A stretch of 64,000 nt of DNA, taken from an uncultured Chloroflexia bacterium. GTDB taxonomy: Bacteria > Chloroflexota > Limnocylindria > Limnocylindrales > CSP1-4. The stretch spans positions 160,001-224,000 of the forward strand of contig CAVVCZ010000002.1 of the NCBI GenBank assembly GCA_963746845.1. Direction: 5' to 3'. A program made the position numbers and the translations under genes. Under the pieces are notes generated by a model. That model did no database searches, was not told the origin of the DNA, and saw only the letters and a program-made list of their open reading frames with translations. Shown here in pieces: positions 1-64,000 of the stretch (position 1 is its first letter; every line of letters starts with the position of its first letter).

Positions 1-392
1 AGCCGACTCCGGTCGTCACGCCCGAGCCGTTCCCGCTCGTGGCGATCGAGTGGTCGGGTGGGAATTGCGCCGCGACCGTGTGCACGCGGGTCGTGAACAT
101 CGAGGGCGACGGACGGCTGCACGAGGTGATCCCGGAGGACCGCGTGCTCGGGATCGTGCCTGAGGCGCTCCGCGACGCGCTTCGCGTCGAGATCGAGCGC
201 GCCGACTACCGCGCGATCCTGAGCCATCCGTTCACGGGCACCTGCCCAACGGCGTACGACGGCCAGGCGATCGCTTACACGTTCCACGCCTCGGCTCGCG
301 ACCGGACCATCGACTCCTGCAAGGTCGCAATCGACCCGAACCACCCGCTGTTCAAGGCGCTCGACGCGGCGGTCAAGGCCGGGGGCGGCTGA
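1..392 (+). CDS. Hypothetical, probably exported protein (5'-truncated by window)
   Basis: Frame is open back to base 3 (PTPVVTPEPFPLV...). Pro/Thr linker followed by a small Cys-containing domain (GGNCAATVC, TCPTAYDG). Confidence 0.6.
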   Translation, partial: PTPVVTPEPFPLVAIEWSGGNCAATVCTRVVNIEGDGRLHEVIPEDRVLGIVPEALRDALRVEIERADYRAILSHPFTGTCPTAYDGQAIAYTFHASARDRTIDSCKVAIDPNHPLFKALDAAVKAGGG

Positions 393-407
393 GCCGCGAC
401 CGGGCGG

Positions 408-1355
408 TCACCGAAGCACGTCCGCGACCGCGAGTCGAAGATCCGTCCAGCGGAATGCATAGCCGAGCTCGGTGGCTCGCGCCGGGATCGCCCGAACGCT
501 GCCGAGGATCAGCACCGACACGTCGCGGAGCACGAGTCGGATCGGGAGCGCCGGGACCGACAGCCACGACCGTCGACCGAGGGCCGCGCCGATCGCCGCC
601 GCCACCTCCGACTCGTGGGCCGGCTCCGGCGACACCGCGTTGAACGGCCCCGTTGCACGCGAGTCGTCGATCGCCATCCGCATGATCCCGGCCACGTCGT
701 CGACGTGGACCCAGCTCATCCACTGCCGACCCGAGCCGAGCCGGCCACCGAGATGGAGCCGGAACGGGAGGACCAGGAGCTGGAGCGCCTTCGCATCCGG
801 GCCGATCACGAACCCGTTCCGGACGATCGCGACGCGCACGCCGAGCTCCTCGGCTCCCCGCGCGGCGGCTTCCCAGTCGTGGCACAGGTCTGCGAGGAAG
901 CCGGTCGCGCGGTCGTCCGCCTCGGTGGCCGGCGTGGCGTCGAGACCCTGGTAGCCGTCCGATCCGGACACGTTGACGAGGACCGACGGCCGACGATCGA
1001 GCGGGAGGCGGCGCATCGCTTCGACGATCGTGCGCGTCGGTCCCAGGCGGCTGTCGCGGATCGCCCGGCGCCGGCCGCGGGTCCAGGGTCGCGGTCCCAC
1101 CGGCACGCCGGTGACGTTGACGACCGCGTGGACGCCATCGAGGAGACGCGCCGCCTCATCAGCGTCCGCGCCCGTCCAGCGGACGAGGTTGCCGTGTCGC
1201 CGCCCGCGGCTCTGGGCACGATCCGGGTCGCGGCTGAGGACGATGACGTCGTCGCCGCGTGCCGCGAGACTAGCGGCCAGATGCTGGCCGATGAACCCGC
1301 TGCCGCCGGCGATCGCGATCCGCCGGGCACTCAGGATCGGAGGTTCCGAGGTCAT
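408..1355 (-). CDS. TIGR01777/YfcH-like NAD-dependent epimerase family protein
   Basis: GGSGFIG Rossmann motif, DSRL, GFLADLCHDWE, GGRLGSGRQWMSWVHVDD. Confidence 0.9.
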   Translation of the reverse strand: MTSEPPILSARRIAIAGGSGFIGQHLAASLAARGDDVIVLSRDPDRAQSRGRRHGNLVRWTGADADEAARLLDGVHAVVNVTGVPVGPRPWTRGRRRAIRDSRLGPTRTIVEAMRRLPLDRRPSVLVNVSGSDGYQGLDATPATEADDRATGFLADLCHDWEAAARGAEELGVRVAIVRNGFVIGPDAKALQLLVLPFRLHLGGRLGSGRQWMSWVHVDDVAGIMRMAIDDSRATGPFNAVSPEPAHESEVAAAIGAALGRRSWLSVPALPIRLVLRDVSVLILGSVRAIPARATELGYAFRWTDLRLAVADVLR

Positions 1356-1393
1356 GATGGCGAGCCTTCCGTGCTACTCTGGCATAGCAAGTT

Positions 1394-2161
1394 ATGACAG
1401 CCGAACTCGCTACTGTCAAGGCGCACGTTTCTGAGGGCGGGAACAGCACGCGGCTCGACCCGTCGGCGCCCGCCGAGGAGCTCCGGCTCCGGTTCGCCGA
1501 AGCGTGGGGCGAGATGAGCGCGTCGTGGGGTGTCGCGCCGGCGATCGGTCGCGTCCACGCCTACCTGATGGTCCGGAACGAGCCGCTGACGGAACGCGAG
1601 ATCCGCGAGGCGCTCGGGCTGTCGCATCGGGCGGCGAGCCTGGCTCTCACCGACGCCGAGACGTGGGGGATCGTCGAGCGGGTCGCGGAGCCGCGACGCG
1701 TCGGCCGGCGTGGCCCGGCCGGCACCGCGTATGTCGCGGTCGGCGACCACTGGCAGTGGTTCACCCGCGTCATCGCGGAACGGAAGGTTCGCGAGGGCGA
1801 CCCGATCGTGGAGGTCATCGCGCGGACGGCCGACGAGGCGGGCACTGCGGCCGCGGCTCACCCGGACGACCGCGACCTCGCCGCGCTCCACGAGTGGCTC
1901 GTCACGTTCAACGCCTTCGTCCGCCTGTTCGACCGGGCCGTGGGGCTGATCCCGAAGCTGCAGCCGCGGGAGCTGGAACGTGGGATGCGACTCCTGGGCC
2001 AGGTGCCGGACGAGACGGTCCTGCGGCTGGTCCACCTGCTCGGCGGGCTGCCGGACGAGGATGTGCTCGAGCTGGTCGACGCCCTCAGCCGTCTCTCGCC
2101 GAGCGCCGCACGCCGGGCGACCAAGCTGATGTCGGGGGTCGTCCGCACCGTCTCACGCTGA
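1394..2161 (+). CDS. GbsR/MarR-family transcriptional regulator with C-terminal helical extension
   Basis: WGEMSASWGVAPAIGRVHAYL...EIREALGLS...WGIVERV winged-helix pattern; divergent from the epimerase gene. Confidence 0.8.
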   Translation: MTAELATVKAHVSEGGNSTRLDPSAPAEELRLRFAEAWGEMSASWGVAPAIGRVHAYLMVRNEPLTEREIREALGLSHRAASLALTDAETWGIVERVAEPRRVGRRGPAGTAYVAVGDHWQWFTRVIAERKVREGDPIVEVIARTADEAGTAAAAHPDDRDLAALHEWLVTFNAFVRLFDRAVGLIPKLQPRELERGMRLLGQVPDETVLRLVHLLGGLPDEDVLELVDALSRLSPSAARRATKLMSGVVRTVSR

Positions 2162-2173
2162 GCGCTGCCGGCG

Positions 2174-2722
2174 TCACGGGGTGGCCGCGAGGAGCTCATC
2201 GGCCACCAGCTCGAACGGCTCGAGGCTCTGCTCGGCCCGGCTGACCACGACCGCGCCTTCGCTGGCTGCGACCAGGGTGGTCGCCAGGCGGATCGCGGCA
2301 TCAGCGCTCATGCCACCCTCCACGTACAGCTCGGCCAGACGCCCGCGCCACGCACGGAAGATCGACGCGGCATGACCGAGGAGGTCGGGTGAGTCGGTCG
2401 CGACGGTCACGGCCAGCACCGCGCACCCTGCCCGCAGGTCCGACCGGACGAGCACCTCGCGCCAGAGGTCTAGGAAGAAGGCGGTCACCTCCCTGGGTGG
2501 CGATCCGCTGACGGCGTCGAGGACGCGGAGGGCGCGGTCGCCCGCGAGCGCGATCGCGGCATCGACGAGCTGATCCTTGCCCTCCGGGAAGTGGTGATAG
2601 ATCGAACCGCGCGGTGCCCCGGATCGTGCGATGACATCGCCGAACGACGTGCCTTCGAGCCCACGCGTGGCGAGCAGGGTCACGGCGCTCTCGACCATCT
2701 TCCGGCGGCTGTCGCTCGGCAC
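2174..2722 (-). CDS. TetR/AcrR family regulator (LmrA/YxaF-like)
   Basis: SGAPRGSIYHHFPEGKDQL HTH and GCAVLAV C-terminal motif. Confidence 0.9.
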   Translation of the reverse strand: MPSDSRRKMVESAVTLLATRGLEGTSFGDVIARSGAPRGSIYHHFPEGKDQLVDAAIALAGDRALRVLDAVSGSPPREVTAFFLDLWREVLVRSDLRAGCAVLAVTVATDSPDLLGHAASIFRAWRGRLAELYVEGGMSADAAIRLATTLVAASEGAVVVSRAEQSLEPFELVADELLAATP

Positions 2723-2744
2723 GGCCTCCCGCGTCCTCCCTCTT

Positions 2745-2793
2745 GACTATGACGACCGTCATAGTCCATCCTCCGCTATGACGAACAGCATAG
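2745..2793. promoter_or_regulatory. Two TetR-type operators in the divergent intergenic region
   Basis: Perfect palindrome GACTATGACG-AC-CGTCATAGTC (2745-2766) and degenerate copy CTATGACGAACAGCATAG (2776-2793); overlaps a TTGACT -35-like hexamer at 2743. Confidence 0.75.
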
Positions 2794-2810
2794 TCCGGAG
2801 TGCGACCGCC

Positions 2811-3242
2811 ATGCCGATGATCGACATCCACGCCCCTGCCGGCACATTCGCCGACCGCCATGCGCTTGCCGCGGCCGCCGCGGCCGCCGTCATGCGGATC
2901 GAAGGCGTGCCGGACATCCCGATGTTCCGCGACAACACCGCGGCCTTCGTGCGCGAGCTCCCGGCCGCAGCGATCTCGGACGTCAACGGCGACTCGAGGC
3001 ACATCCGGGTGCAGGTGCTGACCAACGCCGGAGCCCTCGACCGCGACCAGCAACTGGCGGTCGTCGAGCAGCTGACGGTGCTGGTCGCGGACGCCGCGGG
3101 CGATCCGACCCTCGCTCGGCGCACCTGGGTGCTCCTCACCGAAGCGGCCCCCGGGGGCTGGGGTCTCTGGGGCCACGCCCACACCAACGAGGAGCTGATC
3201 ACGGCGGCTCGTGCGGAGATCGCGTCGCTCCAACGGGGCTGA
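2811..3242 (+). CDS. Tautomerase superfamily protein
   Basis: Met-Pro start (catalytic Pro1 pattern, MPMIDIHAP), GGAG RBS, TWVLLTE..GGWG motif. Confidence 0.8.
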   Translation: MPMIDIHAPAGTFADRHALAAAAAAAVMRIEGVPDIPMFRDNTAAFVRELPAAAISDVNGDSRHIRVQVLTNAGALDRDQQLAVVEQLTVLVADAAGDPTLARRTWVLLTEAAPGGWGLWGHAHTNEELITAARAEIASLQRG

Positions 3243-3293
3243 CCCGGGCGTCGTCGGTCACATGGTCTCGCGCGGATCGGGCCTGACGCGGGC

Positions 3294-3443
3294 GACTTGT
3301 CGAATGCCGCTCCGAAGCGCGCTATGCGCGTTCGGCCGGCCGGATCTGTTCCATTGCAGCCAAATTCGGCAATGAGCAACGAATCCGGCCGGTTCGACGC
3401 CCGGCGAGCCCGTCGTGCTCGCAGGCGCGACGTTGCACAAGTC
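3294..3443. repeat. ~150-bp imperfect palindromic intergenic element
   Basis: Nested inverted repeats: GACTTGT/ACAAGTC (3294/3437), CCGGCCGGAT/ATCCGGCCGG (3336/3383), CATTGC/GCAATG (3352/3369). Confidence 0.6.
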
Positions 3444-3551
3444 ACGACGCGCGTGGTGAGCCAAGTGACCGCGCCTTGACCCGCGCCGTGGCACACACGA
3501 ACGGCCGAACCGGGCGGCGGATCGGGCCATGGCGGAGCCGCGGGGGGTCCG

Positions 3552-3560
3552 TGCGATAAT
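3552..3560 (+). promoter_or_regulatory. Extended -10 promoter of the pdxS operon
   Basis: TG-C-GATAAT about 100 bp upstream of the pdxS ATG. Confidence 0.5.
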
Positions 3561-3659
3561 TCGGGCGCGCGAGGCGGCTCGGCCGACTCGAACGGGCGAC
3601 GACCCCGCGGCAAGCCCGGCCGGCAGACCCGCGCGAAACAACCGGAGCACACACCCGAC

Positions 3660-4547
3660 ATGGCAGTCGAAACGTCCACGTGGGCGACGAAGAAGGGTCT
3701 CGCCCAGATGCTCAAGGGCGGCGTCATCATGGACGTCGTCACCCCGGATCAGGCGAAGATCGCCGAGGATGCCGGCGCGGTCGCGGTCATGGCCCTCGAG
3801 CGCGTCCCGGCCGACATCCGCGCCGCCGGCGGCGTCGCCCGGATGAGTGACCCCTCGATGATCGAGGGGATCATGAGCGCCGTGACGATCCCGGTCATGG
3901 CGAAGGCCCGGATCGGCCACTTCGTCGAGGCCCAGGTCCTCGAGGCGCTCGGCGTCGACTACATCGACGAGTCCGAGGTTCTGACCCCGGCCGACGAGAC
4001 GAACCACATCGACAAGCACGCGTTCAAGGTGCCGTTCGTGTGCGGCTGCCGGAACCTGGGCGAAGCCCTGCGCCGGATCAACGAAGGCGCGGCGATGATG
4101 CGGACCAAGGGCGAGGCCGGGACCGGCAACGTCGTCGAGGCCGTCCGTCAGCTGCGTGACGTCCTCGGCGAGATCCGCAAGCTCCAGGGGATGCGCGAGG
4201 ACGAGCTTTTCGTGGCCGCCAAGGAGCTTCAGGCGCCGTACGAGCTGGTCAAGCAGGTCGCGGCCGACGGCAAGCTGCCGGTCGTGAACTTCGTCGCAGG
4301 TGGGATCTCGACCCCGGCCGACGCCGCGCTCGTCATGCAGCTGGGCTCCGAGGGCGTCTTCGTGGGCTCGGGGATCTTCAAGAGCGAGAATCCGGCCCGG
4401 ATGGCGAACGCGATCGTCCAGGCGACGACCCACTTCGACAACCCCGCGATCATCGCCGACGTCTCGAAGGGACTGGGGGCGCCGATGCGGGGCATCGCGA
4501 TGGAAGCCATCCCGGAGGGGGAACGCCTCGCGGTCCGCGGCTGGTAG
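3660..4547 (+). CDS. pdxS: Pyridoxal 5'-phosphate synthase lyase subunit
   Basis: [37 protein letters not shown]. Confidence 0.98.
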
Positions 4548-4581
4548 GGCAGCGCGCCACGCGCGCCGAGGCCGCCGGCCG

Positions 4582-5220
4582 ATGAAGATCGGAGTCCTGG
4601 CCCTCCAGGGCGCCTTCCGCGAGCATCTCCAGACGCTCGACGCGATCGGCGTCGAGGGCGTCCCCGTGCGCCTCCCCGCGGACCTCGCCGGCGTCTCCGG
4701 GCTGATCCTGCCCGGCGGCGAGAGCACGACGATGCGGAACCTGATCCGCCGCTGGGGCCTGGCCGAGCCGATCCTTGTGCTGGCCGCGACCGGCGCGCCG
4801 CTGTTCGGGACGTGCGCAGGAATGATCGTCCTGTCGAGCCACATCGCCGGCGGCGAGGACCCGATCCTCCCGCTCCTCGACGTGACCGTCGAGCGGAACG
4901 CGTTCGGCCGCCAACTGGACTCGTTCGAGGCGGAGCTGTCCGTTCCCGTCCTCGGCGACCGGCCCGTCCACGGCGTCTTCATCCGGGCGCCCGTGATCGA
5001 GGATGTCGGGCCGGAGGTCGACGTCCTCGCCCGTCTCGACGACGGCCGGATCGTGGCCGTCCGCGAGCGGAACGTGATCGCGACCTCGTTCCACCCCGAG
5101 CTGGCAGGGGAGACCCGATTCCACCGCCTTGTCGCGACGATGGCCGCCGAGCACGACGACCCCGGCGAGGGCGCCGGCCGTCGCCCCCACCCGACCCGCC
5201 GCGCGCGGAACGCCACGTGA
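4582..5220 (+). CDS. pdxT: PLP synthase glutaminase subunit
   Basis: IGVLALQGAFREH, PGGESTT, GTCAGMI, FHPE; ATG at 4582. Confidence 0.97.
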   Translation: MKIGVLALQGAFREHLQTLDAIGVEGVPVRLPADLAGVSGLILPGGESTTMRNLIRRWGLAEPILVLAATGAPLFGTCAGMIVLSSHIAGGEDPILPLLDVTVERNAFGRQLDSFEAELSVPVLGDRPVHGVFIRAPVIEDVGPEVDVLARLDDGRIVAVRERNVIATSFHPELAGETRFHRLVATMAAEHDDPGEGAGRRPHPTRRARNAT

Positions 5221-6281
5221 CGCAGGCCCGCGCTCCAAAGACCGCCGCGAGCGGCAAGGTCCGCGTCGCTCGCCTGACCGACCTGGCCGCACTCGGCGAG
5301 CTGTCGCGTCTCTGCCAGGACATCACGGCCGCGACCCGATCGCTCGGCCTGCCGGTCAGCGGCCGGCCGATCGGTGTGTTCAGCCTGTTCCGGCTCCCGC
5401 TCGGCGCGTTCCAGCCGCACGACCTGATGTACGTCTACGAGGAGTCCGGCCGCTTGTCCGGCCTGATCCGCGTCGAGCGCGACTCGGTCCGTGACGAGTG
5501 GACGATCGTCGAGCTCGACGGGATCGGCTCCGGGCAGGCCGGCGACATCCGGTTCCGCCTCGTCAACCAGGTCCTGCGCGAGGCGGCCAAGCGCGGCCCG
5601 TGGCGGCTCCACGTCGCGTGCGCGGACCAGGACGGCAACGTGGAGCTGTTCATGCAGGCCGGGTTCGCCCGGTACGGCGACGAGCGGGTCCTGCATCGCG
5701 ACGGCGAGCTCGACCTCCCCGAGACGTGGACGGACGACCAGATGAAGGACTGCCGGATCCGGCCGGCCGCGCCGCTCGACGCGCTGCCGATGTCCCGCCT
5801 GTACGCGGCGGCCACGCCACAGCCGGTCCAGCGGCTCGAGGGGATCCGCCTGCCCGACTGGGAGCGCCAGGGCACGAACTGGCGGGTCCCCCGGTCCAGC
5901 CTCGCCCCGATCCTCCGCTTCGCGGACGTCGAGGTGTTCGTCCAGGAGAGCGCGACGGGCGGCAAGGACGGCTCGGCCCTGGACGGGCTCGTCCAGATCG
6001 GCGTCGCCAAGGAGGACCAGCCGCACTACCTGAAGCTGCTGGTCCGCCCCGACGCCGACGCATCGAGCCTGACCTCGTTCGCGCTCGGGATCATCCGGGC
6101 CCGGACCGAGAAGGCCGGCCGCGAGCACGGCGTGATCTCGCCGGTCCGCACCTACGAGTCGCCGATCGATCGGAGGCTCGAAGACGCGGGCTTCGGTACG
6201 ATCGCGACCGTGACCCTGTTGATGAAGGACACGCTGGTGCGTGTCGCGGAGCCGGCACTCGTGCCGGCCGGGGTCCGTTGA
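5217..6281 (+). CDS. Tandem GNAT-fold-like protein
   Basis: GTG overlaps the pdxT stop. Two GNAT-like halves ending ELFMQAGF and RRLEDAGF. Confidence 0.6.
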
Positions 6282-6298
6282 CCCCGAAGGAGGCCCGG

Positions 6299-8392
6299 TT
6301 GTCCGCTGAGCGGCGACGTGAATCGATCGACGACCTCGACGTGCTCCTGGCCTCCCTGCCGGCCGAGATCGTCGATGCCGTCCACGCGCTCCCCGAGAAG
6401 GAGGCGTTGATCGAGGTCGTCCTGGACCTGGGCCGCCGGCCCGAGGCGCGCTTCCCGGACTCCGAGGTGATGCTCCTCGATCGGGAGATCGACGAATCCG
6501 ACATCGCCCACGTCGTCGAGCACATCGGCACCTTCGGCGACGACAACCGGGCGGGGATCGAGCGGACGCTCCACCGGATCAGCGCCATCCGCAACCGGAA
6601 CGGCAAGATCGTCGGGCTGACGTGCCGGATCGGCCGCGCCGTCTACGGGACGATCGAGATCATCAACGACTTCGTCGAGTCGGGGAAGTCGATCCTGATC
6701 ATGGGCCGGCCGGGGATCGGCAAGACGACGATGCTGCGCGAGGCCGCCCGCGTCCTCGCCGACGACCTCGGCAAGCGCGTCGTCGTCGTCGACACGTCGA
6801 ACGAGATCGCGGGCGACGGCGACATCCCCCATCCGGCGATCGGCAAGGCGCGCCGGATGCAGGTCCGGACGCCGTCCATGCAGCACGAGGTGATGATCGA
6901 GGCGGTCGAGAACCACATGCCGCAGGTCATCGTCATCGACGAGATCGGGACCGAGCTCGAGGCCCAGGCGGCCCGGACGATCGCCGAGCGCGGCGTCCAG
7001 CTGATCGGCACCGCCCACGGCAACAACCTCGACAACCTGATGCTCAACCCGACGCTGTCCGACCTGATCGGCGGGATCCAGAGCGTGACCCTCGGCGACG
7101 AGGAGGCACGCCGCCGGCGGACGCAGAAGAGCGTCCTCGAGCGGAAGGCGCCGCCGACCTTCGACGTGATCATCGAGATCCAGGATCGCGAGCGGGTGAC
7201 GGTCCACGCCGACGTCGCGGACACCGTCGACTCGCTGCTCCGCGGCGACCCGGTCGCACCGGAGCTGCGCTGGCGCGACGAGGAGGGCGTCCATCGTTCG
7301 CAGGCCCGGCCCCGGCCGTCGCCCCGCGAGCAGATCGGGGCCGAGCGGTTCGCCGGGCTCGTCGGGTCCGGCCAGCCATGGCGGATGGAGCCGGGCTGGC
7401 GTGGTGAGGGGTCGTACCGGGGCGGCGGGTATCGCGAGGCTGGTGGCGCCGGCGCAACCGGGTTCCGCTCCGGCTACCGGCCGGGCGCGAGCGGCGGCTG
7501 GCGTCAGACGCGCGGCGGATCGTCGCGAGAGCCGTCGCCGCGCGGGTCGCAGACGGAGGGCGGCAGAGACGGCCCAGCGGGCATGATGCCGGGCGAGCGG
7601 TTCGCGGTCCCGCCGTCGGGGCGGGCCGGATCGCGGCCCGAGGACGTGCCGTTCGTCAACGGGGAGATCGCCGATCGCGGTCCGCTCGAGCGTGGCGCGC
7701 CGCCCGTGCCCGATACGCGTGCCCGCGAGGCGCGCGAGCTCGACCGCCAGAAGGCCTGGCGCGACCAGGCGAAGCGGGCGATGACCGCGCTGCGCGCCGA
7801 GGAGGGCACGGCGCCGGTCAACGCCGACGATCTCGAGATCGACGACGAGGATGACGGTCCGCTCGGGATCGAGGAGCGCGAGGACGGCGGGGCCATCCTC
7901 GTGCCGGGTGGCGCGCCGCTGCCGACGCTCCGGGTCCTGGCCCAGGGGATCAGCCGCAAGCGGCTCGAGCAGGCGATCCGCGACCTCCAGCTGCCCGTCC
8001 TGATCGCCCGCGACGTCGACGAGGCGGACGTCGTCATGACGCTCCGCAACGAGTACAAGCAGAAGACGCCGATGCTTCGCGAGGCCGAGGATCGCGCCCT
8101 GCCGATCTACGTGCTGAAGTCGAACACCATCCCGCAGATGCAGTCGAGCCTGACCTCGATCTTCTCGCTCGAGATCGATCCGCGCGAGGCCGCCCTGCGC
8201 GAGACGGAGGAGGCGATCGGGCTGGTCCTGAACGGCTCGGACCCCGTCGAGCTGTCGCCCCAGAACGCCTATATCCGGCGTTTGCAGCACCAGATGGCCG
8301 AGCGGGCGAACCTCGTCTCGCGGTCGCGCGGGCGGGAGCCCTACCGGCGCGTCCGGCTGTACCCGGACGCCGCACGCTCGGCCTGGCGGTGA
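6299..8392 (+). CDS. Ycf45/SpoIIIAA-like AAA ATPase with C-terminal R3H domain
   Basis: AGGAGG RBS and TTG start; [28 protein letters not shown]; R3H motif [11 protein letters not shown]. Confidence 0.9.
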
Positions 8393-8757
8393 ACGCGCGG
8401 CCGCCGGATCTCCACCCGCACAACGTCGTCATCGATTGCGCCGATCACGACGTCGTCGTCCCGTTCTGGGAGGCGGCCCTCGGCTGGACCTCGCGACGGA
8501 TCAACGACCAGTTCGTCGCGCTCCGGCCACCCGAGGGAAGCGACGTCAGCTTCGCGATCCTGTTCCAGCAGGTGCCGGAGCCGAAGGTCGTGAAGAACCG
8601 CGCCCACATCGACTTCGATGCCGGCGACATGCCGGCCGAGGTGGACCGGCTCATCGCGCTCGGCGGCTCGGTCGTGGCCGAGCACAGCCTCGGCGACTTC
8701 CGCTGGACGATCGTGGCCGATCCCGAGGGCAACGAGTTCTGTGTGACGATCCGCTGA
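8389..8757 (+). CDS. VOC/glyoxalase family protein
   Basis: [25 protein letters not shown]. Confidence 0.9.
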
Positions 8758-8784
8758 TCTGCTGACCCGGGGGGAGCCCACAAG

Positions 8785-9486
8785 ATGATCGCTTCGCCGG
8801 TCGCCCCAGTGCCCACGTCGCGGCTGTCGCTGCTCGCGAAGGTCCTGATCGGCTATGGCGTGGTTGGACTGATCGGGGCAGCGATCGCGGCCGTGCTGCT
8901 GGTGATCGCGTTCAGCCGCGTCACCACCCTGTCGAACCAGCTGACCGACAACGTCGGCGGCGTCTCGGCAGTGCTCGACAAGACCGCGACGGCGCTCGAC
9001 GACGCGGCGAACAGCGCGTCGAGCTTCGCGACGACCCTCGACGCCGTGTCCACCGCGACGGTGAACGCGGCCACGGACCTGCGGCAGATTGTGCCGCGGC
9101 TGCGGGGCCTGCAGGAGGGGGCGAACGCAGTGTCGATCCTCGGGTCGCAGCCGCTCGGCCGGCTGGGCCAGCTGTTCGGCGAGATCGCCGATCAGGTCAC
9201 AAACCTGACTGGCGAGCTCGACACGATCTCGAAGAGCCTGATCGGGAACCGGTCCGCGCTGGAGAAGAACGCCACGTCGCTCGCGGGCCTCGCGGACGAG
9301 GTCGGGACGTTATCGACGACGCTCGCGGGCGACCAGCTGGCGGTCGCGATCGACAGCCTGCGCTGGCTGATCCTCGCCCTGCTCGCGATCGCCGCAATCG
9401 GAGCGGCCGTACCGGCCGCCGGGGCACTGATCGCCGGCTGGTGGCTGCGGGACATGCTCCAGCACCAGGCGACGCCCGCGATCTAG
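8785..9486 (+). CDS. Hypothetical membrane protein (N- and C-terminal TM segments, coiled-coil middle)
   Basis: Hydrophobic ends and heptad-like core. Confidence 0.7.
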   Translation: MIASPVAPVPTSRLSLLAKVLIGYGVVGLIGAAIAAVLLVIAFSRVTTLSNQLTDNVGGVSAVLDKTATALDDAANSASSFATTLDAVSTATVNAATDLRQIVPRLRGLQEGANAVSILGSQPLGRLGQLFGEIADQVTNLTGELDTISKSLIGNRSALEKNATSLAGLADEVGTLSTTLAGDQLAVAIDSLRWLILALLAIAAIGAAVPAAGALIAGWWLRDMLQHQATPAI

Positions 9487-10913
9487 CGGAGGTCTCGCCG
9501 CAGCGCCGACCGGGCGGCGTGGAACCCGGCCATCCCGTGGACCCCACCGCCGGGCGGCGTCGACGACGAGCACAGGTAGAGACCGCGAGCCCCGGTCCAG
9601 TACGGATCGAGGGTCACCCTCGGCCGGAACACGAGTTGACGGATGTCCGCGATCCCGGCGTTGATGTCACCGCCGATCGCGTTCGGGTTGCGCGCCTCCA
9701 TCGCCGCCGGCCCGGTCGTCGCGCGGGCGAGGATCCGGTCGCGGAAGCCCGGCGCGAAGCGCTCGACCTGGGCCTCGACTCGCGTGGTCATGTCGACCGT
9801 GGAGCCGGCGGGCACATGGCAGTACGCCCAGGCGGTCGCCTTGCCATCCGGCGCTCGGGTGGGGTCCCAGGCGGCGTACTGGGCCAGCAACACGAACGGG
9901 CGGTCCGGATGCCCGCCCCGCGCGACGAGGCGTTCGGCGGCCGCGATCTCGCCGAGCGTCCCCCCGAGATGGATCGTGGCCGCCCGCGCGGCCCCCGGGG
10001 CGGCCCACGGGATCGGCCCATCGAGCGCCCAGTCGACCTTGAAGACGCCGTTGCCATAGCGGAACTGCTCGTACGCCCGGCGCGTTCGTGGCGGCAACCG
10101 GTCGCCGGCGATCCGGACTGCCGCGCGCGGCGTCACGTCGAGGAGGACGGTCCGGCTCGGCGGCAGCTCGCGCAGTCCGGTGACCTCGTGGCCGGTCTCG
10201 ACCTCACCACCGACGTCCTGAAGCTCCGCCGCGAGGGCCGTCGTGATGGCGCTCGTGCCGCCGCGGACCAGCGGCCAGCCGCCCGCGTGGGCCGTGTAGC
10301 CGAGCACGAGCCCGAATGCCGCGGTCAGCGGGCGGGTCAGGTCGAGCATCGCGTGGGCCGACAGGCCGGTCAGCGCGGCTCGTGCCTCGTCGCTCCGGAA
10401 GGCCGCGCGCGCCAGCCGGGTCGACGGGAGCAGCGCGGGCAAGCCGAACCGGGCGAGCGCGATCGGGTGGCGCGGCAGGTGCACGACCGGCCCGAGGAGC
10501 TCGTCCCCAAGCTCGTCCGCCGCGTCGACGAGCGGCCGGAACAGCCGGCGCCATCGCGGTCCGTCGGCACCCAGACCTTCGGCCGTCGCCTCGATCGATC
10601 GCTCGAGGATGACGGCGCGTCCACCGTCGAGCGGGTGGGCGAGCGGGGCATCCGAGTGGACGAGCTCCGCTCCGCGGCCCGCGAGGTCGATCGTCCGGAA
10701 GAACGGGGAGGCGGCCGTGAGCGACAGGATCGTTGCGCAGGTGTCGTGACGGAAGCCCGGGAGCGTCAGCTCCTCGGTGTGGGTGCCGCCACCGATCTCG
10801 TCGGCGGCCTCGATCACCCGGACCGACCGACCCGCTCGGGCGAGCGTGATCGCGGCGGCCAGGCCGTTCGGGCCGGCCCCGACCACGACCGCGTCGAGCG
10901 ACGAGGCTTTCAC
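9483..10913 (-). CDS. Phytoene dehydrogenase-like FAD oxidoreductase
   Basis: DAVVVGAGPNGLAAA and LYLCSSSTPPGGGVHGMAG. Confidence 0.9.
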   Translation of the reverse strand: MKASSLDAVVVGAGPNGLAAAITLARAGRSVRVIEAADEIGGGTHTEELTLPGFRHDTCATILSLTAASPFFRTIDLAGRGAELVHSDAPLAHPLDGGRAVILERSIEATAEGLGADGPRWRRLFRPLVDAADELGDELLGPVVHLPRHPIALARFGLPALLPSTRLARAAFRSDEARAALTGLSAHAMLDLTRPLTAAFGLVLGYTAHAGGWPLVRGGTSAITTALAAELQDVGGEVETGHEVTGLRELPPSRTVLLDVTPRAAVRIAGDRLPPRTRRAYEQFRYGNGVFKVDWALDGPIPWAAPGAARAATIHLGGTLGEIAAAERLVARGGHPDRPFVLLAQYAAWDPTRAPDGKATAWAYCHVPAGSTVDMTTRVEAQVERFAPGFRDRILARATTGPAAMEARNPNAIGGDINAGIADIRQLVFRPRVTLDPYWTGARGLYLCSSSTPPGGGVHGMAGFHAARSALRRDLR

Positions 10914-11004
10914 GTGCGGCCCACACTCAGCCGCGTCGGCTGATCCAGCGGACCGGGGCGGTGAGCGCCAGACCCGCGGTGCGCAGCCAGATAACGGCGA
11001 CGCC

Positions 11005-11466
11005 TCAACTCGCGTCGTACGTCATCTCGCCCGTCCGCAGGTCGAACGTGAACGGCGGCTGCGGTTCGTCAGCCTCGGTGCCGGGTGCCGGGTTGCGCTC
11101 GAGGTAGCGAATCCACAGGTGCGTGGCAGGGAAGATCCCCTCGATCGGCAACACATCGGGTCCTGGGTTGGCCAGCCCGTGCGGTGCACCGGCAGGAATG
11201 AAGACGACGGTGCCCTCGCCGACGACGCGCTCCTCGTCACCGAGGCGGTACCGACCAGGACCGTGGATGATCACGACCTCGTCTTCGCGGTGGATGTGGA
11301 GCGGGATCCGGTCGCCGGGCGCGATGCGCTCGGCGATCACGGAGAAGCCGTCGACGCGTCCGTTTGGTCCGCCCGGATCCACCAGGAGCGCCCAGCGTGT
11401 CATGGGCCGGTGGTCGTCCGGGTCGCCGACCATCGCCTCGAGCCGATACCCGTCGACGATTGACAT
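11005..11466 (-). CDS. Cupin domain protein
   Basis: PLHIHREDE and FIPAGAPHG cupin motifs. Confidence 0.85.
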   Translation of the reverse strand: MSIVDGYRLEAMVGDPDDHRPMTRWALLVDPGGPNGRVDGFSVIAERIAPGDRIPLHIHREDEVVIIHGPGRYRLGDEERVVGEGTVVFIPAGAPHGLANPGPDVLPIEGIFPATHLWIRYLERNPAPGTEADEPQPPFTFDLRTGEMTYDAS

Positions 11467-11475
11467 GCCCTCTCC

Positions 11476-11979
11476 CTACCTCGGCTCGTCGTCGGGCGGT
11501 CCTGCCCGACTGGTCGTCGTCGATCGATCCGAGGCGGCAGGCGGATCGAGCTTCCGATCGAACCAGATCCGCTCCCCGGAGAACCGATTCGCGGCCGGGT
11601 CCCACGGGAACAGGATCAGGACCTGGAGCGCGACGGGCAGGCCGCTCGGCGGCGCCCCGGCCCACGGTCCCTGGTTTGTGCCGGTCAGGGTGGCGACCTC
11701 GAACACGCCCTGCGGCCCGACGACGATCTCGCTCAACGCGAACCGGTTGTCCGGGAACGCGCCGAAGAGCTCCGTGTAGAACCCACGGGCACCGTCATGG
11801 CCCTCCCAGCGCTGCCCGGTCGGGACGATCTCGTACACGCAGTCCGGGGCGAGCGTCGCGATCAACCCGTCGATGTTGCGCCGATCCTCGGCGATCGAGT
11901 GGCGGACCCACTGCCGCTTGATCCGGCGCAGCTCCGCAGGGTCGAACCCACGCCCGAGCCGGGCCTGGATGGATGTCAT
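11476..11979 (-). CDS. SnoaL-like/ester cyclase (NTF2 fold)
   Basis: FYTELFGAFPD, GTNQGPWAGAPPSG, ERIWFD. Confidence 0.85.
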   Translation of the reverse strand: MTSIQARLGRGFDPAELRRIKRQWVRHSIAEDRRNIDGLIATLAPDCVYEIVPTGQRWEGHDGARGFYTELFGAFPDNRFALSEIVVGPQGVFEVATLTGTNQGPWAGAPPSGLPVALQVLILFPWDPAANRFSGERIWFDRKLDPPAASDRSTTTSRAGPPDDEPR

Positions 11980-12071
11980 GACCGAATCCTGCGCCTGTCG
12001 GTGCGGCCGCGCTGACCGCTGCTCGCCAGGCGAGCACGGGAAGGCCCGGTCGAGAAGCAGAGAGGGTGGCC

Positions 12072-14390
12072 TCAGGGAACCGCGGGTGGACGAAGCTCCA
12101 CGCGCATCAGCCGCGCGGTCTCGGGCAGGCTGTCCTCCACGTACAACCCGCCACTCCCGTCGAGGGCGATCCCGGCCGTGAACTCGAGCTGGCCGTCCCC
12201 GGCTCCTTCCGGGCCGAACCCGCCGAGGAGCGTGCCATCGGCCCCGAAGACCAGGACGCCGGGGGCGGCGCCGCGCTCGGGGCCCTGCGTCACGAAGATC
12301 CGCCCATCTCCATCGATCGCCATGTGCGACGCCTGCTCGGCGAACGCGCCTTCGCCGACGGCACGCAGGAACCGTCCGGTCGGGTCGAAGACGAGCACCT
12401 TGGACGGTGAGACGACGCTCACATACAGGTTGCCGTGGGGATCGATCGCCAGCGAGTTCGCACCGTTGTTGACCGGTGCGTGCTGGAACGGATCGAACGA
12501 ACCGAGGACCTTGCCGTCGCGGGCGTAGTGCTCCACGACCTGCCGGATGTCGTCCAGGACCCAGACCGAGCCGTCGGGCGCGACGCCGATCCCGACCGGG
12601 TCCGTGTATTCGCCCGGCCGCGTTCCGAACGCTCCCCAGGCGCGCACGAACTTCCGGTTCCGGTCGAACACCTGGACGCGCCGATTGCCGACGTCGAGGA
12701 CGTAGAACGAACCGTCCTTCGCGAACGCGAGCGTGCCGTAGGCGTCGCCGTTGCCACGCGTGAAGTCGAACGGACCGGCGGCGTCGGCAGGAGCCGCCCA
12801 TTCCTCGAGCAGCTTCCCGTCCGGGCCGAAGATGGCGATCCGGTCCGCGTCCGGTTCCGGCGCCCAGATCCGTCCACGCGGGTCGACCGCGATCTGGGAG
12901 ATCGGGGCGAACCCGTGGTCCCGGAGGTCGGTCGTCCAGGTCACGGTCGCGATCGAAGGGAGCGGCGTGGGCGTCGGCCCGGCCGATGGCGAGGGCGACG
13001 GCGTCGGGGCGGCCGACGGCCCGACCGACGGGAACGGGACGGCGGCGATCTGCGCCCCATCACCGCCGATCGAGAAGACGCTGCCGTCCTGCAGTCCGAC
13101 GAAGACGGCGCCCTTGGCGACAGCAATGCAGCAGTTCCCGTACGCGGACAGGTCGAACTGCCACAAGCGGCCGCCGGTGGACCCGTCGATCGCATACACG
13201 CGATGCTCCGAGCCGGCGAACACGTAGACGACCCCGCCGGCGACCACCGGCGCCCGGACCTCGCCGTTCAGCTGGATCCGCCACCTCGTTGCGCCGGTTG
13301 CCGTGTCGATCGCAACCACGCGTCCGTCGTTCGTGGACGCGTAGGCGACTCCGTGGTCGACCGTCGGCAGCGACACCAGGGCGTCCTCGGTCGTCCAGAG
13401 CGGTCGGCCGGTGGTCAGGTCGAATGCGTGGAGCGTCCCGCTCGTCGCGATCGCGGAGACGCCGATGTACGCGATCCCTTCGACGATCGCGGCCGAGCCC
13501 GTGTCCTCGCCGTTCGTGTCGCCGGACCAGACGACTTGGCGCGTCGCCGGATCCACGGCGACGAGGCCGGCGCCATTCGTGCCGGCGATCACGAGCCCGG
13601 TCCCGAAGGCGGGCGCGTCCACCTGGGTCGCGCCCGGCGGCTGGATGCGCCACCGTTCGGCGCCGGTCGCGGCATCCACTGCGACCAGGAATCCGTCGGA
13701 CGTCCCGAGGTAGAGCATCCCGTCGGCCTCGATCAGGCGGCTCGGTGTCACGTATTCGATCGTCGACGTCCAGACGGGAGTTCCGTCGGCCTGGGAGTAC
13801 GCATGCAACACGCCGGTCGCATCGCTCAGGTACAGCCGCCCGTCGCCCGCGTACGGGCCCGAGGGCGGGTTGTTCGGGACGGTCCTCGTCCATTGGAGGA
13901 TGCCGCGATCACGCGACACGGCCTGGAGCGTGCCGTCGTCACTCGCAAAGTACGCCCGGTCGCCGACGATCGCGACCTCCAGGACGATGCCGCCCGCGTG
14001 GAACTGCCAGTTCAGGACCGGACTCCCGGCCGGCCCCCGGACGCCGACTCCTGAGCGATCCGCGTTGCCGCGGAAGCCCGACCAGTCGCCGGTCTCGATC
14101 GGCGGCGGCGGCCTGAGCACGAGCCAGGCGCCGACGGCCGCGCCCGCGATGGCGACCAGGAGGAGCGCGAGGATCGCCGCGAGGACGAGACCCCGGTTCG
14201 GCATGCCGACGGCGGCCCGGGTCGTCCGCGTGCGCATCGGCCGCTCCGCCAGCTGCGCCCACCAGCGCGGCCGCGGCCGCGTGGCGCTCGTCGTCGCCAG
14301 GATCCGGCCGAGGACCTCGTCGGGCGCGCCGGCGGCTTCGTCGGCCATCCAGCCGGCGACCATCCGCTCGAACGGCAGCGGTTCGTTCAT
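12072..14390 (-). CDS. Putative anti-sigma factor: short N-terminal cytoplasmic domain, one TM segment, PQQ-like beta-propeller, NHL beta-propeller
   Basis: Start overlaps the ECF sigma stop. AVDAATGAERW-type repeats and NHL repeats (GEYTDPVGIGV, GQLEFTAGIALD). Confidence 0.8.
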   Translation of the reverse strand: MNEPLPFERMVAGWMADEAAGAPDEVLGRILATTSATRPRPRWWAQLAERPMRTRTTRAAVGMPNRGLVLAAILALLLVAIAGAAVGAWLVLRPPPPIETGDWSGFRGNADRSGVGVRGPAGSPVLNWQFHAGGIVLEVAIVGDRAYFASDDGTLQAVSRDRGILQWTRTVPNNPPSGPYAGDGRLYLSDATGVLHAYSQADGTPVWTSTIEYVTPSRLIEADGMLYLGTSDGFLVAVDAATGAERWRIQPPGATQVDAPAFGTGLVIAGTNGAGLVAVDPATRQVVWSGDTNGEDTGSAAIVEGIAYIGVSAIATSGTLHAFDLTTGRPLWTTEDALVSLPTVDHGVAYASTNDGRVVAIDTATGATRWRIQLNGEVRAPVVAGGVVYVFAGSEHRVYAIDGSTGGRLWQFDLSAYGNCCIAVAKGAVFVGLQDGSVFSIGGDGAQIAAVPFPSVGPSAAPTPSPSPSAGPTPTPLPSIATVTWTTDLRDHGFAPISQIAVDPRGRIWAPEPDADRIAIFGPDGKLLEEWAAPADAAGPFDFTRGNGDAYGTLAFAKDGSFYVLDVGNRRVQVFDRNRKFVRAWGAFGTRPGEYTDPVGIGVAPDGSVWVLDDIRQVVEHYARDGKVLGSFDPFQHAPVNNGANSLAIDPHGNLYVSVVSPSKVLVFDPTGRFLRAVGEGAFAEQASHMAIDGDGRIFVTQGPERGAAPGVLVFGADGTLLGGFGPEGAGDGQLEFTAGIALDGSGGLYVEDSLPETARLMRVELRPPAVP

Positions 14391-14947
14391 GCCGTTCGCT
14401 CCTCGGACGTCAGCGAGTCGCGGCCCGCTTCGTCCGACAGCGCCGTCCGGAGGGTCTCGAGCCCTCGATGGAGACGCGATTTGGCCGTGCCGACGGGGAT
14501 GTCGAGCACATCTGCCGCGTCGGTCAGCGGCAGGTCGAGATAGAAGTGGAGGACCATCACGGCCCGCTGATCGACGGGCAACCGGCTCAGTTCGCGGGCG
14601 ATCCGGTCACGTTCGGCCAGCGGGGCCGTGAAGTCCCGGTCCGTGGGGTCGCGATCGGGCTCGACATGCAGCTCGGCCACGTCCCGCCGCTTGGCCGTGC
14701 GGGCAAGCCGATAGCAGGCTCGAACCGTGAGCCGGTACAGCCACGCGTCCCACGCCTCCGGTTCGCGGATCGCCCGGATGTGTTTCCACGCGAGGACGAG
14801 CGCTTCCTGCACCGCGTCCTGGGCCCGATCTTCGTCCCGGAGGATGAGCTTGGCCGCGCCGTACAGACGGCCGAAGGAAGCGCTCGCGAGTTCCGAGAAC
14901 GCCTCGTGATCGCCCGACCGCGCTCGCTCGACGAGCTCGACCTGCAT
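14387..14947 (-). CDS. ECF sigma-70 factor
   Basis: AQDAVQEAL..AW region 2 and DVLDIPVGTAKSRLHRG region 4. Confidence 0.93.
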   Translation of the reverse strand: MQVELVERARSGDHEAFSELASASFGRLYGAAKLILRDEDRAQDAVQEALVLAWKHIRAIREPEAWDAWLYRLTVRACYRLARTAKRRDVAELHVEPDRDPTDRDFTAPLAERDRIARELSRLPVDQRAVMVLHFYLDLPLTDAADVLDIPVGTAKSRLHRGLETLRTALSDEAGRDSLTSEERTA

Positions 14948-14990
14948 CCCGCTCCTGCTCCAGGAACCGTCCCGGGACGGTGCTCGAACG

Positions 14991-15023
14991 ATACGAGGCA
15001 CCGCGACCACGAAACGGTTCCCT
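14991..15023 (-). promoter_or_regulatory. ECF-type promoter upstream of the sigma gene
   Basis: Minus strand AGGGAACCGTTTCG-N10-GCCTCGTAT; near-identical copy at 17301-17333. Confidence 0.7.
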
Positions 15024-15048
15024 GGCGCAGCGGTTTCCGTGGGTCCCG

Positions 15049-17259
15049 TCAGCCGGCGAGCGGCTTGACGAGGTCGATCTTCATCAGCCGGGCCGATTGG
15101 GGCAGGCTGTCCATCGCGTAGAGGTGGCCCTTCCCGTCGAGCGCGAGGCCCGCCGGGAAGGCGAGCTGGCCATCGCCAACACCGTTCGGCCCGAACGCCC
15201 CGAGCGGCCTGCCGTCCGCCGCGAAGGCCAGGATGCCGCCTCCGGGATGGCTGCCGCCGCCCTGGCTGACGAACAGGCGACCCTTCGCGTCGATCGCCAT
15301 CTGGGTCGGCTGATCAGTGAACAGGCCCGTGCCGAATACCCGGATGAGCTTGCCGGCCCCGTCGAACTCGGCGACCTGGTTCGGCTCGATCTGGGTCACA
15401 TAGAGGCGGCCCGCCACGTCGATTGCGATCCCGTTCGAGCCGTCATTGCGCGGGGCGTTCGAGAACGGGTCGAACGATCCGAGCACCTTGCCGGTCCGGT
15501 CGTAGTGCTCGAGGACGCTCCGTATGTCGTCGAGCACCCAGATCGTGCCGTCGCGGGCGACGACGATCCCGACCGGATCGCTGTACTGGCCCGGACCGGT
15601 CCCGAACGAGCCCCATTGCCGCACGAAGCGACGCTTCGCATCGAACAGCTCCACCCTCCGGTTCCCGACATCGAGGACCGCGAAGGATCCATCCCGGCCG
15701 AAGGCGAGCGTGCCGTAGCCGTCACCGTTCTTGCGTCGGAGCGTGAACTGGCCGGGGCCGCTGCCCGACGCGCCCCACTCCTCGAGTCGCTTCCCGTCCG
15801 GGCCGAGGATCACGAACGCGTCGGTTCCGGCCTCGGGGGCCCAGATCCGCCCTCTCGGGTCGACCGCGATCTGGTTGATCGGCTCGATGCCCGTGCCGCG
15901 CAGATCGGCGGTCCACGCGACCTTCACCGCAAGGGTCGTCAGGACGGGGGCGGCAGGCGGAGCCGCGCTCGGGGCCGGGCCGGGCGCGGCGGTGATCGTC
16001 GTCGCGAACGGCTGGGGCGTGACGGCGGTGCCGTCGCCGCCGATCGAGTAGACCGTGCCGCTCAGCGTCGAGACGAAGACGGCTCCTCGCGCGACCGCGA
16101 TGCAGCAGTCGTTGTTGCCGTCGACGTCGAACTGCCAGAGCTTGCCGCCGGTCTTCGCGTCCAGCGCGTAGACGCGCTTCTCGTCGTCGACCGGCAGGTA
16201 GACGACGCCGCCCGCGACCGCTGACGGCCGGACGAATCCGTCGACCTTGCCCTGCCAGACCGTCTTGCCGGTCGTCGTGTCGATCGCGTCGACGAGGCCA
16301 TTCACGCTCGCGCCATAGGCGATCCGGTCGGCGACCGTCGGGAATGTCAGCAGCTGGTCCGCGGCCGTCCAGCGGAGCGTGCCGGTCGCAGCGTCGTACG
16401 CCCGGAGCGTGCCGCTCGTCGCATCCGCCCCGACACCGAGGTAGGCGATCCCGTCAATCACGGCCGCACTGCCCGTATCGACGTGGCCGGTGTCGGTCTG
16501 CCAGACGATCCGGTGGGTCGTGGCGTCGATCGCCACATAGCCGGCGTCGTCGGTGCCGGCGTAGACCTTGCCGTTCGCGAACGCGGGATTGTCGACGTGG
16601 TTCGCGCCGGGTGGGTTGACCTTCCAGCGCTCGGCGCCGGTCGCGGCGTCGACCGCGACGACGAAGCCGTCGCGGGTCCCGAAATACACCACGCCATCGG
16701 TGCTGATCAGGTTGCCCGGATTTGCGTAGGTCTGCCCCGACGTCCAGGCCGGTTTCCCCGTCGCGCCGTCGTAGGCATGGACGACGCCGGCGGCGTCCGC
16801 GACGAAGACCCGACCGTCCATGACCGACGGACCACCGAGCGGCGGGTTCGGCACGGTCACGGACCACTGCTCGACGCCGCTGTCCCACGACACCGCGTGG
16901 AGCACGCCGTCGTCGCTGGAGAAGAAGGCATCGTCGCCGGCGATCGAGATGTTGTTCGGCACACCGCCGCCGGCGTGGAACGACCAGTTCAGGATCGGCT
17001 TGCCGACCGGGCCCTTCGAACCGACGCCGGAATGGTCCGCCGAACCCCGGAACCCCGACCAGTCGTCGGCGACGAGCGAGCCGACGTCGGGAGCGACCGA
17101 CGCGGCCGGGGTCGTCGAGGGTGCCGGAGCGGCCGCTGATGCCGCCGGCACCGGCGGGGCAGCCGACGAGGTGGGCTGACTGGATCCGCAACCCGCGGCT
17201 CCGAAGGCGATGACGAGGACGCCGGTGACTGCCGCGAGGCGGCTCGACTGGGTGCGCAT
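15049..17259 (-). CDS. Lipoprotein with PQQ-like and NHL beta-propellers (paralog of 12072-14390)
   Basis: Lipobox-like AAGC after a hydrophobic signal. Shares DWSGFRG.AD.SGVG, CCIAVA.GAVF and NGD.YGTLAF with the anti-sigma. Confidence 0.85.
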   Translation of the reverse strand: MRTQSSRLAAVTGVLVIAFGAAGCGSSQPTSSAAPPVPAASAAAPAPSTTPAASVAPDVGSLVADDWSGFRGSADHSGVGSKGPVGKPILNWSFHAGGGVPNNISIAGDDAFFSSDDGVLHAVSWDSGVEQWSVTVPNPPLGGPSVMDGRVFVADAAGVVHAYDGATGKPAWTSGQTYANPGNLISTDGVVYFGTRDGFVVAVDAATGAERWKVNPPGANHVDNPAFANGKVYAGTDDAGYVAIDATTHRIVWQTDTGHVDTGSAAVIDGIAYLGVGADATSGTLRAYDAATGTLRWTAADQLLTFPTVADRIAYGASVNGLVDAIDTTTGKTVWQGKVDGFVRPSAVAGGVVYLPVDDEKRVYALDAKTGGKLWQFDVDGNNDCCIAVARGAVFVSTLSGTVYSIGGDGTAVTPQPFATTITAAPGPAPSAAPPAAPVLTTLAVKVAWTADLRGTGIEPINQIAVDPRGRIWAPEAGTDAFVILGPDGKRLEEWGASGSGPGQFTLRRKNGDGYGTLAFGRDGSFAVLDVGNRRVELFDAKRRFVRQWGSFGTGPGQYSDPVGIVVARDGTIWVLDDIRSVLEHYDRTGKVLGSFDPFSNAPRNDGSNGIAIDVAGRLYVTQIEPNQVAEFDGAGKLIRVFGTGLFTDQPTQMAIDAKGRLFVSQGGGSHPGGGILAFAADGRPLGAFGPNGVGDGQLAFPAGLALDGKGHLYAMDSLPQSARLMKIDLVKPLAG

Positions 17260-17300
17260 CCGAGGCTCCCTCCTGCGGCACGTCCGGCCGCGTCTGGGGA

Positions 17301-17333
17301 ATAGGAGCCACGCGGATGTCGAAACGGTTCCCT
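17301..17333 (-). promoter_or_regulatory. ECF-type promoter upstream of the lipoprotein gene
   Basis: Minus strand AGGGAACCGTTTCG-N10-GGCTCCTAT. Confidence 0.7.
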
Positions 17334-17504
17334 CGCCCTCGGGTCACAGGCAGGACATCGGCTCGTGGCTTGCGCGCCGGACAGGTGGGCCGCCGGCCGG
17401 GCCGTTCGTCGGCGGGGATGGGTCGGAACCGACAGAGTGCTCGCCGGGCGGACAGCCCGGGGGCCGAGCGACGCCGGGGCGCCGCCGCCGCCGGGCGGGC
17501 GGAT

Positions 17505-18857
17505 CTAGTGCTCGGTGGCCCCCGTGAACGTCCAGCCGTCGATGCGCACCGGCGGCACCAGCACGCCGCCGAAGTCGCCCCGGATCGTCCGCCGCTCGCT
17601 GCCCACCGCCACCGTCCCGGCCAGCGCCGCGAGATAGCTCTGCGTGAAGCGCAGGTTCCGGACCGGGCCGACGATCCGGCCGCCCTCGACGAGGAACGTC
17701 CCGTCCCGGGTCATGCCCGTGACGATCGCGAGCTTCGGGTGGACCGGGTTCGTGTAGTGGAACCGCGTGACGAGCAGGCCCCGGTCCATGCCGCCGACGA
17801 GGTCCGCGCGCGTCGTCGCCCCGGCCGACATCACCATGTTCAACGGGAACGGCCCATAGGAGTTCGGCGCCGGCAGGCCGTGGCCCGTCGACTGCCGTCC
17901 GGCTCGCGCCGCGGTCTGCTGGTCCCAAACGACGTCGCGGCACACGCCCCGCTCGACGAGCACGACCCGCTGCTTCGCGACCCCCTCGTAGTCGAACGCC
18001 ATCGGCATGGCCCCGGGCTCCGTCGCGTCGTCGACGATCGTGACCAGCTCGCTGCCGATCACCCGGCCCGGCTCCGCGAACGAGCGCTCCTCCTGGACCG
18101 CGAGCGCGCTGAAGCCCATGAACGCGAGCATCGACAGCAGGTCGACGACCGCGTACTCCTCGAGCACGACCGTCCAATCACCCGGATCGACCGCGACCGG
18201 GTTGGCCGTCACGCGGGCCTTCTCCGCCGCCTCCCGTCCCACCTCCGCCGCGTCGATCGCGCCCAGGTCGACGCCCGCCTGCTCGGCGTACCCGGACCCG
18301 CCATCGGGGGCCATCGTCACCGTCAGCAGCTGGGCGGCAGTTCTCCGCTGAGCGGCTCGAATCCCATGGGAGTTCGCGATCCCCAGGTGCTCCGCGCTCG
18401 TCGAGAACGACCCGAACGCCCGAACGCCCGCGGCGTCGGCGGCGGCGATGACGGCCCGAACGCCCTCGGCCCGCTGCTCGGGGGTCGCGCCGGCCGTCGC
18501 CTCGGACCAGCCGGCCGGCTGGTCGACGATCGGCGTCGGGCCGGGCAGCCCACCCCAGTCCTCCAGCTCGGCCGAGTTCCGGGCGATCGCGACGGCGGTC
18601 TCGGCCAGCCGCCGGAGGCCCTCGTCGTCCAGCCGGTTCGACGACGCCACCCCGACACGCTTCCCGATCGCGACCCGGAGGTTCAGGCTGCCATTGGTCT
18701 CGGCGACGTTCTGGTGGATCTCGCTGTTCGCGAACCGGGTGAGCTGGGCCCGGTCCGCCGAGACGAGCCCTTCCGCCTCCGACGCGCCGGCGCTCATCGC
18801 CAGCTCCACGACCCGCTGGGCCGCCGCGAGCGGGTCGACCCAGGTCCCGTCGATCAC
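17505..18857 (-). CDS. TldE/PmbA family protein
   Basis: LTRFANSEIHQN, FDYEGVAK, TGMTRDGTFLVEGG; GTG overlaps the tldD stop. Confidence 0.9.
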   Translation of the reverse strand: MIDGTWVDPLAAAQRVVELAMSAGASEAEGLVSADRAQLTRFANSEIHQNVAETNGSLNLRVAIGKRVGVASSNRLDDEGLRRLAETAVAIARNSAELEDWGGLPGPTPIVDQPAGWSEATAGATPEQRAEGVRAVIAAADAAGVRAFGSFSTSAEHLGIANSHGIRAAQRRTAAQLLTVTMAPDGGSGYAEQAGVDLGAIDAAEVGREAAEKARVTANPVAVDPGDWTVVLEEYAVVDLLSMLAFMGFSALAVQEERSFAEPGRVIGSELVTIVDDATEPGAMPMAFDYEGVAKQRVVLVERGVCRDVVWDQQTAARAGRQSTGHGLPAPNSYGPFPLNMVMSAGATTRADLVGGMDRGLLVTRFHYTNPVHPKLAIVTGMTRDGTFLVEGGRIVGPVRNLRFTQSYLAALAGTVAVGSERRTIRGDFGGVLVPPVRIDGWTFTGATEH

Positions 18858-20305
18858 CACTTGCCGACCCCGACCTGGACGTCGCGGAACCGCGCCCCGG
18901 AACAGGCGTGCCCGACGTGGGCTCCCTGGCCCGGCTCGCCCTTGCCGCAGTTCGGCGTCCCGAGCATCACGTAGCTGGACCGATCGCCGACCGCGTCGCA
19001 CGACCGCCAGAACTCGTAGGTGATGCCGGTGTACGTGGGGTTCTTGAAGAGCCGGCCCTTCTTCCCGCCCTTGATCTCGTAGGCGACCTCTGTCGAGAAC
19101 TGGAAGTTCAGACGGCGGTCGTCGATCGACCATGACCGGTTCGAGGCGAGGTACAGCCCGTCGTCCGTGTCGGCAACGATGTCGTCGAGGCTCATCCCCG
19201 GACGCGGCAGCAGGTTCACGTTCGTCATCCGGATCAGCGGGATCCGGTTCCAGCCATCGGCCCGCATCGCCCCGCCCGACTGCCGGCCGATCCGCGGCGC
19301 GGTCTCGCGCGACGAGAGGTACCCGACGAAGATCCCGTCCCGGACCAGTGGGACGGCCTGAGCGGCGACCCCCTCGTCGTCCCAGCCGAACGTCCCCATA
19401 CCGCCCGGCGCGGTGGCGTCCGCGACGATCGTCACGAGGTCGCTGCCGTAGCGGAAGCCCTCGTCGAGCTTGTCGGTCGTCAGGAAGCTCGTCCCCGCGT
19501 AGCTGGCCTCGGTCCCGAAGACGCGATCCAGCTCCGTCGGGTGTCCGCAGCTCTCGTGGACCTGCATGTACAGCTGCGACGGATCCAGCACGACGTGAAC
19601 CGACCGGACGGACATTGTGGCGCGCTGAGCAGCTCGACGGCCTCCTCGGCGAGCGGGCCCGGCGCGGCCGGCCAGGTCGAGCCCGCGGACGAACTCGTAC
19701 CCGGCGGCGTGGAACGGCCCACCGTCGGCATCGGGATAGGCGCGTCGCTGGTGCTCGTCGCCCTCGATCGCGTTGGCCTCGACGCCGGCGCCGACGTGGG
19801 TCACGGTCTGCTCGGTCCAGCTGCCGTCCGTGGCCGCGAACGTCCGGGTCTCGCGCAGGGCGTCGTAGCGGGCTTCGACGAACGCGACGCCCTTGACTCC
19901 GCGCGCTGCCTCGTCCGCCGCGAGCAGGTGCCCGATCTTCTCCTCGAGCGGGACCGTGAACGGGTCCTCGCGGATCGGGGTCTCGTAGGTGCCGTGGGCC
20001 GGTGGCCGGTCATCGAGCCGGACGCGATCGCGAAGGGCGGTCGCGGAGGCACGGGCGATCCGCACGGCCTCGGCGGCGACGCGGTCGGCCTCGGCGGCGG
20101 TCAGGAGGCTCGAGCTGGCGAAGCCCCAACCGCCGTCGACCAGGACGCGCACGCCGAAGCCCTCGCTCTCGCCCGAGGCAACGCCCTCGACCCGGCCGCT
20201 CTTGACGGCGATGGACTCGTCCCGCCGGCGGACGACCCGCGCGTCGGCGTACGACGCGCCGAGCTGCACGGCCGTATCGAGGGAGCGCTCGCTCAGGTCA
20301 CGCAT
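18854..20305 (-). CDS. tldD: TldD metalloprotease
   Basis: HESCGHPTELDR (HExxxH) and CGKGEPGQ; about 20 codons locally out of frame near 19594-19660. Confidence 0.9.
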   Translation of the reverse strand: MRDLSERSLDTAVQLGASYADARVVRRRDESIAVKSGRVEGVASGESEGFGVRVLVDGGWGFASSSLLTAAEADRVAAEAVRIARASATALRDRVRLDDRPPAHGTYETPIREDPFTVPLEEKIGHLLAADEAARGVKGVAFVEARYDALRETRTFAATDGSWTEQTVTHVGAGVEANAIEGDEHQRRAYPDADGGPFHAAGYEFVRGLDLAGRAGPARRGGRRAAQRATMSVRSVHVVLDPSQLYMQVHESCGHPTELDRVFGTEASYAGTSFLTTDKLDEGFRYGSDLVTIVADATAPGGMGTFGWDDEGVAAQAVPLVRDGIFVGYLSSRETAPRIGRQSGGAMRADGWNRIPLIRMTNVNLLPRPGMSLDDIVADTDDGLYLASNRSWSIDDRRLNFQFSTEVAYEIKGGKKGRLFKNPTYTGITYEFWRSCDAVGDRSSYVMLGTPNCGKGEPGQGAHVGHACSGARFRDVQVGVGKW

Positions 20306-20396
20306 CGGGAGCCGGAGGGTATCAAAGGCGGTTGCCCGAAGTCGGTGAGGCGTTGTCCCTATTCCATGGCGCGGGCCTGGTCCGACCTGCGGGTTC

Positions 20397-21992
20397 TCAG
20401 AGCACCGGCCGGCCCGCCACGGCGGACCAGGTCAGGACGACCCCGAGGCTCAGGACGGCGACCGAGGCGAGAAGCGGCGCCGCCGTCGCCAGACGGCCGA
20501 GCGCCGTGTGGCTGGGCATCCGGTCGAGGCGACCGCGGGCGACGATCATCGCGAGCCCGACGGCCGTCATCACCGCGGCCATGCCGAGGCCGAAGGCGAC
20601 GACGAGGACCAGGCCGAACGCCGGCCGGCCGGCCGCGATCGAGCCGAGCAGGATGATCAGGGCCGAGGTCGACGGGATCAGGCCGCCGGCGAGACCGAGG
20701 ACGAACAGACCGCGCCACGACAGGCGCGACGCGTCGGTCGGCAGGTGGCTGTGGCGGACGCTGCCGTGCTCGTGCTCGTGCGGGTCGGCTGCTGCCGCGG
20801 GATGGGCGTGATCGTGGGGGTGCGCGTAGTTGTGCGGCGCATCGATGCTCGCCCCGGCCCTCCGTCGCCGCACCTCGCTGAGCAGCATCCAGGACCCGAT
20901 CACGACGATCGACGCGGCGGCGATGACCGGCGTCGTCCGGACGACGACATCGGGAGGAAGCACGCCCTGCGCACCGATGATCACGATCGCGAGAGCGACG
21001 ATCCCGAGCGTGTGGGAGACCGCCACGGACAGCCCCAGCCCGACGGCATGGACGGCCGTCCCGCGCGATCCGACGAGATACGCCGCCATGAGGGTCTTGC
21101 CGTGGCCGGGGGTCAGCGCATGCCAGGCACCGAGCGCGGCGGCCGCGGCGAGCGACGCCAGCAGCACGAGCGGAGTGAGATCGGTCGACTGGAAGATCGT
21201 CGGCAGCTCGCTCGCGACGCCACCCGGGACGGCCCCGGCCGGGCCTTCGGCGGTGGGCGGCCGGCTGCCGAGCGGTGCCGCCGCCGCAGCCGGCGGGGCC
21301 GAGGGGCCGGCCGACGCGGCCGGATCCGGGCGGATCCCGATCGTCGCCGACCGGATATCCAGGGGCCGCGCGATCATGTCCGCCGGGTACGCGGTGAGCT
21401 TCCCGCTCGGGCTGGTCGGCGGGAGCCCGTGCGTGTCGAGCAGCACGCCGGAGCCCGTCGCGACGATCTCGCGCCACCCGATCCGCTCCGCGGATGAGCC
21501 GTCGCTGAACGTCAGGGTCGTCGGACCCGCGACCGCCGCCGCGAACGTGGCGCGATACCCGCACTCCAGGCGGAGGGTCGACAGGCCGCCGGCGCCGGGT
21601 GGGAACGCCACGCTGTGCGCGTCCGTGTCCGCCGTCACGGCCAGGTCCGTGCCGCCGAGGGCCAGGTGGAGATCCCGGGCCAGCGTCGTGCAGGCCCTCG
21701 CGGACCACGTCACGCCTTCGTCGTCGCTGACGGTGCCGTCCTCGTCGGTGTCCATCGCCTGGCGTTCCTGGAACGCGGGGATCTCGGCCATGTCGATGAC
21801 CACGTCGAGGGCGACCGCGTCGCGGGTGATCGCCAGGCCGGCGTAGTGATTGATCGTGAAGTTGCCGAGCGGATGCGCGCTGGCGGTCGCGGGCAGGGCG
21901 ATCCACGCCAGGACCGACCAGCCGCCGAGGACGGCAAGCGCAAGCCGGCGGGGGCTGCGCCGGCCGTTCGGACGGGTGGGGAGGGGGGCCAT
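20397..21992 (-). CDS. RcnA/NicO-family Ni/Co transporter fused to an N-terminal exported domain
   Basis: Signal peptide then AHPLGNFTINHY; HALTPGHGKT motif; His-rich loop (HPHDHAH...HEHEHG..HSH). Confidence 0.85.
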   Translation of the reverse strand: MAPLPTRPNGRRSPRRLALAVLGGWSVLAWIALPATASAHPLGNFTINHYAGLAITRDAVALDVVIDMAEIPAFQERQAMDTDEDGTVSDDEGVTWSARACTTLARDLHLALGGTDLAVTADTDAHSVAFPPGAGGLSTLRLECGYRATFAAAVAGPTTLTFSDGSSAERIGWREIVATGSGVLLDTHGLPPTSPSGKLTAYPADMIARPLDIRSATIGIRPDPAASAGPSAPPAAAAAPLGSRPPTAEGPAGAVPGGVASELPTIFQSTDLTPLVLLASLAAAAALGAWHALTPGHGKTLMAAYLVGSRGTAVHAVGLGLSVAVSHTLGIVALAIVIIGAQGVLPPDVVVRTTPVIAAASIVVIGSWMLLSEVRRRRAGASIDAPHNYAHPHDHAHPAAAADPHEHEHGSVRHSHLPTDASRLSWRGLFVLGLAGGLIPSTSALIILLGSIAAGRPAFGLVLVVAFGLGMAAVMTAVGLAMIVARGRLDRMPSHTALGRLATAAPLLASVAVLSLGVVLTWSAVAGRPVL

Positions 21993-22079
21993 GACGACGA
22001 GGGTACGACGACCCGGCCCGGGCGGATGACGAGCCTCGCGAATGGCGCGATTCGCGGGGTCGCACCGTACACTCCCGCC

Positions 22080-22775
22080 GTGACTCGCCCAATCACGACG
22101 GCCGGACGCGGCCACTTCATCACGTTCGAAGGGCCGGAGGGGTCGGGCAAGACGACCCAGGCGGCGCGTCTGGCCGCCACCATCCGCGAGCGCGGCGTCC
22201 CGGTCCTCTCGACCCGCGAGCCGGGTGGCACGGTCCTCGGGGAGCGGATCCGCGAGATCCTCCTCGCCCAGAGCGACATCCCCGTCGACCCGCTCGCCGA
22301 CGCGCTCCTCTTCAACGCCGCTCGCCGGCAGCTCGTCACCGAGGTGATCGAGCCGGCCCTCGTCCTCGGCGTCACGGTCGTGTGCGCCCGGTTCGCCGAC
22401 TCGACACGTGCCTACCAGGGCCACGGCGAGGGGCTGCCGCTCGCCGAGCTCGACCGTCTCGAGGCGATCGCCACCGGCGGCCTCCGCCCGGACCGGACCA
22501 TCCTGCTCGACCTCCCGGTCGAGATCGGGCTCGCGCGCAAGGCCCCCGTCGACCAGACGCGGTTCGAGACCGGGTTCGATCTCGCGTTCCACCAGCGGGT
22601 CCGGAGCGGCTTCATGAAGATGGCCGCCGCCGATCCCGCGCGGTTCGTCGTGATCGACGCGGGCGCCGACGCCGATGATGTCGCCCGTCGGGTGGTGCGC
22701 GCGGTCGACTCGCTGTTCGCGACGGACGCGGAGGGCGATGAACCGAAACAGCCGGACGTGCGCATCCCTCGATGA
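22080..22775 (+). CDS. tmk: Thymidylate kinase
   Basis: FITFEGPEGSGKTTQ, TREPGGT, RFADSTRAYQG. Confidence 0.95.
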   Translation: MTRPITTAGRGHFITFEGPEGSGKTTQAARLAATIRERGVPVLSTREPGGTVLGERIREILLAQSDIPVDPLADALLFNAARRQLVTEVIEPALVLGVTVVCARFADSTRAYQGHGEGLPLAELDRLEAIATGGLRPDRTILLDLPVEIGLARKAPVDQTRFETGFDLAFHQRVRSGFMKMAAADPARFVVIDAGADADDVARRVVRAVDSLFATDAEGDEPKQPDVRIPR

Positions 22776-23413
22776 GCGAGAGCCAGACCGGCACGCGTGG
22801 ACGCTCGGCCTCGTCGACGGACGATGCCGACCGGGCCGTCCTCGCGCTCGTCACCGCCGGACAGCTCGATGCCCTCCAGGAGCTCTACGACCGCTACCGC
22901 GTCATGGCCTATTCGATCGCCTACCGCATCACGAGCGACGCCTCGCTTGCCGAGGACGTCGTCCAGGACGCCTTCCTCGGCGTCTGGCGCAACGCGGGCC
23001 GGTACGTGGAAGGCAAGGGGAGCGTGAAGACCTGGCTGCTCTCGATCGTCCATCACCGCGCGGTCGACGCCGTGCGTCGCCGCCGCCCGACGACCGAGCT
23101 CCCCGAGCGCGAGGACGTGCCGCCGCCGCAGCTGGCGCTGCCGGACGTCTGGGGAGACGTCGCCGCGAACCTCGACCGCGCCGAGATCGTGACGGCCATG
23201 GCAACGCTGACGGACGTCCAGCGCGAAGCGATCGAGCTCGCGTACTGGGGCGGGCTCACCCAGCAGGAGATCGCGGAACGGACCGGCGCGCCGCTCGGCA
23301 CCGTGAAGAGCCGGGTCCGGCTGGGCCTCCTTGCCCTGCGCCGCGCGCTCACCGGTGACGAAGATATCGCCGAGGGGTTGGCGGGCGGTCTCGTCGGGGA
23401 CGGCGAGCCATGA
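22772..23413 (+). CDS. ECF sigma factor (SigK-like)
   Basis: AEDVVQDAFLGVW and LAYWGGLTQQEIAERTGAPLGTVKSR. Confidence 0.92.
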   Translation: MSESQTGTRGRSASSTDDADRAVLALVTAGQLDALQELYDRYRVMAYSIAYRITSDASLAEDVVQDAFLGVWRNAGRYVEGKGSVKTWLLSIVHHRAVDAVRRRRPTTELPEREDVPPPQLALPDVWGDVAANLDRAEIVTAMATLTDVQREAIELAYWGGLTQQEIAERTGAPLGTVKSRVRLGLLALRRALTGDEDIAEGLAGGLVGDGEP

Positions 23414-24234
23414 CCGAGCCGCGGATGACCCACGACGAGGCACTCGACCTGGCGGCGGGCCATGTCCTCGGGGCGCTCGAGCCCGCTGAGGACGCCGCCG
23501 TCCGCGAGCACCTCGCGACCTGCGACCGGCCGCATCCGGAGTTCGAGGAGCTGGGCGGGGTCGTGCCGGCACTGCTGGAGCTCGACGACACCCAGCTCAT
23601 CGAGCCCCCGGCGGCGCTCGGCGATCGGATCATGGCCGCCGCGGCGGCGGATCTCGCGGGGCGGACGGCAGGTGCGGCCGCCGCGGCGCCGATCCCGTTC
23701 CCGACCGCCGAGGAGCGAACGGTGCGCACCGAGCGGACACACACAAACACGCTCGACTGGGCCCTGCGGATCGCCGCCGTCGTCGCGATCGTCGCGCTCG
23801 GCGCCTGGGGGTTGAACCTCCAGCGTCAGCTCGATGCGGCGAACGCCTTCGACGCGGCCGTCGCGAATGTCGTCCACGCCGCGAGCCAGCCGGGTGCCAA
23901 GGTCGCCGTCCTTGCCCCGCAGGACGGGCAGCAGGGAAGCGGCCTCGCCGCGGTCCAGGCGGACGGGGCGATCGTCCTGGCGATGCATGACCTGCCGGCA
24001 AACGCCGGCACGCAGGTCTACACCGCGTGGGTGATCGTCGACGAGACGCCGACGTCGGTCGGCGACTTCTCGGTGGGCTCGACGGGTGTCCAGGCCTTCA
24101 CGACGCGTCCCGCTCCAACACCGGAGGGTGCGACGATCGCGATCACCCGCGAGCCGAACCCGGGCAACACCGCGCCGCAGGGACCCGCGGTGATCGCCGG
24201 CGTCGCGACGACGCCGGGCGGAGCGACGAGCTAG
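23410..24234 (+). CDS. Anti-sigma factor (RskA-like, zinc-finger N-terminus)
   Basis: EHLATCDRPH, TM segment, VYTAW...AITREP RskA-like C-terminus. Confidence 0.88.
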   Translation: MTEPRMTHDEALDLAAGHVLGALEPAEDAAVREHLATCDRPHPEFEELGGVVPALLELDDTQLIEPPAALGDRIMAAAAADLAGRTAGAAAAAPIPFPTAEERTVRTERTHTNTLDWALRIAAVVAIVALGAWGLNLQRQLDAANAFDAAVANVVHAASQPGAKVAVLAPQDGQQGSGLAAVQADGAIVLAMHDLPANAGTQVYTAWVIVDETPTSVGDFSVGSTGVQAFTTRPAPTPEGATIAITREPNPGNTAPQGPAVIAGVATTPGGATS

Positions 24235-24248
24235 AGCAGAGGGACGAG

Positions 24249-25235
24249 CTAGCGGCCGCCCTCGGTCGTCTGGACGCGGCCGCGGCCTTCCGTCCGGGCA
24301 CGATCGAGCGCCGCGCGCGCCGCGGCGATCACGCCCTCGGCGTCCGTGCCGTCCGACGGGAAGCGGGCGACGCCCGCCGTCACCGAGATCGTCCGTCCGG
24401 CGACCGGCGCCAGCTGCCCGATCCCGTCGAGGATCCGGTGGGCGACCATCGCCCCGGCCGAGCCCGGGGCGACGAGCAGGAATTCGTCCGGCCCGTAGCG
24501 GGCCACGGTGTCGACGAGCCGGACGGAGCCCGCGACGACGGCCGCGACGGATCGGAGCACGTCATCGCCCGCGTCCCGGCCGGCGGCCGCGTTGGTCGCC
24601 CCGAAATCGTCGACGTCGAAGATCGCGACGGAGACCTCGCCACCCTGGCGGCCGGCCCGCGTCAGCTCCAGCTCGAGCACCCGCGAGATCGTCCGGAGGT
24701 TGGCGAGCCCCGTCAGGGGGTCCGTATGGGCCAGGCGCTCGAACCACTCGCTCCGCTCGGCCGCCGTGGCGGCGAGCCGCGACCGGTCGACCGTCAGGAC
24801 CGCGACGTCCGCCACGAGGCCCAGGATGGCCGGATCGGCCGCGTCGGCCTCGGCCGAGGTCCCGAACGTCACGGCGATCGCCCCGAGCGCCTCCTCGATC
24901 CCGCCCCGGCCGGCGATCAGCGGCAGCGCGATCGTGGCGCCCGATCGGGCCTCGGCGCGGTCGCGGCCGGCCACGGTCAACGGGTGGCCCGGATCCGCGA
25001 CGGCGGCGACGGCCGCCGCCTGGGCGGCTCCGTCCAGCCCGATCGTCAGCGTCAGCTCGGGATCCGGTCGGTCCGGGTCCTGCAGGCTGACCATCGCGCT
25101 CGACGCGCCGAGGGCCGCGACCGCGGCCGCCAGCAGCGACCCGAGCCCCTCGTCCAGGTCCGCGCCGTGGACGGCGGCGGCCACGCCGGCCGCGAGCGTC
25201 TCGAGCGTGGCGGGTCGATCGGACGGGTCTGGCAC
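24249..25235 (-). CDS. GAF-like plus GGDEF domain protein with degenerate GPDEF motif
   Basis: AHTDPLTGLAN, DVDDF, ARYGPDEF; GTG start with AGGAG RBS. Confidence 0.85.
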   Translation of the reverse strand: MPDPSDRPATLETLAAGVAAAVHGADLDEGLGSLLAAAVAALGASSAMVSLQDPDRPDPELTLTIGLDGAAQAAAVAAVADPGHPLTVAGRDRAEARSGATIALPLIAGRGGIEEALGAIAVTFGTSAEADAADPAILGLVADVAVLTVDRSRLAATAAERSEWFERLAHTDPLTGLANLRTISRVLELELTRAGRQGGEVSVAIFDVDDFGATNAAAGRDAGDDVLRSVAAVVAGSVRLVDTVARYGPDEFLLVAPGSAGAMVAHRILDGIGQLAPVAGRTISVTAGVARFPSDGTDAEGVIAAARAALDRARTEGRGRVQTTEGGR

Positions 25236-25410
25236 GGACGGATCTCCTGGGCGGCACGAGCGGGGACGCTGGGGCCGGGAAACGCGCTCGGCGGCCGCAT
25301 CGTACACCGGCCCGCCGCGCTTCCGGCCGGTCGTGCGCACGCGATGCATCGCGGCGCGGCCGACCGTCGATCCCGTGCCCGAGGCGACGAGAGGGCGCTA
25401 TCCTCGGCGC

Positions 25411-25740
25411 GTGAAGCTCGTCGTCGCGATCGTCCACCACGAGGACGCGGGCGCCCTCGTCGACGCTCTGCTCGACCACGAGTATCGCGCGACGCGACTC
25501 GCCAGCTCGGGCGGGTTCCTCAAGCAGTCGAACGCGACCGTGATCCTCGGGGTCGACGACGACCACGTCGACGCGGTCCTCGACATCGTCCGCGAGACGT
25601 GCACGGCCCGGACCCAGGTCGTCAACCCGATGCCGCCGATCATGGAGCCCGGCGAGTTCTTCATGCCCTACCCGCTCGAGGTCGAGGTCGGCGGCGCGAC
25701 GGTCTTCGTCCTGCCGGTCGAGCGGTTCGAGCGGATCTGA
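25411..25740 (+). CDS. darA: Cyclic di-AMP receptor, DarA/PstA (YaaQ, PII-like)
   Basis: KLVVAIVHHEDA, ATRLASSGGFLKQSNAT, EVGGATVFVLPVERFE. Confidence 0.9.
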   Translation: MKLVVAIVHHEDAGALVDALLDHEYRATRLASSGGFLKQSNATVILGVDDDHVDAVLDIVRETCTARTQVVNPMPPIMEPGEFFMPYPLEVEVGGATVFVLPVERFERI

Positions 25741-25771
25741 GGCCGCCGTGAGCCGCGGGGCCTGACCAACC

Positions 25772-26185
25772 GTGGACTGGCAACCGCCCCGCGTCGGTGC
25801 GCGGGCGACCTGGGAGCGGACGATCACCGCCGACGACGTCGAGGCGTTCGCCCGCATCAGCGGGGACCGGAACCCGCTCCACTTCGACCCGGCCTTCGCG
25901 AATGCGACGCGGGCCGGCGGGCTGATCGTCCACGGCGGGCTGACGACCGCGCTGTTCAATGCGCTCGTCGCGCAGGTCCTGCCCGGCCCCGGCTCGGTGT
26001 TCCTCCACCAGGAGTGGGACTACCCCGCGTCGGTCCCCATCGGGGACACCGTGACCGCGGAGGCCGAGGTCGTCGAAGCCCGGTCCGACAAGCCGATCAC
26101 GCGCCTCCGGTGCGTGGCGCGCCGGAGCGACGGCACCGAGGTCCTGCGCGGGGAGTGCGTGGTCTACACGATGCGACCCGGGTGA
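25772..26185 (+). CDS. MaoC-family dehydratase
   Basis: FARISGDRNPLHFD, IVHGGL, LPGPG. Confidence 0.9.
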   Translation: MDWQPPRVGARATWERTITADDVEAFARISGDRNPLHFDPAFANATRAGGLIVHGGLTTALFNALVAQVLPGPGSVFLHQEWDYPASVPIGDTVTAEAEVVEARSDKPITRLRCVARRSDGTEVLRGECVVYTMRPG

Positions 26186-27411
26186 GCGACGACCCGCCCG
26201 GCAGCGGGCGTCAGCTCGTCGTCCTCGGCACGGCGGTCCTCCTCGCCTTCGCCCCGTGGTTCAGCGCCTCGGCCGTCGCGCCCCTGCTCGCCGCCGACTG
26301 GCGGACCACCGGTCTCGACCTGCCGATCCTCACGGTCGCCGTCCAGCTCGGCTTCGCGGCCGCGGCCATCCTCCTCGCGCTGACGGGCGCCGCCGACGCG
26401 CTGCCCGGTCGGTGGCTGATCGTCGCCGGCGCGTTGGTGACCGCGGCCGCGAACCTCGGCTTCGCCGCGTTCGCGACGGGACCCGCGTCCGCGACCCCGT
26501 GGCGGCTGCTGACGGGTGCCGGTCTGGCGGCTGTCTACCCGGTGGCGCTGAAGATGCTGGCCGGCTGGTTCGTCCACCGACGCGGGCTCGCGATCGGGGT
26601 CCTGATCGGCGCGCTGACGATCGGCTCCGCCCTGCCGCACCTCATTCGGGCGGTTGGGGCCACGACGGGCGCCGCCTGGCAGCCGACGGTGGTGGCGGCG
26701 AGCCTCCTGGCGCTGGTCGCCGCCGGGATCGCGCTGGTCGCGGTTCGTCCAGGCCCGTTCGAGGTCCCCTCGTCCCGGTTCAGCCCGGCCGCCGCCGCGC
26801 GCGCGTTCCGCGAGCCGTCGGTGCGGCTGGCGAACCTCGGCTACCTCGGACACATGTGGGAGCTCTACGCGATGTGGACGTGGGTGCCCGCGTTCCTCGC
26901 GGCGTCGTTCATCGCGGCCGGCGCGACCGACCCGACGACCGCCTCGGCCTCCGCGTTCATCGTCGTCGCGAGCGGGGGCGTCGGCTGCGTCGTCGCGGGC
27001 GCGCTCGCCGACCAGTACGGCCGGACCGCGCTGACGATCGGTGCGATGGCCGTCAGCGGCGGGACGGCGATCGTCATCGGGTTCCTCTTCGGCGCGGCGC
27101 CGGCGGTCATCACGATCGTGGCCGTGGTCTGGGGGCTGACGGTGATCGCGGACTCCGCGCAGTTCTCGGCCGCCGTGACCGAGCTGGCCCCGTCCGGTAC
27201 CGCGGGATCCGCCCTGTCGCTCCAGCTCGCCGCCGGGTTCGTCCTCACCGGGGTGACGATCCTCGGGGTCGGCCTGCTCGACCCGGTCGACGGCGGCGGG
27301 TGGCGGGTCGCCTGGTTCGTCCTCGCGCTCGGGCCCGCCGTCGGCATCGCCGCGATGTGGCGGCTCCGCGGCCGGCCGGAGGCCGCCCGGATGGCGAACG
27401 GCCGCCGCTGA
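26182..27411 (+). CDS. MFS transporter
   Basis: About 12 hydrophobic segments; GYLGHMWELYAMW and IADSAQFSA. Confidence 0.9.
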   Translation: MSDDPPGSGRQLVVLGTAVLLAFAPWFSASAVAPLLAADWRTTGLDLPILTVAVQLGFAAAAILLALTGAADALPGRWLIVAGALVTAAANLGFAAFATGPASATPWRLLTGAGLAAVYPVALKMLAGWFVHRRGLAIGVLIGALTIGSALPHLIRAVGATTGAAWQPTVVAASLLALVAAGIALVAVRPGPFEVPSSRFSPAAAARAFREPSVRLANLGYLGHMWELYAMWTWVPAFLAASFIAAGATDPTTASASAFIVVASGGVGCVVAGALADQYGRTALTIGAMAVSGGTAIVIGFLFGAAPAVITIVAVVWGLTVIADSAQFSAAVTELAPSGTAGSALSLQLAAGFVLTGVTILGVGLLDPVDGGGWRVAWFVLALGPAVGIAAMWRLRGRPEAARMANGRR

Positions 27412-27443
27412 CGGCCCGCGAGGTCCTGAAGGACGGCCGGCGG

Positions 27444-27515
27444 GAAATAACGGTGCGCAAGCCGACGCCCTAGTGACATCTCTCGATGTGCCGGAACCGG
27501 GCCGGGCGGCATTGT
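27444..27515 (+). promoter_or_regulatory. Activator-dependent promoter P1
   Basis: GAAATAACGG at 27444, CGATG at 27484, -10-like CATTGT at 27510. Confidence 0.55.
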
Positions 27516-27565
27516 CGTAGCCATCACCGGCAATCCCGTTGGTGACGGCGAAAGGCACGATAGCG

Positions 27566-27751
27566 ATGCACCAGTACACGACCACCCTGCTCGTCCATCC
27601 GGCGATCGACGAGCTCCACCGCGAAGCGGACAGCCGGCGCCTGGCCGCCCTCGGTCGTCCGGCCCGGCCGGGCGTCCGCGTCTCGATCCTCGGGCGCCTC
27701 GACGCGATGCTCCGGTTCGCGCATCCGCGTCCGCACTCGGCGCGGGGCTGA
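27566..27751 (+). CDS. Small protein (61 aa) upstream of the LAL regulator
   Basis: MHQYTTTLLVHPAIDELHREADSRRLA...; aligns without gaps to the small ORF at 31025. Confidence 0.6.
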   Translation: MHQYTTTLLVHPAIDELHREADSRRLAALGRPARPGVRVSILGRLDAMLRFAHPRPHSARG

Positions 27752-27797
27752 CATCCGTCCATTGAGGACGCTGATCGACGCCCACGATGATCGGGGG

Positions 27798-30887
<3,090 letters not shown>

Positions 30888-30906
30888 CCTAACGGTCCGT
30901 CCGCGA

Positions 30907-30977
30907 GAAATAACGGAGCGGCGCGCCCGGAATACCGGCGCCTCTCGATGCGCATGGGGCGCGCTCGGCCGCACGGT
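30907..30977 (+). promoter_or_regulatory. Activator-dependent promoter P2
   Basis: GAAATAACGG at 30907, CGATG at 30946, CACGGT at 30972. Confidence 0.55.
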
Positions 30978-31024
30978 CGGCTCATCACCCGACGACCCTG
31001 TCGGTGGAGCCGGAGACCATCGAG

Positions 31025-31219
31025 ATGAACCCGCTGATGACGATCGACCTGGGGGCGCTGCATCGCCAGGACCTGCTGGCCGAGGGCGCCTGCTCCCATC
31101 TGATCCCGTCCACCGAGCGGTCCGCGGAGTCGACCCCGCGACGCCTGCTTGCCGTCCTGCGCCGGATCCCGGGCGCGCCGAGCGTCCACGTCCCGCGGAT
31201 CCGCCCGGTCCGGAGCTGA
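31025..31219 (+). CDS. Small protein (64 aa), paralog-like to 27566-27751
   Basis: MNPLMTIDLGALHRQDLLAEG...; GGAG RBS. Confidence 0.55.
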   Translation: MNPLMTIDLGALHRQDLLAEGACSHLIPSTERSAESTPRRLLAVLRRIPGAPSVHVPRIRPVRS

Positions 31220-31298
31220 TCGGATGCCCCATGTTCCGGAGGCCCCCATGTCAGCCCGGCCCGCGGGCGCCGGCCCGTAGAGCGAGAGATGGCCCACG

Positions 31299-31413
31299 GA
31301 GAACACCGCCGGGGGTCCACGTCCGGAACATCATCGGCAAGCTGGGGGCGAGTGGCCCGATCGAGGCCGCCGCGATCGCCCACCGGGCCGGGCTCGTGTC
31401 GCTCACCGTCGAA
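31299..31413 (+). pseudogene. Remnant of a second LuxR HTH C-terminus
   Basis: ENTAG(+1 G)VHVRNIIGKLGASGPIEAAAIAHRAGLVSLTVE mirrors the end of the LAL gene; no start or upstream domain. Confidence 0.7.
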
Positions 31414-31478
31414 CCTGACGCGGCACCCGGCGGGCGGCCTCGGATAGAATCGCCGCCATCGCCGCCAGGAGGCCGTTC

Positions 31479-32654
31479 GTGCTCGACCAGACCGCCAGCC
31501 CGTCCGCCAGCCGGCGGATCTTCCGCTCGAAGGTCGATGACCTGCGCCCCACGTACGGGTTCGAGGACGTCTCCCTGGCCCCTGGCACGGACACCATCGA
31601 GCCGGCCGACGTCGAGCTCGACGGGGTGTTCTGCGGCGTCGAGCTCGCCATCCCGATCCTCGCCGCGGCGATGGATGCCGTTGTGGACCCGGCGCTGGCC
31701 GGTCGTCTGGCGGGCCTCGGCGGGCTGGCGTTCCTCAACCTCGAGGGTGTCCAGACCCGCTACGACGACCCGACCGCGATCCTCGCCCGGATCGCGGCGG
31801 CGCCCGACGACGAGGTCCACGACGTCCTCGCCGCGGCGTACGCCGAGCCCATCCGCGAGGAGCTCATCGCCCGACGGATCGCCGAGATCCACGACGCGGG
31901 CTCGAAGGCCGCGGTCGCCGCGACCCCCGGCGCCGCGCGCCGGTTCGGGCCGTTCAGTGCCGAGCACGGCGCGGACCTGTTCCTCGTCCAGAGCCAGGTC
32001 TCGAGCGCCCGCCACCTGGCCTCAGGCTACGATCCGCTGTCCCTCGACGAGTTCACCCGGTTCATGCCGATCCCCGTGGCGGTCGGCAATACGACGAACA
32101 GCGCCGCCGCGTTCGCGCTGATGGAGCAGGGTGCGGCCGCCGTGTTCGTGGGCGTCGGGCCGGGCGCGGCCTGCACGACGCGCGAGGTGCTCGGGATCGG
32201 CGTCCCACAGGTCACCGCGATCAGCGACGTGGCCGCGGCCCGGGACAGCTACTTCGCCGAGACCGGCCGGTACGTGCCGATCGTCGCCGACGGCGGGATG
32301 CGCCGCGGCGGCGAGCTCGCCAAGGCGATCGCCGCGGGCGCCGACGTCCTGATGATCGGGTCGCCTCTCGCCCGCGCCGAGGAGGCGCCCGGCCGCGGCA
32401 CGAACTGGGGGATGGCCGCGCCCTCGCCGACGCTGCCACGCGGCACCAGGATCAAGGTCGGGACCGTCGGGACGCTCGAGCGGATCCTGCTGGGCCCGGC
32501 CCACGTCACGGACGGGTCCGAGAACCTCGTCGGCGCGCTCCGTCAGTCGATGGCCGCGCTCGGCGCCCGAACGATCCGCGACCTCCAGCGGGTCGAGATG
32601 ATCCACGCCCCGGCGGTCAGCACCGAGGGCAAGTCCTGGCAGCGAGGTCGCTGA
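31479..32654 (+). CDS. GuaB3-family IMP dehydrogenase-related protein
   Basis: YGFEDVSLAPG, PILAAAMD, GVGPGAACTTREVLGIGVPQ, IVADGG; AGGAGG RBS and TAGAAT -10 at 31445. Confidence 0.92.
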   Translation: MLDQTASPSASRRIFRSKVDDLRPTYGFEDVSLAPGTDTIEPADVELDGVFCGVELAIPILAAAMDAVVDPALAGRLAGLGGLAFLNLEGVQTRYDDPTAILARIAAAPDDEVHDVLAAAYAEPIREELIARRIAEIHDAGSKAAVAATPGAARRFGPFSAEHGADLFLVQSQVSSARHLASGYDPLSLDEFTRFMPIPVAVGNTTNSAAAFALMEQGAAAVFVGVGPGAACTTREVLGIGVPQVTAISDVAAARDSYFAETGRYVPIVADGGMRRGGELAKAIAAGADVLMIGSPLARAEEAPGRGTNWGMAAPSPTLPRGTRIKVGTVGTLERILLGPAHVTDGSENLVGALRQSMAALGARTIRDLQRVEMIHAPAVSTEGKSWQRGR

Positions 32655-32667
32655 GCCGGCCTGGGCG

Positions 32668-33042
32668 ATGGACGACGACCTCGTCCGGGACGGCCGGTAC
32701 GCCCGGCTGGAGATCCGCGGTCACCGTTCGGGTCTCCCGCGTCCGGTGACCGTCGGGTTCGTGGACCGGCCGGACGGCACCATCGTCGTCGCGGCGCGCG
32801 CCGACCAGACGGCCTGGGCCCGGAACCTCGAGGCCGACCCGGAGGTCCTCGTCACGATCGGGACCGACGCGGTGCGGGCGACGGCCGAGCTGCTGGCAGA
32901 TGACGACCCGCGCCGGCCGGCAGCGATCCGCGACCTGATCCTGCGCTATGGCACGCCGTCCGAGGGCCTGGGTCGGGGCCCGGTGTTCGTCCTCACGACC
33001 GCGCCGCCCGCCGGCGACCCCGATCACGCCGCGGCCGGGTGA
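32668..33042 (+). CDS. Nitroreductase/deazaflavin-dependent (Ddn-like) family protein
   Basis: RGHRSGLPR, WARNLEADPEV, PVFVL. Confidence 0.75.
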   Translation: MDDDLVRDGRYARLEIRGHRSGLPRPVTVGFVDRPDGTIVVAARADQTAWARNLEADPEVLVTIGTDAVRATAELLADDDPRRPAAIRDLILRYGTPSEGLGRGPVFVLTTAPPAGDPDHAAAG

Positions 33043-33046
33043 TCCA

Positions 33047-33114
33047 TACGTCATCCGTCGCACGAACCACCGTACGTCCGGACGATGGCCGGACGGGACC
33101 TCGACCGGCAGCAT
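33047..33114 (+). promoter_or_regulatory. Activator-dependent promoter P3
   Basis: TACGTCAT at 33047, CGATG at 33083, CAGCAT at 33109. Confidence 0.55.
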
Positions 33115-33156
33115 GTGAACCACGGCACCTGCCGATCGCCCTCAAGGGATGGACCG

Positions 33157-33279
33157 ATGGACCCGCTCGGGACCCTGATCGTGTCACTGGGAACGCTGAT
33201 CGTCCTCGATCTCGCTGCGCTTCAGCTCGGCGGACCGCGACGCTCGCGGAACCGATCCCGAAGCGTTCGCTCGCGCTGA
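33157..33279 (+). CDS. Small single-TM peptide (40 aa) with basic tail
   Basis: MDPLGTLIVSLGTLIVLDLAALQLGGPRRSRNRSRSVRSR; purine-rich RBS. Confidence 0.55.
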   Translation: MDPLGTLIVSLGTLIVLDLAALQLGGPRRSRNRSRSVRSR

Positions 33280-33415
33280 CGGTCGTTCCTCCACGACCGG
33301 CACAACTGAATAGACGCCGACCCTCGAGGGTCTCCTCCCTCCTCCCCCTCGATCGCCGGCCGACCTGATCGAAGCGGCGCCGCCCTCCTCCTCCCGGCGC
33401 CGCTTCGACGTTTCT
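33280..33415 (+). ncRNA. Candidate 3'-UTR sRNA with three UCCUCC-loop hairpins and an ACAACUGAAUA motif
   Basis: Stems 33280-33299 (loop TCCTCC), 33324-33352 (loop TCTCCTCCCTCCTCC) and a perfect 14-bp stem 33369-33408 (loop CCCTCCTCCTCC) followed by GTTTCT. Confidence 0.6.
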
Positions 33416-33577
33416 CCCGCCTTCCGTTCGCGACCGAGAACCGTTTCGTCGTCGGCGACTCCATGATGTCCGACGGGGCCGTGACGGCCGGCAACGACAA
33501 GCCACCACACGACGTTCCCCGGCGGCGGTTCCCGGACCCGGCACCGGGTCGCCGCCGGCACATCTTCCCGCCGCCGC

Positions 33578-33645
33578 TACGTCATTCGGCGTACGTCGGT
33601 CGCCGTCGTCCGTCGGTGGTCGTCGTGGGGCACCTGTCCTAGCGT
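33578..33645 (+). promoter_or_regulatory. Activator-dependent promoter P4
   Basis: TACGTCAT at 33578, CGGTG at 33614, TAGCGT at 33640. Confidence 0.55.
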
Positions 33646-33651
33646 CTCGTC

Positions 33652-33785
33652 GTTGGATCCGTGGCAGCCAGAACCCGACCAACCCCTACCCATGACAACT
33701 GAAGAACAACCGAAGAACAACCGAAGAGCGTTGCAGCAGCCAAGCGGCCGGACTGTCGGATCCACGACGGGCCGGTCGTTCGGTG
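33652..33785 (+). ncRNA. Candidate stand-alone sRNA with triple ACAAC[T/C]GAAGA repeat
   Basis: Follows P4; repeat at 33694-33727; GC hairpin 33743-33780; no credible ORF. Confidence 0.55.
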
Positions 33786-33796
33786 TCCGGCGCGGA

Positions 33797-34687
33797 TCAG
33801 CCCTCGATCAGGGCCCGCGCTCCGTCCACCAGCTCCGGCTGGGCGCGGCTCGCAGCGAGCCGGCGCAGAAACTCGGGCCAGCGCGGGTTGACCGCGGTCG
33901 CCTCGGCGAGCAACGCCTGCGCCGGCTCGACCAGTCCGGCGCTCGCCATCCCGATCGCTCGCCAGACGAGGACCTGGGCGTCGCCGGGGGCGAGCCGCGA
34001 GGCCTCCTCCGACGCGCGACCGGCGCCTTCCGCGTCACCGGACCGGCCCAGCTCCTCGGCCCGGTCGAGCGCCTCGAACCCGAGCTGGAGCCGGGTCAGC
34101 CGCTCGAGCTCGTCGAGGGGCGCCGGATGATCGTCGACCCGGATGTCGAACGACCGCGTCCAGCCCGGCTCGTCCGGCGTCCCGGACACGATCAGGGCGG
34201 CCGCCTGCCGGCCCCGGATGTCGCCGCCCTCCCGTTCCGCCGCGCGGAGCGCCGCGAGCAGGCGATCCACGAACGAGACCGCCGGCTCCGCCCAGGCGGC
34301 GAGCATCGCCGCGGGGACCGTCGAGCGCTCCATCATGTTGGCCTGGATCGCCACCCCGTCGGCGGTGAGGTGGCCCGCCGCCTCGACGCACGCCGAGCCG
34401 GTCCAGGAGGCCGTCCGGCCGCTCGCGTCGACGATCCCGACCTGGCGGACCTCGCGACCCGGGTCCGCGTCGAGCACCCGGCCCAGCGCGTCCGCTGCCG
34501 CGACGCCGGCCCGCAGGAGGGCCAGGCCGTCCGGGCCATGCGCGATCTGCGTGAACGACTGGGTGGCGACGGCCCCGACCCCGGATTCCATCCACGGCAC
34601 TGAGGCGCCGACGAACGGCCAGCACGTCTGGACGGCGACACCGAAGCGCCCCGTCGCGGGATCGCGGGCGACGATCGAGTAGGTCAT
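33797..34687 (-). CDS. DUF1028 (Ntn-hydrolase-like) protein with C-terminal TPR-like helices
   Basis: MTYSIVARDPATGRFGVAV, GAVATQS, RQVGIVD, GGDIRGRQAAAL, IRVDDHPAP. Confidence 0.9.
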   Translation of the reverse strand: MTYSIVARDPATGRFGVAVQTCWPFVGASVPWMESGVGAVATQSFTQIAHGPDGLALLRAGVAAADALGRVLDADPGREVRQVGIVDASGRTASWTGSACVEAAGHLTADGVAIQANMMERSTVPAAMLAAWAEPAVSFVDRLLAALRAAEREGGDIRGRQAAALIVSGTPDEPGWTRSFDIRVDDHPAPLDELERLTRLQLGFEALDRAEELGRSGDAEGAGRASEEASRLAPGDAQVLVWRAIGMASAGLVEPAQALLAEATAVNPRWPEFLRRLAASRAQPELVDGARALIEG

Positions 34688-34745
34688 CTGGCTGCCTCCG
34701 CTGGGCGCTCGTGCGTCGAACGACCCGTCATGAACGGCCCTCGCA

Positions 34746-34812
34746 TACGTCATCGGTCGTAACGCGGCCATGGCAGGTGCCGATGCCGCCGCCGTCCGGC
34801 CGGTCCTAGTGT
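34746..34812 (+). promoter_or_regulatory. Activator-dependent promoter P5
   Basis: TACGTCAT at 34746, CGATG at 34781, TAGTGT at 34807. Confidence 0.55.
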
Positions 34813-34868
34813 GCTCGCACGAGGACCGCAAGGGCCGGTCCACCGCTCGGAGAACGGAGTCGCACACC

Positions 34869-35081
34869 ATGGACAGCCAGCAGGTCATGCATGAGGCAGG
34901 AGACCGGGGCCGTCGTGGGTGCCTCGTGGAGGGATGTCCGTGCAAGGACGCCAGGATCGTCTCCATGCGCCGGGCCGCCTTCTTCGCCGCCTGGGCCCGG
35001 AACCGGGGCGAGACCGCCGACCGCTTCGTCTCGCCTGAGGCCGGCTGGCGGATCCCGACCCTCATTCCCTCGGCCGCCTGA
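34869..35081 (+). CDS. Small Cys-containing protein (70 aa)
   Basis: GGAG RBS; GCLVEGCPCKDARI motif. Confidence 0.6.
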   Translation: MDSQQVMHEAGDRGRRGCLVEGCPCKDARIVSMRRAAFFAAWARNRGETADRFVSPEAGWRIPTLIPSAA

Positions 35082-35131
35082 CGAATTCTCAGAGACCTCG
35101 CAGACGACGACCGGACGATCGCCCTGCGTCC

Positions 35132-35165
35132 GACAACTGAAGAACAACCGAAGAACAACCGAAGA
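35132..35165 (+). repeat. 34-bp triple repeat identical to 33694-33727
   Basis: G-ACAACTGAAGA-ACAACCGAAGA-ACAACCGAAGA, flanked by hairpins at 35112-35132 and 35176-35211. Confidence 0.9.
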
Positions 35166-35275
35166 CGCCACTCCCGAAACGACCGGCCGCCGCCAGCGAG
35201 CCGGTCGTCTCAATTCCCGGCCCCGCGGGAGCCGTCGAGACGGCCCGGGCGGTCGGCCGGGTGACCCGGGGCGGC

Positions 35276-35342
35276 ATCGTCATCCGTCGCCCCGTGGCGT
35301 CGCCGTCCGCCGATGGTCGCCCGCGTGGTCGCCGACGAGGAT
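35276..35342 (+). promoter_or_regulatory. Activator-dependent promoter P6
   Basis: ATCGTCATCCGTCGC at 35276 (cf. TACGTCATCCGTCGC in P3), CGATG at 35311, GAGGAT at 35337. Confidence 0.5.
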
Positions 35343-35389
35343 CAGGGTCGCCAGCAACCGCCATCCGGCGCCACTCGGAGACGACCCAC

Positions 35390-35833
35390 ATGTTTCGCGG
35401 ATCCCGCCTCGCGGCCTCGTTCCTGCTCGTCCTCACCGGTCTGACCGCTCTCGCGACCGCCCTGTTCGTCGTGCCGGCGGCCGTCGGGGCCGGCGGCGGG
35501 CGGTGGCTGACGCCGGTCGTCCTCTTCCTCGCGATCCTCCACTTCGTCGCGCTCGTCGGCATCTACCGCGGGCGTGACTGGGGCCGCAACCTCGCGGTGT
35601 TCGTGGCCGAGCTCGGCGGCGGGATCGCGATCCTCGGCGCCATCTCGCTGCTCACCGGTGCCCATCCGTTCGGCGCCGACAGCGCGACGGGCCTCGGCCT
35701 GATCGCCTGGTCCGCGGGTGTCTACGCGCTGCTCGGGATCGCGGCCGGCCGGATCCCGGTCCTGTCGCGACTGACCCCGATCGAGCGCCGCCGGGTCGTC
35801 TTCGGCCCGAGCTTCGCCGGCATCGTCCGCTGA
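35390..35833 (+). CDS. Hypothetical 4-TM membrane protein
   Basis: GGAG RBS and four hydrophobic segments. Confidence 0.7.
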   Translation: MFRGSRLAASFLLVLTGLTALATALFVVPAAVGAGGGRWLTPVVLFLAILHFVALVGIYRGRDWGRNLAVFVAELGGGIAILGAISLLTGAHPFGADSATGLGLIAWSAGVYALLGIAAGRIPVLSRLTPIERRRVVFGPSFAGIVR

Positions 35834-35892
35834 CGCGAGGTGCGGCGCGGCCGGCCGGGGGGGACCGGGCCGGTGCCCCGTAGACTCGGCGG

Positions 35893-36276
35893 GTGACCGA
35901 CGAGCCGACCCTCTTCGACGCCGCGGGCGGCATGCCGTTCTTCGAGGCCCTCGTCGGGCGGTTCTACGAGGGCGTGGCGGTCGACCCGGTCCTGCGACCG
36001 CTCTACCCGGAGCCGGATCTTGCCGGCGCTCGTCACCGGCTGACCCTGTTCCTCGCCCAGTACTGGGGCGGCCCGACCACCTACGACGCCGAGCGTGGTC
36101 ACCCACGGCTCCGGATGCGCCACGCGCCGTTCGCCATCGGTCCGACGGAGCGTGATGCGTGGCTCGTCCGGATGCGCGAGGCGGTCACCTGGTCCGAGCC
36201 GCCGGCGCCGGTCGCCGCGCGGCTCCTCGCCTACTTCGACATGGCGGCGGAGGCGATGCGCAACCGCGACGGGTAG
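35893..36276 (+). CDS. glbO: Group II truncated hemoglobin (GlbO-like)
   Basis: FLAQYWGGPTTY..RGHPRLRMRHAPF, ERDAWL. Confidence 0.92.
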   Translation: MTDEPTLFDAAGGMPFFEALVGRFYEGVAVDPVLRPLYPEPDLAGARHRLTLFLAQYWGGPTTYDAERGHPRLRMRHAPFAIGPTERDAWLVRMREAVTWSEPPAPVAARLLAYFDMAAEAMRNRDG

Positions 36277-36315
36277 CGGACGGCTAGACTGGGTCGAAGC
36301 GACGAGGAGGGCGGA

Positions 36316-38085
36316 TTGACGGAGGCGGACCAGGAGCCATCGACCCCGGCCGCCGCGACCGGCCGACCGCCGAGGGAGCGCGGCAAGACCGTCCACGGTG
36401 AGCCGGCGAACGCGGGGCATCGCGTCCTCGCCCCGGACGATGCCGAGGTCGAGGCCTATCTCGAGACCGCCCTCAAGGCGCCGATTCCCACCCGCTCGGC
36501 CGACGACCGCCCCGACGTCGGTGAGCCCGATTCGGTCGTCGTCCTCGACTTCGGCAGCCAGTTCGCCCAGCTCATCGCCCGCCGCGTCCGCGAGCTCAAC
36601 GTCTACTCCGAGCTCATCCCCCACGACACGCCGTGGGCCGAGATCGAGCGCCGCCGGCCCAAGGCGATCATCCTCTCCGGCGGCCCGAACTCCGTGTACG
36701 ACACCGACGCCCCGAAGCCCGACGCGGGCGTCTGGTCCGGCCGGATCCCGGTCCTCGGGATCTGCTACGGCGCCCAGCTGATGGCGAGCGAGCTCGGCGG
36801 CGACGTCGTCGCGACCTCGAAGCGCGAGTACGGGCCGGCAACCGTGACCATCACGGACGCGGACGGGCTGTTCACCGGCCTCGATCGCGACCAGCCCGTC
36901 TGGATGAGCCATGGCGATTCGATCACCCGGCTCCCCGAGGGCTTCCGCTCGACCGCCCAGACCGGCTCGTCGCCGTTCGCCGGTCTCGCCGCCCCGGACC
37001 GGAACCTGTACGGGATCCAGTTCCATCCCGAGGTGGTCCACACCCCGGCCGGCCGCGACGTGCTGCGCAACTTCGTGCTCGGCATCGCCGGTGCCTCGCC
37101 GACCTGGACGCCAGCGAACTTCATCGAGCAGACGGTCGCCGAGATCCGTGGGCGGGTCGATGCGCACGCGGCGGCCACGGGCTCCGACGGGCTCGTGATC
37201 TGCGCCTTGTCCGGCGGCGTGGACTCCGCGGTCGCGGCGGCTCTCGTCCATCGGGCGGTCGGGGATCGGCTGACCTGCATCTACGTCGACCACGGGCTGA
37301 TGCGCAAGAAGGAGTCGGAGCTTCTGCGCGAGACGTTCGCCGAGCACCTCGGGATGCGTCTCGTGATGGTCGACGCGCGCGAGCGGTTCCTCGCCCGGCT
37401 CGCCGGTGTCGAGGACCCGGAGCAGAAGCGGAAGATCATCGGGGACGAGTTCATCCGGGTCTTCGAGGAGGAGTCGCAGAAGCTCGGGCGGATCGACTTC
37501 CTGACCCAGGGGACGCTCTATCCGGACGTCATCGAGAGCGCGACCGCCGAGACGAAGGCGGCCCAGAAGATCAAGACCCACCACAACGTCGGCGGGCTGC
37601 CGGCCGACCTGCGGTTCCAGCTGATCGAGCCGCTCCGGTATCTGTTCAAGGACGAGGTGCGCGCGGTCGGGCTGGAGCTCGGCCTGCCCGATGCGATCGT
37701 CCTCCGCCAGCCCTTCCCCGGACCCGGTCTGGCGATCCGGATCATCGGCGAGGTCACCGCGGAGCGGCTCGACACCCTTCGCGAGGCCGATTGGATCGTC
37801 ATCGACGAGATCAAGGGGGCCGGGCTGTACCGCTCGCTGTGGCAGTCGTTCGCGATCCTCACGCCGGTGCGGAGCGTCGGCGTGATGGGCGACGGCCGGA
37901 CCTACGCGAACGTCGTCGCCGTCCGGGCGGTCACGTCGGAGGACGGGATGACCGCCGACTGGGCGAAGCTCCCGTACGATGTGCTCGCAACGATCTCCAG
38001 CCGGATCGTCAACGAGGTCGCGGGCGTCAACCGGGTCGTGTACGACATCTCGTCGAAGCCCCCCGCCACGATCGAGTGGGAGTAG
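36316..38085 (+). CDS. guaA: GMP synthase (glutamine-hydrolysing) with ~70-aa N-terminal extension
   Basis: [44 protein letters not shown]. Confidence 0.98.
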
Positions 38086-38144
38086 GAGTCGGCCCCTCGC
38101 GCCCGTCGCGTTCCCCTCGCGGGCCGTCGTTTCCTCCCGGGTCG

Positions 38145-38312
38145 GACATGCATCGCAGTGCTGGATCGGAGCCTGTGTGACGCGTTGCCTGCCAATTCGC
38201 CACCGATGGGGCGGCCTCCCACGCTCGGGACAGCGTGGACGTACCCCGGCGCCCCACCCCGCGCCGCCCAAACCGTTGCGGAAGCCCGTCGCGTAGCACT
38301 GCGGCGCAAGTC
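38145..38312. repeat. 168-bp intergenic element with 18-bp imperfect terminal inverted repeats
   Basis: GACATGCATCGCAGTGCT vs the reverse complement of the right end, GACTTGCGCCGCAGTGCT (15/18). Confidence 0.55.
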
Positions 38313-38413
38313 GGGGGCGGTTGCGGGCGCGACAGCCGTGACCCCAGCACAGCCGCCCGTACTAGGCCGTTCGGGGGGTTCGCGTGCGATGTGCACCCGT
38401 TATTGTGTGCCGC

Positions 38414-39040
38414 ATGTCGGACGACGCCTCCACGGCTGCCCTGCCCGAGCCTCGCTGCACCTGGTGTTCGGCGGTGCTGCCGCCGGACCACGGAGCTACC
38501 TGCCCGTCATGTGGCGCCACCCTGATCGGTGACGGCGAGCCGGCCGTTCCGGGCCTCACCGCGCTCGATGCCGACGCGATCCTCCGCAATGCCCGTGGCG
38601 GCAGCAAGCCGAAATCGCGCGGCCGCCTGCTCGGGTGGATCGGCGGCGACTACGAGACCGAGACCGGTGAGAAGTCGCCTCCCGGGTCGCTCGCGCCGCC
38701 GCCCGTCGAGGTCCGCCGCGAGATGCTCCGCCTCGAGCTCGAGGCGCAGGTCGCGAACGCCCAGGCCGAGGTCGAGGCCATGGCCGCCGACGCCGCGATC
38801 GAGTCCGGCGTCCCCCTGAAGTCGATCGAGCAGATGGTCGAGGCCGCCGACGTCGCCGACGGGATGGACCCGAACGCGGCCGCACAGCTCGCGCCACTCG
38901 CAGCGGCCCCGGCCGAAGCGGCCCTCGGGGTCGAGGCGGCCTCCGTCGCCGGCGCCGAGGACTCAGCCGACGCCGAGCCGGCACCCGAGGCCGAAGCCGA
39001 GCCTGCCGCCGCCGAGACCGACAAGGCACCGTCCGCCTGA
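38414..39040 (+). CDS. Zinc-ribbon protein with coiled-coil and acidic tail
   Basis: CTWC...CPSC; TATTGT -10 at 38401. Confidence 0.7.
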   Translation: MSDDASTAALPEPRCTWCSAVLPPDHGATCPSCGATLIGDGEPAVPGLTALDADAILRNARGGSKPKSRGRLLGWIGGDYETETGEKSPPGSLAPPPVEVRREMLRLELEAQVANAQAEVEAMAADAAIESGVPLKSIEQMVEAADVADGMDPNAAAQLAPLAAAPAEAALGVEAASVAGAEDSADAEPAPEAEAEPAAAETDKAPSA

Positions 39041-39095
39041 CCCGCGCCGCCTCGGTCGTCGGGGCGAAACCCGGACCAGCGGATACCCTTCGGCC

Positions 39096-39554
39096 GTGCC
39101 CGACCGATTGCCCCTGCCCGGCCCGTCGTTCCTGCGCGAGCATGCCCTCGAAGCGAACGGCCGGATGCTGCGTGCCGGGCTGACCCGCCCCTCGACGACC
39201 GACGACGGCTGGTGGCTGGCCATCGCATGGATCGCCGACGACGACGGGATCGTCCCGTTCGTCGACCTCGCCCCGGTGGCCGGTCCTCGGCCGGAGCCGC
39301 CGCTCGCCATGCTCGGCCCCTCGCTCGCGGGCGGTCTGAGCGGGCTGATCCTCGAGGACGCCGGCCGGCTCTGCATCCGCCTCGCGACCGTCGTCCCGGC
39401 CGACGATCCGATCCGCCCGTGGCGCGTCCCAGCGGCGGTCCGAACGGCGTTCCGCTGGGAGCCGATGCGGGCTGCCGCGATGCGCCCGAACGAGCTCGCC
39501 GAGACCGTGCTCGCCGCGTTCCGACGCGCCGCGGAGGGCCTTGGGCGTCCGTAG
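39096..39554 (+). CDS. Hypothetical protein
   Basis: Fits the gap on the coding strand; TACCCT -10 six nt before the GTG. Confidence 0.6.
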   Translation: MPDRLPLPGPSFLREHALEANGRMLRAGLTRPSTTDDGWWLAIAWIADDDGIVPFVDLAPVAGPRPEPPLAMLGPSLAGGLSGLILEDAGRLCIRLATVVPADDPIRPWRVPAAVRTAFRWEPMRAAAMRPNELAETVLAAFRRAAEGLGRP

Positions 39555-39572
39555 GCTAGACTCGCGAACGAG

Positions 39573-42500
39573 GTGGGTGATCTCTTCGACGAGTTCATGA
39601 AGGAGATCCGGCGTCGCCAGGCCGAAGCGGCCGGACGCCGGGGCGCCGACGACGACCATTCCACGGAGGACAAGGAGCCGGACGAGGACGCCGACGACGG
39701 CCCTCGCGGCGAGAACGAGCCGCCCGATCACGCCACCGACGGTGAGTCCCGACCCCACCTGAGAACCGTCGGGTCGACCGAGGACGACGAGGCGGAGGAC
39801 GCGTCCGAGGACGACGAGCCGCCTCCGCCACCGGTTGGCGCGGGCGGTGGCGGGGGACGGGACGGTGGCAGTCGACGCGGTCGATCGGCCGGCGGTCCAC
39901 GCGACGGCGCCCCATCGATGCGCTCCCGCGTGACGACGATCGTCATCGCAATCCTCATCGCCTTCGTGGTCCTGATGCTCGTCGTCGGCATCGAGATCTG
40001 GACCGACGCGATCTGGTTCAAGAGCGTCGGCTTCGACCAGGTCTTCTGGACCCGCGTCGGCGTCCAGGTCGCGTTGTTCGTCGCCGGCCTGATCCTCACG
40101 CTCGTCTTCCTGCTGGGCAACGTGTGGCTCGCCGGCCGGCTCGTGCCGCCGCCGAGCCGCGAAGGCGGCGGCACGGTCCGCAGCTGGATCGACCGCTTCA
40201 ACGAGGCGGCCGCGAACGCCGACCGCTCACGCCAGCGCGGCCCGTGGGACCCGTGGGGCGGCCGCGGTGGCCCGACGCGCGGTCCGGTGCCGGTCGGTCC
40301 GGTCGAGCTGCCGGACCCGGTGCCGCTCGGTCGGCTCGTGATCGTGGTGGTCACCGTGCTCGTGGCGATCGGCGTGGCCGGCTCGGTCGCGGCCGCCTGG
40401 CCGACGATCCTGCTCTGGCAGCACGGCGTGCCGTACGACCCATCGGGCACCGTCGTCCCGGATCCGGTCTTCGGCCGGGACATCTCGTTCTTCCTGTTCG
40501 ACCTGCCGTTCCTGCGGTTCCTGCAGGCCGAGGCGATCGGCCTCCTGGTCGCGGCGCTGCTCGTCACCGGTGGGCGGTATCTCGTATCGGCGATGGCCGG
40601 CTCCGCGGTGTTCACGACCCGGGTCCGCGTCCATCTCGGGGTCCTTGCCGCCCTGTTCCTGATGACGATCGCCCTCGGCTACCAGCTCGACAAGCTCGAC
40701 CTCGTCCACAGCACGCGCGGGGTGGCGACGGGCGTCAGCTACACAGACCAGCATGCGCAGTTCCTCGCGTTCGACGTGCTCACCGCCCTGTCCGCGATCG
40801 CAGCCGCCCTGCTGCTCGGGGGCGCCTTCGCCCGCGTCCTGTGGCCGGTCGGGATCACGATCGCGGTCTGGTTCATCGCGTCGATCGCGATCGGCCGGAT
40901 CTATCCGGAGGTCGTCCAGCGGTTCTCGGTCATCCCGAACCAGCAGACGCTGGAGGCGCCGTACATCACGAACAACATCGCGATGACGCGGCTCGCCTAC
41001 GACCTGAACACCTGGGTCCAACAGTCGTATCGGGGGGACCAGCCCTTGACGGCCGCCGCCGTCGCGGAGGACTCGGACACGTTCAACAACGCGCGACTGT
41101 GGGACTACCGGCCGCTCGGTGACACGCTGAACCAGCTCCAGACGATCCGCCAGTACTACGACTTCTACGACGTCGACACGGATCGCTACCAGATCAACGA
41201 CCAGCTGAAGCAGGTCATGCTGTCGGGCCGTGAGATCGCCCTCGACAAGAACCCCAGCGCGACCGGCTGGGTCAACGAGCGGCTCGTGTACACCCACGGG
41301 TACGGCGTCGCGATGGTGCCGGTGAACGCGGTCACCTCGCAGGGCCAGCCGGCGCTCAACATCGCGAACCTCCCGCCGGCGTCGACCGGTGGTGCGCCGC
41401 CGATCACCCAGCCCCGGATCTACTTCGGCGAGCGGCCGTCGTCCTACGTGATCGTCGGCGCGGTCCAGGACGAGTTCGACTTCCCACGCGGCAGCAGCGA
41501 CAGCGACGTCGTGACGAACCGCTGGACCGGCACGACGGGGATCAAGCTCGACACGACCCTCACCCGGCTCCTCTTCGCGCTGCGGTTCCGCGACTTCGAC
41601 ATGCTGATCAGCAACCAGATCACGGACCAGAGCCAGCTGCTGATGAACCGCTCGATCGGCGAGCGGTTGAACGCCATCGCGCCGTTCCTCCGCTACGACA
41701 AGGATCCGTACCTGGTCATCGACAACGCCGGCCAGCTCAAGTACATCCAGGACGCCTTCACGACGAGCGACCAGTTCCCGAATGCCCAGGGGTTCGCCCC
41801 GTCCGACCTCGGGGCGAACACCGGCCTCGCGGGCGACTCGTTCAACTACATCCGGAACAGCGTGAAGGTCGTCATGGACGCCTACGACGGCACGACGACC
41901 TTCTATGTCGCCGATCCGGACGATCCGCTGATCCGGGCCTGGTCCGGGGTCTTCCCGTCGATGTTCCATCCGATGTCGGAGATGCCGGCGGACCTCGTCC
42001 CGCACCTGCGCGTCCCCGAGGAGCTGTTCGACGTCCAGACGCGGATGTTCGGCCGCTACCACGTCGTCGACCCGACGACGTTCTACACGAACAACGACCT
42101 GTGGACGGTCCCGATGGGCCAGACGAACCAGCAGAGCCTGCCGACCGAGGCCTACTACGTCGTCATGCGCATGCCCGGCACCGATGCGGCGGACTTCCTG
42201 ATCCTCCAGCCGATGATCCCGGCCAGCCGGCCGAACATGATCGCCTGGGTGGCCGCCCGGAACGGGCCGGTCGACTACGGCAAGACGACCGTCTTCCAGT
42301 TCCCGAGCCAGACGTCCGTCTTCGGGCCGGCCCAGGTCGAGGCGCAGATCGACATCGATCCGGAGATCAGCGCGCAGATCACGCTCTGGAACCAGTCGGG
42401 GAGCACGGTCGTGCGCGGGAACCTGATCGTCCTGCCCGTCGGGGACTCCCTGATCTACCTTCAGCCGGTCTATCTCGCGTCGAACAGCTCCAAGTTCCCG

Positions 42501-42920
42501 GCATTCGAGCGGATCGTCGTCGCGTCGTCGACCCACGTGGTCTGGGCGGCCACGCTCGGCGATGCGCTGAACAAGTTCCTCGCGGAGGAGGCCGGGACGC
42601 CCGGACCGTCACCGTCGCCCACCCCGACGCCCGGTCCCGGCGGCTCGCCCGCCCCGACCCCCAGCGGGACGCCCGGTCCGGTCGGCACGCCGCCCCCTGG
42701 CGTCGCGGCCCTCGTCGCCTACGCGAACGAGCATTTCGAGCTGGCCCAGACGGCCCTCCGGAACGGCGACTTCGCGCGCTACGGCGCGGAGATGGAGCTC
42801 GTCCGCCAGGCCCTCGTCAACCTGGAGGAGCTGACCGGAGGCGCGGTGCCGTCCGGTGCCCCCGTGGTGCCGTCCTCCTCGCCCGCAGCCCCGACGGCGT
42901 CGCCCAGCCCCGCTCCGTGA
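39573..42920 (+). CDS. UPF0182 family membrane protein
   Basis: DPVFGRDISFFLFDLPF, NARLWD, YTHGYG, PRIYFGE, NYIRNSVK, VVRGNL. Confidence 0.95.
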   Translation: MGDLFDEFMKEIRRRQAEAAGRRGADDDHSTEDKEPDEDADDGPRGENEPPDHATDGESRPHLRTVGSTEDDEAEDASEDDEPPPPPVGAGGGGGRDGGSRRGRSAGGPRDGAPSMRSRVTTIVIAILIAFVVLMLVVGIEIWTDAIWFKSVGFDQVFWTRVGVQVALFVAGLILTLVFLLGNVWLAGRLVPPPSREGGGTVRSWIDRFNEAAANADRSRQRGPWDPWGGRGGPTRGPVPVGPVELPDPVPLGRLVIVVVTVLVAIGVAGSVAAAWPTILLWQHGVPYDPSGTVVPDPVFGRDISFFLFDLPFLRFLQAEAIGLLVAALLVTGGRYLVSAMAGSAVFTTRVRVHLGVLAALFLMTIALGYQLDKLDLVHSTRGVATGVSYTDQHAQFLAFDVLTALSAIAAALLLGGAFARVLWPVGITIAVWFIASIAIGRIYPEVVQRFSVIPNQQTLEAPYITNNIAMTRLAYDLNTWVQQSYRGDQPLTAAAVAEDSDTFNNARLWDYRPLGDTLNQLQTIRQYYDFYDVDTDRYQINDQLKQVMLSGREIALDKNPSATGWVNERLVYTHGYGVAMVPVNAVTSQGQPALNIANLPPASTGGAPPITQPRIYFGERPSSYVIVGAVQDEFDFPRGSSDSDVVTNRWTGTTGIKLDTTLTRLLFALRFRDFDMLISNQITDQSQLLMNRSIGERLNAIAPFLRYDKDPYLVIDNAGQLKYIQDAFTTSDQFPNAQGFAPSDLGANTGLAGDSFNYIRNSVKVVMDAYDGTTTFYVADPDDPLIRAWSGVFPSMFHPMSEMPADLVPHLRVPEELFDVQTRMFGRYHVVDPTTFYTNNDLWTVPMGQTNQQSLPTEAYYVVMRMPGTDAADFLILQPMIPASRPNMIAWVAARNGPVDYGKTTVFQFPSQTSVFGPAQVEAQIDIDPEISAQITLWNQSGSTVVRGNLIVLPVGDSLIYLQPVYLASNSSKFPAFERIVVASSTHVVWAATLGDALNKFLAEEAGTPGPSPSPTPTPGPGGSPAPTPSGTPGPVGTPPPGVAALVAYANEHFELAQTALRNGDFARYGAEMELVRQALVNLEELTGGAVPSGAPVVPSSSPAAPTASPSPAP

Positions 42921-43939
42921 CCACGCGCGGCGCGACGCTCGCCGCCTTCCTCGCGGTCCTCGGTCGACCGGCGTGGTGGCTCCTCGGGCTGGCGGGGTTC
43001 CTGGCCCGCGGCGGGATCCTCCTGTTCCTCCTCGCGATCGTGACCCTGCCGTCGCCGCTCGCCGTCTCCAACCTCGTGTCGCCGCTCCTCGTGCCGATCG
43101 TCTTCGGCGGAGTGACGCCGGCCATGGCCGTCTTCTTCGTGGTCGGGATCGCCGCCGTCGCGGCCCTGGTCCTCGTCGGGGCATGGATCGGGGCCGCCAC
43201 GGAGGTCGTGCTGATCGGAGACGCGCGCCGGGCCGCACCGGAGGAGGGCGTCCCGGCCGTTGCGGAACGGGATCCGGGCGGCTGGCAGATCAGCCGTGTC
43301 GCGATTGCCCATCTCGTGGCCCACGTGCCGCTCGCGATCGCGGTCGCCCTCGGCTCGATCCGGATCATCAACGTCGCCTACGTGGAGCTCACGACGCCGA
43401 CCGACATCTCGACGCCCCTGCCGCTCCGCGTGGTCGCCGGGGCCGTGACGCCGATCCTCGCGATCGTCGTGACCTGGATCATCGGCGAGATCGCCGGGGG
43501 CTGGGCGGCTCGCGCGATCGTCCTTGAGGGCCGCTCGATCCGTCACGCGGTCGTCGCTGCGTACGGCGACCTCGTCTCGCGGCCAGGCTCGTCGCTGCTC
43601 GCCTCGCTCCTGACGACCGCCGTGCTCGCGATCGACCTCGCCGCGATGCTGGCGGCCGTGGACCTGGCCTGGACCGCCGCGCGATCGCACCTCGTCGAGG
43701 TCCCCGCCGATCCGGTCGCGATCGGCCTCGCCCTGGCGTCATTCGCCGCGATCTGGGCCGTGGCGCTGCTCGTCGCCGGCCTCATCGACGCGTGGCGGAG
43801 CGTCGCGATGACCTTCGAGGGCGTGCGCATCCTCGCCGTGACGGAGGCATCGGGGTCCCACGCGGACGGGACATTCGGGGCATCCGCGAACGGCCGTCCG
43901 GGGGACTGGTCGGCCGGCAACGAGGGTGGCAGCCTGTAG
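42917..43939 (+). CDS. Hypothetical multi-pass membrane protein
   Basis: GTGA overlap with UPF0182; many TM segments. Confidence 0.7.
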   Translation: MTTRGATLAAFLAVLGRPAWWLLGLAGFLARGGILLFLLAIVTLPSPLAVSNLVSPLLVPIVFGGVTPAMAVFFVVGIAAVAALVLVGAWIGAATEVVLIGDARRAAPEEGVPAVAERDPGGWQISRVAIAHLVAHVPLAIAVALGSIRIINVAYVELTTPTDISTPLPLRVVAGAVTPILAIVVTWIIGEIAGGWAARAIVLEGRSIRHAVVAAYGDLVSRPGSSLLASLLTTAVLAIDLAAMLAAVDLAWTAARSHLVEVPADPVAIGLALASFAAIWAVALLVAGLIDAWRSVAMTFEGVRILAVTEASGSHADGTFGASANGRPGDWSAGNEGGSL

Positions 43940-43986
43940 GCTCGGCCGCGGATCGATCCGGCCGGAACTGCATCCGAGGTTCGCCC

Positions 43987-45300
43987 ATGGCGACGAAGAC
44001 GGTCGTCTGTCCCGAGTGCGGGGCAGGGGCCGCTCCCGGCCGGTATGCCTGTGCCGAGTGTGGCGCGCTGCTCGCGGCCGTCGGCACGTACCCGCGACGC
44101 TGGGAGTCGAGCGAGTCCGTCGAGGTCGTGCCCGAGCCCGCGGTGGACGCCAACGGGGCCGGTTCACATGCCGGCTCCGAACCCGAGGCGGAGGCCGAGC
44201 CCGAGCCCACGCTCGAGCCGGAGCCAGAGCCGGCCCCGGCTCCGGCCCGCGAGCCCGCTGGGGAGCCGGCCCCGATCGCCGCGGCCGTGGTCGTTCCGGC
44301 GCCGGACGCCGTTCCGGCACCGGCGGCCGCTCCGGCAGCGGAGGCCGCGCCCGCCCCGGAGCCAAAGCCACGATCCCGGGCACCCTGGAAGAAGGCGCCG
44401 ACGTCCCAGCCCGAACCCGAGCCCACGGCGGAGGTGTCATGGCCCGAGCGTCCCATGGCCCCGATCCCGACGCGCCCCGTGACCCCGGCGGCCCCGATGG
44501 CCCCGGCTCCGGCGCGCCCCGTGCCGGCGGTGCTCGGGTTGAACGAGCCCGATCCGGCCGCGCCTGGGTCGGCGGCCCTCGACGACGAGTTCGAGGACGA
44601 CCTCGACGACGACGCGAACGAGGACGACTTCGAGGACGACCTCGACGACGACGCGCCGGTCGCGGCGGCCCGGGTCGCCGTGTCCGCGTCCGTCTGGCCG
44701 CCCGAAGGCGCACCCCGTCCCGGACCGATCCCCACGGCGCGGACGCCTGCCGGGGCGTATCTGTCGCCGTCCGCGGTCCTCCCGCCCCTCGACGCGCCGG
44801 CAGCGCCCAGGCCGCCGGCGGCCGTCGCCGCGGCGGTCGCGCCCGAGACGGGCGGCACGAGCGAGCCCCGGGCCTCGCTCGCGGAGACCCTCGGGGCCAT
44901 CGGGATGACGGAGGACGTGCCGCGTCGCCTGATCGGCGCCGGCGCCGCGGTAGCCGGGCTCGGCTTCCTGCTGCCGTGGGCGGCCGTGCTGGCCGGCAAC
45001 GGGCTGGGCGGCAGCTACTGGAGCCGCTGGGGCCTCGCCGGACCCGGCCACTGGATCATCGTCGCGGCCCTGATCGCGTGCGTGGTGGTCGCCCTGACCG
45101 GTGATCGCCTGGAACGGGTCCCGATCGGGCCGATCGCGGTCGTCCTCGCGGCTGTCCTGATCGGGCTGCTCTGGCCGTACGTCTTCGGCGTGTTCGAGCG
45201 GTTCGTGGGTGTCTGGCTCGTCCTGGCAGGCACGATCCTCCTCGGGATCGGCGGAATCCTGGACGTCCGCCGTCACGATCCGGAGGAGCCACCCGTCTAG
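43987..45300 (+). CDS. Zinc-ribbon + Pro/acidic linker + C-terminal membrane domain protein
   Basis: CPECG...CAECG; EP/AP repeats; duplicated DDFEDDLDDDA; about four TM segments. Confidence 0.75.
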   Translation: MATKTVVCPECGAGAAPGRYACAECGALLAAVGTYPRRWESSESVEVVPEPAVDANGAGSHAGSEPEAEAEPEPTLEPEPEPAPAPAREPAGEPAPIAAAVVVPAPDAVPAPAAAPAAEAAPAPEPKPRSRAPWKKAPTSQPEPEPTAEVSWPERPMAPIPTRPVTPAAPMAPAPARPVPAVLGLNEPDPAAPGSAALDDEFEDDLDDDANEDDFEDDLDDDAPVAAARVAVSASVWPPEGAPRPGPIPTARTPAGAYLSPSAVLPPLDAPAAPRPPAAVAAAVAPETGGTSEPRASLAETLGAIGMTEDVPRRLIGAGAAVAGLGFLLPWAAVLAGNGLGGSYWSRWGLAGPGHWIIVAALIACVVVALTGDRLERVPIGPIAVVLAAVLIGLLWPYVFGVFERFVGVWLVLAGTILLGIGGILDVRRHDPEEPPV

Positions 45301-45428
45301 GGCCGGTCGACAGGGGGCCGTTCACCCCCCTGCTACACTGCGCCGGATGTCGGCCCGCCACCCGTGGCGGTCCAGACCGCCGGGACGGCAGCGCTCGACC
45401 GGCCGAACGGAGGCAGGCACCAAGCCGC

Positions 45429-46124
45429 ATGGACCAAATCCTCTCCGGGATCGGTGATGCCCTCGCCGGGTTCTTCGGCAGCCCCGTCGTCCAGTTCGCG
45501 CTTCAGGCGATCGCGATCTACCTGATCATCCTGTGGCTTGCCGGCGCCTACTGGGCCTTCCGCGACATGCAGCAGCGGAACGAAAACCCGATCCTGCCGT
45601 ACGTCGCGGCGAGCTTCATCATCCTGTTCACCCCGATCTTCTTCCCGCTCGCGATCTTCGTGTACAAGATCATCCGGCCGCACGAGAAGATCGGCGAGAC
45701 CTACGAGCGGAGCCTGGCCGAGGAGGCGCTCCTCGCCGAGGTCGAGGCGATCAAGAGCTGTCCGACCTGCGCCCGGCGCGTGAACGAGGAATGGATCATC
45801 TGCCCGACGTGCCGGACGCGCCTCAACCGTGTCTGCCCGAACTGCAGCCGGCTCGTTGGTCTCGACTGGTCCCTGTGCGCGTGGTGCGGCAAGGACTTCG
45901 AGCGGCCGGCGACGGCCCTCGCGGCATCGTCCGGCGGACGGCCGGCCCCGATCATGCCGCTGCCCGCGGCCGACGATCCCGCTCGTCTCGCCCGGACCGG
46001 CGAGACGACCTATGACGAGCCGGAACGGCGAACCGGCACGGATCGCAACGCGGCGCGGAGCCGCTCGTCGTCGACCCGTGCGACCGCCCCGATCCAGACC
46101 CCCGACGTCCTGCCCGAGGGGTGA
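45429..46124 (+). CDS. Membrane-anchored double zinc ribbon protein
   Basis: Two TM segments, then CPTC..CPTC..CPNC..CAWC. Confidence 0.85.
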   Translation: MDQILSGIGDALAGFFGSPVVQFALQAIAIYLIILWLAGAYWAFRDMQQRNENPILPYVAASFIILFTPIFFPLAIFVYKIIRPHEKIGETYERSLAEEALLAEVEAIKSCPTCARRVNEEWIICPTCRTRLNRVCPNCSRLVGLDWSLCAWCGKDFERPATALAASSGGRPAPIMPLPAADDPARLARTGETTYDEPERRTGTDRNAARSRSSSTRATAPIQTPDVLPEG

Positions 46125-47170
46125 GCGGCGCCGATGACGGCGCGCCGATGACCAACGATCCGGACACCGGCGGGCCGCTCGCGCCCGTCCCCGCGCAGAC
46201 CCCGCCCGATCCGCCCGCCCGCCCGGGCGTCGGCTTCTTCACGATCGAGGGGCGCGCGGCGCCCGGGCTGTTCGTCGTCGGCTGGCTGGCGACGATCCTC
46301 GGGCTCGCGATCACGCTCGTCGGTGCCTTCGCACCGTCCGGTCTCCTCGTCTACTTCGTCGGGCCTGCGATCCTCTCGATCGGGCTGATCGCCGGCTGCG
46401 GCAACCAGTCGCTCGAACGCCGTGCTCGGGGCGAGGCGTACGCGGGCCCGTCGCCCTACCTGGTCTTCGCCGCGATGATCGCGGCCACATATGCGATCGG
46501 GTTCCCGGTCGGCGTCCTGTTGCAGGCCATCCTCGACCCGCTCGACGTCGCGGACTATGTCCGCCGGCTGATCGGCGTCAGCCTCCAGGCACTCATCTTC
46601 ATCGGCATGGTCCGGCTCACGGTCGTCGGAACCGGCGCGCTGTCGTGGTCGGACATGGGCTGGCGCAGGCCGGACCTCGGCGCGGTCGGGGACCTCCTCA
46701 CGGGCGGCGTGCTGGCGCTCCCGGTGATCGGGCTCACGTCGATCGTCGCCGCGGTGCTCGTGTCCGTGTTCCAGGTCCAGCCGGAGGCGCCACTGCCGGC
46801 GACCGGCGTCGCGAGCGGGTTCGTCATCCAGCTGATCGCGGGCGCGGTCGTCGCTCCGATCGCGGAGGAGACCGTCTTCCGCGGCTTCGCGATCTCGGCC
46901 TGGCGACGCACGGTCGGCGACAACGGAGCGCTCGTTCGGGCGTCGCTCCTGTTCGCCCTGGCGCACGTCCTCACTGTCGGCGGAGACAGCCTCGGGCAGG
47001 TCGGTGGCCTGATCGTCGTCGGGTTCGCCACCCGGCTGCCCGTGGCGTTCGCGCTCGGCTGGATCTTCCTGCGGCGGGGCTCGATCTGGGCGCCGATCGG
47101 GCTCCACATGGCCTTCAACGGGACGCTCCTGTTGATCGGGGAGCTGGCCGCTCGCGGCGCGTTCGGCTGA
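46121..47170 (+). CDS. CPBP (CAAX protease/Abi) intramembrane metalloprotease
   Basis: APIAEETVFRG, FALAH, PIGLHMAFN. Confidence 0.9.
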   Translation: MSGADDGAPMTNDPDTGGPLAPVPAQTPPDPPARPGVGFFTIEGRAAPGLFVVGWLATILGLAITLVGAFAPSGLLVYFVGPAILSIGLIAGCGNQSLERRARGEAYAGPSPYLVFAAMIAATYAIGFPVGVLLQAILDPLDVADYVRRLIGVSLQALIFIGMVRLTVVGTGALSWSDMGWRRPDLGAVGDLLTGGVLALPVIGLTSIVAAVLVSVFQVQPEAPLPATGVASGFVIQLIAGAVVAPIAEETVFRGFAISAWRRTVGDNGALVRASLLFALAHVLTVGGDSLGQVGGLIVVGFATRLPVAFALGWIFLRRGSIWAPIGLHMAFNGTLLLIGELAARGAFG

Positions 47171-47319
47171 CGCAGCGCCCGTGCATTCGCGGGTGACCGC
47201 CGGATGAGGGTCGCTCGGTATCGTTCGCCGCGTTCCCGGGTCCGGATGGCGGGAGGAATCGGCGGGCTTCCGTCGTTCGGGTCCGGGGACGCCCTTCCGC
47301 CGCCCAGACGAGGTGGCCC

Positions 47320-48069
47320 GTGGACGACCAGACGGCACAGGATCGCGGCCGCGGACCGGGTGCCGGCCGCGTCATCCGGGAGCTCCCCGCCGACGAGCGA
47401 CCGCGCGAGCGGCTGGCCCTGCGCGGTGCCGGCGGGCTGTCGTCGGCCGAGCTCATCGCCCTCCTGTGGGGCTCGGGCTCGCGCGGCCGGTCCGCAGTCG
47501 ACCTCGCGGCAGACGCATTGGGGCGCCACGACGGCCTGACCGGGCTCGCCCGGGCCAGCGATCGCGAGCTCGAGGCGGTGCCGGGCGTGGGCGGGGCAAA
47601 GGCCGCCCAGCTGCTGGCCGCGTTCGAGCTCGGTCGGCGGCTGATGGCCGACTGGCCGGCGGCACGCTGGACGATCCGTTCGCCGCGCGACATCGCCGAT
47701 CGGTTGATCCTCCAGATGGGCCGCCTCGAGCGCGAGGAGCTGCGGGTCGTACTGCTCAACACGAAGAACGTCGTGCTGCGGGTCGCGACCGTCTACCAGG
47801 GCAACGTCTCGTCGTCGCTCGTCCGGGTCGGCGAGCTGTTTCGCGACGCGGTCCGACTCAACGCGACGGGCCTGATCCTCGTCCACAACCACCCGTCGGG
47901 CGACCCGACGCCGTCGCCGGACGACCTCCATCTCACCGCGGAAGCGCTCGCCGCCGGCCGTCTGCTGGACATCGACGTGCTCGACCACCTCGTCGTCGGT
48001 CACGACGCCTGGGTCTCGCTCCGCGACCGGGGCGTTTCGTTCGATCGCCCGGCACGACGGGCCGGCTGA
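47320..48069 (+). CDS. radC: RadC/UPF0758 JAB-domain protein
   Basis: ERPRERL, HNHPSGDPTPSPDD, LDHLVVG. Confidence 0.95.
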   Translation: MDDQTAQDRGRGPGAGRVIRELPADERPRERLALRGAGGLSSAELIALLWGSGSRGRSAVDLAADALGRHDGLTGLARASDRELEAVPGVGGAKAAQLLAAFELGRRLMADWPAARWTIRSPRDIADRLILQMGRLEREELRVVLLNTKNVVLRVATVYQGNVSSSLVRVGELFRDAVRLNATGLILVHNHPSGDPTPSPDDLHLTAEALAAGRLLDIDVLDHLVVGHDAWVSLRDRGVSFDRPARRAG

Positions 48070-48229
48070 CGCTCCGACCCACGATCGTTCCGGAAGGCGC
48101 GCTCAGGCGGCCCGGGTATACTGCACGCGCTTCCCCGCCTGACAGACTCGAACGCGCGATCCGGCCACTGCCCGCATCGGAGCCGCAGCGTTCGCCGGAT
48201 CCACCACCGCGAAGGACCTGCCCCCCGTC

Positions 48230-49282
48230 ATGCTCGACCGCTTCCTCGGCATCTTCTCCCGGGACATCGGGATCGATCTCGGGACTGCCAACACCCTCGT
48301 CCACGTGCGCAACCGCGGGATCGTGATGAGCGAGCCGTCGGTCGTGGCGATCGATGCGAAGACCAAGCAGGTCCTCGCGATCGGGGCCGAGGCGAAGCGG
48401 ATGGTCGGTCGGACGCCGGCGAGCATCATCGCGATCCGCCCGCTCCGGGACGGCGTCATCAGCGATTTCGACGTCACCGAGCAGATGATCAAGTACTTCG
48501 TGAAGCGGGTCCACGACCGGGTCGGGATGATCCCGCGGCCGCGGATGCTCCTCGGCATCCCGTCGGGCGTGACCGAGGTCGAGAAGCGCGCCGTTCGGGA
48601 TGCCGCCCTGAACGCGGGAGCCCGCTGGGCCCGCCTGATCGAGGAGCCGATGGCCGCCGCGATCGGCGCCGGTCTTCCGGTCAGCGAGCCGTCGGGCAGC
48701 CTGATCGTCGACATCGGCGGCGGGACGACCGAGGTCGCGGTCATCAGCCTCGGCGGCATCGTCGTGTCCCGGAGCATCCGGATCGGCGGCGACGAGATGG
48801 ACCAGGACATCGTCACGTTCGCCCGACGCGAGTACAACCTGTTCCTGGGCGAGCGGACCGCCGAGGACATCAAGATCGCGATCGGCTCGGCATATCCCGG
48901 CGACTGGGACGCCCAGCGCGTGTCGCTCCGCGGCCGGGACCTCCTGACCGGCCTGCCGCGGAGCGTCGAGGTCGGCGCGGACCAGATCCGTGAGGCGATC
49001 GAGCCGTCCGTCGCCCAGATCGTCGACACGATCAAGGACACGATCGAGGAGACGCCGCCGGAGCTCGTTGCCGACATCATGGACCAGGGGATCGTGATCG
49101 CCGGCGGCGGTGCGCTCCTCGCCGGCCTCGACCGGCGCGTCGCGGACGCGACGCAGATGCCGGTCCACGTCGCCGACGACCCGCTGACCTGCGTGGCGCG
49201 GGGCACGGGCGTCGTCCTCGAGGAGCTCGACAAGATGGACCGCGTTCTGGTCGCCGACACCTACGCGCGTCCGCCTCGCTGA
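48230..49282 (+). CDS. mreB: Rod shape-determining protein MreB
   Basis: IGIDLGTANT, EEPMAAAIGAG, VDIGGGTTE; TATACT -10 at 48117. Confidence 0.98.
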   Translation: MLDRFLGIFSRDIGIDLGTANTLVHVRNRGIVMSEPSVVAIDAKTKQVLAIGAEAKRMVGRTPASIIAIRPLRDGVISDFDVTEQMIKYFVKRVHDRVGMIPRPRMLLGIPSGVTEVEKRAVRDAALNAGARWARLIEEPMAAAIGAGLPVSEPSGSLIVDIGGGTTEVAVISLGGIVVSRSIRIGGDEMDQDIVTFARREYNLFLGERTAEDIKIAIGSAYPGDWDAQRVSLRGRDLLTGLPRSVEVGADQIREAIEPSVAQIVDTIKDTIEETPPELVADIMDQGIVIAGGGALLAGLDRRVADATQMPVHVADDPLTCVARGTGVVLEELDKMDRVLVADTYARPPR

Positions 49283-49322
49283 CGACACGCACGCCGGGGC
49301 CGATGCCCCAGGGGATCGCCGC

Positions 49323-50300
49323 ATGACCACGATGTTCGCCACCCGCACCGCTCGTCGCCGGGCGGTCGCGTTCGCCATCCTCCTCGCGACGAGCCTGATC
49401 CTCATGGCGATCTCGTCGAGCCCCGTGATCACCGAGTTCCAGAACGCGATGGGCTTCGCGCTCCGGCCGGTCCAGGGAGCGATCCACACCGTCGCCGACT
49501 CCGTCGCCGGGGCGTTCGCCGCGGTCGGCGAGATCGACCGACTCCACACCGACAACGCCGCACTCCGTCGGGAGAACGAGCGGCTCACGGCCGACAACAC
49601 CCGGGCGCAGTCCCTCGAGCAGGAGAACGAGCAGCTGACCACGCTGCTCCAGCTCAAGAACTCGTTCTCGTACGAGACCGCCGCCGCCGAGGTCATCGCC
49701 CGTGAGTCGAGCGAGGTCCGGCGGACGGTGACGATCTCGAAAGGCTCCGACGCGGCGATCGAGAAAGGCGATGTCGTGATCGCGGCCGGTGGCGCCCTCC
49801 TGGGGCGAGTCAGCGACGTCGGGCCGAACTTCGCGATCGTGACCCTGATCAGCGACCGGTCATCGACCGTGATCGGCCAGACGGAGACGAACGCGGCGAC
49901 GGGAGACGTGACCGGCCAGCTCGGCGGGGCCCTGATCATGCAGAACATCGACTCGACCGAGGTGGTCCAGCCCGGCGAGCAGGTGCTGACGGCCGGGATC
50001 GAGCTGCCGGGCGGGATCCGATCGCCCTACCCGAAGGGGCTCCTGATCGGCGAGATCACCGACGTCCGCAAGGAGCCGAGCTCGGTCGTCCAGACGGCCT
50101 ATCTCCAGCCGACCGCGAACCTCGACAAGGTGGCCTACGTCCTCGTGGTCCTCGACTACGTCGGGGGCCTGCCCGGTGCGGATGACACGCCGATCAACTG
50201 CGATCTGACCGGTCAGGGCGGGGCCCTGCCGATCGGCGAGCAGCCATGCATCCAGCCGGGCGGATCGCCTCGGCCGACGGCGACGCCTCTGCTACCTTGA
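49323..50300 (+). CDS. mreC: Rod shape-determining protein MreC
   Basis: TM segment, coiled-coil (LRRENERL), AEVIAR, YPKGLLIG. Confidence 0.93.
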   Translation: MTTMFATRTARRRAVAFAILLATSLILMAISSSPVITEFQNAMGFALRPVQGAIHTVADSVAGAFAAVGEIDRLHTDNAALRRENERLTADNTRAQSLEQENEQLTTLLQLKNSFSYETAAAEVIARESSEVRRTVTISKGSDAAIEKGDVVIAAGGALLGRVSDVGPNFAIVTLISDRSSTVIGQTETNAATGDVTGQLGGALIMQNIDSTEVVQPGEQVLTAGIELPGGIRSPYPKGLLIGEITDVRKEPSSVVQTAYLQPTANLDKVAYVLVVLDYVGGLPGADDTPINCDLTGQGGALPIGEQPCIQPGGSPRPTATPLLP

Positions 50301-50321
50301 GGGCGTGATGGGCATCGCGGC

Positions 50322-51083
50322 GTGAAGGGCATCGTCCTCGCCGGCGGGACCGCGACGCGGCTCTTCCCGCTGACGATCGTCACGAACAAGCACCTGCTGC
50401 CGATCTACGACCGGCCGATGATCTACTACCCGATCGAGACCCTCGCCGGCATGGGCATCCGCGAGGTCATGGTCATCGTCGGCGGGAAGAGCGTCGGCGA
50501 CGTCGTGGAGCTGCTGGCCGACGGATCGCACTTCGGGCTCGATCTCACCTACCGATACCAGCGCGGTGCCCTCGGGATCGCTCACGCGATCGGGCTGGCC
50601 CGCGACTTCGTCGGCGATGACGCGTTCTGCTGCGTCCTCGGCGACAACATCCTCCGGGGCCCCGCGCTCGCCTCGATCGCCGCGGAGTTCGAGGCGGGTC
50701 CGTGGGGAGCGGGGACGCTCCTCTACCGTGTCCCCGACCCCGAGCGGTTCGGCGTCGCCGAGATGGACGCGGCCGGCAACGTCGTCGGGTTCGAGGAGAA
50801 GCCGGCCCGCCCGAAGAGCGACCTCATCCCGATCGGCGTCTACTTCCTCCGGCCCGACGCGTTCGGGGTCATCGACACGCTGGCCCCGTCCGGCCGGGGC
50901 GAGTTCGAGATCACCGACGTCCTGAACCACTACGTTCCGGACGGCCGCCTGTTCAGCCGGATCTACGACGGCCACTGGACCGATGCGGGGACCGTCCCAT
51001 CGCTGATCCGGGCGGCCGAGCTCGCGCGCGACGACGACGACGCCGGCCGGCTCGCCCGGCCCGTCGAGCGGCCGGTCGGGTAG
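50322..51083 (+). CDS. rmlA: Glucose-1-phosphate thymidylyltransferase-like
   Basis: KGIVLAGGTATRLFPLT..NKHLLPIYDRPMIYYP, PSGRGEFEITD. Confidence 0.9.
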   Translation: MKGIVLAGGTATRLFPLTIVTNKHLLPIYDRPMIYYPIETLAGMGIREVMVIVGGKSVGDVVELLADGSHFGLDLTYRYQRGALGIAHAIGLARDFVGDDAFCCVLGDNILRGPALASIAAEFEAGPWGAGTLLYRVPDPERFGVAEMDAAGNVVGFEEKPARPKSDLIPIGVYFLRPDAFGVIDTLAPSGRGEFEITDVLNHYVPDGRLFSRIYDGHWTDAGTVPSLIRAAELARDDDDAGRLARPVERPVG

Positions 51084-51085
51084 TC

Positions 51086-52165
51086 GTGGGGGAGGTCCGG
51101 CCGGACGCGCGCCTGCTCGTCACGGGCGGCGCGGGGTTCATCGGCAGCGCCTACGTCCGCGACGTCCTCGGTCGGCGGGACGGCGCCCGGATCACCGTCC
51201 TCGACAAGCTGACCTACGCCGGCAACCGGGCGAACCTGGCCGCCGTCGAGGCCGATCCGGCGCTCGCCGCGCGCTTCCGGTTCGTCCGCGGCGACATCGC
51301 CGATCCGGAGGTGGTCGGGCCGCTTGTCGCCGAGAGCGACGCCGTCGTGAACTTCGCCGCCGAGTCACACGTCGACCGGAGCATCCTCGATCCGGAGGCG
51401 TTCCTCCGGACGGGCGTCGTCGGCGTCCACGTCCTGCTCGAGGCGGTGCGGGCTGAATCCGAGGCGCGCGTCGCGGGCGGGCGCCCGCCGCTGCGCTTCC
51501 TCCAGGTCTCCACGGACGAGGTGTACGGGGCGGTCCTCGAGGGTCGCTCACGCGAGGGCGACCCGCTCGCGCCGCGCTCGCCCTACTCGGCCGCCAAGGC
51601 ATCGGGCGAGCTTCTCGTCCACAGCTACGTCGTGACCCACGGGATCGACGCCGTCGTCACCCGCGGTTCGAACACGTACGGCCCGTTCCATCACCCGGAG
51701 AAGCTGATCCCGCTGTTCGTCACGAACGCGATCGACGACCTGCCCCTCCCGCTCTACGGCGACGGGCTCCAGGAGCGCGACTGGCTGTACGTCTCGGACC
51801 ATGCCGGCGCGATCGACCACGTCCTCCGGCACGGGGCGAGCGGCGAGACGTACAACGTGCCGGGCTCCGCGGAGATGACCAACCGGGCGGTCGTCGCGGC
51901 GCTCCTCGAGCGGCTCGGGAAACCGTGGTCGCTCGTCCGAAGCGTGCCGGACCGGCCGGGTCACGATCGCCGCTACGCGCTCGACGGCTCGAAGATCGCG
52001 GCGCTCGGCTGGACGAACCAGATGTCGTTCGCCGACGGGCTGGCGGCGACCGTCGAGTGGTTCCGGGCGAACGAGGCGTGGTGGCGCGCCGCGAAGAGCG
52101 GCGACTGGGACGACTACTACCAGCGGCAGTACGGCGAGCGTCTGGCCGCCTCGACCGAGGCCTGA
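51086..52165 (+). CDS. rmlB: dTDP-glucose 4,6-dehydratase
   Basis: TGGAGFIG, DKLTYAGN, AAESHVDRSI, STDEVYG, YSAAK, DRPGHDRRY. Confidence 0.95.
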   Translation: MGEVRPDARLLVTGGAGFIGSAYVRDVLGRRDGARITVLDKLTYAGNRANLAAVEADPALAARFRFVRGDIADPEVVGPLVAESDAVVNFAAESHVDRSILDPEAFLRTGVVGVHVLLEAVRAESEARVAGGRPPLRFLQVSTDEVYGAVLEGRSREGDPLAPRSPYSAAKASGELLVHSYVVTHGIDAVVTRGSNTYGPFHHPEKLIPLFVTNAIDDLPLPLYGDGLQERDWLYVSDHAGAIDHVLRHGASGETYNVPGSAEMTNRAVVAALLERLGKPWSLVRSVPDRPGHDRRYALDGSKIAALGWTNQMSFADGLAATVEWFRANEAWWRAAKSGDWDDYYQRQYGERLAASTEA

Positions 52166-52168
52166 GCG

Positions 52169-53089
52169 GTGCGCGTCGCCGTCACCGGTGCCGGCGGCCG
52201 GCTCGGGCGGGCGCTCGTGACCGCGCTCGAGGAGGCGCCGTTCACGGGTCCGTTCGGCCCGCTCTCGTGGACGCGGCCGATCTTCGACCTCGATGCGCCG
52301 GACGGGTTCGCGGCGCTGCTCGAGCGCGACCGGCCGGAGGTCGTCGTCCACGCCGCCGCCTGGACCGACGTCGACGGCTGCGCGCGGGACCCGGAGCTGG
52401 CGATGGCGCGGAACGGGGCCGCGACCGCGGCGCTGGCCCGGGCGACCGCCGAGCGGGGGATCGATCTCGTCGTCGTCTCGACGAACGAGGTGTTCGACGG
52501 CCGGCGGACCGACGGGCTCGGGTACGGCCCGGACGATCCGACCGGCCCGATCAACCCGTACGGCGCGTCCAAGCTCGCCGGTGAGGACGGTGCCCGGGCC
52601 GCGTACGCCGCCGCCGGAGACGGCCCGGCGCTCGGGGTCGTCCGGACCGCGTGGCTGTTCGGGCCGCCTGGCAACGACTTCCCGGCCAAGATCCTTGCGG
52701 CCGCGGATCGCGCGGTTGCGGCCGGCGAGCCGCTGCGCCTCGTCGCGGACGAGATCGGCTCGCCGACGGCCGCCCACGACCTGGCCGAGGCGATCGCGGA
52801 GCTGATCGGCGGCGCGGCGATCGCCGGGACCCATCACGTCGTCAACATGGGCGTCGCGAGCCGCGCCAAGTGGGCCCGCGAGGTACTCCGCCAGGCCCGC
52901 CTCGACGTGCCGACCGCGGACGTCCCGGCGTCCACGTGGCCGCGGGCCTCGACTCCTCCCGCGTGGGCGGTCCTCGCCGCGACGCCGCTGCCCGGCGGCG
53001 AGCCGCTCCGCGCCTGGCCGCTTGCCCTCGCGGACCGGATGCCCGGCCTGTTGCGCGACCGGTCGCGACCGACGCCGGCGAGCCGCTGA
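52169..53089 (+). CDS. rmlD: dTDP-4-dehydrorhamnose reductase
   Basis: TGAGGRLG, HAAAWTDVD, PINPYGASKLAGE, GSPT. Confidence 0.9.
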   Translation: MRVAVTGAGGRLGRALVTALEEAPFTGPFGPLSWTRPIFDLDAPDGFAALLERDRPEVVVHAAAWTDVDGCARDPELAMARNGAATAALARATAERGIDLVVVSTNEVFDGRRTDGLGYGPDDPTGPINPYGASKLAGEDGARAAYAAAGDGPALGVVRTAWLFGPPGNDFPAKILAAADRAVAAGEPLRLVADEIGSPTAAHDLAEAIAELIGGAAIAGTHHVVNMGVASRAKWAREVLRQARLDVPTADVPASTWPRASTPPAWAVLAATPLPGGEPLRAWPLALADRMPGLLRDRSRPTPASR

Positions 53090-53094
53090 CCCCG

Positions 53095-53688
53095 ATGGCC
53101 GACCTCAGCCGCGCGCCATCGAGCCTGGCCGGCGTCCGGTACGGCGCGATCGCCCGTCACGGCGACGGCCGGGGTGCGTTCCGCGAGTTCTGGCGCGTCT
53201 CGGCGTTCCCGACCCTGGAACCGGCCGAGACCGGCGCCCCGCCCGGCGTGCAGCCGCGCTTCGTCCAGGCCAATCTCTCGACCTCGGCGGCCGGGGTCCT
53301 GCGCGGGCTCCACTACCACCGTCGCCAGCTCGACTACTGGGTCGTGGCCGCCGGCCGCGCGTTCGTCGCCCTCGTCGACGTCCGGCCGCTCACGACGGGG
53401 GCGGGGGATCGGCCGCTGGTCGAGACCCGCGAGCTGGCCGCCGACGAATGGGTGGTGATCCCGACCGGTGTCGCCCACGGCTTCCTCGCCCTCGAGGACC
53501 TCGAGCTCCTCTACCTCGTGACGAACGAGTACGACGGGAGCGACGAGCTCGGGTTCGCGTGGGACGACCCCACGGCCGCCGTATCGTGGCCCGCCGTGCC
53601 GGCGAGCCCCGACGGCCGCCCGATCCTGTCGGATCGCGACCGGTCGAACCCGTCGTTGCTGGAGCTGGTGGCCCGCGTCCGGGGCTGA
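53095..53688 (+). CDS. rmlC: dTDP-4-dehydrorhamnose 3,5-epimerase
   Basis: DGRGAFRE, GVLRGLHYH, GVAHGF, ILSDRD. Confidence 0.92.
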   Translation: MADLSRAPSSLAGVRYGAIARHGDGRGAFREFWRVSAFPTLEPAETGAPPGVQPRFVQANLSTSAAGVLRGLHYHRRQLDYWVVAAGRAFVALVDVRPLTTGAGDRPLVETRELAADEWVVIPTGVAHGFLALEDLELLYLVTNEYDGSDELGFAWDDPTAAVSWPAVPASPDGRPILSDRDRSNPSLLELVARVRG

Positions 53689-53728
53689 CGGGCGCGACGC
53701 GGTCAGGCGCTGGCCCGCGAGGCTCGAA

Positions 53729-53979
53729 CCTGCCAGATCGTCGCCCGACGACGACTACGCGCCAGAACCCGCGACATCGGTGCCAGATCGTCGCCCGGTG
53801 ACGACGAGGCCGACTCGCGTACCGCGTGGGGGCACTGGCCACCCACGACGAGCGCGCCGGGTGGCGCGCCAACCCTCGGAAATCGGGCGTCGAACGGACC
53901 CAATCGACATGGGGCGACGATCTGTCATCGATCCGGGCCGCTGATGCCCATCGTCGACACCCGATGACGAGATGGCAGG
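53729..53979. repeat. ~250-bp symmetric element: two direct and two inverted copies of a 17-mer
   Basis: TGCCAGATCGTCGCCCG at 53731 and 53781; inverted copies end at 53927 (15/17) and 53977 (12/17). Both pairs are 50 bp apart. Confidence 0.7.
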
Positions 53980-54296
53980 ATCGGGTCGGTAGATCCGACC
54001 TCGGGCGGGCCGCCGCCGCCGGTCGCCGGATCGAGCGTGCGCCGCCGGCGAGTTGTCCACAGCCGCATCGACGTACCGTGGATCGCACGCACCATCCCGG
54101 CTGAGCCCCCAGGCCCACCGGACCCCACCGTTCCGCCCGCGTCCCGACTCGCGAGCGGTCGATCGGGCCATCGCGCCCCGGACCATCCCGCGATTGGCCC
54201 GCGCGGCCTCCGCGAGCACGCTGCGTGGGCACTCATTCGGGCGCGCGGGCGCTCCTTGTCCGCGAGCCGTGCTCTCGAGCTCGACCGGAGCCGAAT

Positions 54297-56600
54297 TTGC
54301 GTCGTTTCGCCGCCGTTGCCGTCCTGGTCGCCATCAGCGCGTTCATCGTGTCCGCGCCGGCGTCGGCGGCCGTGCCGATCAGCAGCGCCAAGGTCGTGAT
54401 CATCGTGGGTGCGACCGAGGGCTCGACGAGCGCCTACCGCTCGTATGCCGATCAGGCCTACGCCGAGGCGATCAAGTACACGTCGAAGGTCACGAAGGTC
54501 TACAGCCCGAACGCGACCTGGTCGAAGGTCAAGGCCGCAGTCGCCGGAGCGAACATCGTCCTGTACTACGGCCACGGCAACGGCTGGCCGAGCCCGTACA
54601 CGTACGACCCCAAGTACACAACGAAGGACGGGATGGGTCTGAACGACCCGGCGAACCTGTCCGACAGCGTCCACAAGTACTACGGCGAGCCGTCGATGGC
54701 CACCCTCGGACTGGCCCCGAACGCGATCGTCCTCCTGGGCAACCTCTGCTACGCCTCGGGCAACTCGGAGCCCGGCCAGACGGCACCCACCGTGACGGTC
54801 GCCCGCCAGCGGATCGACAACTACGCCGCCGGCTTCATCAAGGGCGGCGCCCGCGCGGTCATCGCGGACGGGCACGGCGGGCTCGTCAGCTACATCCGCG
54901 GCCTGTTCACGACCGGCCAGACGATCGTCGACCTGTGGCGGTCGGTGCCCGACTTCCACAACCACGTCGCGACCTTCGCCTCGACCCGCTCGCCGGGCTA
55001 CACGGCGTACTCCGACACGGACACCGCGACGGCCGGCTACTACCGCTCCCTCGTCACCAAGCCGACGATGACCACGACGGCCGTGACCAACGCGGTCGGC
55101 GACACGGGGCTCGACCCGACGAGCCTCGTCATTCCCGGCCGCGCCGAGGTCGACGCACCCGACACGCCGCTCCTTCCCGCGGCGTCGGCGGCCGGGCTGG
55201 CGGCCGTGGCCGACGAGCCGACCCTCGACCTGCCCGAAGGCACGCGTCTGAAGATCATCGCCATCGGGCTGCCGGCAACCGCCGATACGCCGGCCCTGCT
55301 CCAGGTCGAGGGTCTCGACGACCCGACGATCACCGGGTTCGTGCCCGCGGACCACCTCGCCCCGAAGGACAGCCGGGCGCCCGTCCTCATCGGGATCGAC
55401 AGCGGGCTCGCTCGCTTCTCGCCCAACGGCGACGGCGTGGCCGACACCCAGGCGATCGGCGCCCTGTTCTCGGAGACGGTGAGCTGGACGTTCGACGTCC
55501 GCGACCACGACGGGACGGTGCTCGCCACCAGGACCGGCAATGGCAAGGAGGTGTCCGCGAGCTGGGACGGGCTCGTCGGCGGGTCCCCGGTGCCGGACGG
55601 CACGTACACGTGGAACCTCCGCGGGACGGACGCCTGGCAGAACGGCGTCGCGACCGGGACCGGCACGCTCGTCGTCGATACCAGCCCGCCGTCGATCGCG
55701 ACGATCGCACCCGACACCGGCGTGACGACGGCGTTCAGCCCGAACGGCGACGGCGTCGCGGACACCGTCTCGACGACGGCCACTCCGACCGAGTCGGGCT
55801 CGATCGCGGTCCGCGTCGCCGATGGCGGGAACGTCACGGTCCGCACGTTCAGCGTGCCGTCCACGACCGGTCCGACGGCCCTGACCTGGGACGGGAAGAA
55901 CAACAGCGGCGCGGTCGTCCCGGACGGCGACTACACGATCACGATGGCCGCTCGTGACGCCGTCGGCAACGGCGGACCCGGTCGGACCCGGACCGTGCGC
56001 GTCATCACGGTGCTCGGCTTCGTCGCCAGCTCGGCAACGCTGATCTACCCGAACGACCTCGACCGCTTCGCGCCGACGTCGGTGCTGTCGTTCAAGCTGG
56101 GCCGCCCCGCGACCGTGTCGTGGACGATCCGGAACGCCGCCGGGGCGATCGTCGTGACCCATCTCGACAACGTCGCGCTCCCGGCGGGGGCGCAGGCGTG
56201 GACGTTCAACGGCCGGCGGGCCGACGGGACGATGTTGCCGGTCGGGGCCTACACCTCGACCGTCGTCGCGACGGACGGATCGTTCATGGCGGCCCAGTCC
56301 TCGAAGGTGGAGCTCAACGCGTTCGCGATCGTCACCTCGACCGGCGGGCCGAAGCGGGGCTCGAAGCTGACGATCACCGCCACCTCGGCCGAGCCGCTGA
56401 AGGGCAATCCGAGCCTGTACGTCACCCAGCCGGGCCTGTCGACCTACGTCCTGGCGATGAGCCGGGTCGACAGCCGGACCTTCCGGCTCACCTTCACGCT
56501 GAAGTCCTCCGGATCCGCGGGGACACTGAAGGTGAAGGTCTGGGCGAAGGACTACGACGGGCGGACGCAGGCGACGACGAGGTCGCTCACCCTGCACTGA
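54297..56600 (+). CDS. Secreted protein: N-terminal alpha/beta domain plus FlgD-like Ig repeats
   Basis: GGAG RBS, TTG start, signal peptide (ASA-A), FSPNGDGVADT and WDG...VPDG.YT repeats. Confidence 0.8.
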   Translation: MRRFAAVAVLVAISAFIVSAPASAAVPISSAKVVIIVGATEGSTSAYRSYADQAYAEAIKYTSKVTKVYSPNATWSKVKAAVAGANIVLYYGHGNGWPSPYTYDPKYTTKDGMGLNDPANLSDSVHKYYGEPSMATLGLAPNAIVLLGNLCYASGNSEPGQTAPTVTVARQRIDNYAAGFIKGGARAVIADGHGGLVSYIRGLFTTGQTIVDLWRSVPDFHNHVATFASTRSPGYTAYSDTDTATAGYYRSLVTKPTMTTTAVTNAVGDTGLDPTSLVIPGRAEVDAPDTPLLPAASAAGLAAVADEPTLDLPEGTRLKIIAIGLPATADTPALLQVEGLDDPTITGFVPADHLAPKDSRAPVLIGIDSGLARFSPNGDGVADTQAIGALFSETVSWTFDVRDHDGTVLATRTGNGKEVSASWDGLVGGSPVPDGTYTWNLRGTDAWQNGVATGTGTLVVDTSPPSIATIAPDTGVTTAFSPNGDGVADTVSTTATPTESGSIAVRVADGGNVTVRTFSVPSTTGPTALTWDGKNNSGAVVPDGDYTITMAARDAVGNGGPGRTRTVRVITVLGFVASSATLIYPNDLDRFAPTSVLSFKLGRPATVSWTIRNAAGAIVVTHLDNVALPAGAQAWTFNGRRADGTMLPVGAYTSTVVATDGSFMAAQSSKVELNAFAIVTSTGGPKRGSKLTITATSAEPLKGNPSLYVTQPGLSTYVLAMSRVDSRTFRLTFTLKSSGSAGTLKVKVWAKDYDGRTQATTRSLTLH

Positions 56601-56787
56601 CCCTGCGGCGACGGTCCCGGACCGCACCCGACCCCACCGTACCCCAGCGAACAGGACCATCGGAGGACTGTCCGGTCCGGCCGCGCGCGCCCACGATCCG
56701 TGGGTCGGCTACGGCGGGTCGAGACGTGGCGGTCGACGCCGAGATTCCGTCGCCGCGGCGACGGGGAGGATCGCCGGAGGATCGCCG

Positions 56788-59700
56788 TTGTCGTCCCGAA
56801 ACCGCCGCTTCCCGGTTCGGCGCGGCCGTCCCGCATCGGTCACGCTGCTCGTCCTCGCCCTGCTGGCGTCCGGTGCCTCGCCCGGCACGACCCACGCGGC
56901 CGCCCCCGATCCGGTGCCGGTCCGCCTGGCCATCCCGTCGACCGATGTCGCAGACCGCGGTGAGGACGGCGAGCCGGCGCCCGCGACCGCCGCATCCGAC
57001 GCGATCGCCGATGTCGGCGGCCTCCAGCCCTCGATCCAGTACGTCGAGGCGCTGGCCCACGAGCACGATCGGATCGCCTTCACCCCCGGAGCCCGGGTCG
57101 CCGTGCCCTTCACGCCGCGCGCCGGCGACCGCTGGTCCGTGGGCGGCGCCGTACCGACAGGGCTGCCGAGCGGCCGGCTGGACGGCCGGGCGATGCGCAC
57201 GGAGCCACCGGGGCACAGCGACGGTCCCACCCGGCCTCTCCCGGATCGATCGATCGACCTCCCGAACGAGATGGGCCGCGGGATCCGCAGCATCAGCGCC
57301 TCGTACGTTCCGGAGGCCGCGACCGGAACCGTCACGACCCAGGCCACGGTCACGAGGACCGGCCTGCGCCGCGAGATCTTCGGCTTCCTGCCGTACTGGG
57401 AGCTGAACGCGACCTCGCTCCGGCTGGACTACAAGCGGATCTCCACGATCGCCTACTTCGGGATCGGCGCGGACGCCGCCGGCAACCTCCAGCGGCGGAA
57501 CCCCGACGGCTCCACCTCGGTCGGCTGGAGCGGCTGGACCAGCTCGAAGCTGACCGGCATCATCTCGGCCGCTCACAAGGCCCACACGCGGGTCGTGCTG
57601 ACGGTCCAGAGCTTCGGCTGGAACAGCTCCGGCCTCGCCCGCCAGCGCAGCCTCCTGGGCAGCCCCACGGCCCGTGCCAACCTCGCCCGCCAGATCGCGG
57701 CGGCCGTGCGGGATCGTGGGGCGGACGGCGTCAACCTCGACTTCGAGCCGCTCGCAAGGGGCTACGACACGGAGTTCACGGCGCTCGTCCGCGGGATCCG
57801 CTCCCAGCTGAACCGGATCCACCCGGGCTACCAGATCACGTTCGACACGACCGGCTCGATCGGCAACTACCCGATCGAGGCGGCGACCGCGGCGGGTGGC
57901 GCGGACGCGATCTTCATCATGGGCTATGACTACCGGACGTCCGGCTCGAGCCCGGTCGGGTCGATCGCCCCGCTGAACCGGGACGGCTACGACATCCGCG
58001 ACACGATCGCCGCCTACACGGCGCGCGTGCCGGCGTCGAAGCTGATCCTCGGCGTCCCGTACTACGGCCGTGCCTGGTCGACGCCGAGCAACGTCCCGAA
58101 CGCGAGCAACACGAGCTCCGCGAAGACCGGCCCGTCGACGACCGTGACCTACGACACCGCCGCCGACTACCTCGCCCAGTACGGGCGGAAGTTCGACGCG
58201 ACCGAGGGAGTCGCCTGGACGGCGTACCGCCGCCAGAACTGCACCGCGACGTACGGGTGCGTCACGTCATGGCGGCAGCTGTACGTCGACGACGCCGCGG
58301 CGATCGGGCGGAAGTACGACCTCGTCAACGCCTACAACCTCCGCGGAGCGGGCATCTGGGCGCTCGGCTACGACGGGACGCGGCCCCAGCTGTGGAACGC
58401 GATCCAGGCGAAGTTCATCACCGACTCGACGCCGCCCACGGTCGGGATCCGGACGCTCCCCGTGCGGAGCGTCAACCCGGGCATCCCCGTGGCGTGGACC
58501 GGGACGGACGACGTCGCCATTGCCAGCTACGACACGCAGGTCTCGACCGACGGCGGGGCGTGGGCGACATGGCTGACCGCGACCAAGGCCGGGTCGGCGG
58601 TCTGGCCGGGCGTCGACGGGCACGTCTACGCGTTCCGGGTCCGGGCACGCGACCTGTCGGGCAATCGCAGCGCCTGGAACGTCGTCTCGACGGCCGGTCA
58701 GGCCGGCCCGGCCCTGGCCGTCGGTGGGTTCGGGGTCGTCAGGCTGGACCGAGTCGGGGTCCGCTCGGCGCCGGACGCATCCGCCGCCCGGATCGCCCGG
58801 GTCTCGTCCGGCGCCCTGCTCGCGATCGTCGGCGGCCCGAAGACCGCCGATGGCTTCACCTGGTACCAGGTCGTCGGCCCGCTCACGGAGTGGACCGCGC
58901 TCCGTCCCGTGATCCGGGGCGGCTGGATCGCCGCCCGATCCGGCGGACAGGTCGTCGTCGCGCCCGCGAAGGCGCCGAACGCCACCCGGATCGATGCCTA
59001 TCTCGGTCACCTCACGTTCAACGGGACCGGTGGCGCGAGCGTCGGCTCGAGCGCATCGGCCGTGGGCCAGCGTGCGTTCTCGCCCAACGGCGACCGCTCG
59101 AGGGACGCGATCCGGATCGACTGGACGAACGCCGTCTCGCTGGACCGGCTCGTGCTCCGGGTGTTCCGGGCGAACGGCTCGCTCGTCGGCGAGGTGCCGG
59201 TCGCCCAGCGCTCGAAGGGCGCGCAGACCACGACCTGGAACGGAAGCGTCGGCGGGCATCGCCTGATTGACGGCCGCTACCTCGTGAGCCTGATCGGCCG
59301 GAAGGGCGCCACCACGTACTACAACCCCGCCTCGACGTTCCGCCCCGCGAGCCTCGGCGCCTACGGCGTGACGATCGATCGGGTCGCGCCGACCGTCAAG
59401 GCGGCCTCCGCGACCGGGTCGCTGATCTCGCCGAACGGGGACAAGGTCCTCGACTCCGTCAAGGTGTCCCTGTCCGCCGGCGGGGCCACCGTCTGGGCCT
59501 TCGGCGTCGCGCCGGTCCTCGGGACGCGGACGGGCAGGCCGATCCTCATCCGGTCCGGCAGCGGGAGTGCCGCGAGCGTGACCTGGAGCGGCCAGACCAG
59601 TGCCGGGACGATCGCGCCCGATGGGACGTACCGACTGCAGCTGCTGGTCGGCGACCCGGCCGGGAACCGCGTGAGCCGGTCGTGGACGGTGCGCCTCGAC

Positions 59701-60591
59701 CGAACGCCGCCGGCGATCGTCGCCACGGCGCCCGCGTCGTTCTCGCCGAACGGCGACGGCGTCGCCGACACCGCCCGGCTCGCGTGGTCGACGCCCGAGG
59801 CGATCACGGGCACCGCCCGGATCTATCACGGCTCGACGCTCATCCGCTCGTGGTCGATCACGAGGGCGGCCGCCGGAGCGGTCACCTGGACCGGCACGAG
59901 CACGTCCGGGAGCCGGGTCGCCGATGGCTCCTACACGATCCGCGTCAGCGGCCGCGACGCGGCCGGCAACGTCGCAGCGCGCTCGGTCGCGATCAAGGTC
60001 GATCGGACGCTGGCCTCGGTCCGCTGGACGCCGGCCGCGTTCTTCGTGCAGGACGGCGACGCGTTCGCGCCGACGGCGACCGTGACCTTCAAGCAGAGCC
60101 GGACCGCGAAGGTGAGCGCGGCGATCTACGCCGGGCCGACGCTCGTGCGGACGATCTGGACCAACCGGAGCCTCGGCGCCGGGACGCACGCCTGGACGTG
60201 GGACGGACGGAACGCGGTCGGCGGTATCGCGCCGCGCGGGACGTACACGGTCCGGATCACCGCGGTCAGCGCGATCGGCACCTCCGTCCTGAGCCGCAGC
60301 ATCCTCCTCGACGCGTTCGCGGTGGGCCTGTCCGCCGCCACGGTCACGGCCGGTCAAACCCTGACGATCACGCTGTCGCCGACCGAGCCGTTGAAGGCGG
60401 CCCCGACGGTGACCTTCACCCAGCGCGGCCGGGCGCCGGTCACCAAGGCGGCGGCGTCGATCGGTGGCGGCCGCTACCGCGTGTCCTTCACGGTGGCGAC
60501 GAAGGGCGTGGGAACGGCGACGATCGCGATCTCCGGACGGGACGTTCGGGGCGGCCTCAACACGACTTCCCGCACGGTCGCGGTCCGATGA
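56788..60591 (+). CDS. Secreted GH18-family glycoside hydrolase with FN3-like, SH3b-like and FlgD-Ig domains
   Basis: ADGVNLDFE, FIMGYDY, LILGVPYYG, GAGIWALGYD; repeated SPNGD modules. Confidence 0.85.
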   Translation: MSSRNRRFPVRRGRPASVTLLVLALLASGASPGTTHAAAPDPVPVRLAIPSTDVADRGEDGEPAPATAASDAIADVGGLQPSIQYVEALAHEHDRIAFTPGARVAVPFTPRAGDRWSVGGAVPTGLPSGRLDGRAMRTEPPGHSDGPTRPLPDRSIDLPNEMGRGIRSISASYVPEAATGTVTTQATVTRTGLRREIFGFLPYWELNATSLRLDYKRISTIAYFGIGADAAGNLQRRNPDGSTSVGWSGWTSSKLTGIISAAHKAHTRVVLTVQSFGWNSSGLARQRSLLGSPTARANLARQIAAAVRDRGADGVNLDFEPLARGYDTEFTALVRGIRSQLNRIHPGYQITFDTTGSIGNYPIEAATAAGGADAIFIMGYDYRTSGSSPVGSIAPLNRDGYDIRDTIAAYTARVPASKLILGVPYYGRAWSTPSNVPNASNTSSAKTGPSTTVTYDTAADYLAQYGRKFDATEGVAWTAYRRQNCTATYGCVTSWRQLYVDDAAAIGRKYDLVNAYNLRGAGIWALGYDGTRPQLWNAIQAKFITDSTPPTVGIRTLPVRSVNPGIPVAWTGTDDVAIASYDTQVSTDGGAWATWLTATKAGSAVWPGVDGHVYAFRVRARDLSGNRSAWNVVSTAGQAGPALAVGGFGVVRLDRVGVRSAPDASAARIARVSSGALLAIVGGPKTADGFTWYQVVGPLTEWTALRPVIRGGWIAARSGGQVVVAPAKAPNATRIDAYLGHLTFNGTGGASVGSSASAVGQRAFSPNGDRSRDAIRIDWTNAVSLDRLVLRVFRANGSLVGEVPVAQRSKGAQTTTWNGSVGGHRLIDGRYLVSLIGRKGATTYYNPASTFRPASLGAYGVTIDRVAPTVKAASATGSLISPNGDKVLDSVKVSLSAGGATVWAFGVAPVLGTRTGRPILIRSGSGSAASVTWSGQTSAGTIAPDGTYRLQLLVGDPAGNRVSRSWTVRLDRTPPAIVATAPASFSPNGDGVADTARLAWSTPEAITGTARIYHGSTLIRSWSITRAAAGAVTWTGTSTSGSRVADGSYTIRVSGRDAAGNVAARSVAIKVDRTLASVRWTPAAFFVQDGDAFAPTATVTFKQSRTAKVSAAIYAGPTLVRTIWTNRSLGAGTHAWTWDGRNAVGGIAPRGTYTVRITAVSAIGTSVLSRSILLDAFAVGLSAATVTAGQTLTITLSPTEPLKAAPTVTFTQRGRAPVTKAAASIGGGRYRVSFTVATKGVGTATIAISGRDVRGGLNTTSRTVAVR

Positions 60592-60614
60592 GCGGCGTCT
60601 ACACTGGCCCGACG

Positions 60615-61451
60615 ATGACGACCGATGCCCGCTCCGACGCGGTCTCCGTGGCCCTCGCCGACGGTCCGGCGACGGAGCCCGACCCGCGCTCCGCCGGCGA
60701 CGGCGTCTGGATCGTCCTCCCGACCTTCAACGAGGCCGAGAACCTCGGGCCAATCAGCGCGGCCATCCTGCTCGCGCTCCCCCGCGCGACGCTCCTCGTG
60801 GTCGACGACGGATCACCCGACGGCACCGGCCGGATCGCCGACGACATGGCCGGCGTCGATGCTCGGATCCGGGTCCGCCATCGCGCGGCGAAGCAGGGGC
60901 TGGGACGGGCTTATCTCGACGGGTTCGGCGTCGCTCTCGTCGGCGGCGCGTCCACGATCGTCCAGATGGACGCGGACTGGTCGCATGATCCGACGTCGCT
61001 GCCGGCGCTCATCCGGGCGGTCGAGCACGGCGATGCCGACCTCGTGATCGGCTCGCGCTACGTCAAGGGCGGCGGTGTCGTCGACTGGGGGATCGGCCGG
61101 CGGCTGATCTCGCGTGGGGGCAGCCTGTTCGCCCGGATGGTCCTCGGGCTCGGGCCGCACGACCTGACCGGCGGCTTCAAGGCCTGGCGGTCCTCGACGC
61201 TCGCGGCGATCCCGTTCGACGGGGTCCATGCGGGCGGCTACGTCTTCCAGATCGAGATGACCTTCCGGGCTGCCCGTCGAGGCGCGCGGATCCGGGAGAT
61301 CCCGATCACCTTCCGCGATCGACGGGTCGGCCAGTCGAAGATGAGCCGGCGGATCGTGGCCGAGGCGCTCGTCGTCGTCGTCCAGCTCCGGGCCGAGGAG
61401 ATCTGGGCGCGACTCCGGCGGTCCACGCCAAGCGAGGCCGAGACGCGGTGA
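60615..61451 (+). CDS. Polyprenol monophosphomannose synthase-like GT2
   Basis: PTFNEAENL, VVDDGSPDGT, QMDADWSHDP, DLTGGF, GYVFQIE. An alternative start lies at 60588. Confidence 0.92.
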   Translation: MTTDARSDAVSVALADGPATEPDPRSAGDGVWIVLPTFNEAENLGPISAAILLALPRATLLVVDDGSPDGTGRIADDMAGVDARIRVRHRAAKQGLGRAYLDGFGVALVGGASTIVQMDADWSHDPTSLPALIRAVEHGDADLVIGSRYVKGGGVVDWGIGRRLISRGGSLFARMVLGLGPHDLTGGFKAWRSSTLAAIPFDGVHAGGYVFQIEMTFRAARRGARIREIPITFRDRRVGQSKMSRRIVAEALVVVVQLRAEEIWARLRRSTPSEAETR

Positions 61452-62809
61452 CGATGCCGGCGATGCCGCTGGACGGGACTCCATCCCGCCTCGCGGCCGC
61501 CGCCGACGACCCGCCGGCCGGCGTCCGCGTCGTCCTCGACGCCCGCCCGATCCAGGAGCCCGAGCGGTCGCCGCTCACCGCGGCGTACCTGCGGGGCCTG
61601 CTCGGGGCATTCGATGCGGCGCCGCTCGTCGGGGAATCGTTCGCGCTCCTCCTCCGGTCCGACCTCGACGACCCGACGGTCGCGTACCCGGATCTCGATG
61701 TCGTCGGTCGGCGCCTGCTGCCACCCACCCACCTCCTCCGCTCGGCGGCGCTGACGATCGACCCGCTCGTCCTGAGCGGGGCCAGCATCGGCGCCGCGTG
61801 GCGCGCGTCGGCGGGCGGCGCGGCCGGTGCGGTGTACCACGCTGTCGGGGCGTCGGTGCCACTGCTGACGGGCCTGCCCCTCGTCGTGACCCTCCTCGAC
61901 CTGGCGCCGTGGGAGCTCGCCGGCTCCTACCAGCGGACACCCACCACCCGGTTCGGCCAGCGGCTCCGGGGCCGGCTGCTCCGCGAGGCGGCCGCCGTGA
62001 TCGTCGGCAGTGAGGCCGCCGCGACGGCCGCCCGGCGCCTGCTTCACGTCCGCCGCGACCGGATCCGGGTCATCCCGTTCGCGCCGCGCCCGGCGTTCAC
62101 GTTCTGGCCCGGACCCGGGGCCGGGACCACCGGGCCCGGCACGGGCAAGCCGAACGCGTCGACGAAGGTCGTCGCCGCGGGGCGTCCCCGGGCCGACACC
62201 CGCGCCGAGCGGGAGCGGCTCGGCTTGCCCGAGCGGTACTTCGTCTATTCCGGCCGCTACGACGCCCGCCAGGACCTCGCGACGCTCCTCCGGGCGCTCG
62301 AGCTGCTCGGGCGGCTCGGCCGGCCCGCGGAGCTGCCCGAGGCGGTCTCGTGGCCGCCGCGTGTCCTCCTGCTCGACGCCTCGCCCGGCGATCGTGCCTC
62401 CCTGGCACGGGCTGCCGGCCGGGTCGACGTCGGCGAGACCCTGGCCTACGCCCCGCGGCTGTCGGACGATCGCGTCGCGGCGCTCGTGCGCGGCGCGCGG
62501 GCGGCGCTGTTGCCGGCGGTGTCCGATGCGATGGGCCTTCCGGCGATCGAGGCGATCGCCTGCGGGACGCCCGTCGTCGCGTCGGCGGTCGGCTCGCTGC
62601 CCGAGATCGTCGGCACCGCGGGGATCCTCGTCGAGCCACGCAACCCCGAGCGGCTCGCCTCGGCGCTCGCCACGGTCTGGGCCGACGAGCGTGTCCACGA
62701 CGGGCTGGCGGGCGTGGCTCGTGACCGGGCGGAGGCGAACGCCTGGACGCCGGCCGACGTCGCGCTCGCGACGCGCCGGGTCTACGCGGAGGCGGCCGCG
62801 CGCCGCTGA
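61448..62809 (+). CDS. Glycosyltransferase family 4-like protein
   Basis: MGLPAIEAIACGTPVVAS..GSLPEIVG; the usual EGFG is replaced by DAMG. Confidence 0.85.
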   Translation: MTMPAMPLDGTPSRLAAAADDPPAGVRVVLDARPIQEPERSPLTAAYLRGLLGAFDAAPLVGESFALLLRSDLDDPTVAYPDLDVVGRRLLPPTHLLRSAALTIDPLVLSGASIGAAWRASAGGAAGAVYHAVGASVPLLTGLPLVVTLLDLAPWELAGSYQRTPTTRFGQRLRGRLLREAAAVIVGSEAAATAARRLLHVRRDRIRVIPFAPRPAFTFWPGPGAGTTGPGTGKPNASTKVVAAGRPRADTRAERERLGLPERYFVYSGRYDARQDLATLLRALELLGRLGRPAELPEAVSWPPRVLLLDASPGDRASLARAAGRVDVGETLAYAPRLSDDRVAALVRGARAALLPAVSDAMGLPAIEAIACGTPVVASAVGSLPEIVGTAGILVEPRNPERLASALATVWADERVHDGLAGVARDRAEANAWTPADVALATRRVYAEAAARR

Positions 62810-62816
62810 GCCGAGG

Positions 62817-64000
62817 TCAGGACGGGCTCGGGCTCGGGCTCGGGCTCGCGCCGGGTGCCGACGGGCTCGGCGCCGGAGTGGCCGGCGCCGGCTTGCCGGC
62901 GGTGAACGTCAGCTTCGAGCCGTACGGCATCACCTGGACGAAGGTCTGGCCGACCGTGAGCGTGACCGGTTTGCCCTTCTTGTCGAAGAACCGGGTCGGC
63001 GACGTCAGGGCGGTCTTCTTCCAGGTGCCCTGGATCGTCTTGCCGTTCGTCGCGATCCAGGCCGGTCCGGAGCCGACGACGGTCGCCTCGAGACGGTGCT
63101 TCTTCGACCCGTCGTTGAGCGGTCCGAAGTGCATCAGCATGACGATGACGTTCTTCGGCGCGACCCGCTGCTTCGTCGAGGCGTCGATCTGCTTCTTCTC
63201 GCTCGTGTTCGAGCGGAGGTAGGTGTTCGTCGTGCGGTCGTAGTCGTACCGGATCCTGTTGGCCGAGTAGTTGACGAGGATCTGGCCACCGACCGGGCGC
63301 TGGTCCAGCGGCGCGTCCGGGGCGAAGGTCCACGGCCACTTGATCGTGCCGTCCTTGGCGCCGACCGACGAGACGAGCCGGCGGAGCTGCTTGCCGGTCG
63401 TGTACAGGTTGTGCGGCGCGAAGCGGGTCTTGATCCGGCGGAACGAGCCGCCCCAGCGGAACTCGTCGGTGTTGTAGACGAGCTGGCCGTTGCCCTTCGC
63501 ACGGAGCGTCGCGAGAGCCTGCGGCGAGCCGCCGGCGTGGGTGTACACCGCACGGAGCTCGGCCGCCCACGCGATGAAGTAGTAGCGCGAGCTGCGGACG
63601 GGCCCGACGTCGGTCGGGATGTTCTCCTGGAAGACCATCATGTAGCGCGGGATGCCGCCCTCGGCGGGCGCCTGCCAGACGATCGACGCGGCGCTGAACC
63701 CCGATTGCGGGCGGGCCGGCGAGAGGTCGTCGATCATCACGGCGATCGGGTGACGGGTCGCCGCCGCGGGCGTCACGAGGCGGCCGGTCAGGGGCGCCGG
63801 CACGAGGACGGGCGTCGGGGCGGGTGTCGGCGACGGCGAGAGGGTCGGCGACGGGCTGGACGGCTCCCCCGACGCACTCGCGCTCGGGCTCTCCTCGGGG
63901 GCCGCGGACGGCGGCGTGCTTCCGAGGCCGGCGATCAGCCCCGATCCGGTCGGGGCGGACGAGGACGGCCCCGACAGGACGCCGGCGAATGCGCCGAACG
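62817..64000 (-). CDS. DUF3048/YerB-like exported protein (5' end beyond window)
   Basis: PIAVMIDD..ARPQSGF, EGGIPR, VGPVRSSR, APHNLY. Confidence 0.88.
   Translation of the reverse strand, partial: FGAFAGVLSGPSSSAPTGSGLIAGLGSTPPSAAPEESPSASASGEPSSPSPTLSPSPTPAPTPVLVPAPLTGRLVTPAAATRHPIAVMIDDLSPARPQSGFSAASIVWQAPAEGGIPRYMMVFQENIPTDVGPVRSSRYYFIAWAAELRAVYTHAGGSPQALATLRAKGNGQLVYNTDEFRWGGSFRRIKTRFAPHNLYTTGKQLRRLVSSVGAKDGTIKWPWTFAPDAPLDQRPVGGQILVNYSANRIRYDYDRTTNTYLRSNTSEKKQIDASTKQRVAPKNVIVMLMHFGPLNDGSKKHRLEATVVGSGPAWIATNGKTIQGTWKKTALTSPTRFFDKKGKPVTLTVGQTFVQVMPYGSKLTFTAGKPAPATPAPSPSAPGASPSPSPSPS

What the first reader, a model, noticed from the sequence alone, without database searches (positions are those of the whole stretch)
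33694..35165. Identical 34-bp A-rich triple repeat (ACAAC[T/C]GAAGA x3) in two separate transcripts: possible protein-sponge RNA
Seen in sequence: GACAACTGAAGAACAACCGAAGAACAACCGAAGA occurs at 33694-33727 and 35132-35165 with otherwise unrelated flanks. A single variant, ACAACTGAATA, is at 33302. All are on the + strand, sit in stretches bracketed or followed by GC hairpins, and lie downstream of one of the shared promoters. Such A-rich sequence stands out in this GC-rich DNA. One copy is stand-alone and two are in 3' UTRs of small ORFs. Inference: multivalent single-stranded binding sites for an RNA-binding protein, analogous in logic to CsrB/RsmZ GGA repeats but with a different motif. A DNA-binding array is an alternative, since the 11-bp period is about one helical turn.
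Basis: partly seen in the sequence, partly recalled or inferred. Interest (0 to 1): 0.8.

Follow-up and report, generated by a model that had tools for sequence, protein, structure and literature searches.

The report
Repeated A-rich RNA tag from rRNA leader
An 11-base A-rich RNA word that normally sits beside the ribosomal-RNA anti-termination signal also heads riboswitch leaders throughout this uncultured Chloroflexota family, and here it is stacked in tandem at the ends of two small transcripts, which may soak up or recruit an RNA-binding factor.

Summary
The 34-nt triple repeat is at 33694-33727 and 35132-35165, with a single unit at 33302. Shuffles expect 0 matches.

The unit ACAAYYGAAKA is a conserved sense-strand RNA word in a family of Candidatus Limnocylindrales (Chloroflexota):
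- It directly follows the boxA core in 30 of 30 rRNA leaders.
- It forms the predicted 5' end of 30 of 30 top-scoring SAM-I riboswitch leaders.
- It occurs in TPP and rpsA leaders and in CCUCC-loop sRNAs.

Tandem arrays of 2 to at least 11 units lie in 3' UTRs of a small Cys-rich protein gene family. Each is followed by a hairpin that keeps pairing through compensatory changes. Exact unit dimers occur in 53 of 401 genomes of the order, and the reversed control gives 0. Nothing in Rfam matches.

Best reading: a single-stranded binding site for a conserved RNA-binding protein, with arrays acting as multivalent decoys or recruiters. NusA is the leading candidate, because in E. coli the equivalent position binds NusA. 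The binder and the sponge action are inferred, not shown. RNase Y/E targeting and S1 binding remain live rivals. No RNA run was listed, so expression could not be checked.

The parts
33048..33060 (+). Shared upstream word ACGTCATCCGTCG, copy 1, about 95 nt before the 40-aa ORF. Probably a regulator site or part of a promoter.
   Evidence: exact match; sequence
33157..33279 (+). Small hydrophobic ORF (40 aa, MDPLGTLIVSLGTLIVLDLAALQLGG...). The same ORF precedes the single unit in relatives.
   Evidence: (L042, L049); no Pfam family
33302..33312 (+). Single unit ACAACTGAATA. It is predicted unpaired, between a small hairpin and two hairpins with CCUCC-rich loops.
   Evidence: the same layout in 12 sites of the genus
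33316..33418 (+). Two hairpins with C-rich loops (CCUCCCUCCUCCCCC and CCCUCCUCCUCC). The second, at 33371-33406, is followed by GACGUUUCUCCC. This looks like a CcsR1/6C-like sRNA or 3' UTR module.
   Evidence: z = -4.8; CcsR1 match is sub-threshold, 17.3 bits against a gathering score of 65.3
33579..33591 (+). Shared upstream word, copy 2 (ACGTCATTCGGCG)
33640..33645 (+). -10-like TAGCGT, about 50 nt after the shared word and about 48 nt before array A
   Evidence: read from sequence; not found by the consensus scan
33694..33727 (+). Array A: three units (33695, 33706, 33717), with no ORF in front of it in this genome
   Evidence: syntenic arrays of 2 to at least 11 units in relatives
33743..33780 (+). 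GC-rich hairpin after array A, preceded by the conserved GCGTTGCAGCAGCC
   Evidence: conserved in L043, L046, L047, L048
34747..34759 (+). Shared upstream word, copy 3 (1 mismatch), followed by the -10-like TAGTGT at 34807-34812
   Evidence: sequence
34869..35081 (+). Conserved 70-aa Cys-rich protein gene (MDSQQV..GRRGCLVEGCPCKDARIVS.RRAAFFAAWA..GETADR..W..). Array B lies in its 3' UTR.
   Evidence: 28 invariant columns in 13 sequences; no Pfam family
35132..35165 (+). Array B: three units (35133, 35144, 35155), identical in sequence to array A
35176..35211 (+). Terminator-like hairpin GAAACGACCGGC...GCCGGTCGTCTC followed by AATTCC
   Evidence: 9 conserved pairs, of which 3 have compensatory changes, in 24 sequences
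35277..35289 (+). Shared upstream word, copy 4 (1 mismatch), about 100 nt before a 147-aa membrane-protein ORF (35390-35833)

Best explanation
ACAAYYGAAKA is a single-stranded RNA recognition word for a conserved RNA-binding protein of the transcription or RNA-processing machinery. Its ancestral place is the rRNA leader, immediately 3' of the 8-nt boxA core. In E. coli that segment (the rrn 'spacer', or boxA-boxC linker) is contacted by NusA, and in the cryo-EM model also by SuhB. This family of Limnocylindrales reuses the word in three other settings: as the first 11 nt of attenuator-type leaders (all top-scoring SAM-I riboswitches, part of the TPP riboswitches, and a cobalamin-like leader), near the 5' end of the rpsA leader, and in front of CCUCC-loop sRNAs. 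In the window the word is multiplied three-fold at the 3' ends of two short transcripts, just upstream of stable hairpins. My commitment is that the binder is NusA through its KH1-KH2 domains. Single units would load or hold NusA on nascent leaders that end in weak-U-tract intrinsic terminators. The arrays would give multivalent binding, acting as decoys that compete with the single sites when their regulated promoters fire, and at least as high-avidity recruiters at their own terminators. Shown: sequence, conservation, strand bias, position relative to boxA, to -10 boxes and to aptamers, predicted single-strandedness, and covariation in the 3' hairpin. Inferred: transcription, the transcription start at the motif, the binder, and the titration effect.
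For: (1) Non-random and orientation-specific. There are 7 units in the window against 0 expected. The genome holds 12 exact units and the reversed control 0. For the relaxed motif, 16 of 19 hits lie in non-coding DNA, against 3 of 6 for the reversed control.
(2) Conserved. 23 of 24 other genomes of the genus have the unit. Exact unit dimers occur in 53 of 401 genomes of the order and in 0 of 42 of the sister family, and the reversed control gives 0 everywhere.
(3) rRNA link. 30 of 30 rRNA leaders of the order read GCACCTT[A/G]-ACA[A/G]NTGAAGA-GTG. The g5/g6 leaders share TTAACAATT with the E. coli rrn boxA-spacer oligo of PMC2724277 Table 1. NusB-NusE read only 8 nt of BoxA (PMC3177189). E. 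coli NusA-SKK binds the spacer ACAAUUUA, and M. tuberculosis NusA KH domains bind boxC-derived oligos in extended form (PMC2724277). The boxA-boxC linker is contacted by NusA and SuhB in the rrnEC structure (PMC8632103).
(4) Leader usage. In the 30 top-scoring SAM-I aptamers from 30 genomes of 14 genera, the motif lies between -2 and +3 nt of the aptamer start: 26 exact, 3 with one mismatch, 1 with two. A -10-like hexamer lies roughly 6 nt upstream (5-8 in the printed rows). For TPP leaders the counts are 5 of 30 exact and 14 of 30 with up to 2 mismatches. These leaders end in hairpins with tails such as UCUCGAUUUCC, the same type as after array B.
(6) The nusA leader itself starts with a related word (CAAYYGAAY) in loci of g1, g5, g8, g12 and g16, followed by a conserved terminator. 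That is the layout expected for NusA autoregulation.
(7) The own NusA has NTD, S1 and KH domains and aligns to the chain of the M. tuberculosis NusA-RNA complex entries 2ASB/2ATW at E = 5e-60.
(8) Units are predicted unpaired, next to hairpins. The variable positions are 5, 6 and 10, which leaves two constant blocks, ACAA and GAA.A. That pattern suits two adjacent 4-nt-reading domains.
(9) Array A survives with its promoter-like region although its ORF is lost here. This argues that the array RNA has a role of its own.
Against: There is no expression data and no binding data. The papers that define the M. tuberculosis NusA site (PMC1276712, PMC420393) were not held, so a direct sequence comparison with that site could not be made. 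The nusA-leader word is only 7 of 11 identical to the motif in this genome, and it is diverged in g3, g4, g6 and g7. The best-conserved protein-gene site is in the leader of rpsA, not nusA (13 of 27 loci), which favours S1 on autoregulation logic. Reported E. coli NusA-spacer affinities are weak, 14-137 uM. NusA is present in the sister family too (14 of 14), yet that family's 5 examined SAM riboswitch leaders lack the motif. The motif is not universal in leaders: 0 of 15 lower-scoring SAM riboswitches have it, and only about half of the TPP leaders do. Arrays are common only in the genus (18 of 19) and patchy elsewhere. Their copy number changes by recent slippage, with identical 25-nt super-repeats in L044 and L045. 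Multivalency may therefore be tolerated rather than selected.
Confidence: 0.38

Rival explanations
1. RNase entry or cleavage word. The motif is the preferred single-stranded site of the decay-initiating endonuclease (RNase Y, or an RNase E/J-type enzyme). At leader 5' ends it would start turnover of terminated riboswitch fragments. In front of the CCUCC-loop sRNAs it would release the sRNA from the mRNA. In the rRNA leader it would be a processing site. As an array upstream of a 3' hairpin it would be a tunable instability element for the small-protein mRNA.
For: Known RNase Y sites are single-stranded, AU-rich and next to secondary structure. RNase Y starts turnover of B. subtilis SAM riboswitches, and only when SAM is bound (PMC3997798 passages and Table 2). 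The motif is an A-rich unpaired island between hairpins in a 71% GC genome. RNase Y is present in 61 of 61 genomes searched. The lower-scoring SAM riboswitches that lack the motif start instead with a small 5' hairpin, the classic protection against 5'-end-dependent decay. One genus has the motif between the SD and the start codon of rny itself (L131).
Against: Mapped RNase Y/E sites are degenerate. Here 8-9 of 11 positions are nearly invariant across genera, which looks more like specific binding. The own rny leader lacks the motif. Cleavage within the first 11 nt of a transcript is an unusual route. The sister family has RNase Y (14 of 14) but no motif on its 5 examined SAM leaders. Array A is kept without an ORF to destabilise.
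Confidence: 0.2
2. Ribosomal protein S1 is the binder. S1 would bind the word in its own leader for autoregulation, in the rRNA leader, and in other leaders. The arrays would then titrate S1.
For: The rpsA leader carries a strongly conserved variant, ACAGCTGAAGA, after a -10 box and a small hairpin in 13 of 27 loci, from g1, g4, g5, g8, g12 and g16. The sister family's rRNA leaders use the same variant. S1 binds A/U-rich single strands and autoregulates rpsA in E. coli; this is established knowledge that I recalled. A report that S1 binds boxA RNA is also recalled only; I could not verify it.
Against: None of the 14 other rpsA loci, including those of g3, g6, g14 and g15, has a match with at most 1 mismatch. 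S1 is not known for 11-nt sequence specificity. A translation-linked factor gives no obvious reason for a site upstream of transcription-terminating riboswitch aptamers or in rRNA.
Confidence: 0.12
3. Only the single sites are functional. The arrays would be slippage-prone expansions of one 3'-UTR unit with little or no added function, a neutral or nearly neutral microsatellite-like growth.
For: Copy number runs from 2 to at least 11, with perfectly identical 25-nt super-repeats in L044 and L045. Arrays are near-universal only in one genus. The 100% identity of arrays A and B in this genome, with different flanks, suggests recent conversion.
Against: Arrays persist at two syntenic positions across the genus (15 fetched syntenic loci) and after 32 of the 80 best relatives of the small gene. 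Units inside arrays keep the same invariant positions as single sites. Array A is retained after loss of its ORF.
Confidence: 0.1
4. DNA-level element. The word would be bound as double-stranded DNA by a regulator, given the 11-bp period, or read on the non-template strand by an RNAP-associated factor, as ops is read by RfaH.
For: The period of 11 bp is about one helical turn. The position at +1 to +11 of many promoters could suit a repressor or an initiation or escape signal. An ops-like non-template-strand element would also be orientation-specific.
Against: The same word occurs at about +45 in rRNA leaders, where it is part of the leader-trailer RNA helix. It also occurs after 5' hairpins, in predicted loops, and in 3' UTRs next to RNA hairpins that covary. 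It is asymmetric and always in the sense orientation wherever a neighbouring RNA can be named. In the genus set those are the 28 arrays, 17 SAM-I, 12 CCUCC, 8 leader-X, 5 rRNA and 1 TPP site of 91. This classing is partly by construction, because classes were defined on the same strand.
Confidence: 0.05
5. Base-pairing target. The word would pair with a trans-acting RNA or with the rRNA trailer, and the arrays would be sponges for that RNA.
For: In the rRNA leader, TGAAGAGTGACAGG pairs with the 16S trailer CCTGTCACTCTTCA. One genome of another genus has a transcript that starts with the motif and carries a CU-rich tract..ttcttcgttgtc.. (L138).
Against: No complementary cluster was found in the own genome. 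Both strands were scanned. Complements of 8 nt in the rRNA operon and of 7 nt in tRNAs are isolated hits in the rRNA operon and the common tRNA D-arm word. A purine-rich, G-poor 11-mer would give weak duplexes.
Confidence: 0.05

Closest known systems
rrn/nut 'spacer' (boxA-boxC linker) bound by NusA; boxC oligos bound by M. tuberculosis NusA KH1-KH2
   Same: Same place: immediately 3' of the 8-nt boxA core in the rRNA leader. It starts with ACAA as in E. coli (ACAAUUUA). It is single-stranded and part of the 5' strand of the leader-trailer helix, as boxC is in enterobacteria.
   Different: Here the segment is a sharply conserved 11-mer. It is reused without boxA at the 5' ends of riboswitch and other leaders, and it is multiplied in tandem in 3' UTRs. 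No such reuse or multiplication is described in the papers I read. Binding by NusA is untested.
Protein-sponge sRNAs: CsrB/RsmZ (GGA motifs, CsrA) and CrcZ (A-rich CA motifs, Hfq/Crc)
   Same: Several copies of a short unpaired motif on a small terminated RNA, with single copies of the same motif in the 5' leaders of other transcripts. Like CrcZ, the motif is A-rich and presented as a linear strand. The CrcZ features are recalled.
   Different: There is no GGA. Units are head-to-tail and are not displayed in hairpin loops. CsrA and Hfq were not found in the genome. There is no Rfam match. The single sites lie far upstream of ribosome-binding sites, in transcription-attenuating leaders and in rRNA, which points to transcription or RNA processing rather than translation control.
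BoxA elements outside rRNA (E. coli/Salmonella suhB leader; Nus-factor autoregulation, PMC5725501)
   Same: An rRNA antiterminator-derived word is used in mRNA leaders to bring Nus-type factors to non-rRNA transcripts. There is a possible autoregulatory copy in a Nus-factor gene leader (nusA).
   Different: Those elements are full boxA cores (GYTCTTTAANA) that bind NusB/NusE. Here the boxA core is missing from all non-rRNA sites, and only the flank 3' of it is reused.
RNase Y / RNase E cleavage sites in leaders (e.g. B. subtilis yitJ SAM riboswitch)
   Same: An unpaired A-rich stretch next to secondary structure in a SAM riboswitch leader.
   Different: Sequence conservation here is much stricter. 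The position is at the very 5' end. Tandem arrays are not a known feature of RNase sites.
CcsR1 / 6C-type sRNAs with C-rich loops (for the 33302 unit's host RNA)
   Same: Two hairpins with CCUCCUCCC-like loops followed by a terminator.
   Different: Scores are below the Rfam thresholds: 17.3 bits here and 31.3 bits in L092, against a gathering score of 65.3. The 5' A-rich unit is not part of those families.

Membership tests
boxA (NusB-NusE antiterminator site) | 8-nt core resembling GCUCUUUA (gamma-proteobacterial consensus GYTCTTTAANA) | tested here: not met
   The rRNA leaders do have GCACCTT[A/G]ACA just upstream of, and overlapping by 3 nt, the motif, which matches 8-9 of 11 positions of the consensus. 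The array units and the riboswitch, rpsA and sRNA sites have no such core, and in SAM-I leaders the predicted transcript starts at the motif.
boxA (NusB-NusE antiterminator site) | Located in the rRNA leader and in the 16S-23S spacer | tested here: not met
   This is true only for the rRNA copies (spacer copy in L142). The window's three sites are not in an rRNA operon.
NusA-binding spacer / boxA-boxC linker | Lies directly 3' of the boxA core in the rRNA leader | tested here: met
   30 of 30 rRNA leaders of the order. The E. coli equivalent is ACAAUUUA.
NusA-binding spacer / boxA-boxC linker | Bound by the NusA S1-KH1-KH2 domains | not testable with these tools
   The own NusA has NTD, S1 and KH domains and aligns to the 2ASB/2ATW chain. 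No protein-RNA prediction or assay was available.
NusA-binding spacer / boxA-boxC linker | Sequence likeness to the experimentally defined M. tuberculosis NusA site | not tested
   The defining papers were not held and no held paper prints the oligo. Only the statement that an AUA trinucleotide is critical was seen. The ...GAAUA units contain AUA; the ...GAAGA units do not.
CsrB/RsmZ-type CsrA sponges | Multiple GGA motifs, mostly in hairpin loops, and CsrA encoded in the genome | tested here: not met
   There is no GGA in the units. PF02599 was not found in the genome, which is 92% complete. No Rfam match.
CrcZ-type Hfq/Crc sponges | Several A-rich AANAANAA motifs (feature recalled) and Hfq encoded | tested here: not met
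   Unit junctions read AAGAACAAC, so the resemblance is partial. PF17209 was not found in the genome.
Protein-sponge RNA in general (functional class) | Multivalent unpaired copies of a motif that also occurs singly in regulated transcripts, and an abundant RNA that titrates the protein | tested here: inconclusive
   Multivalency, predicted unpaired state and single sites elsewhere are met. Abundance and titration could not be tested.
RNase Y/E cleavage site | Single-stranded, A/U-rich, adjacent to secondary structure; cleaved by the enzyme | tested here: inconclusive
   The structural features are met. Cleavage is not testable here.
Any Rfam 15 family | Covariance-model match at or near the gathering score | tested here: not met
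   The E-value scan of 30000-39000 returned only sub-threshold hits, the best being 22.7 bits against a gathering score of 55 (E-values 2 to 9.5). None overlaps the arrays.

The most novel reading that the evidence does not exclude
The 11-mer is the loading word of NusA, or of another rRNA-antitermination-complex protein. This Chloroflexota family has copied it from the rRNA leader onto riboswitch and attenuator leaders. The tandem arrays are regulated decoy RNAs that titrate that elongation factor, re-tuning rRNA antitermination and riboswitch termination genome-wide. That would be the first sponge RNA for a transcription elongation factor.
Probability: 0.15. Interest if true: 0.9.

Novelty: new variant of a known kind. 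Interest (0 to 1): 0.72.

Why it matters
If the reading holds, it shows a modular RNA 'address tag'. A segment of the rRNA antiterminator would be reused to mark riboswitch and attenuator leaders, and would be amplified into multivalent RNAs. That would link ribosome synthesis, metabolite-sensing attenuation and small regulatory RNAs through one protein.

It would also give a concrete, cheap test (an 11-mer RNA against three candidate proteins) in Limnocylindria, a lineage without cultured model organisms as far as I recall. It would extend the known range of Nus-factor targets beyond full boxA elements.

Even on the most modest reading, the motif improves annotation. It marks predicted transcript starts of SAM-I leaders and flags new non-coding RNAs in these genomes.

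Tried and rejected
**Expression.** The look-up of sequencing runs listed no RNA holder. This says nothing either way about expression.

**Coding reading of the arrays: rejected.** The unit is 11 nt, copy number and 2-5-nt spacers vary between relatives, and the ATG in front of array A is absent in relatives.

**The 70-aa Cys-rich protein as the general binder: rejected.** The family was found in only 27 of 151 genomes of the order (0 of 17 in g3, 0 of 16 in g6). Motif-led SAM-I leaders occur in those and many other genera.
- Its fold prediction was uninformative (pLDDT 63.8, one helix).
- Pfam gave nothing. My first Pfam try, used a wrong frame for this protein.
- The Atlas gave nothing.

**Motif as part of the SAM aptamer: rejected.** The same word precedes TPP and cobalamin-like leaders, lies in rRNA and rpsA leaders, and forms arrays.

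**RNase Y autoregulation.** The motif lies in the rny ribosome-binding region in one genus only (L131). The own rny leader has none.

**Phyletic discrimination between NusA and RNase Y: failed.** Both are present in both families.

**Complementary partner RNAs.** None of note was found.

**Consensus promoter/terminator scan.** It found nothing in 32900-35500. The hairpins lack long T runs and the -10 boxes lack a -35.

**Literature.**
- No paper in the searchable library holds the unit as an RNA element; the hits were primers.
- No NusA-sponge RNA appeared in the listing.
- Beuth 2005 and Arnvig 2004 were not held.
- The claim that S1 binds boxA could not be verified.
- Supplementary files were not consulted. 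The supplements of PMC5725501 (boxA lists) might bear on the boxA consensus outside gamma-proteobacteria.

**Papers seen.**
- Passages only: PMC2724277, PMC12127562, PMC3553938, PMC8632103, PMC5725501, PMC10250234, PMC3177189, PMC3997798.
- Search listings only: all others.

**Counts that include unpublished genomes.**
- G010 is: 23 of 24 becomes 22 of 23 without it.
- G254 is: 53 of 401 becomes 52 of 400 without it.
- Their sequences were not read. L014 was skipped in the scripts.

**Rows dropped.**
- 31 matches were not listed.
- The first 50 kb of contig C6 were left out as a low-GC, foreign-looking region.
- Three rpsA loci (L296, L302, L311) were left out, so 27 of the 30 fetched loci were examined.


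Full report
**Observation.**
- The 34-nt string GACAACTGAAGAACAACCGAAGAACAACCGAAGA occurs at 33694-33727 and 35132-35165 on the + strand, with unrelated flanks. ACAACTGAATA is at 33302.
- The degenerate unit ACAACYGAAKA has 7 exact matches in the window, all on +. Dinucleotide-preserving shuffles gave 0.00.
- The window is G000:C2:160001-224000 of a 3.56-Mb, 71% GC, 12-contig genome.
- Genome-wide there are 12 exact units and none for the reversed pattern.
- With the relaxed pattern ACA[AG]N[CT]GAANA there are 19 hits, 16 of them in DNA that fails a GC3 coding test. The reversed control has 6 hits, 3 of them non-coding (the low-GC first 50 kb of contig C6 were left out).
- Both arrays and the single unit are predicted unpaired, and each is followed by a stable hairpin.

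**Taxon.** Record titles of relatives found with the neighbouring small protein name Chloroflexota, mostly 'Candidatus Limnocylindrales'. In the coded taxonomy the genome is genus g1 of family f1. The sister family f2 has genomes of about 1.1 Mb.

**Where else the unit occurs in this genome.**
- One exact copy lies about 80 nt upstream of the 16S rRNA, right after GCACCTTG (contig C4).
- One copy directly precedes a SAM-I riboswitch, confirmed by Rfam at 69 bits (contig C8).
- One-mismatch copies precede a second SAM-I riboswitch (C9) and a TPP riboswitch (C4).
- One one-mismatch copy lies near the 5' end of the leader of rpsA, the gene for ribosomal protein S1.
- In the SAM-I and TPP cases a -10-like hexamer ends 6 nt before the unit, so the unit is predicted to be the first 11 nt of the transcript.
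- These leaders end in hairpins with tails such as UCUCGAUUUCC.

**Conservation in the genus.**
- The exact unit is present in 23 of 24 other g1 genomes (22 of 23 without the unpublished G010). The reversed control is at or near zero (0 or 1 hit per strand per genome). In family f2, 5 of 16 genomes have a hit, at control level.
- I fetched the listed sites; 31 matches were not listed by the tool. I classed 91 distinct sites or clusters by their downstream sequence:

| Class | Sites |
|---|---|
| Tandem arrays | 28 |
| SAM-I leaders (plus one more among 'other') | 17 |
| In front of hairpins with CCUCC-rich loops, as at 33302 | 12 |
| Unknown structured leader (gacgggacagccagagacagcctgcgcc...) | 8 |
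| rRNA leaders | 5 |
| First codons of an ABC ATPase gene | 4 |
| Loop of a conserved hairpin element | 2 |
| TPP leader | 1 |
| Other (two are degenerate array remnants, several look coding) | 14 |

- The arrays sit at the two syntenic positions of the window. They have 2 to at least 11 units, the variants ACAACTGAAGA, ACAACCGAA[GT]A and ACAATCGAA[GT]A, and sometimes 2-5-nt spacers.

**The rRNA connection.**
- In 30 rRNA leaders from 30 genomes of the order, the sequence GCACCTT[A/G]-ACA[A/G]NTGAAGA-GTG[A/G]CAGG is conserved. Per-position counts are A29 C29 A29 A24/G5 N T29 G29 A29 A29 G30 A29.
- The g5/g6 version shares nine consecutive bases (TTAACAATT) with the E. coli rrn boxA-spacer oligo printed in Table 1 of PMC2724277.
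- In that paper boxA is UGCUCUUUA and the following 'spacer' is ACAAUUUA. The spacer binds the NusA S1-KH1-KH2 fragment, while boxA alone does not. The paper also reports that M. tuberculosis NusA binds boxC-derived oligos through its two KH domains in extended form, with an AUA trinucleotide critical.
- NusB-NusE recognise only 8 nt of BoxA (PMC3177189).
- In the cryo-EM model of the rRNA elongation complex, the boxA-boxC linker is contacted by NusA and SuhB (PMC8632103).
- The unit is therefore the segment immediately 3' of the boxA core.
- In this genome it is also part of the 5' strand of the 16S leader-trailer helix: leader GCTGCACCTTGAC-aac-TGAAGAGTGACAGG pairs with trailer CCTGTCACTCTTCA-acg-GTCAAGGGTGCAGC. 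BoxC occupies the same strand in enterobacteria (PMC10250234).
- A second copy precedes the 23S rRNA in a g17 genome (L142).

**Use in leaders across the family.**
- For the 30 best RF00162 (SAM-I) hits, from 30 genomes of 14 genera of f1, the unit lies between -2 and +3 nt of the aptamer start in all 30. That is 26 exact, 3 with one mismatch and 1 with two. A -10-like hexamer lies roughly 6 nt upstream (5-8 in the printed rows).
- The 15 lower-scoring SAM riboswitches examined, 5 of them from f2, have no unit (0 of 15). They start with a small hairpin instead.
- For the 30 best TPP riboswitches the unit is exact in 5, within one mismatch in 8 and within two in 14.
- A cobalamin-like leader (g15) and another unknown leader (g3, g10) also start with it.
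- The rpsA leader has ACAGCTGAAGA after TGnTAGACT and a small hairpin in 13 of the 27 loci examined, of 30 fetched.
- The nusA leader is strongly conserved: a -10 TATACT, a short variable word, GGCCGC, then the terminator ACGTGGGTGACCCCCACGT plus a U-run. Its variable word resembles the unit (CAAYYGAAY) in loci of g1, g5, g8, g12 and g16, but not in g3, g4, g6 and g7.

**The arrays and their host genes.**
- Array B follows a conserved 70-aa protein with three invariant cysteines (CLVxGCxCKDARIVS...FF..W...GETA.R). It has no Pfam family.
- Of the 80 best relatives of this gene in one-genome-per-species contigs (97 were confirmed), 32 are followed within 260 nt by at least 2 units, with up to 7 counted there. 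More distant paralogs are followed by a membrane-protein gene instead.
- Array A follows a diverged paralog of the same family in four relatives (L042, L043, L044, L046). In this window that ORF is gone, but the promoter-like region, the array and the hairpin remain.
- After array B a 9-bp stem is conserved in 24 sequences, with compensatory changes. One pair is A-U in 14 sequences and G-C in 10.
- Exact unit dimers occur in 53 of 401 genomes of the order (52 of 400 without the unpublished G254): g1 18 of 19, g5 13 of 71, g3 6 of 38, g22 4 of 5, g29 3 of 3, f2 0 of 42. The reversed control is 0 in every genome.

**What it most likely is.**
- These features together argue for a sequence-specific recognition site on single-stranded RNA:
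  - strict sense orientation;
  - an unpaired setting next to hairpins;
  - two constant blocks (ACAA and GAA.A) around variable positions 5, 6 and 10;
  - occurrence in untranslated, structured, attenuation-type leaders and in rRNA.
- The positional equivalence to the NusA-contacted spacer, the NusA-type domain set of the own NusA, and the unit-like word at the head of the nusA attenuator make NusA my first candidate.
- On that reading, single units hold NusA on nascent leaders whose regulation depends on weak-tailed intrinsic terminators. The arrays either recruit it to their own terminators or, when induced, compete for it.
- The four transcription units of the locus share the upstream word ACGTCATYCGKCG. 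This suggests common regulation of the array RNAs.
- None of these functional steps is shown. There is no expression or binding evidence.

**Rivals.**
1. **RNase Y/E targeting.** Known sites are unpaired, A/U-rich and next to structure, and RNase Y starts SAM-riboswitch turnover in B. subtilis (PMC3997798). An array upstream of a protective 3' hairpin would then be a tunable instability element. The very strict conservation of the word, and the survival of array A without an ORF, speak against this.
2. **S1 as binder**, favoured by the well-conserved rpsA site.
3. **Arrays as near-neutral slippage products.**
4. **A DNA-level site.**
5. **A base-pairing target.**

NusA and RNase Y are present in both families, so their distribution does not discriminate. 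The small Cys-rich protein cannot be the general binder: it was found in 27 of 151 genomes, while motif-led leaders are family-wide.

**Comparison with known systems.**
- The element is not a boxA, because the core is missing outside rRNA.
- It is not a CsrB/RsmZ or CrcZ family member. There is no GGA, CsrA and Hfq were not found, and there is no Rfam match.
- It works like a protein-sponge RNA only in layout.
- It resembles the reuse of boxA in the suhB leader (PMC5725501), but it uses the flank rather than the core.
- I found no description of this word, or of a sponge for a transcription elongation factor, in the searchable library. The two primary papers on the mycobacterial NusA site were not available.

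**Verdict.** This is a real, conserved and previously undescribed RNA motif family with an unusual tandem form. The sponge idea is plausible but unproven. The link to the rRNA antiterminator is the main new result.

Noticed in passing
window 33048, 33579, 34747, 35277 (+): Four transcription units in a row share ACGTCATYCGKCG. It lies about 50 nt upstream of the -10-like TAGCGT/TAGTGT and about 95-107 nt upstream of the ORF or array start. The same word follows arrays in relatives, so it heads the next unit there. In the genome a tight regex gives 45 hits, most of them inside coding-looking DNA, with a handful of further intergenic candidates. This is probably a regulator site that defines a small regulon.
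   Followed up: partly
window 33277-33420 (+): The 3' UTR of the 40-aa hydrophobic ORF folds into three hairpins with UCCUCC/CCUCCCUCCUCCCCC/CCCUCCUCCUCC loops (z = -4.8). These are anti-Shine-Dalgarno-like, resembling CcsR1/6C sRNAs, but score below the Rfam thresholds. The layout is conserved in at least 12 sites of the genus.
   Followed up: partly
G000:C4:841716-841830 (-), locus L143; relatives L145-L174: There is a very strongly conserved nusA leader: a -10 TATACT, GGCCGCYYC, the hairpin ACGTGGGTGACCCCCACGT and a U-run, then SD and GTG. It looks like an attenuator, perhaps NusA autoregulation. It was not scanned against Rfam here.
   Followed up: partly
G000:C4:1248600-1248800 (-), locus L285; relatives L286-L314: The rpsA (S1) gene has a conserved leader (TGnTAGACT, a small hairpin, ACAGCTGAAGA). 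The S1 protein carries a long N-terminal low-complexity extension rich in A/E/P.
   Followed up: partly
loci L016, L028, L030, L034, L041, L067, L069, L094 (genus g1): An unknown conserved structured leader follows the unit (..gacgggacagccagagacagcctgcgcccgcgg..ggccggggcttgatcc..). It has no Rfam family at E <= 0.05 and is a candidate new cis-regulatory RNA. A different unknown leader (gggacgagta..ggtgcgagccgg) follows the unit in g3 and g10 (L127, L135).
   Followed up: no
G000:C6:1-50000: The first 50 kb or so of contig C6 are much more A/T-rich than the rest of the genome. This could be a foreign island or a mis-binned or chimeric contig. One exact unit there (C6:4971) is probably a chance match.
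   Followed up: no
locus L138 (G149, genus g26): A transcript predicted to start with the unit carries a long CU-rich tract (ttccttctgttcttctcttcttcttccttcttcgttgtc) that is partly complementary to unit arrays. This could be an anti-array RNA in that genus.
   Followed up: no
loci L315-L329: A second, lower-scoring class of SAM riboswitch (cctatccagagcgcccgagag) in both families begins with a small 5' hairpin instead of the A-rich unit.
   Followed up: partly
window 33797-34690 (-): A DUF1028 protein gene with a TPR-like tail lies antisense between the two array transcripts. Its 3' end is only about 20 nt from the hairpin after array A, so the transcripts converge.
   Followed up: no
G000:C7:19522-19689 (+): A second paralog of the 70-aa Cys-rich protein lies elsewhere in the genome, and no exact unit lies on that contig. 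Some relatives carry three or four paralogs.
   Followed up: no
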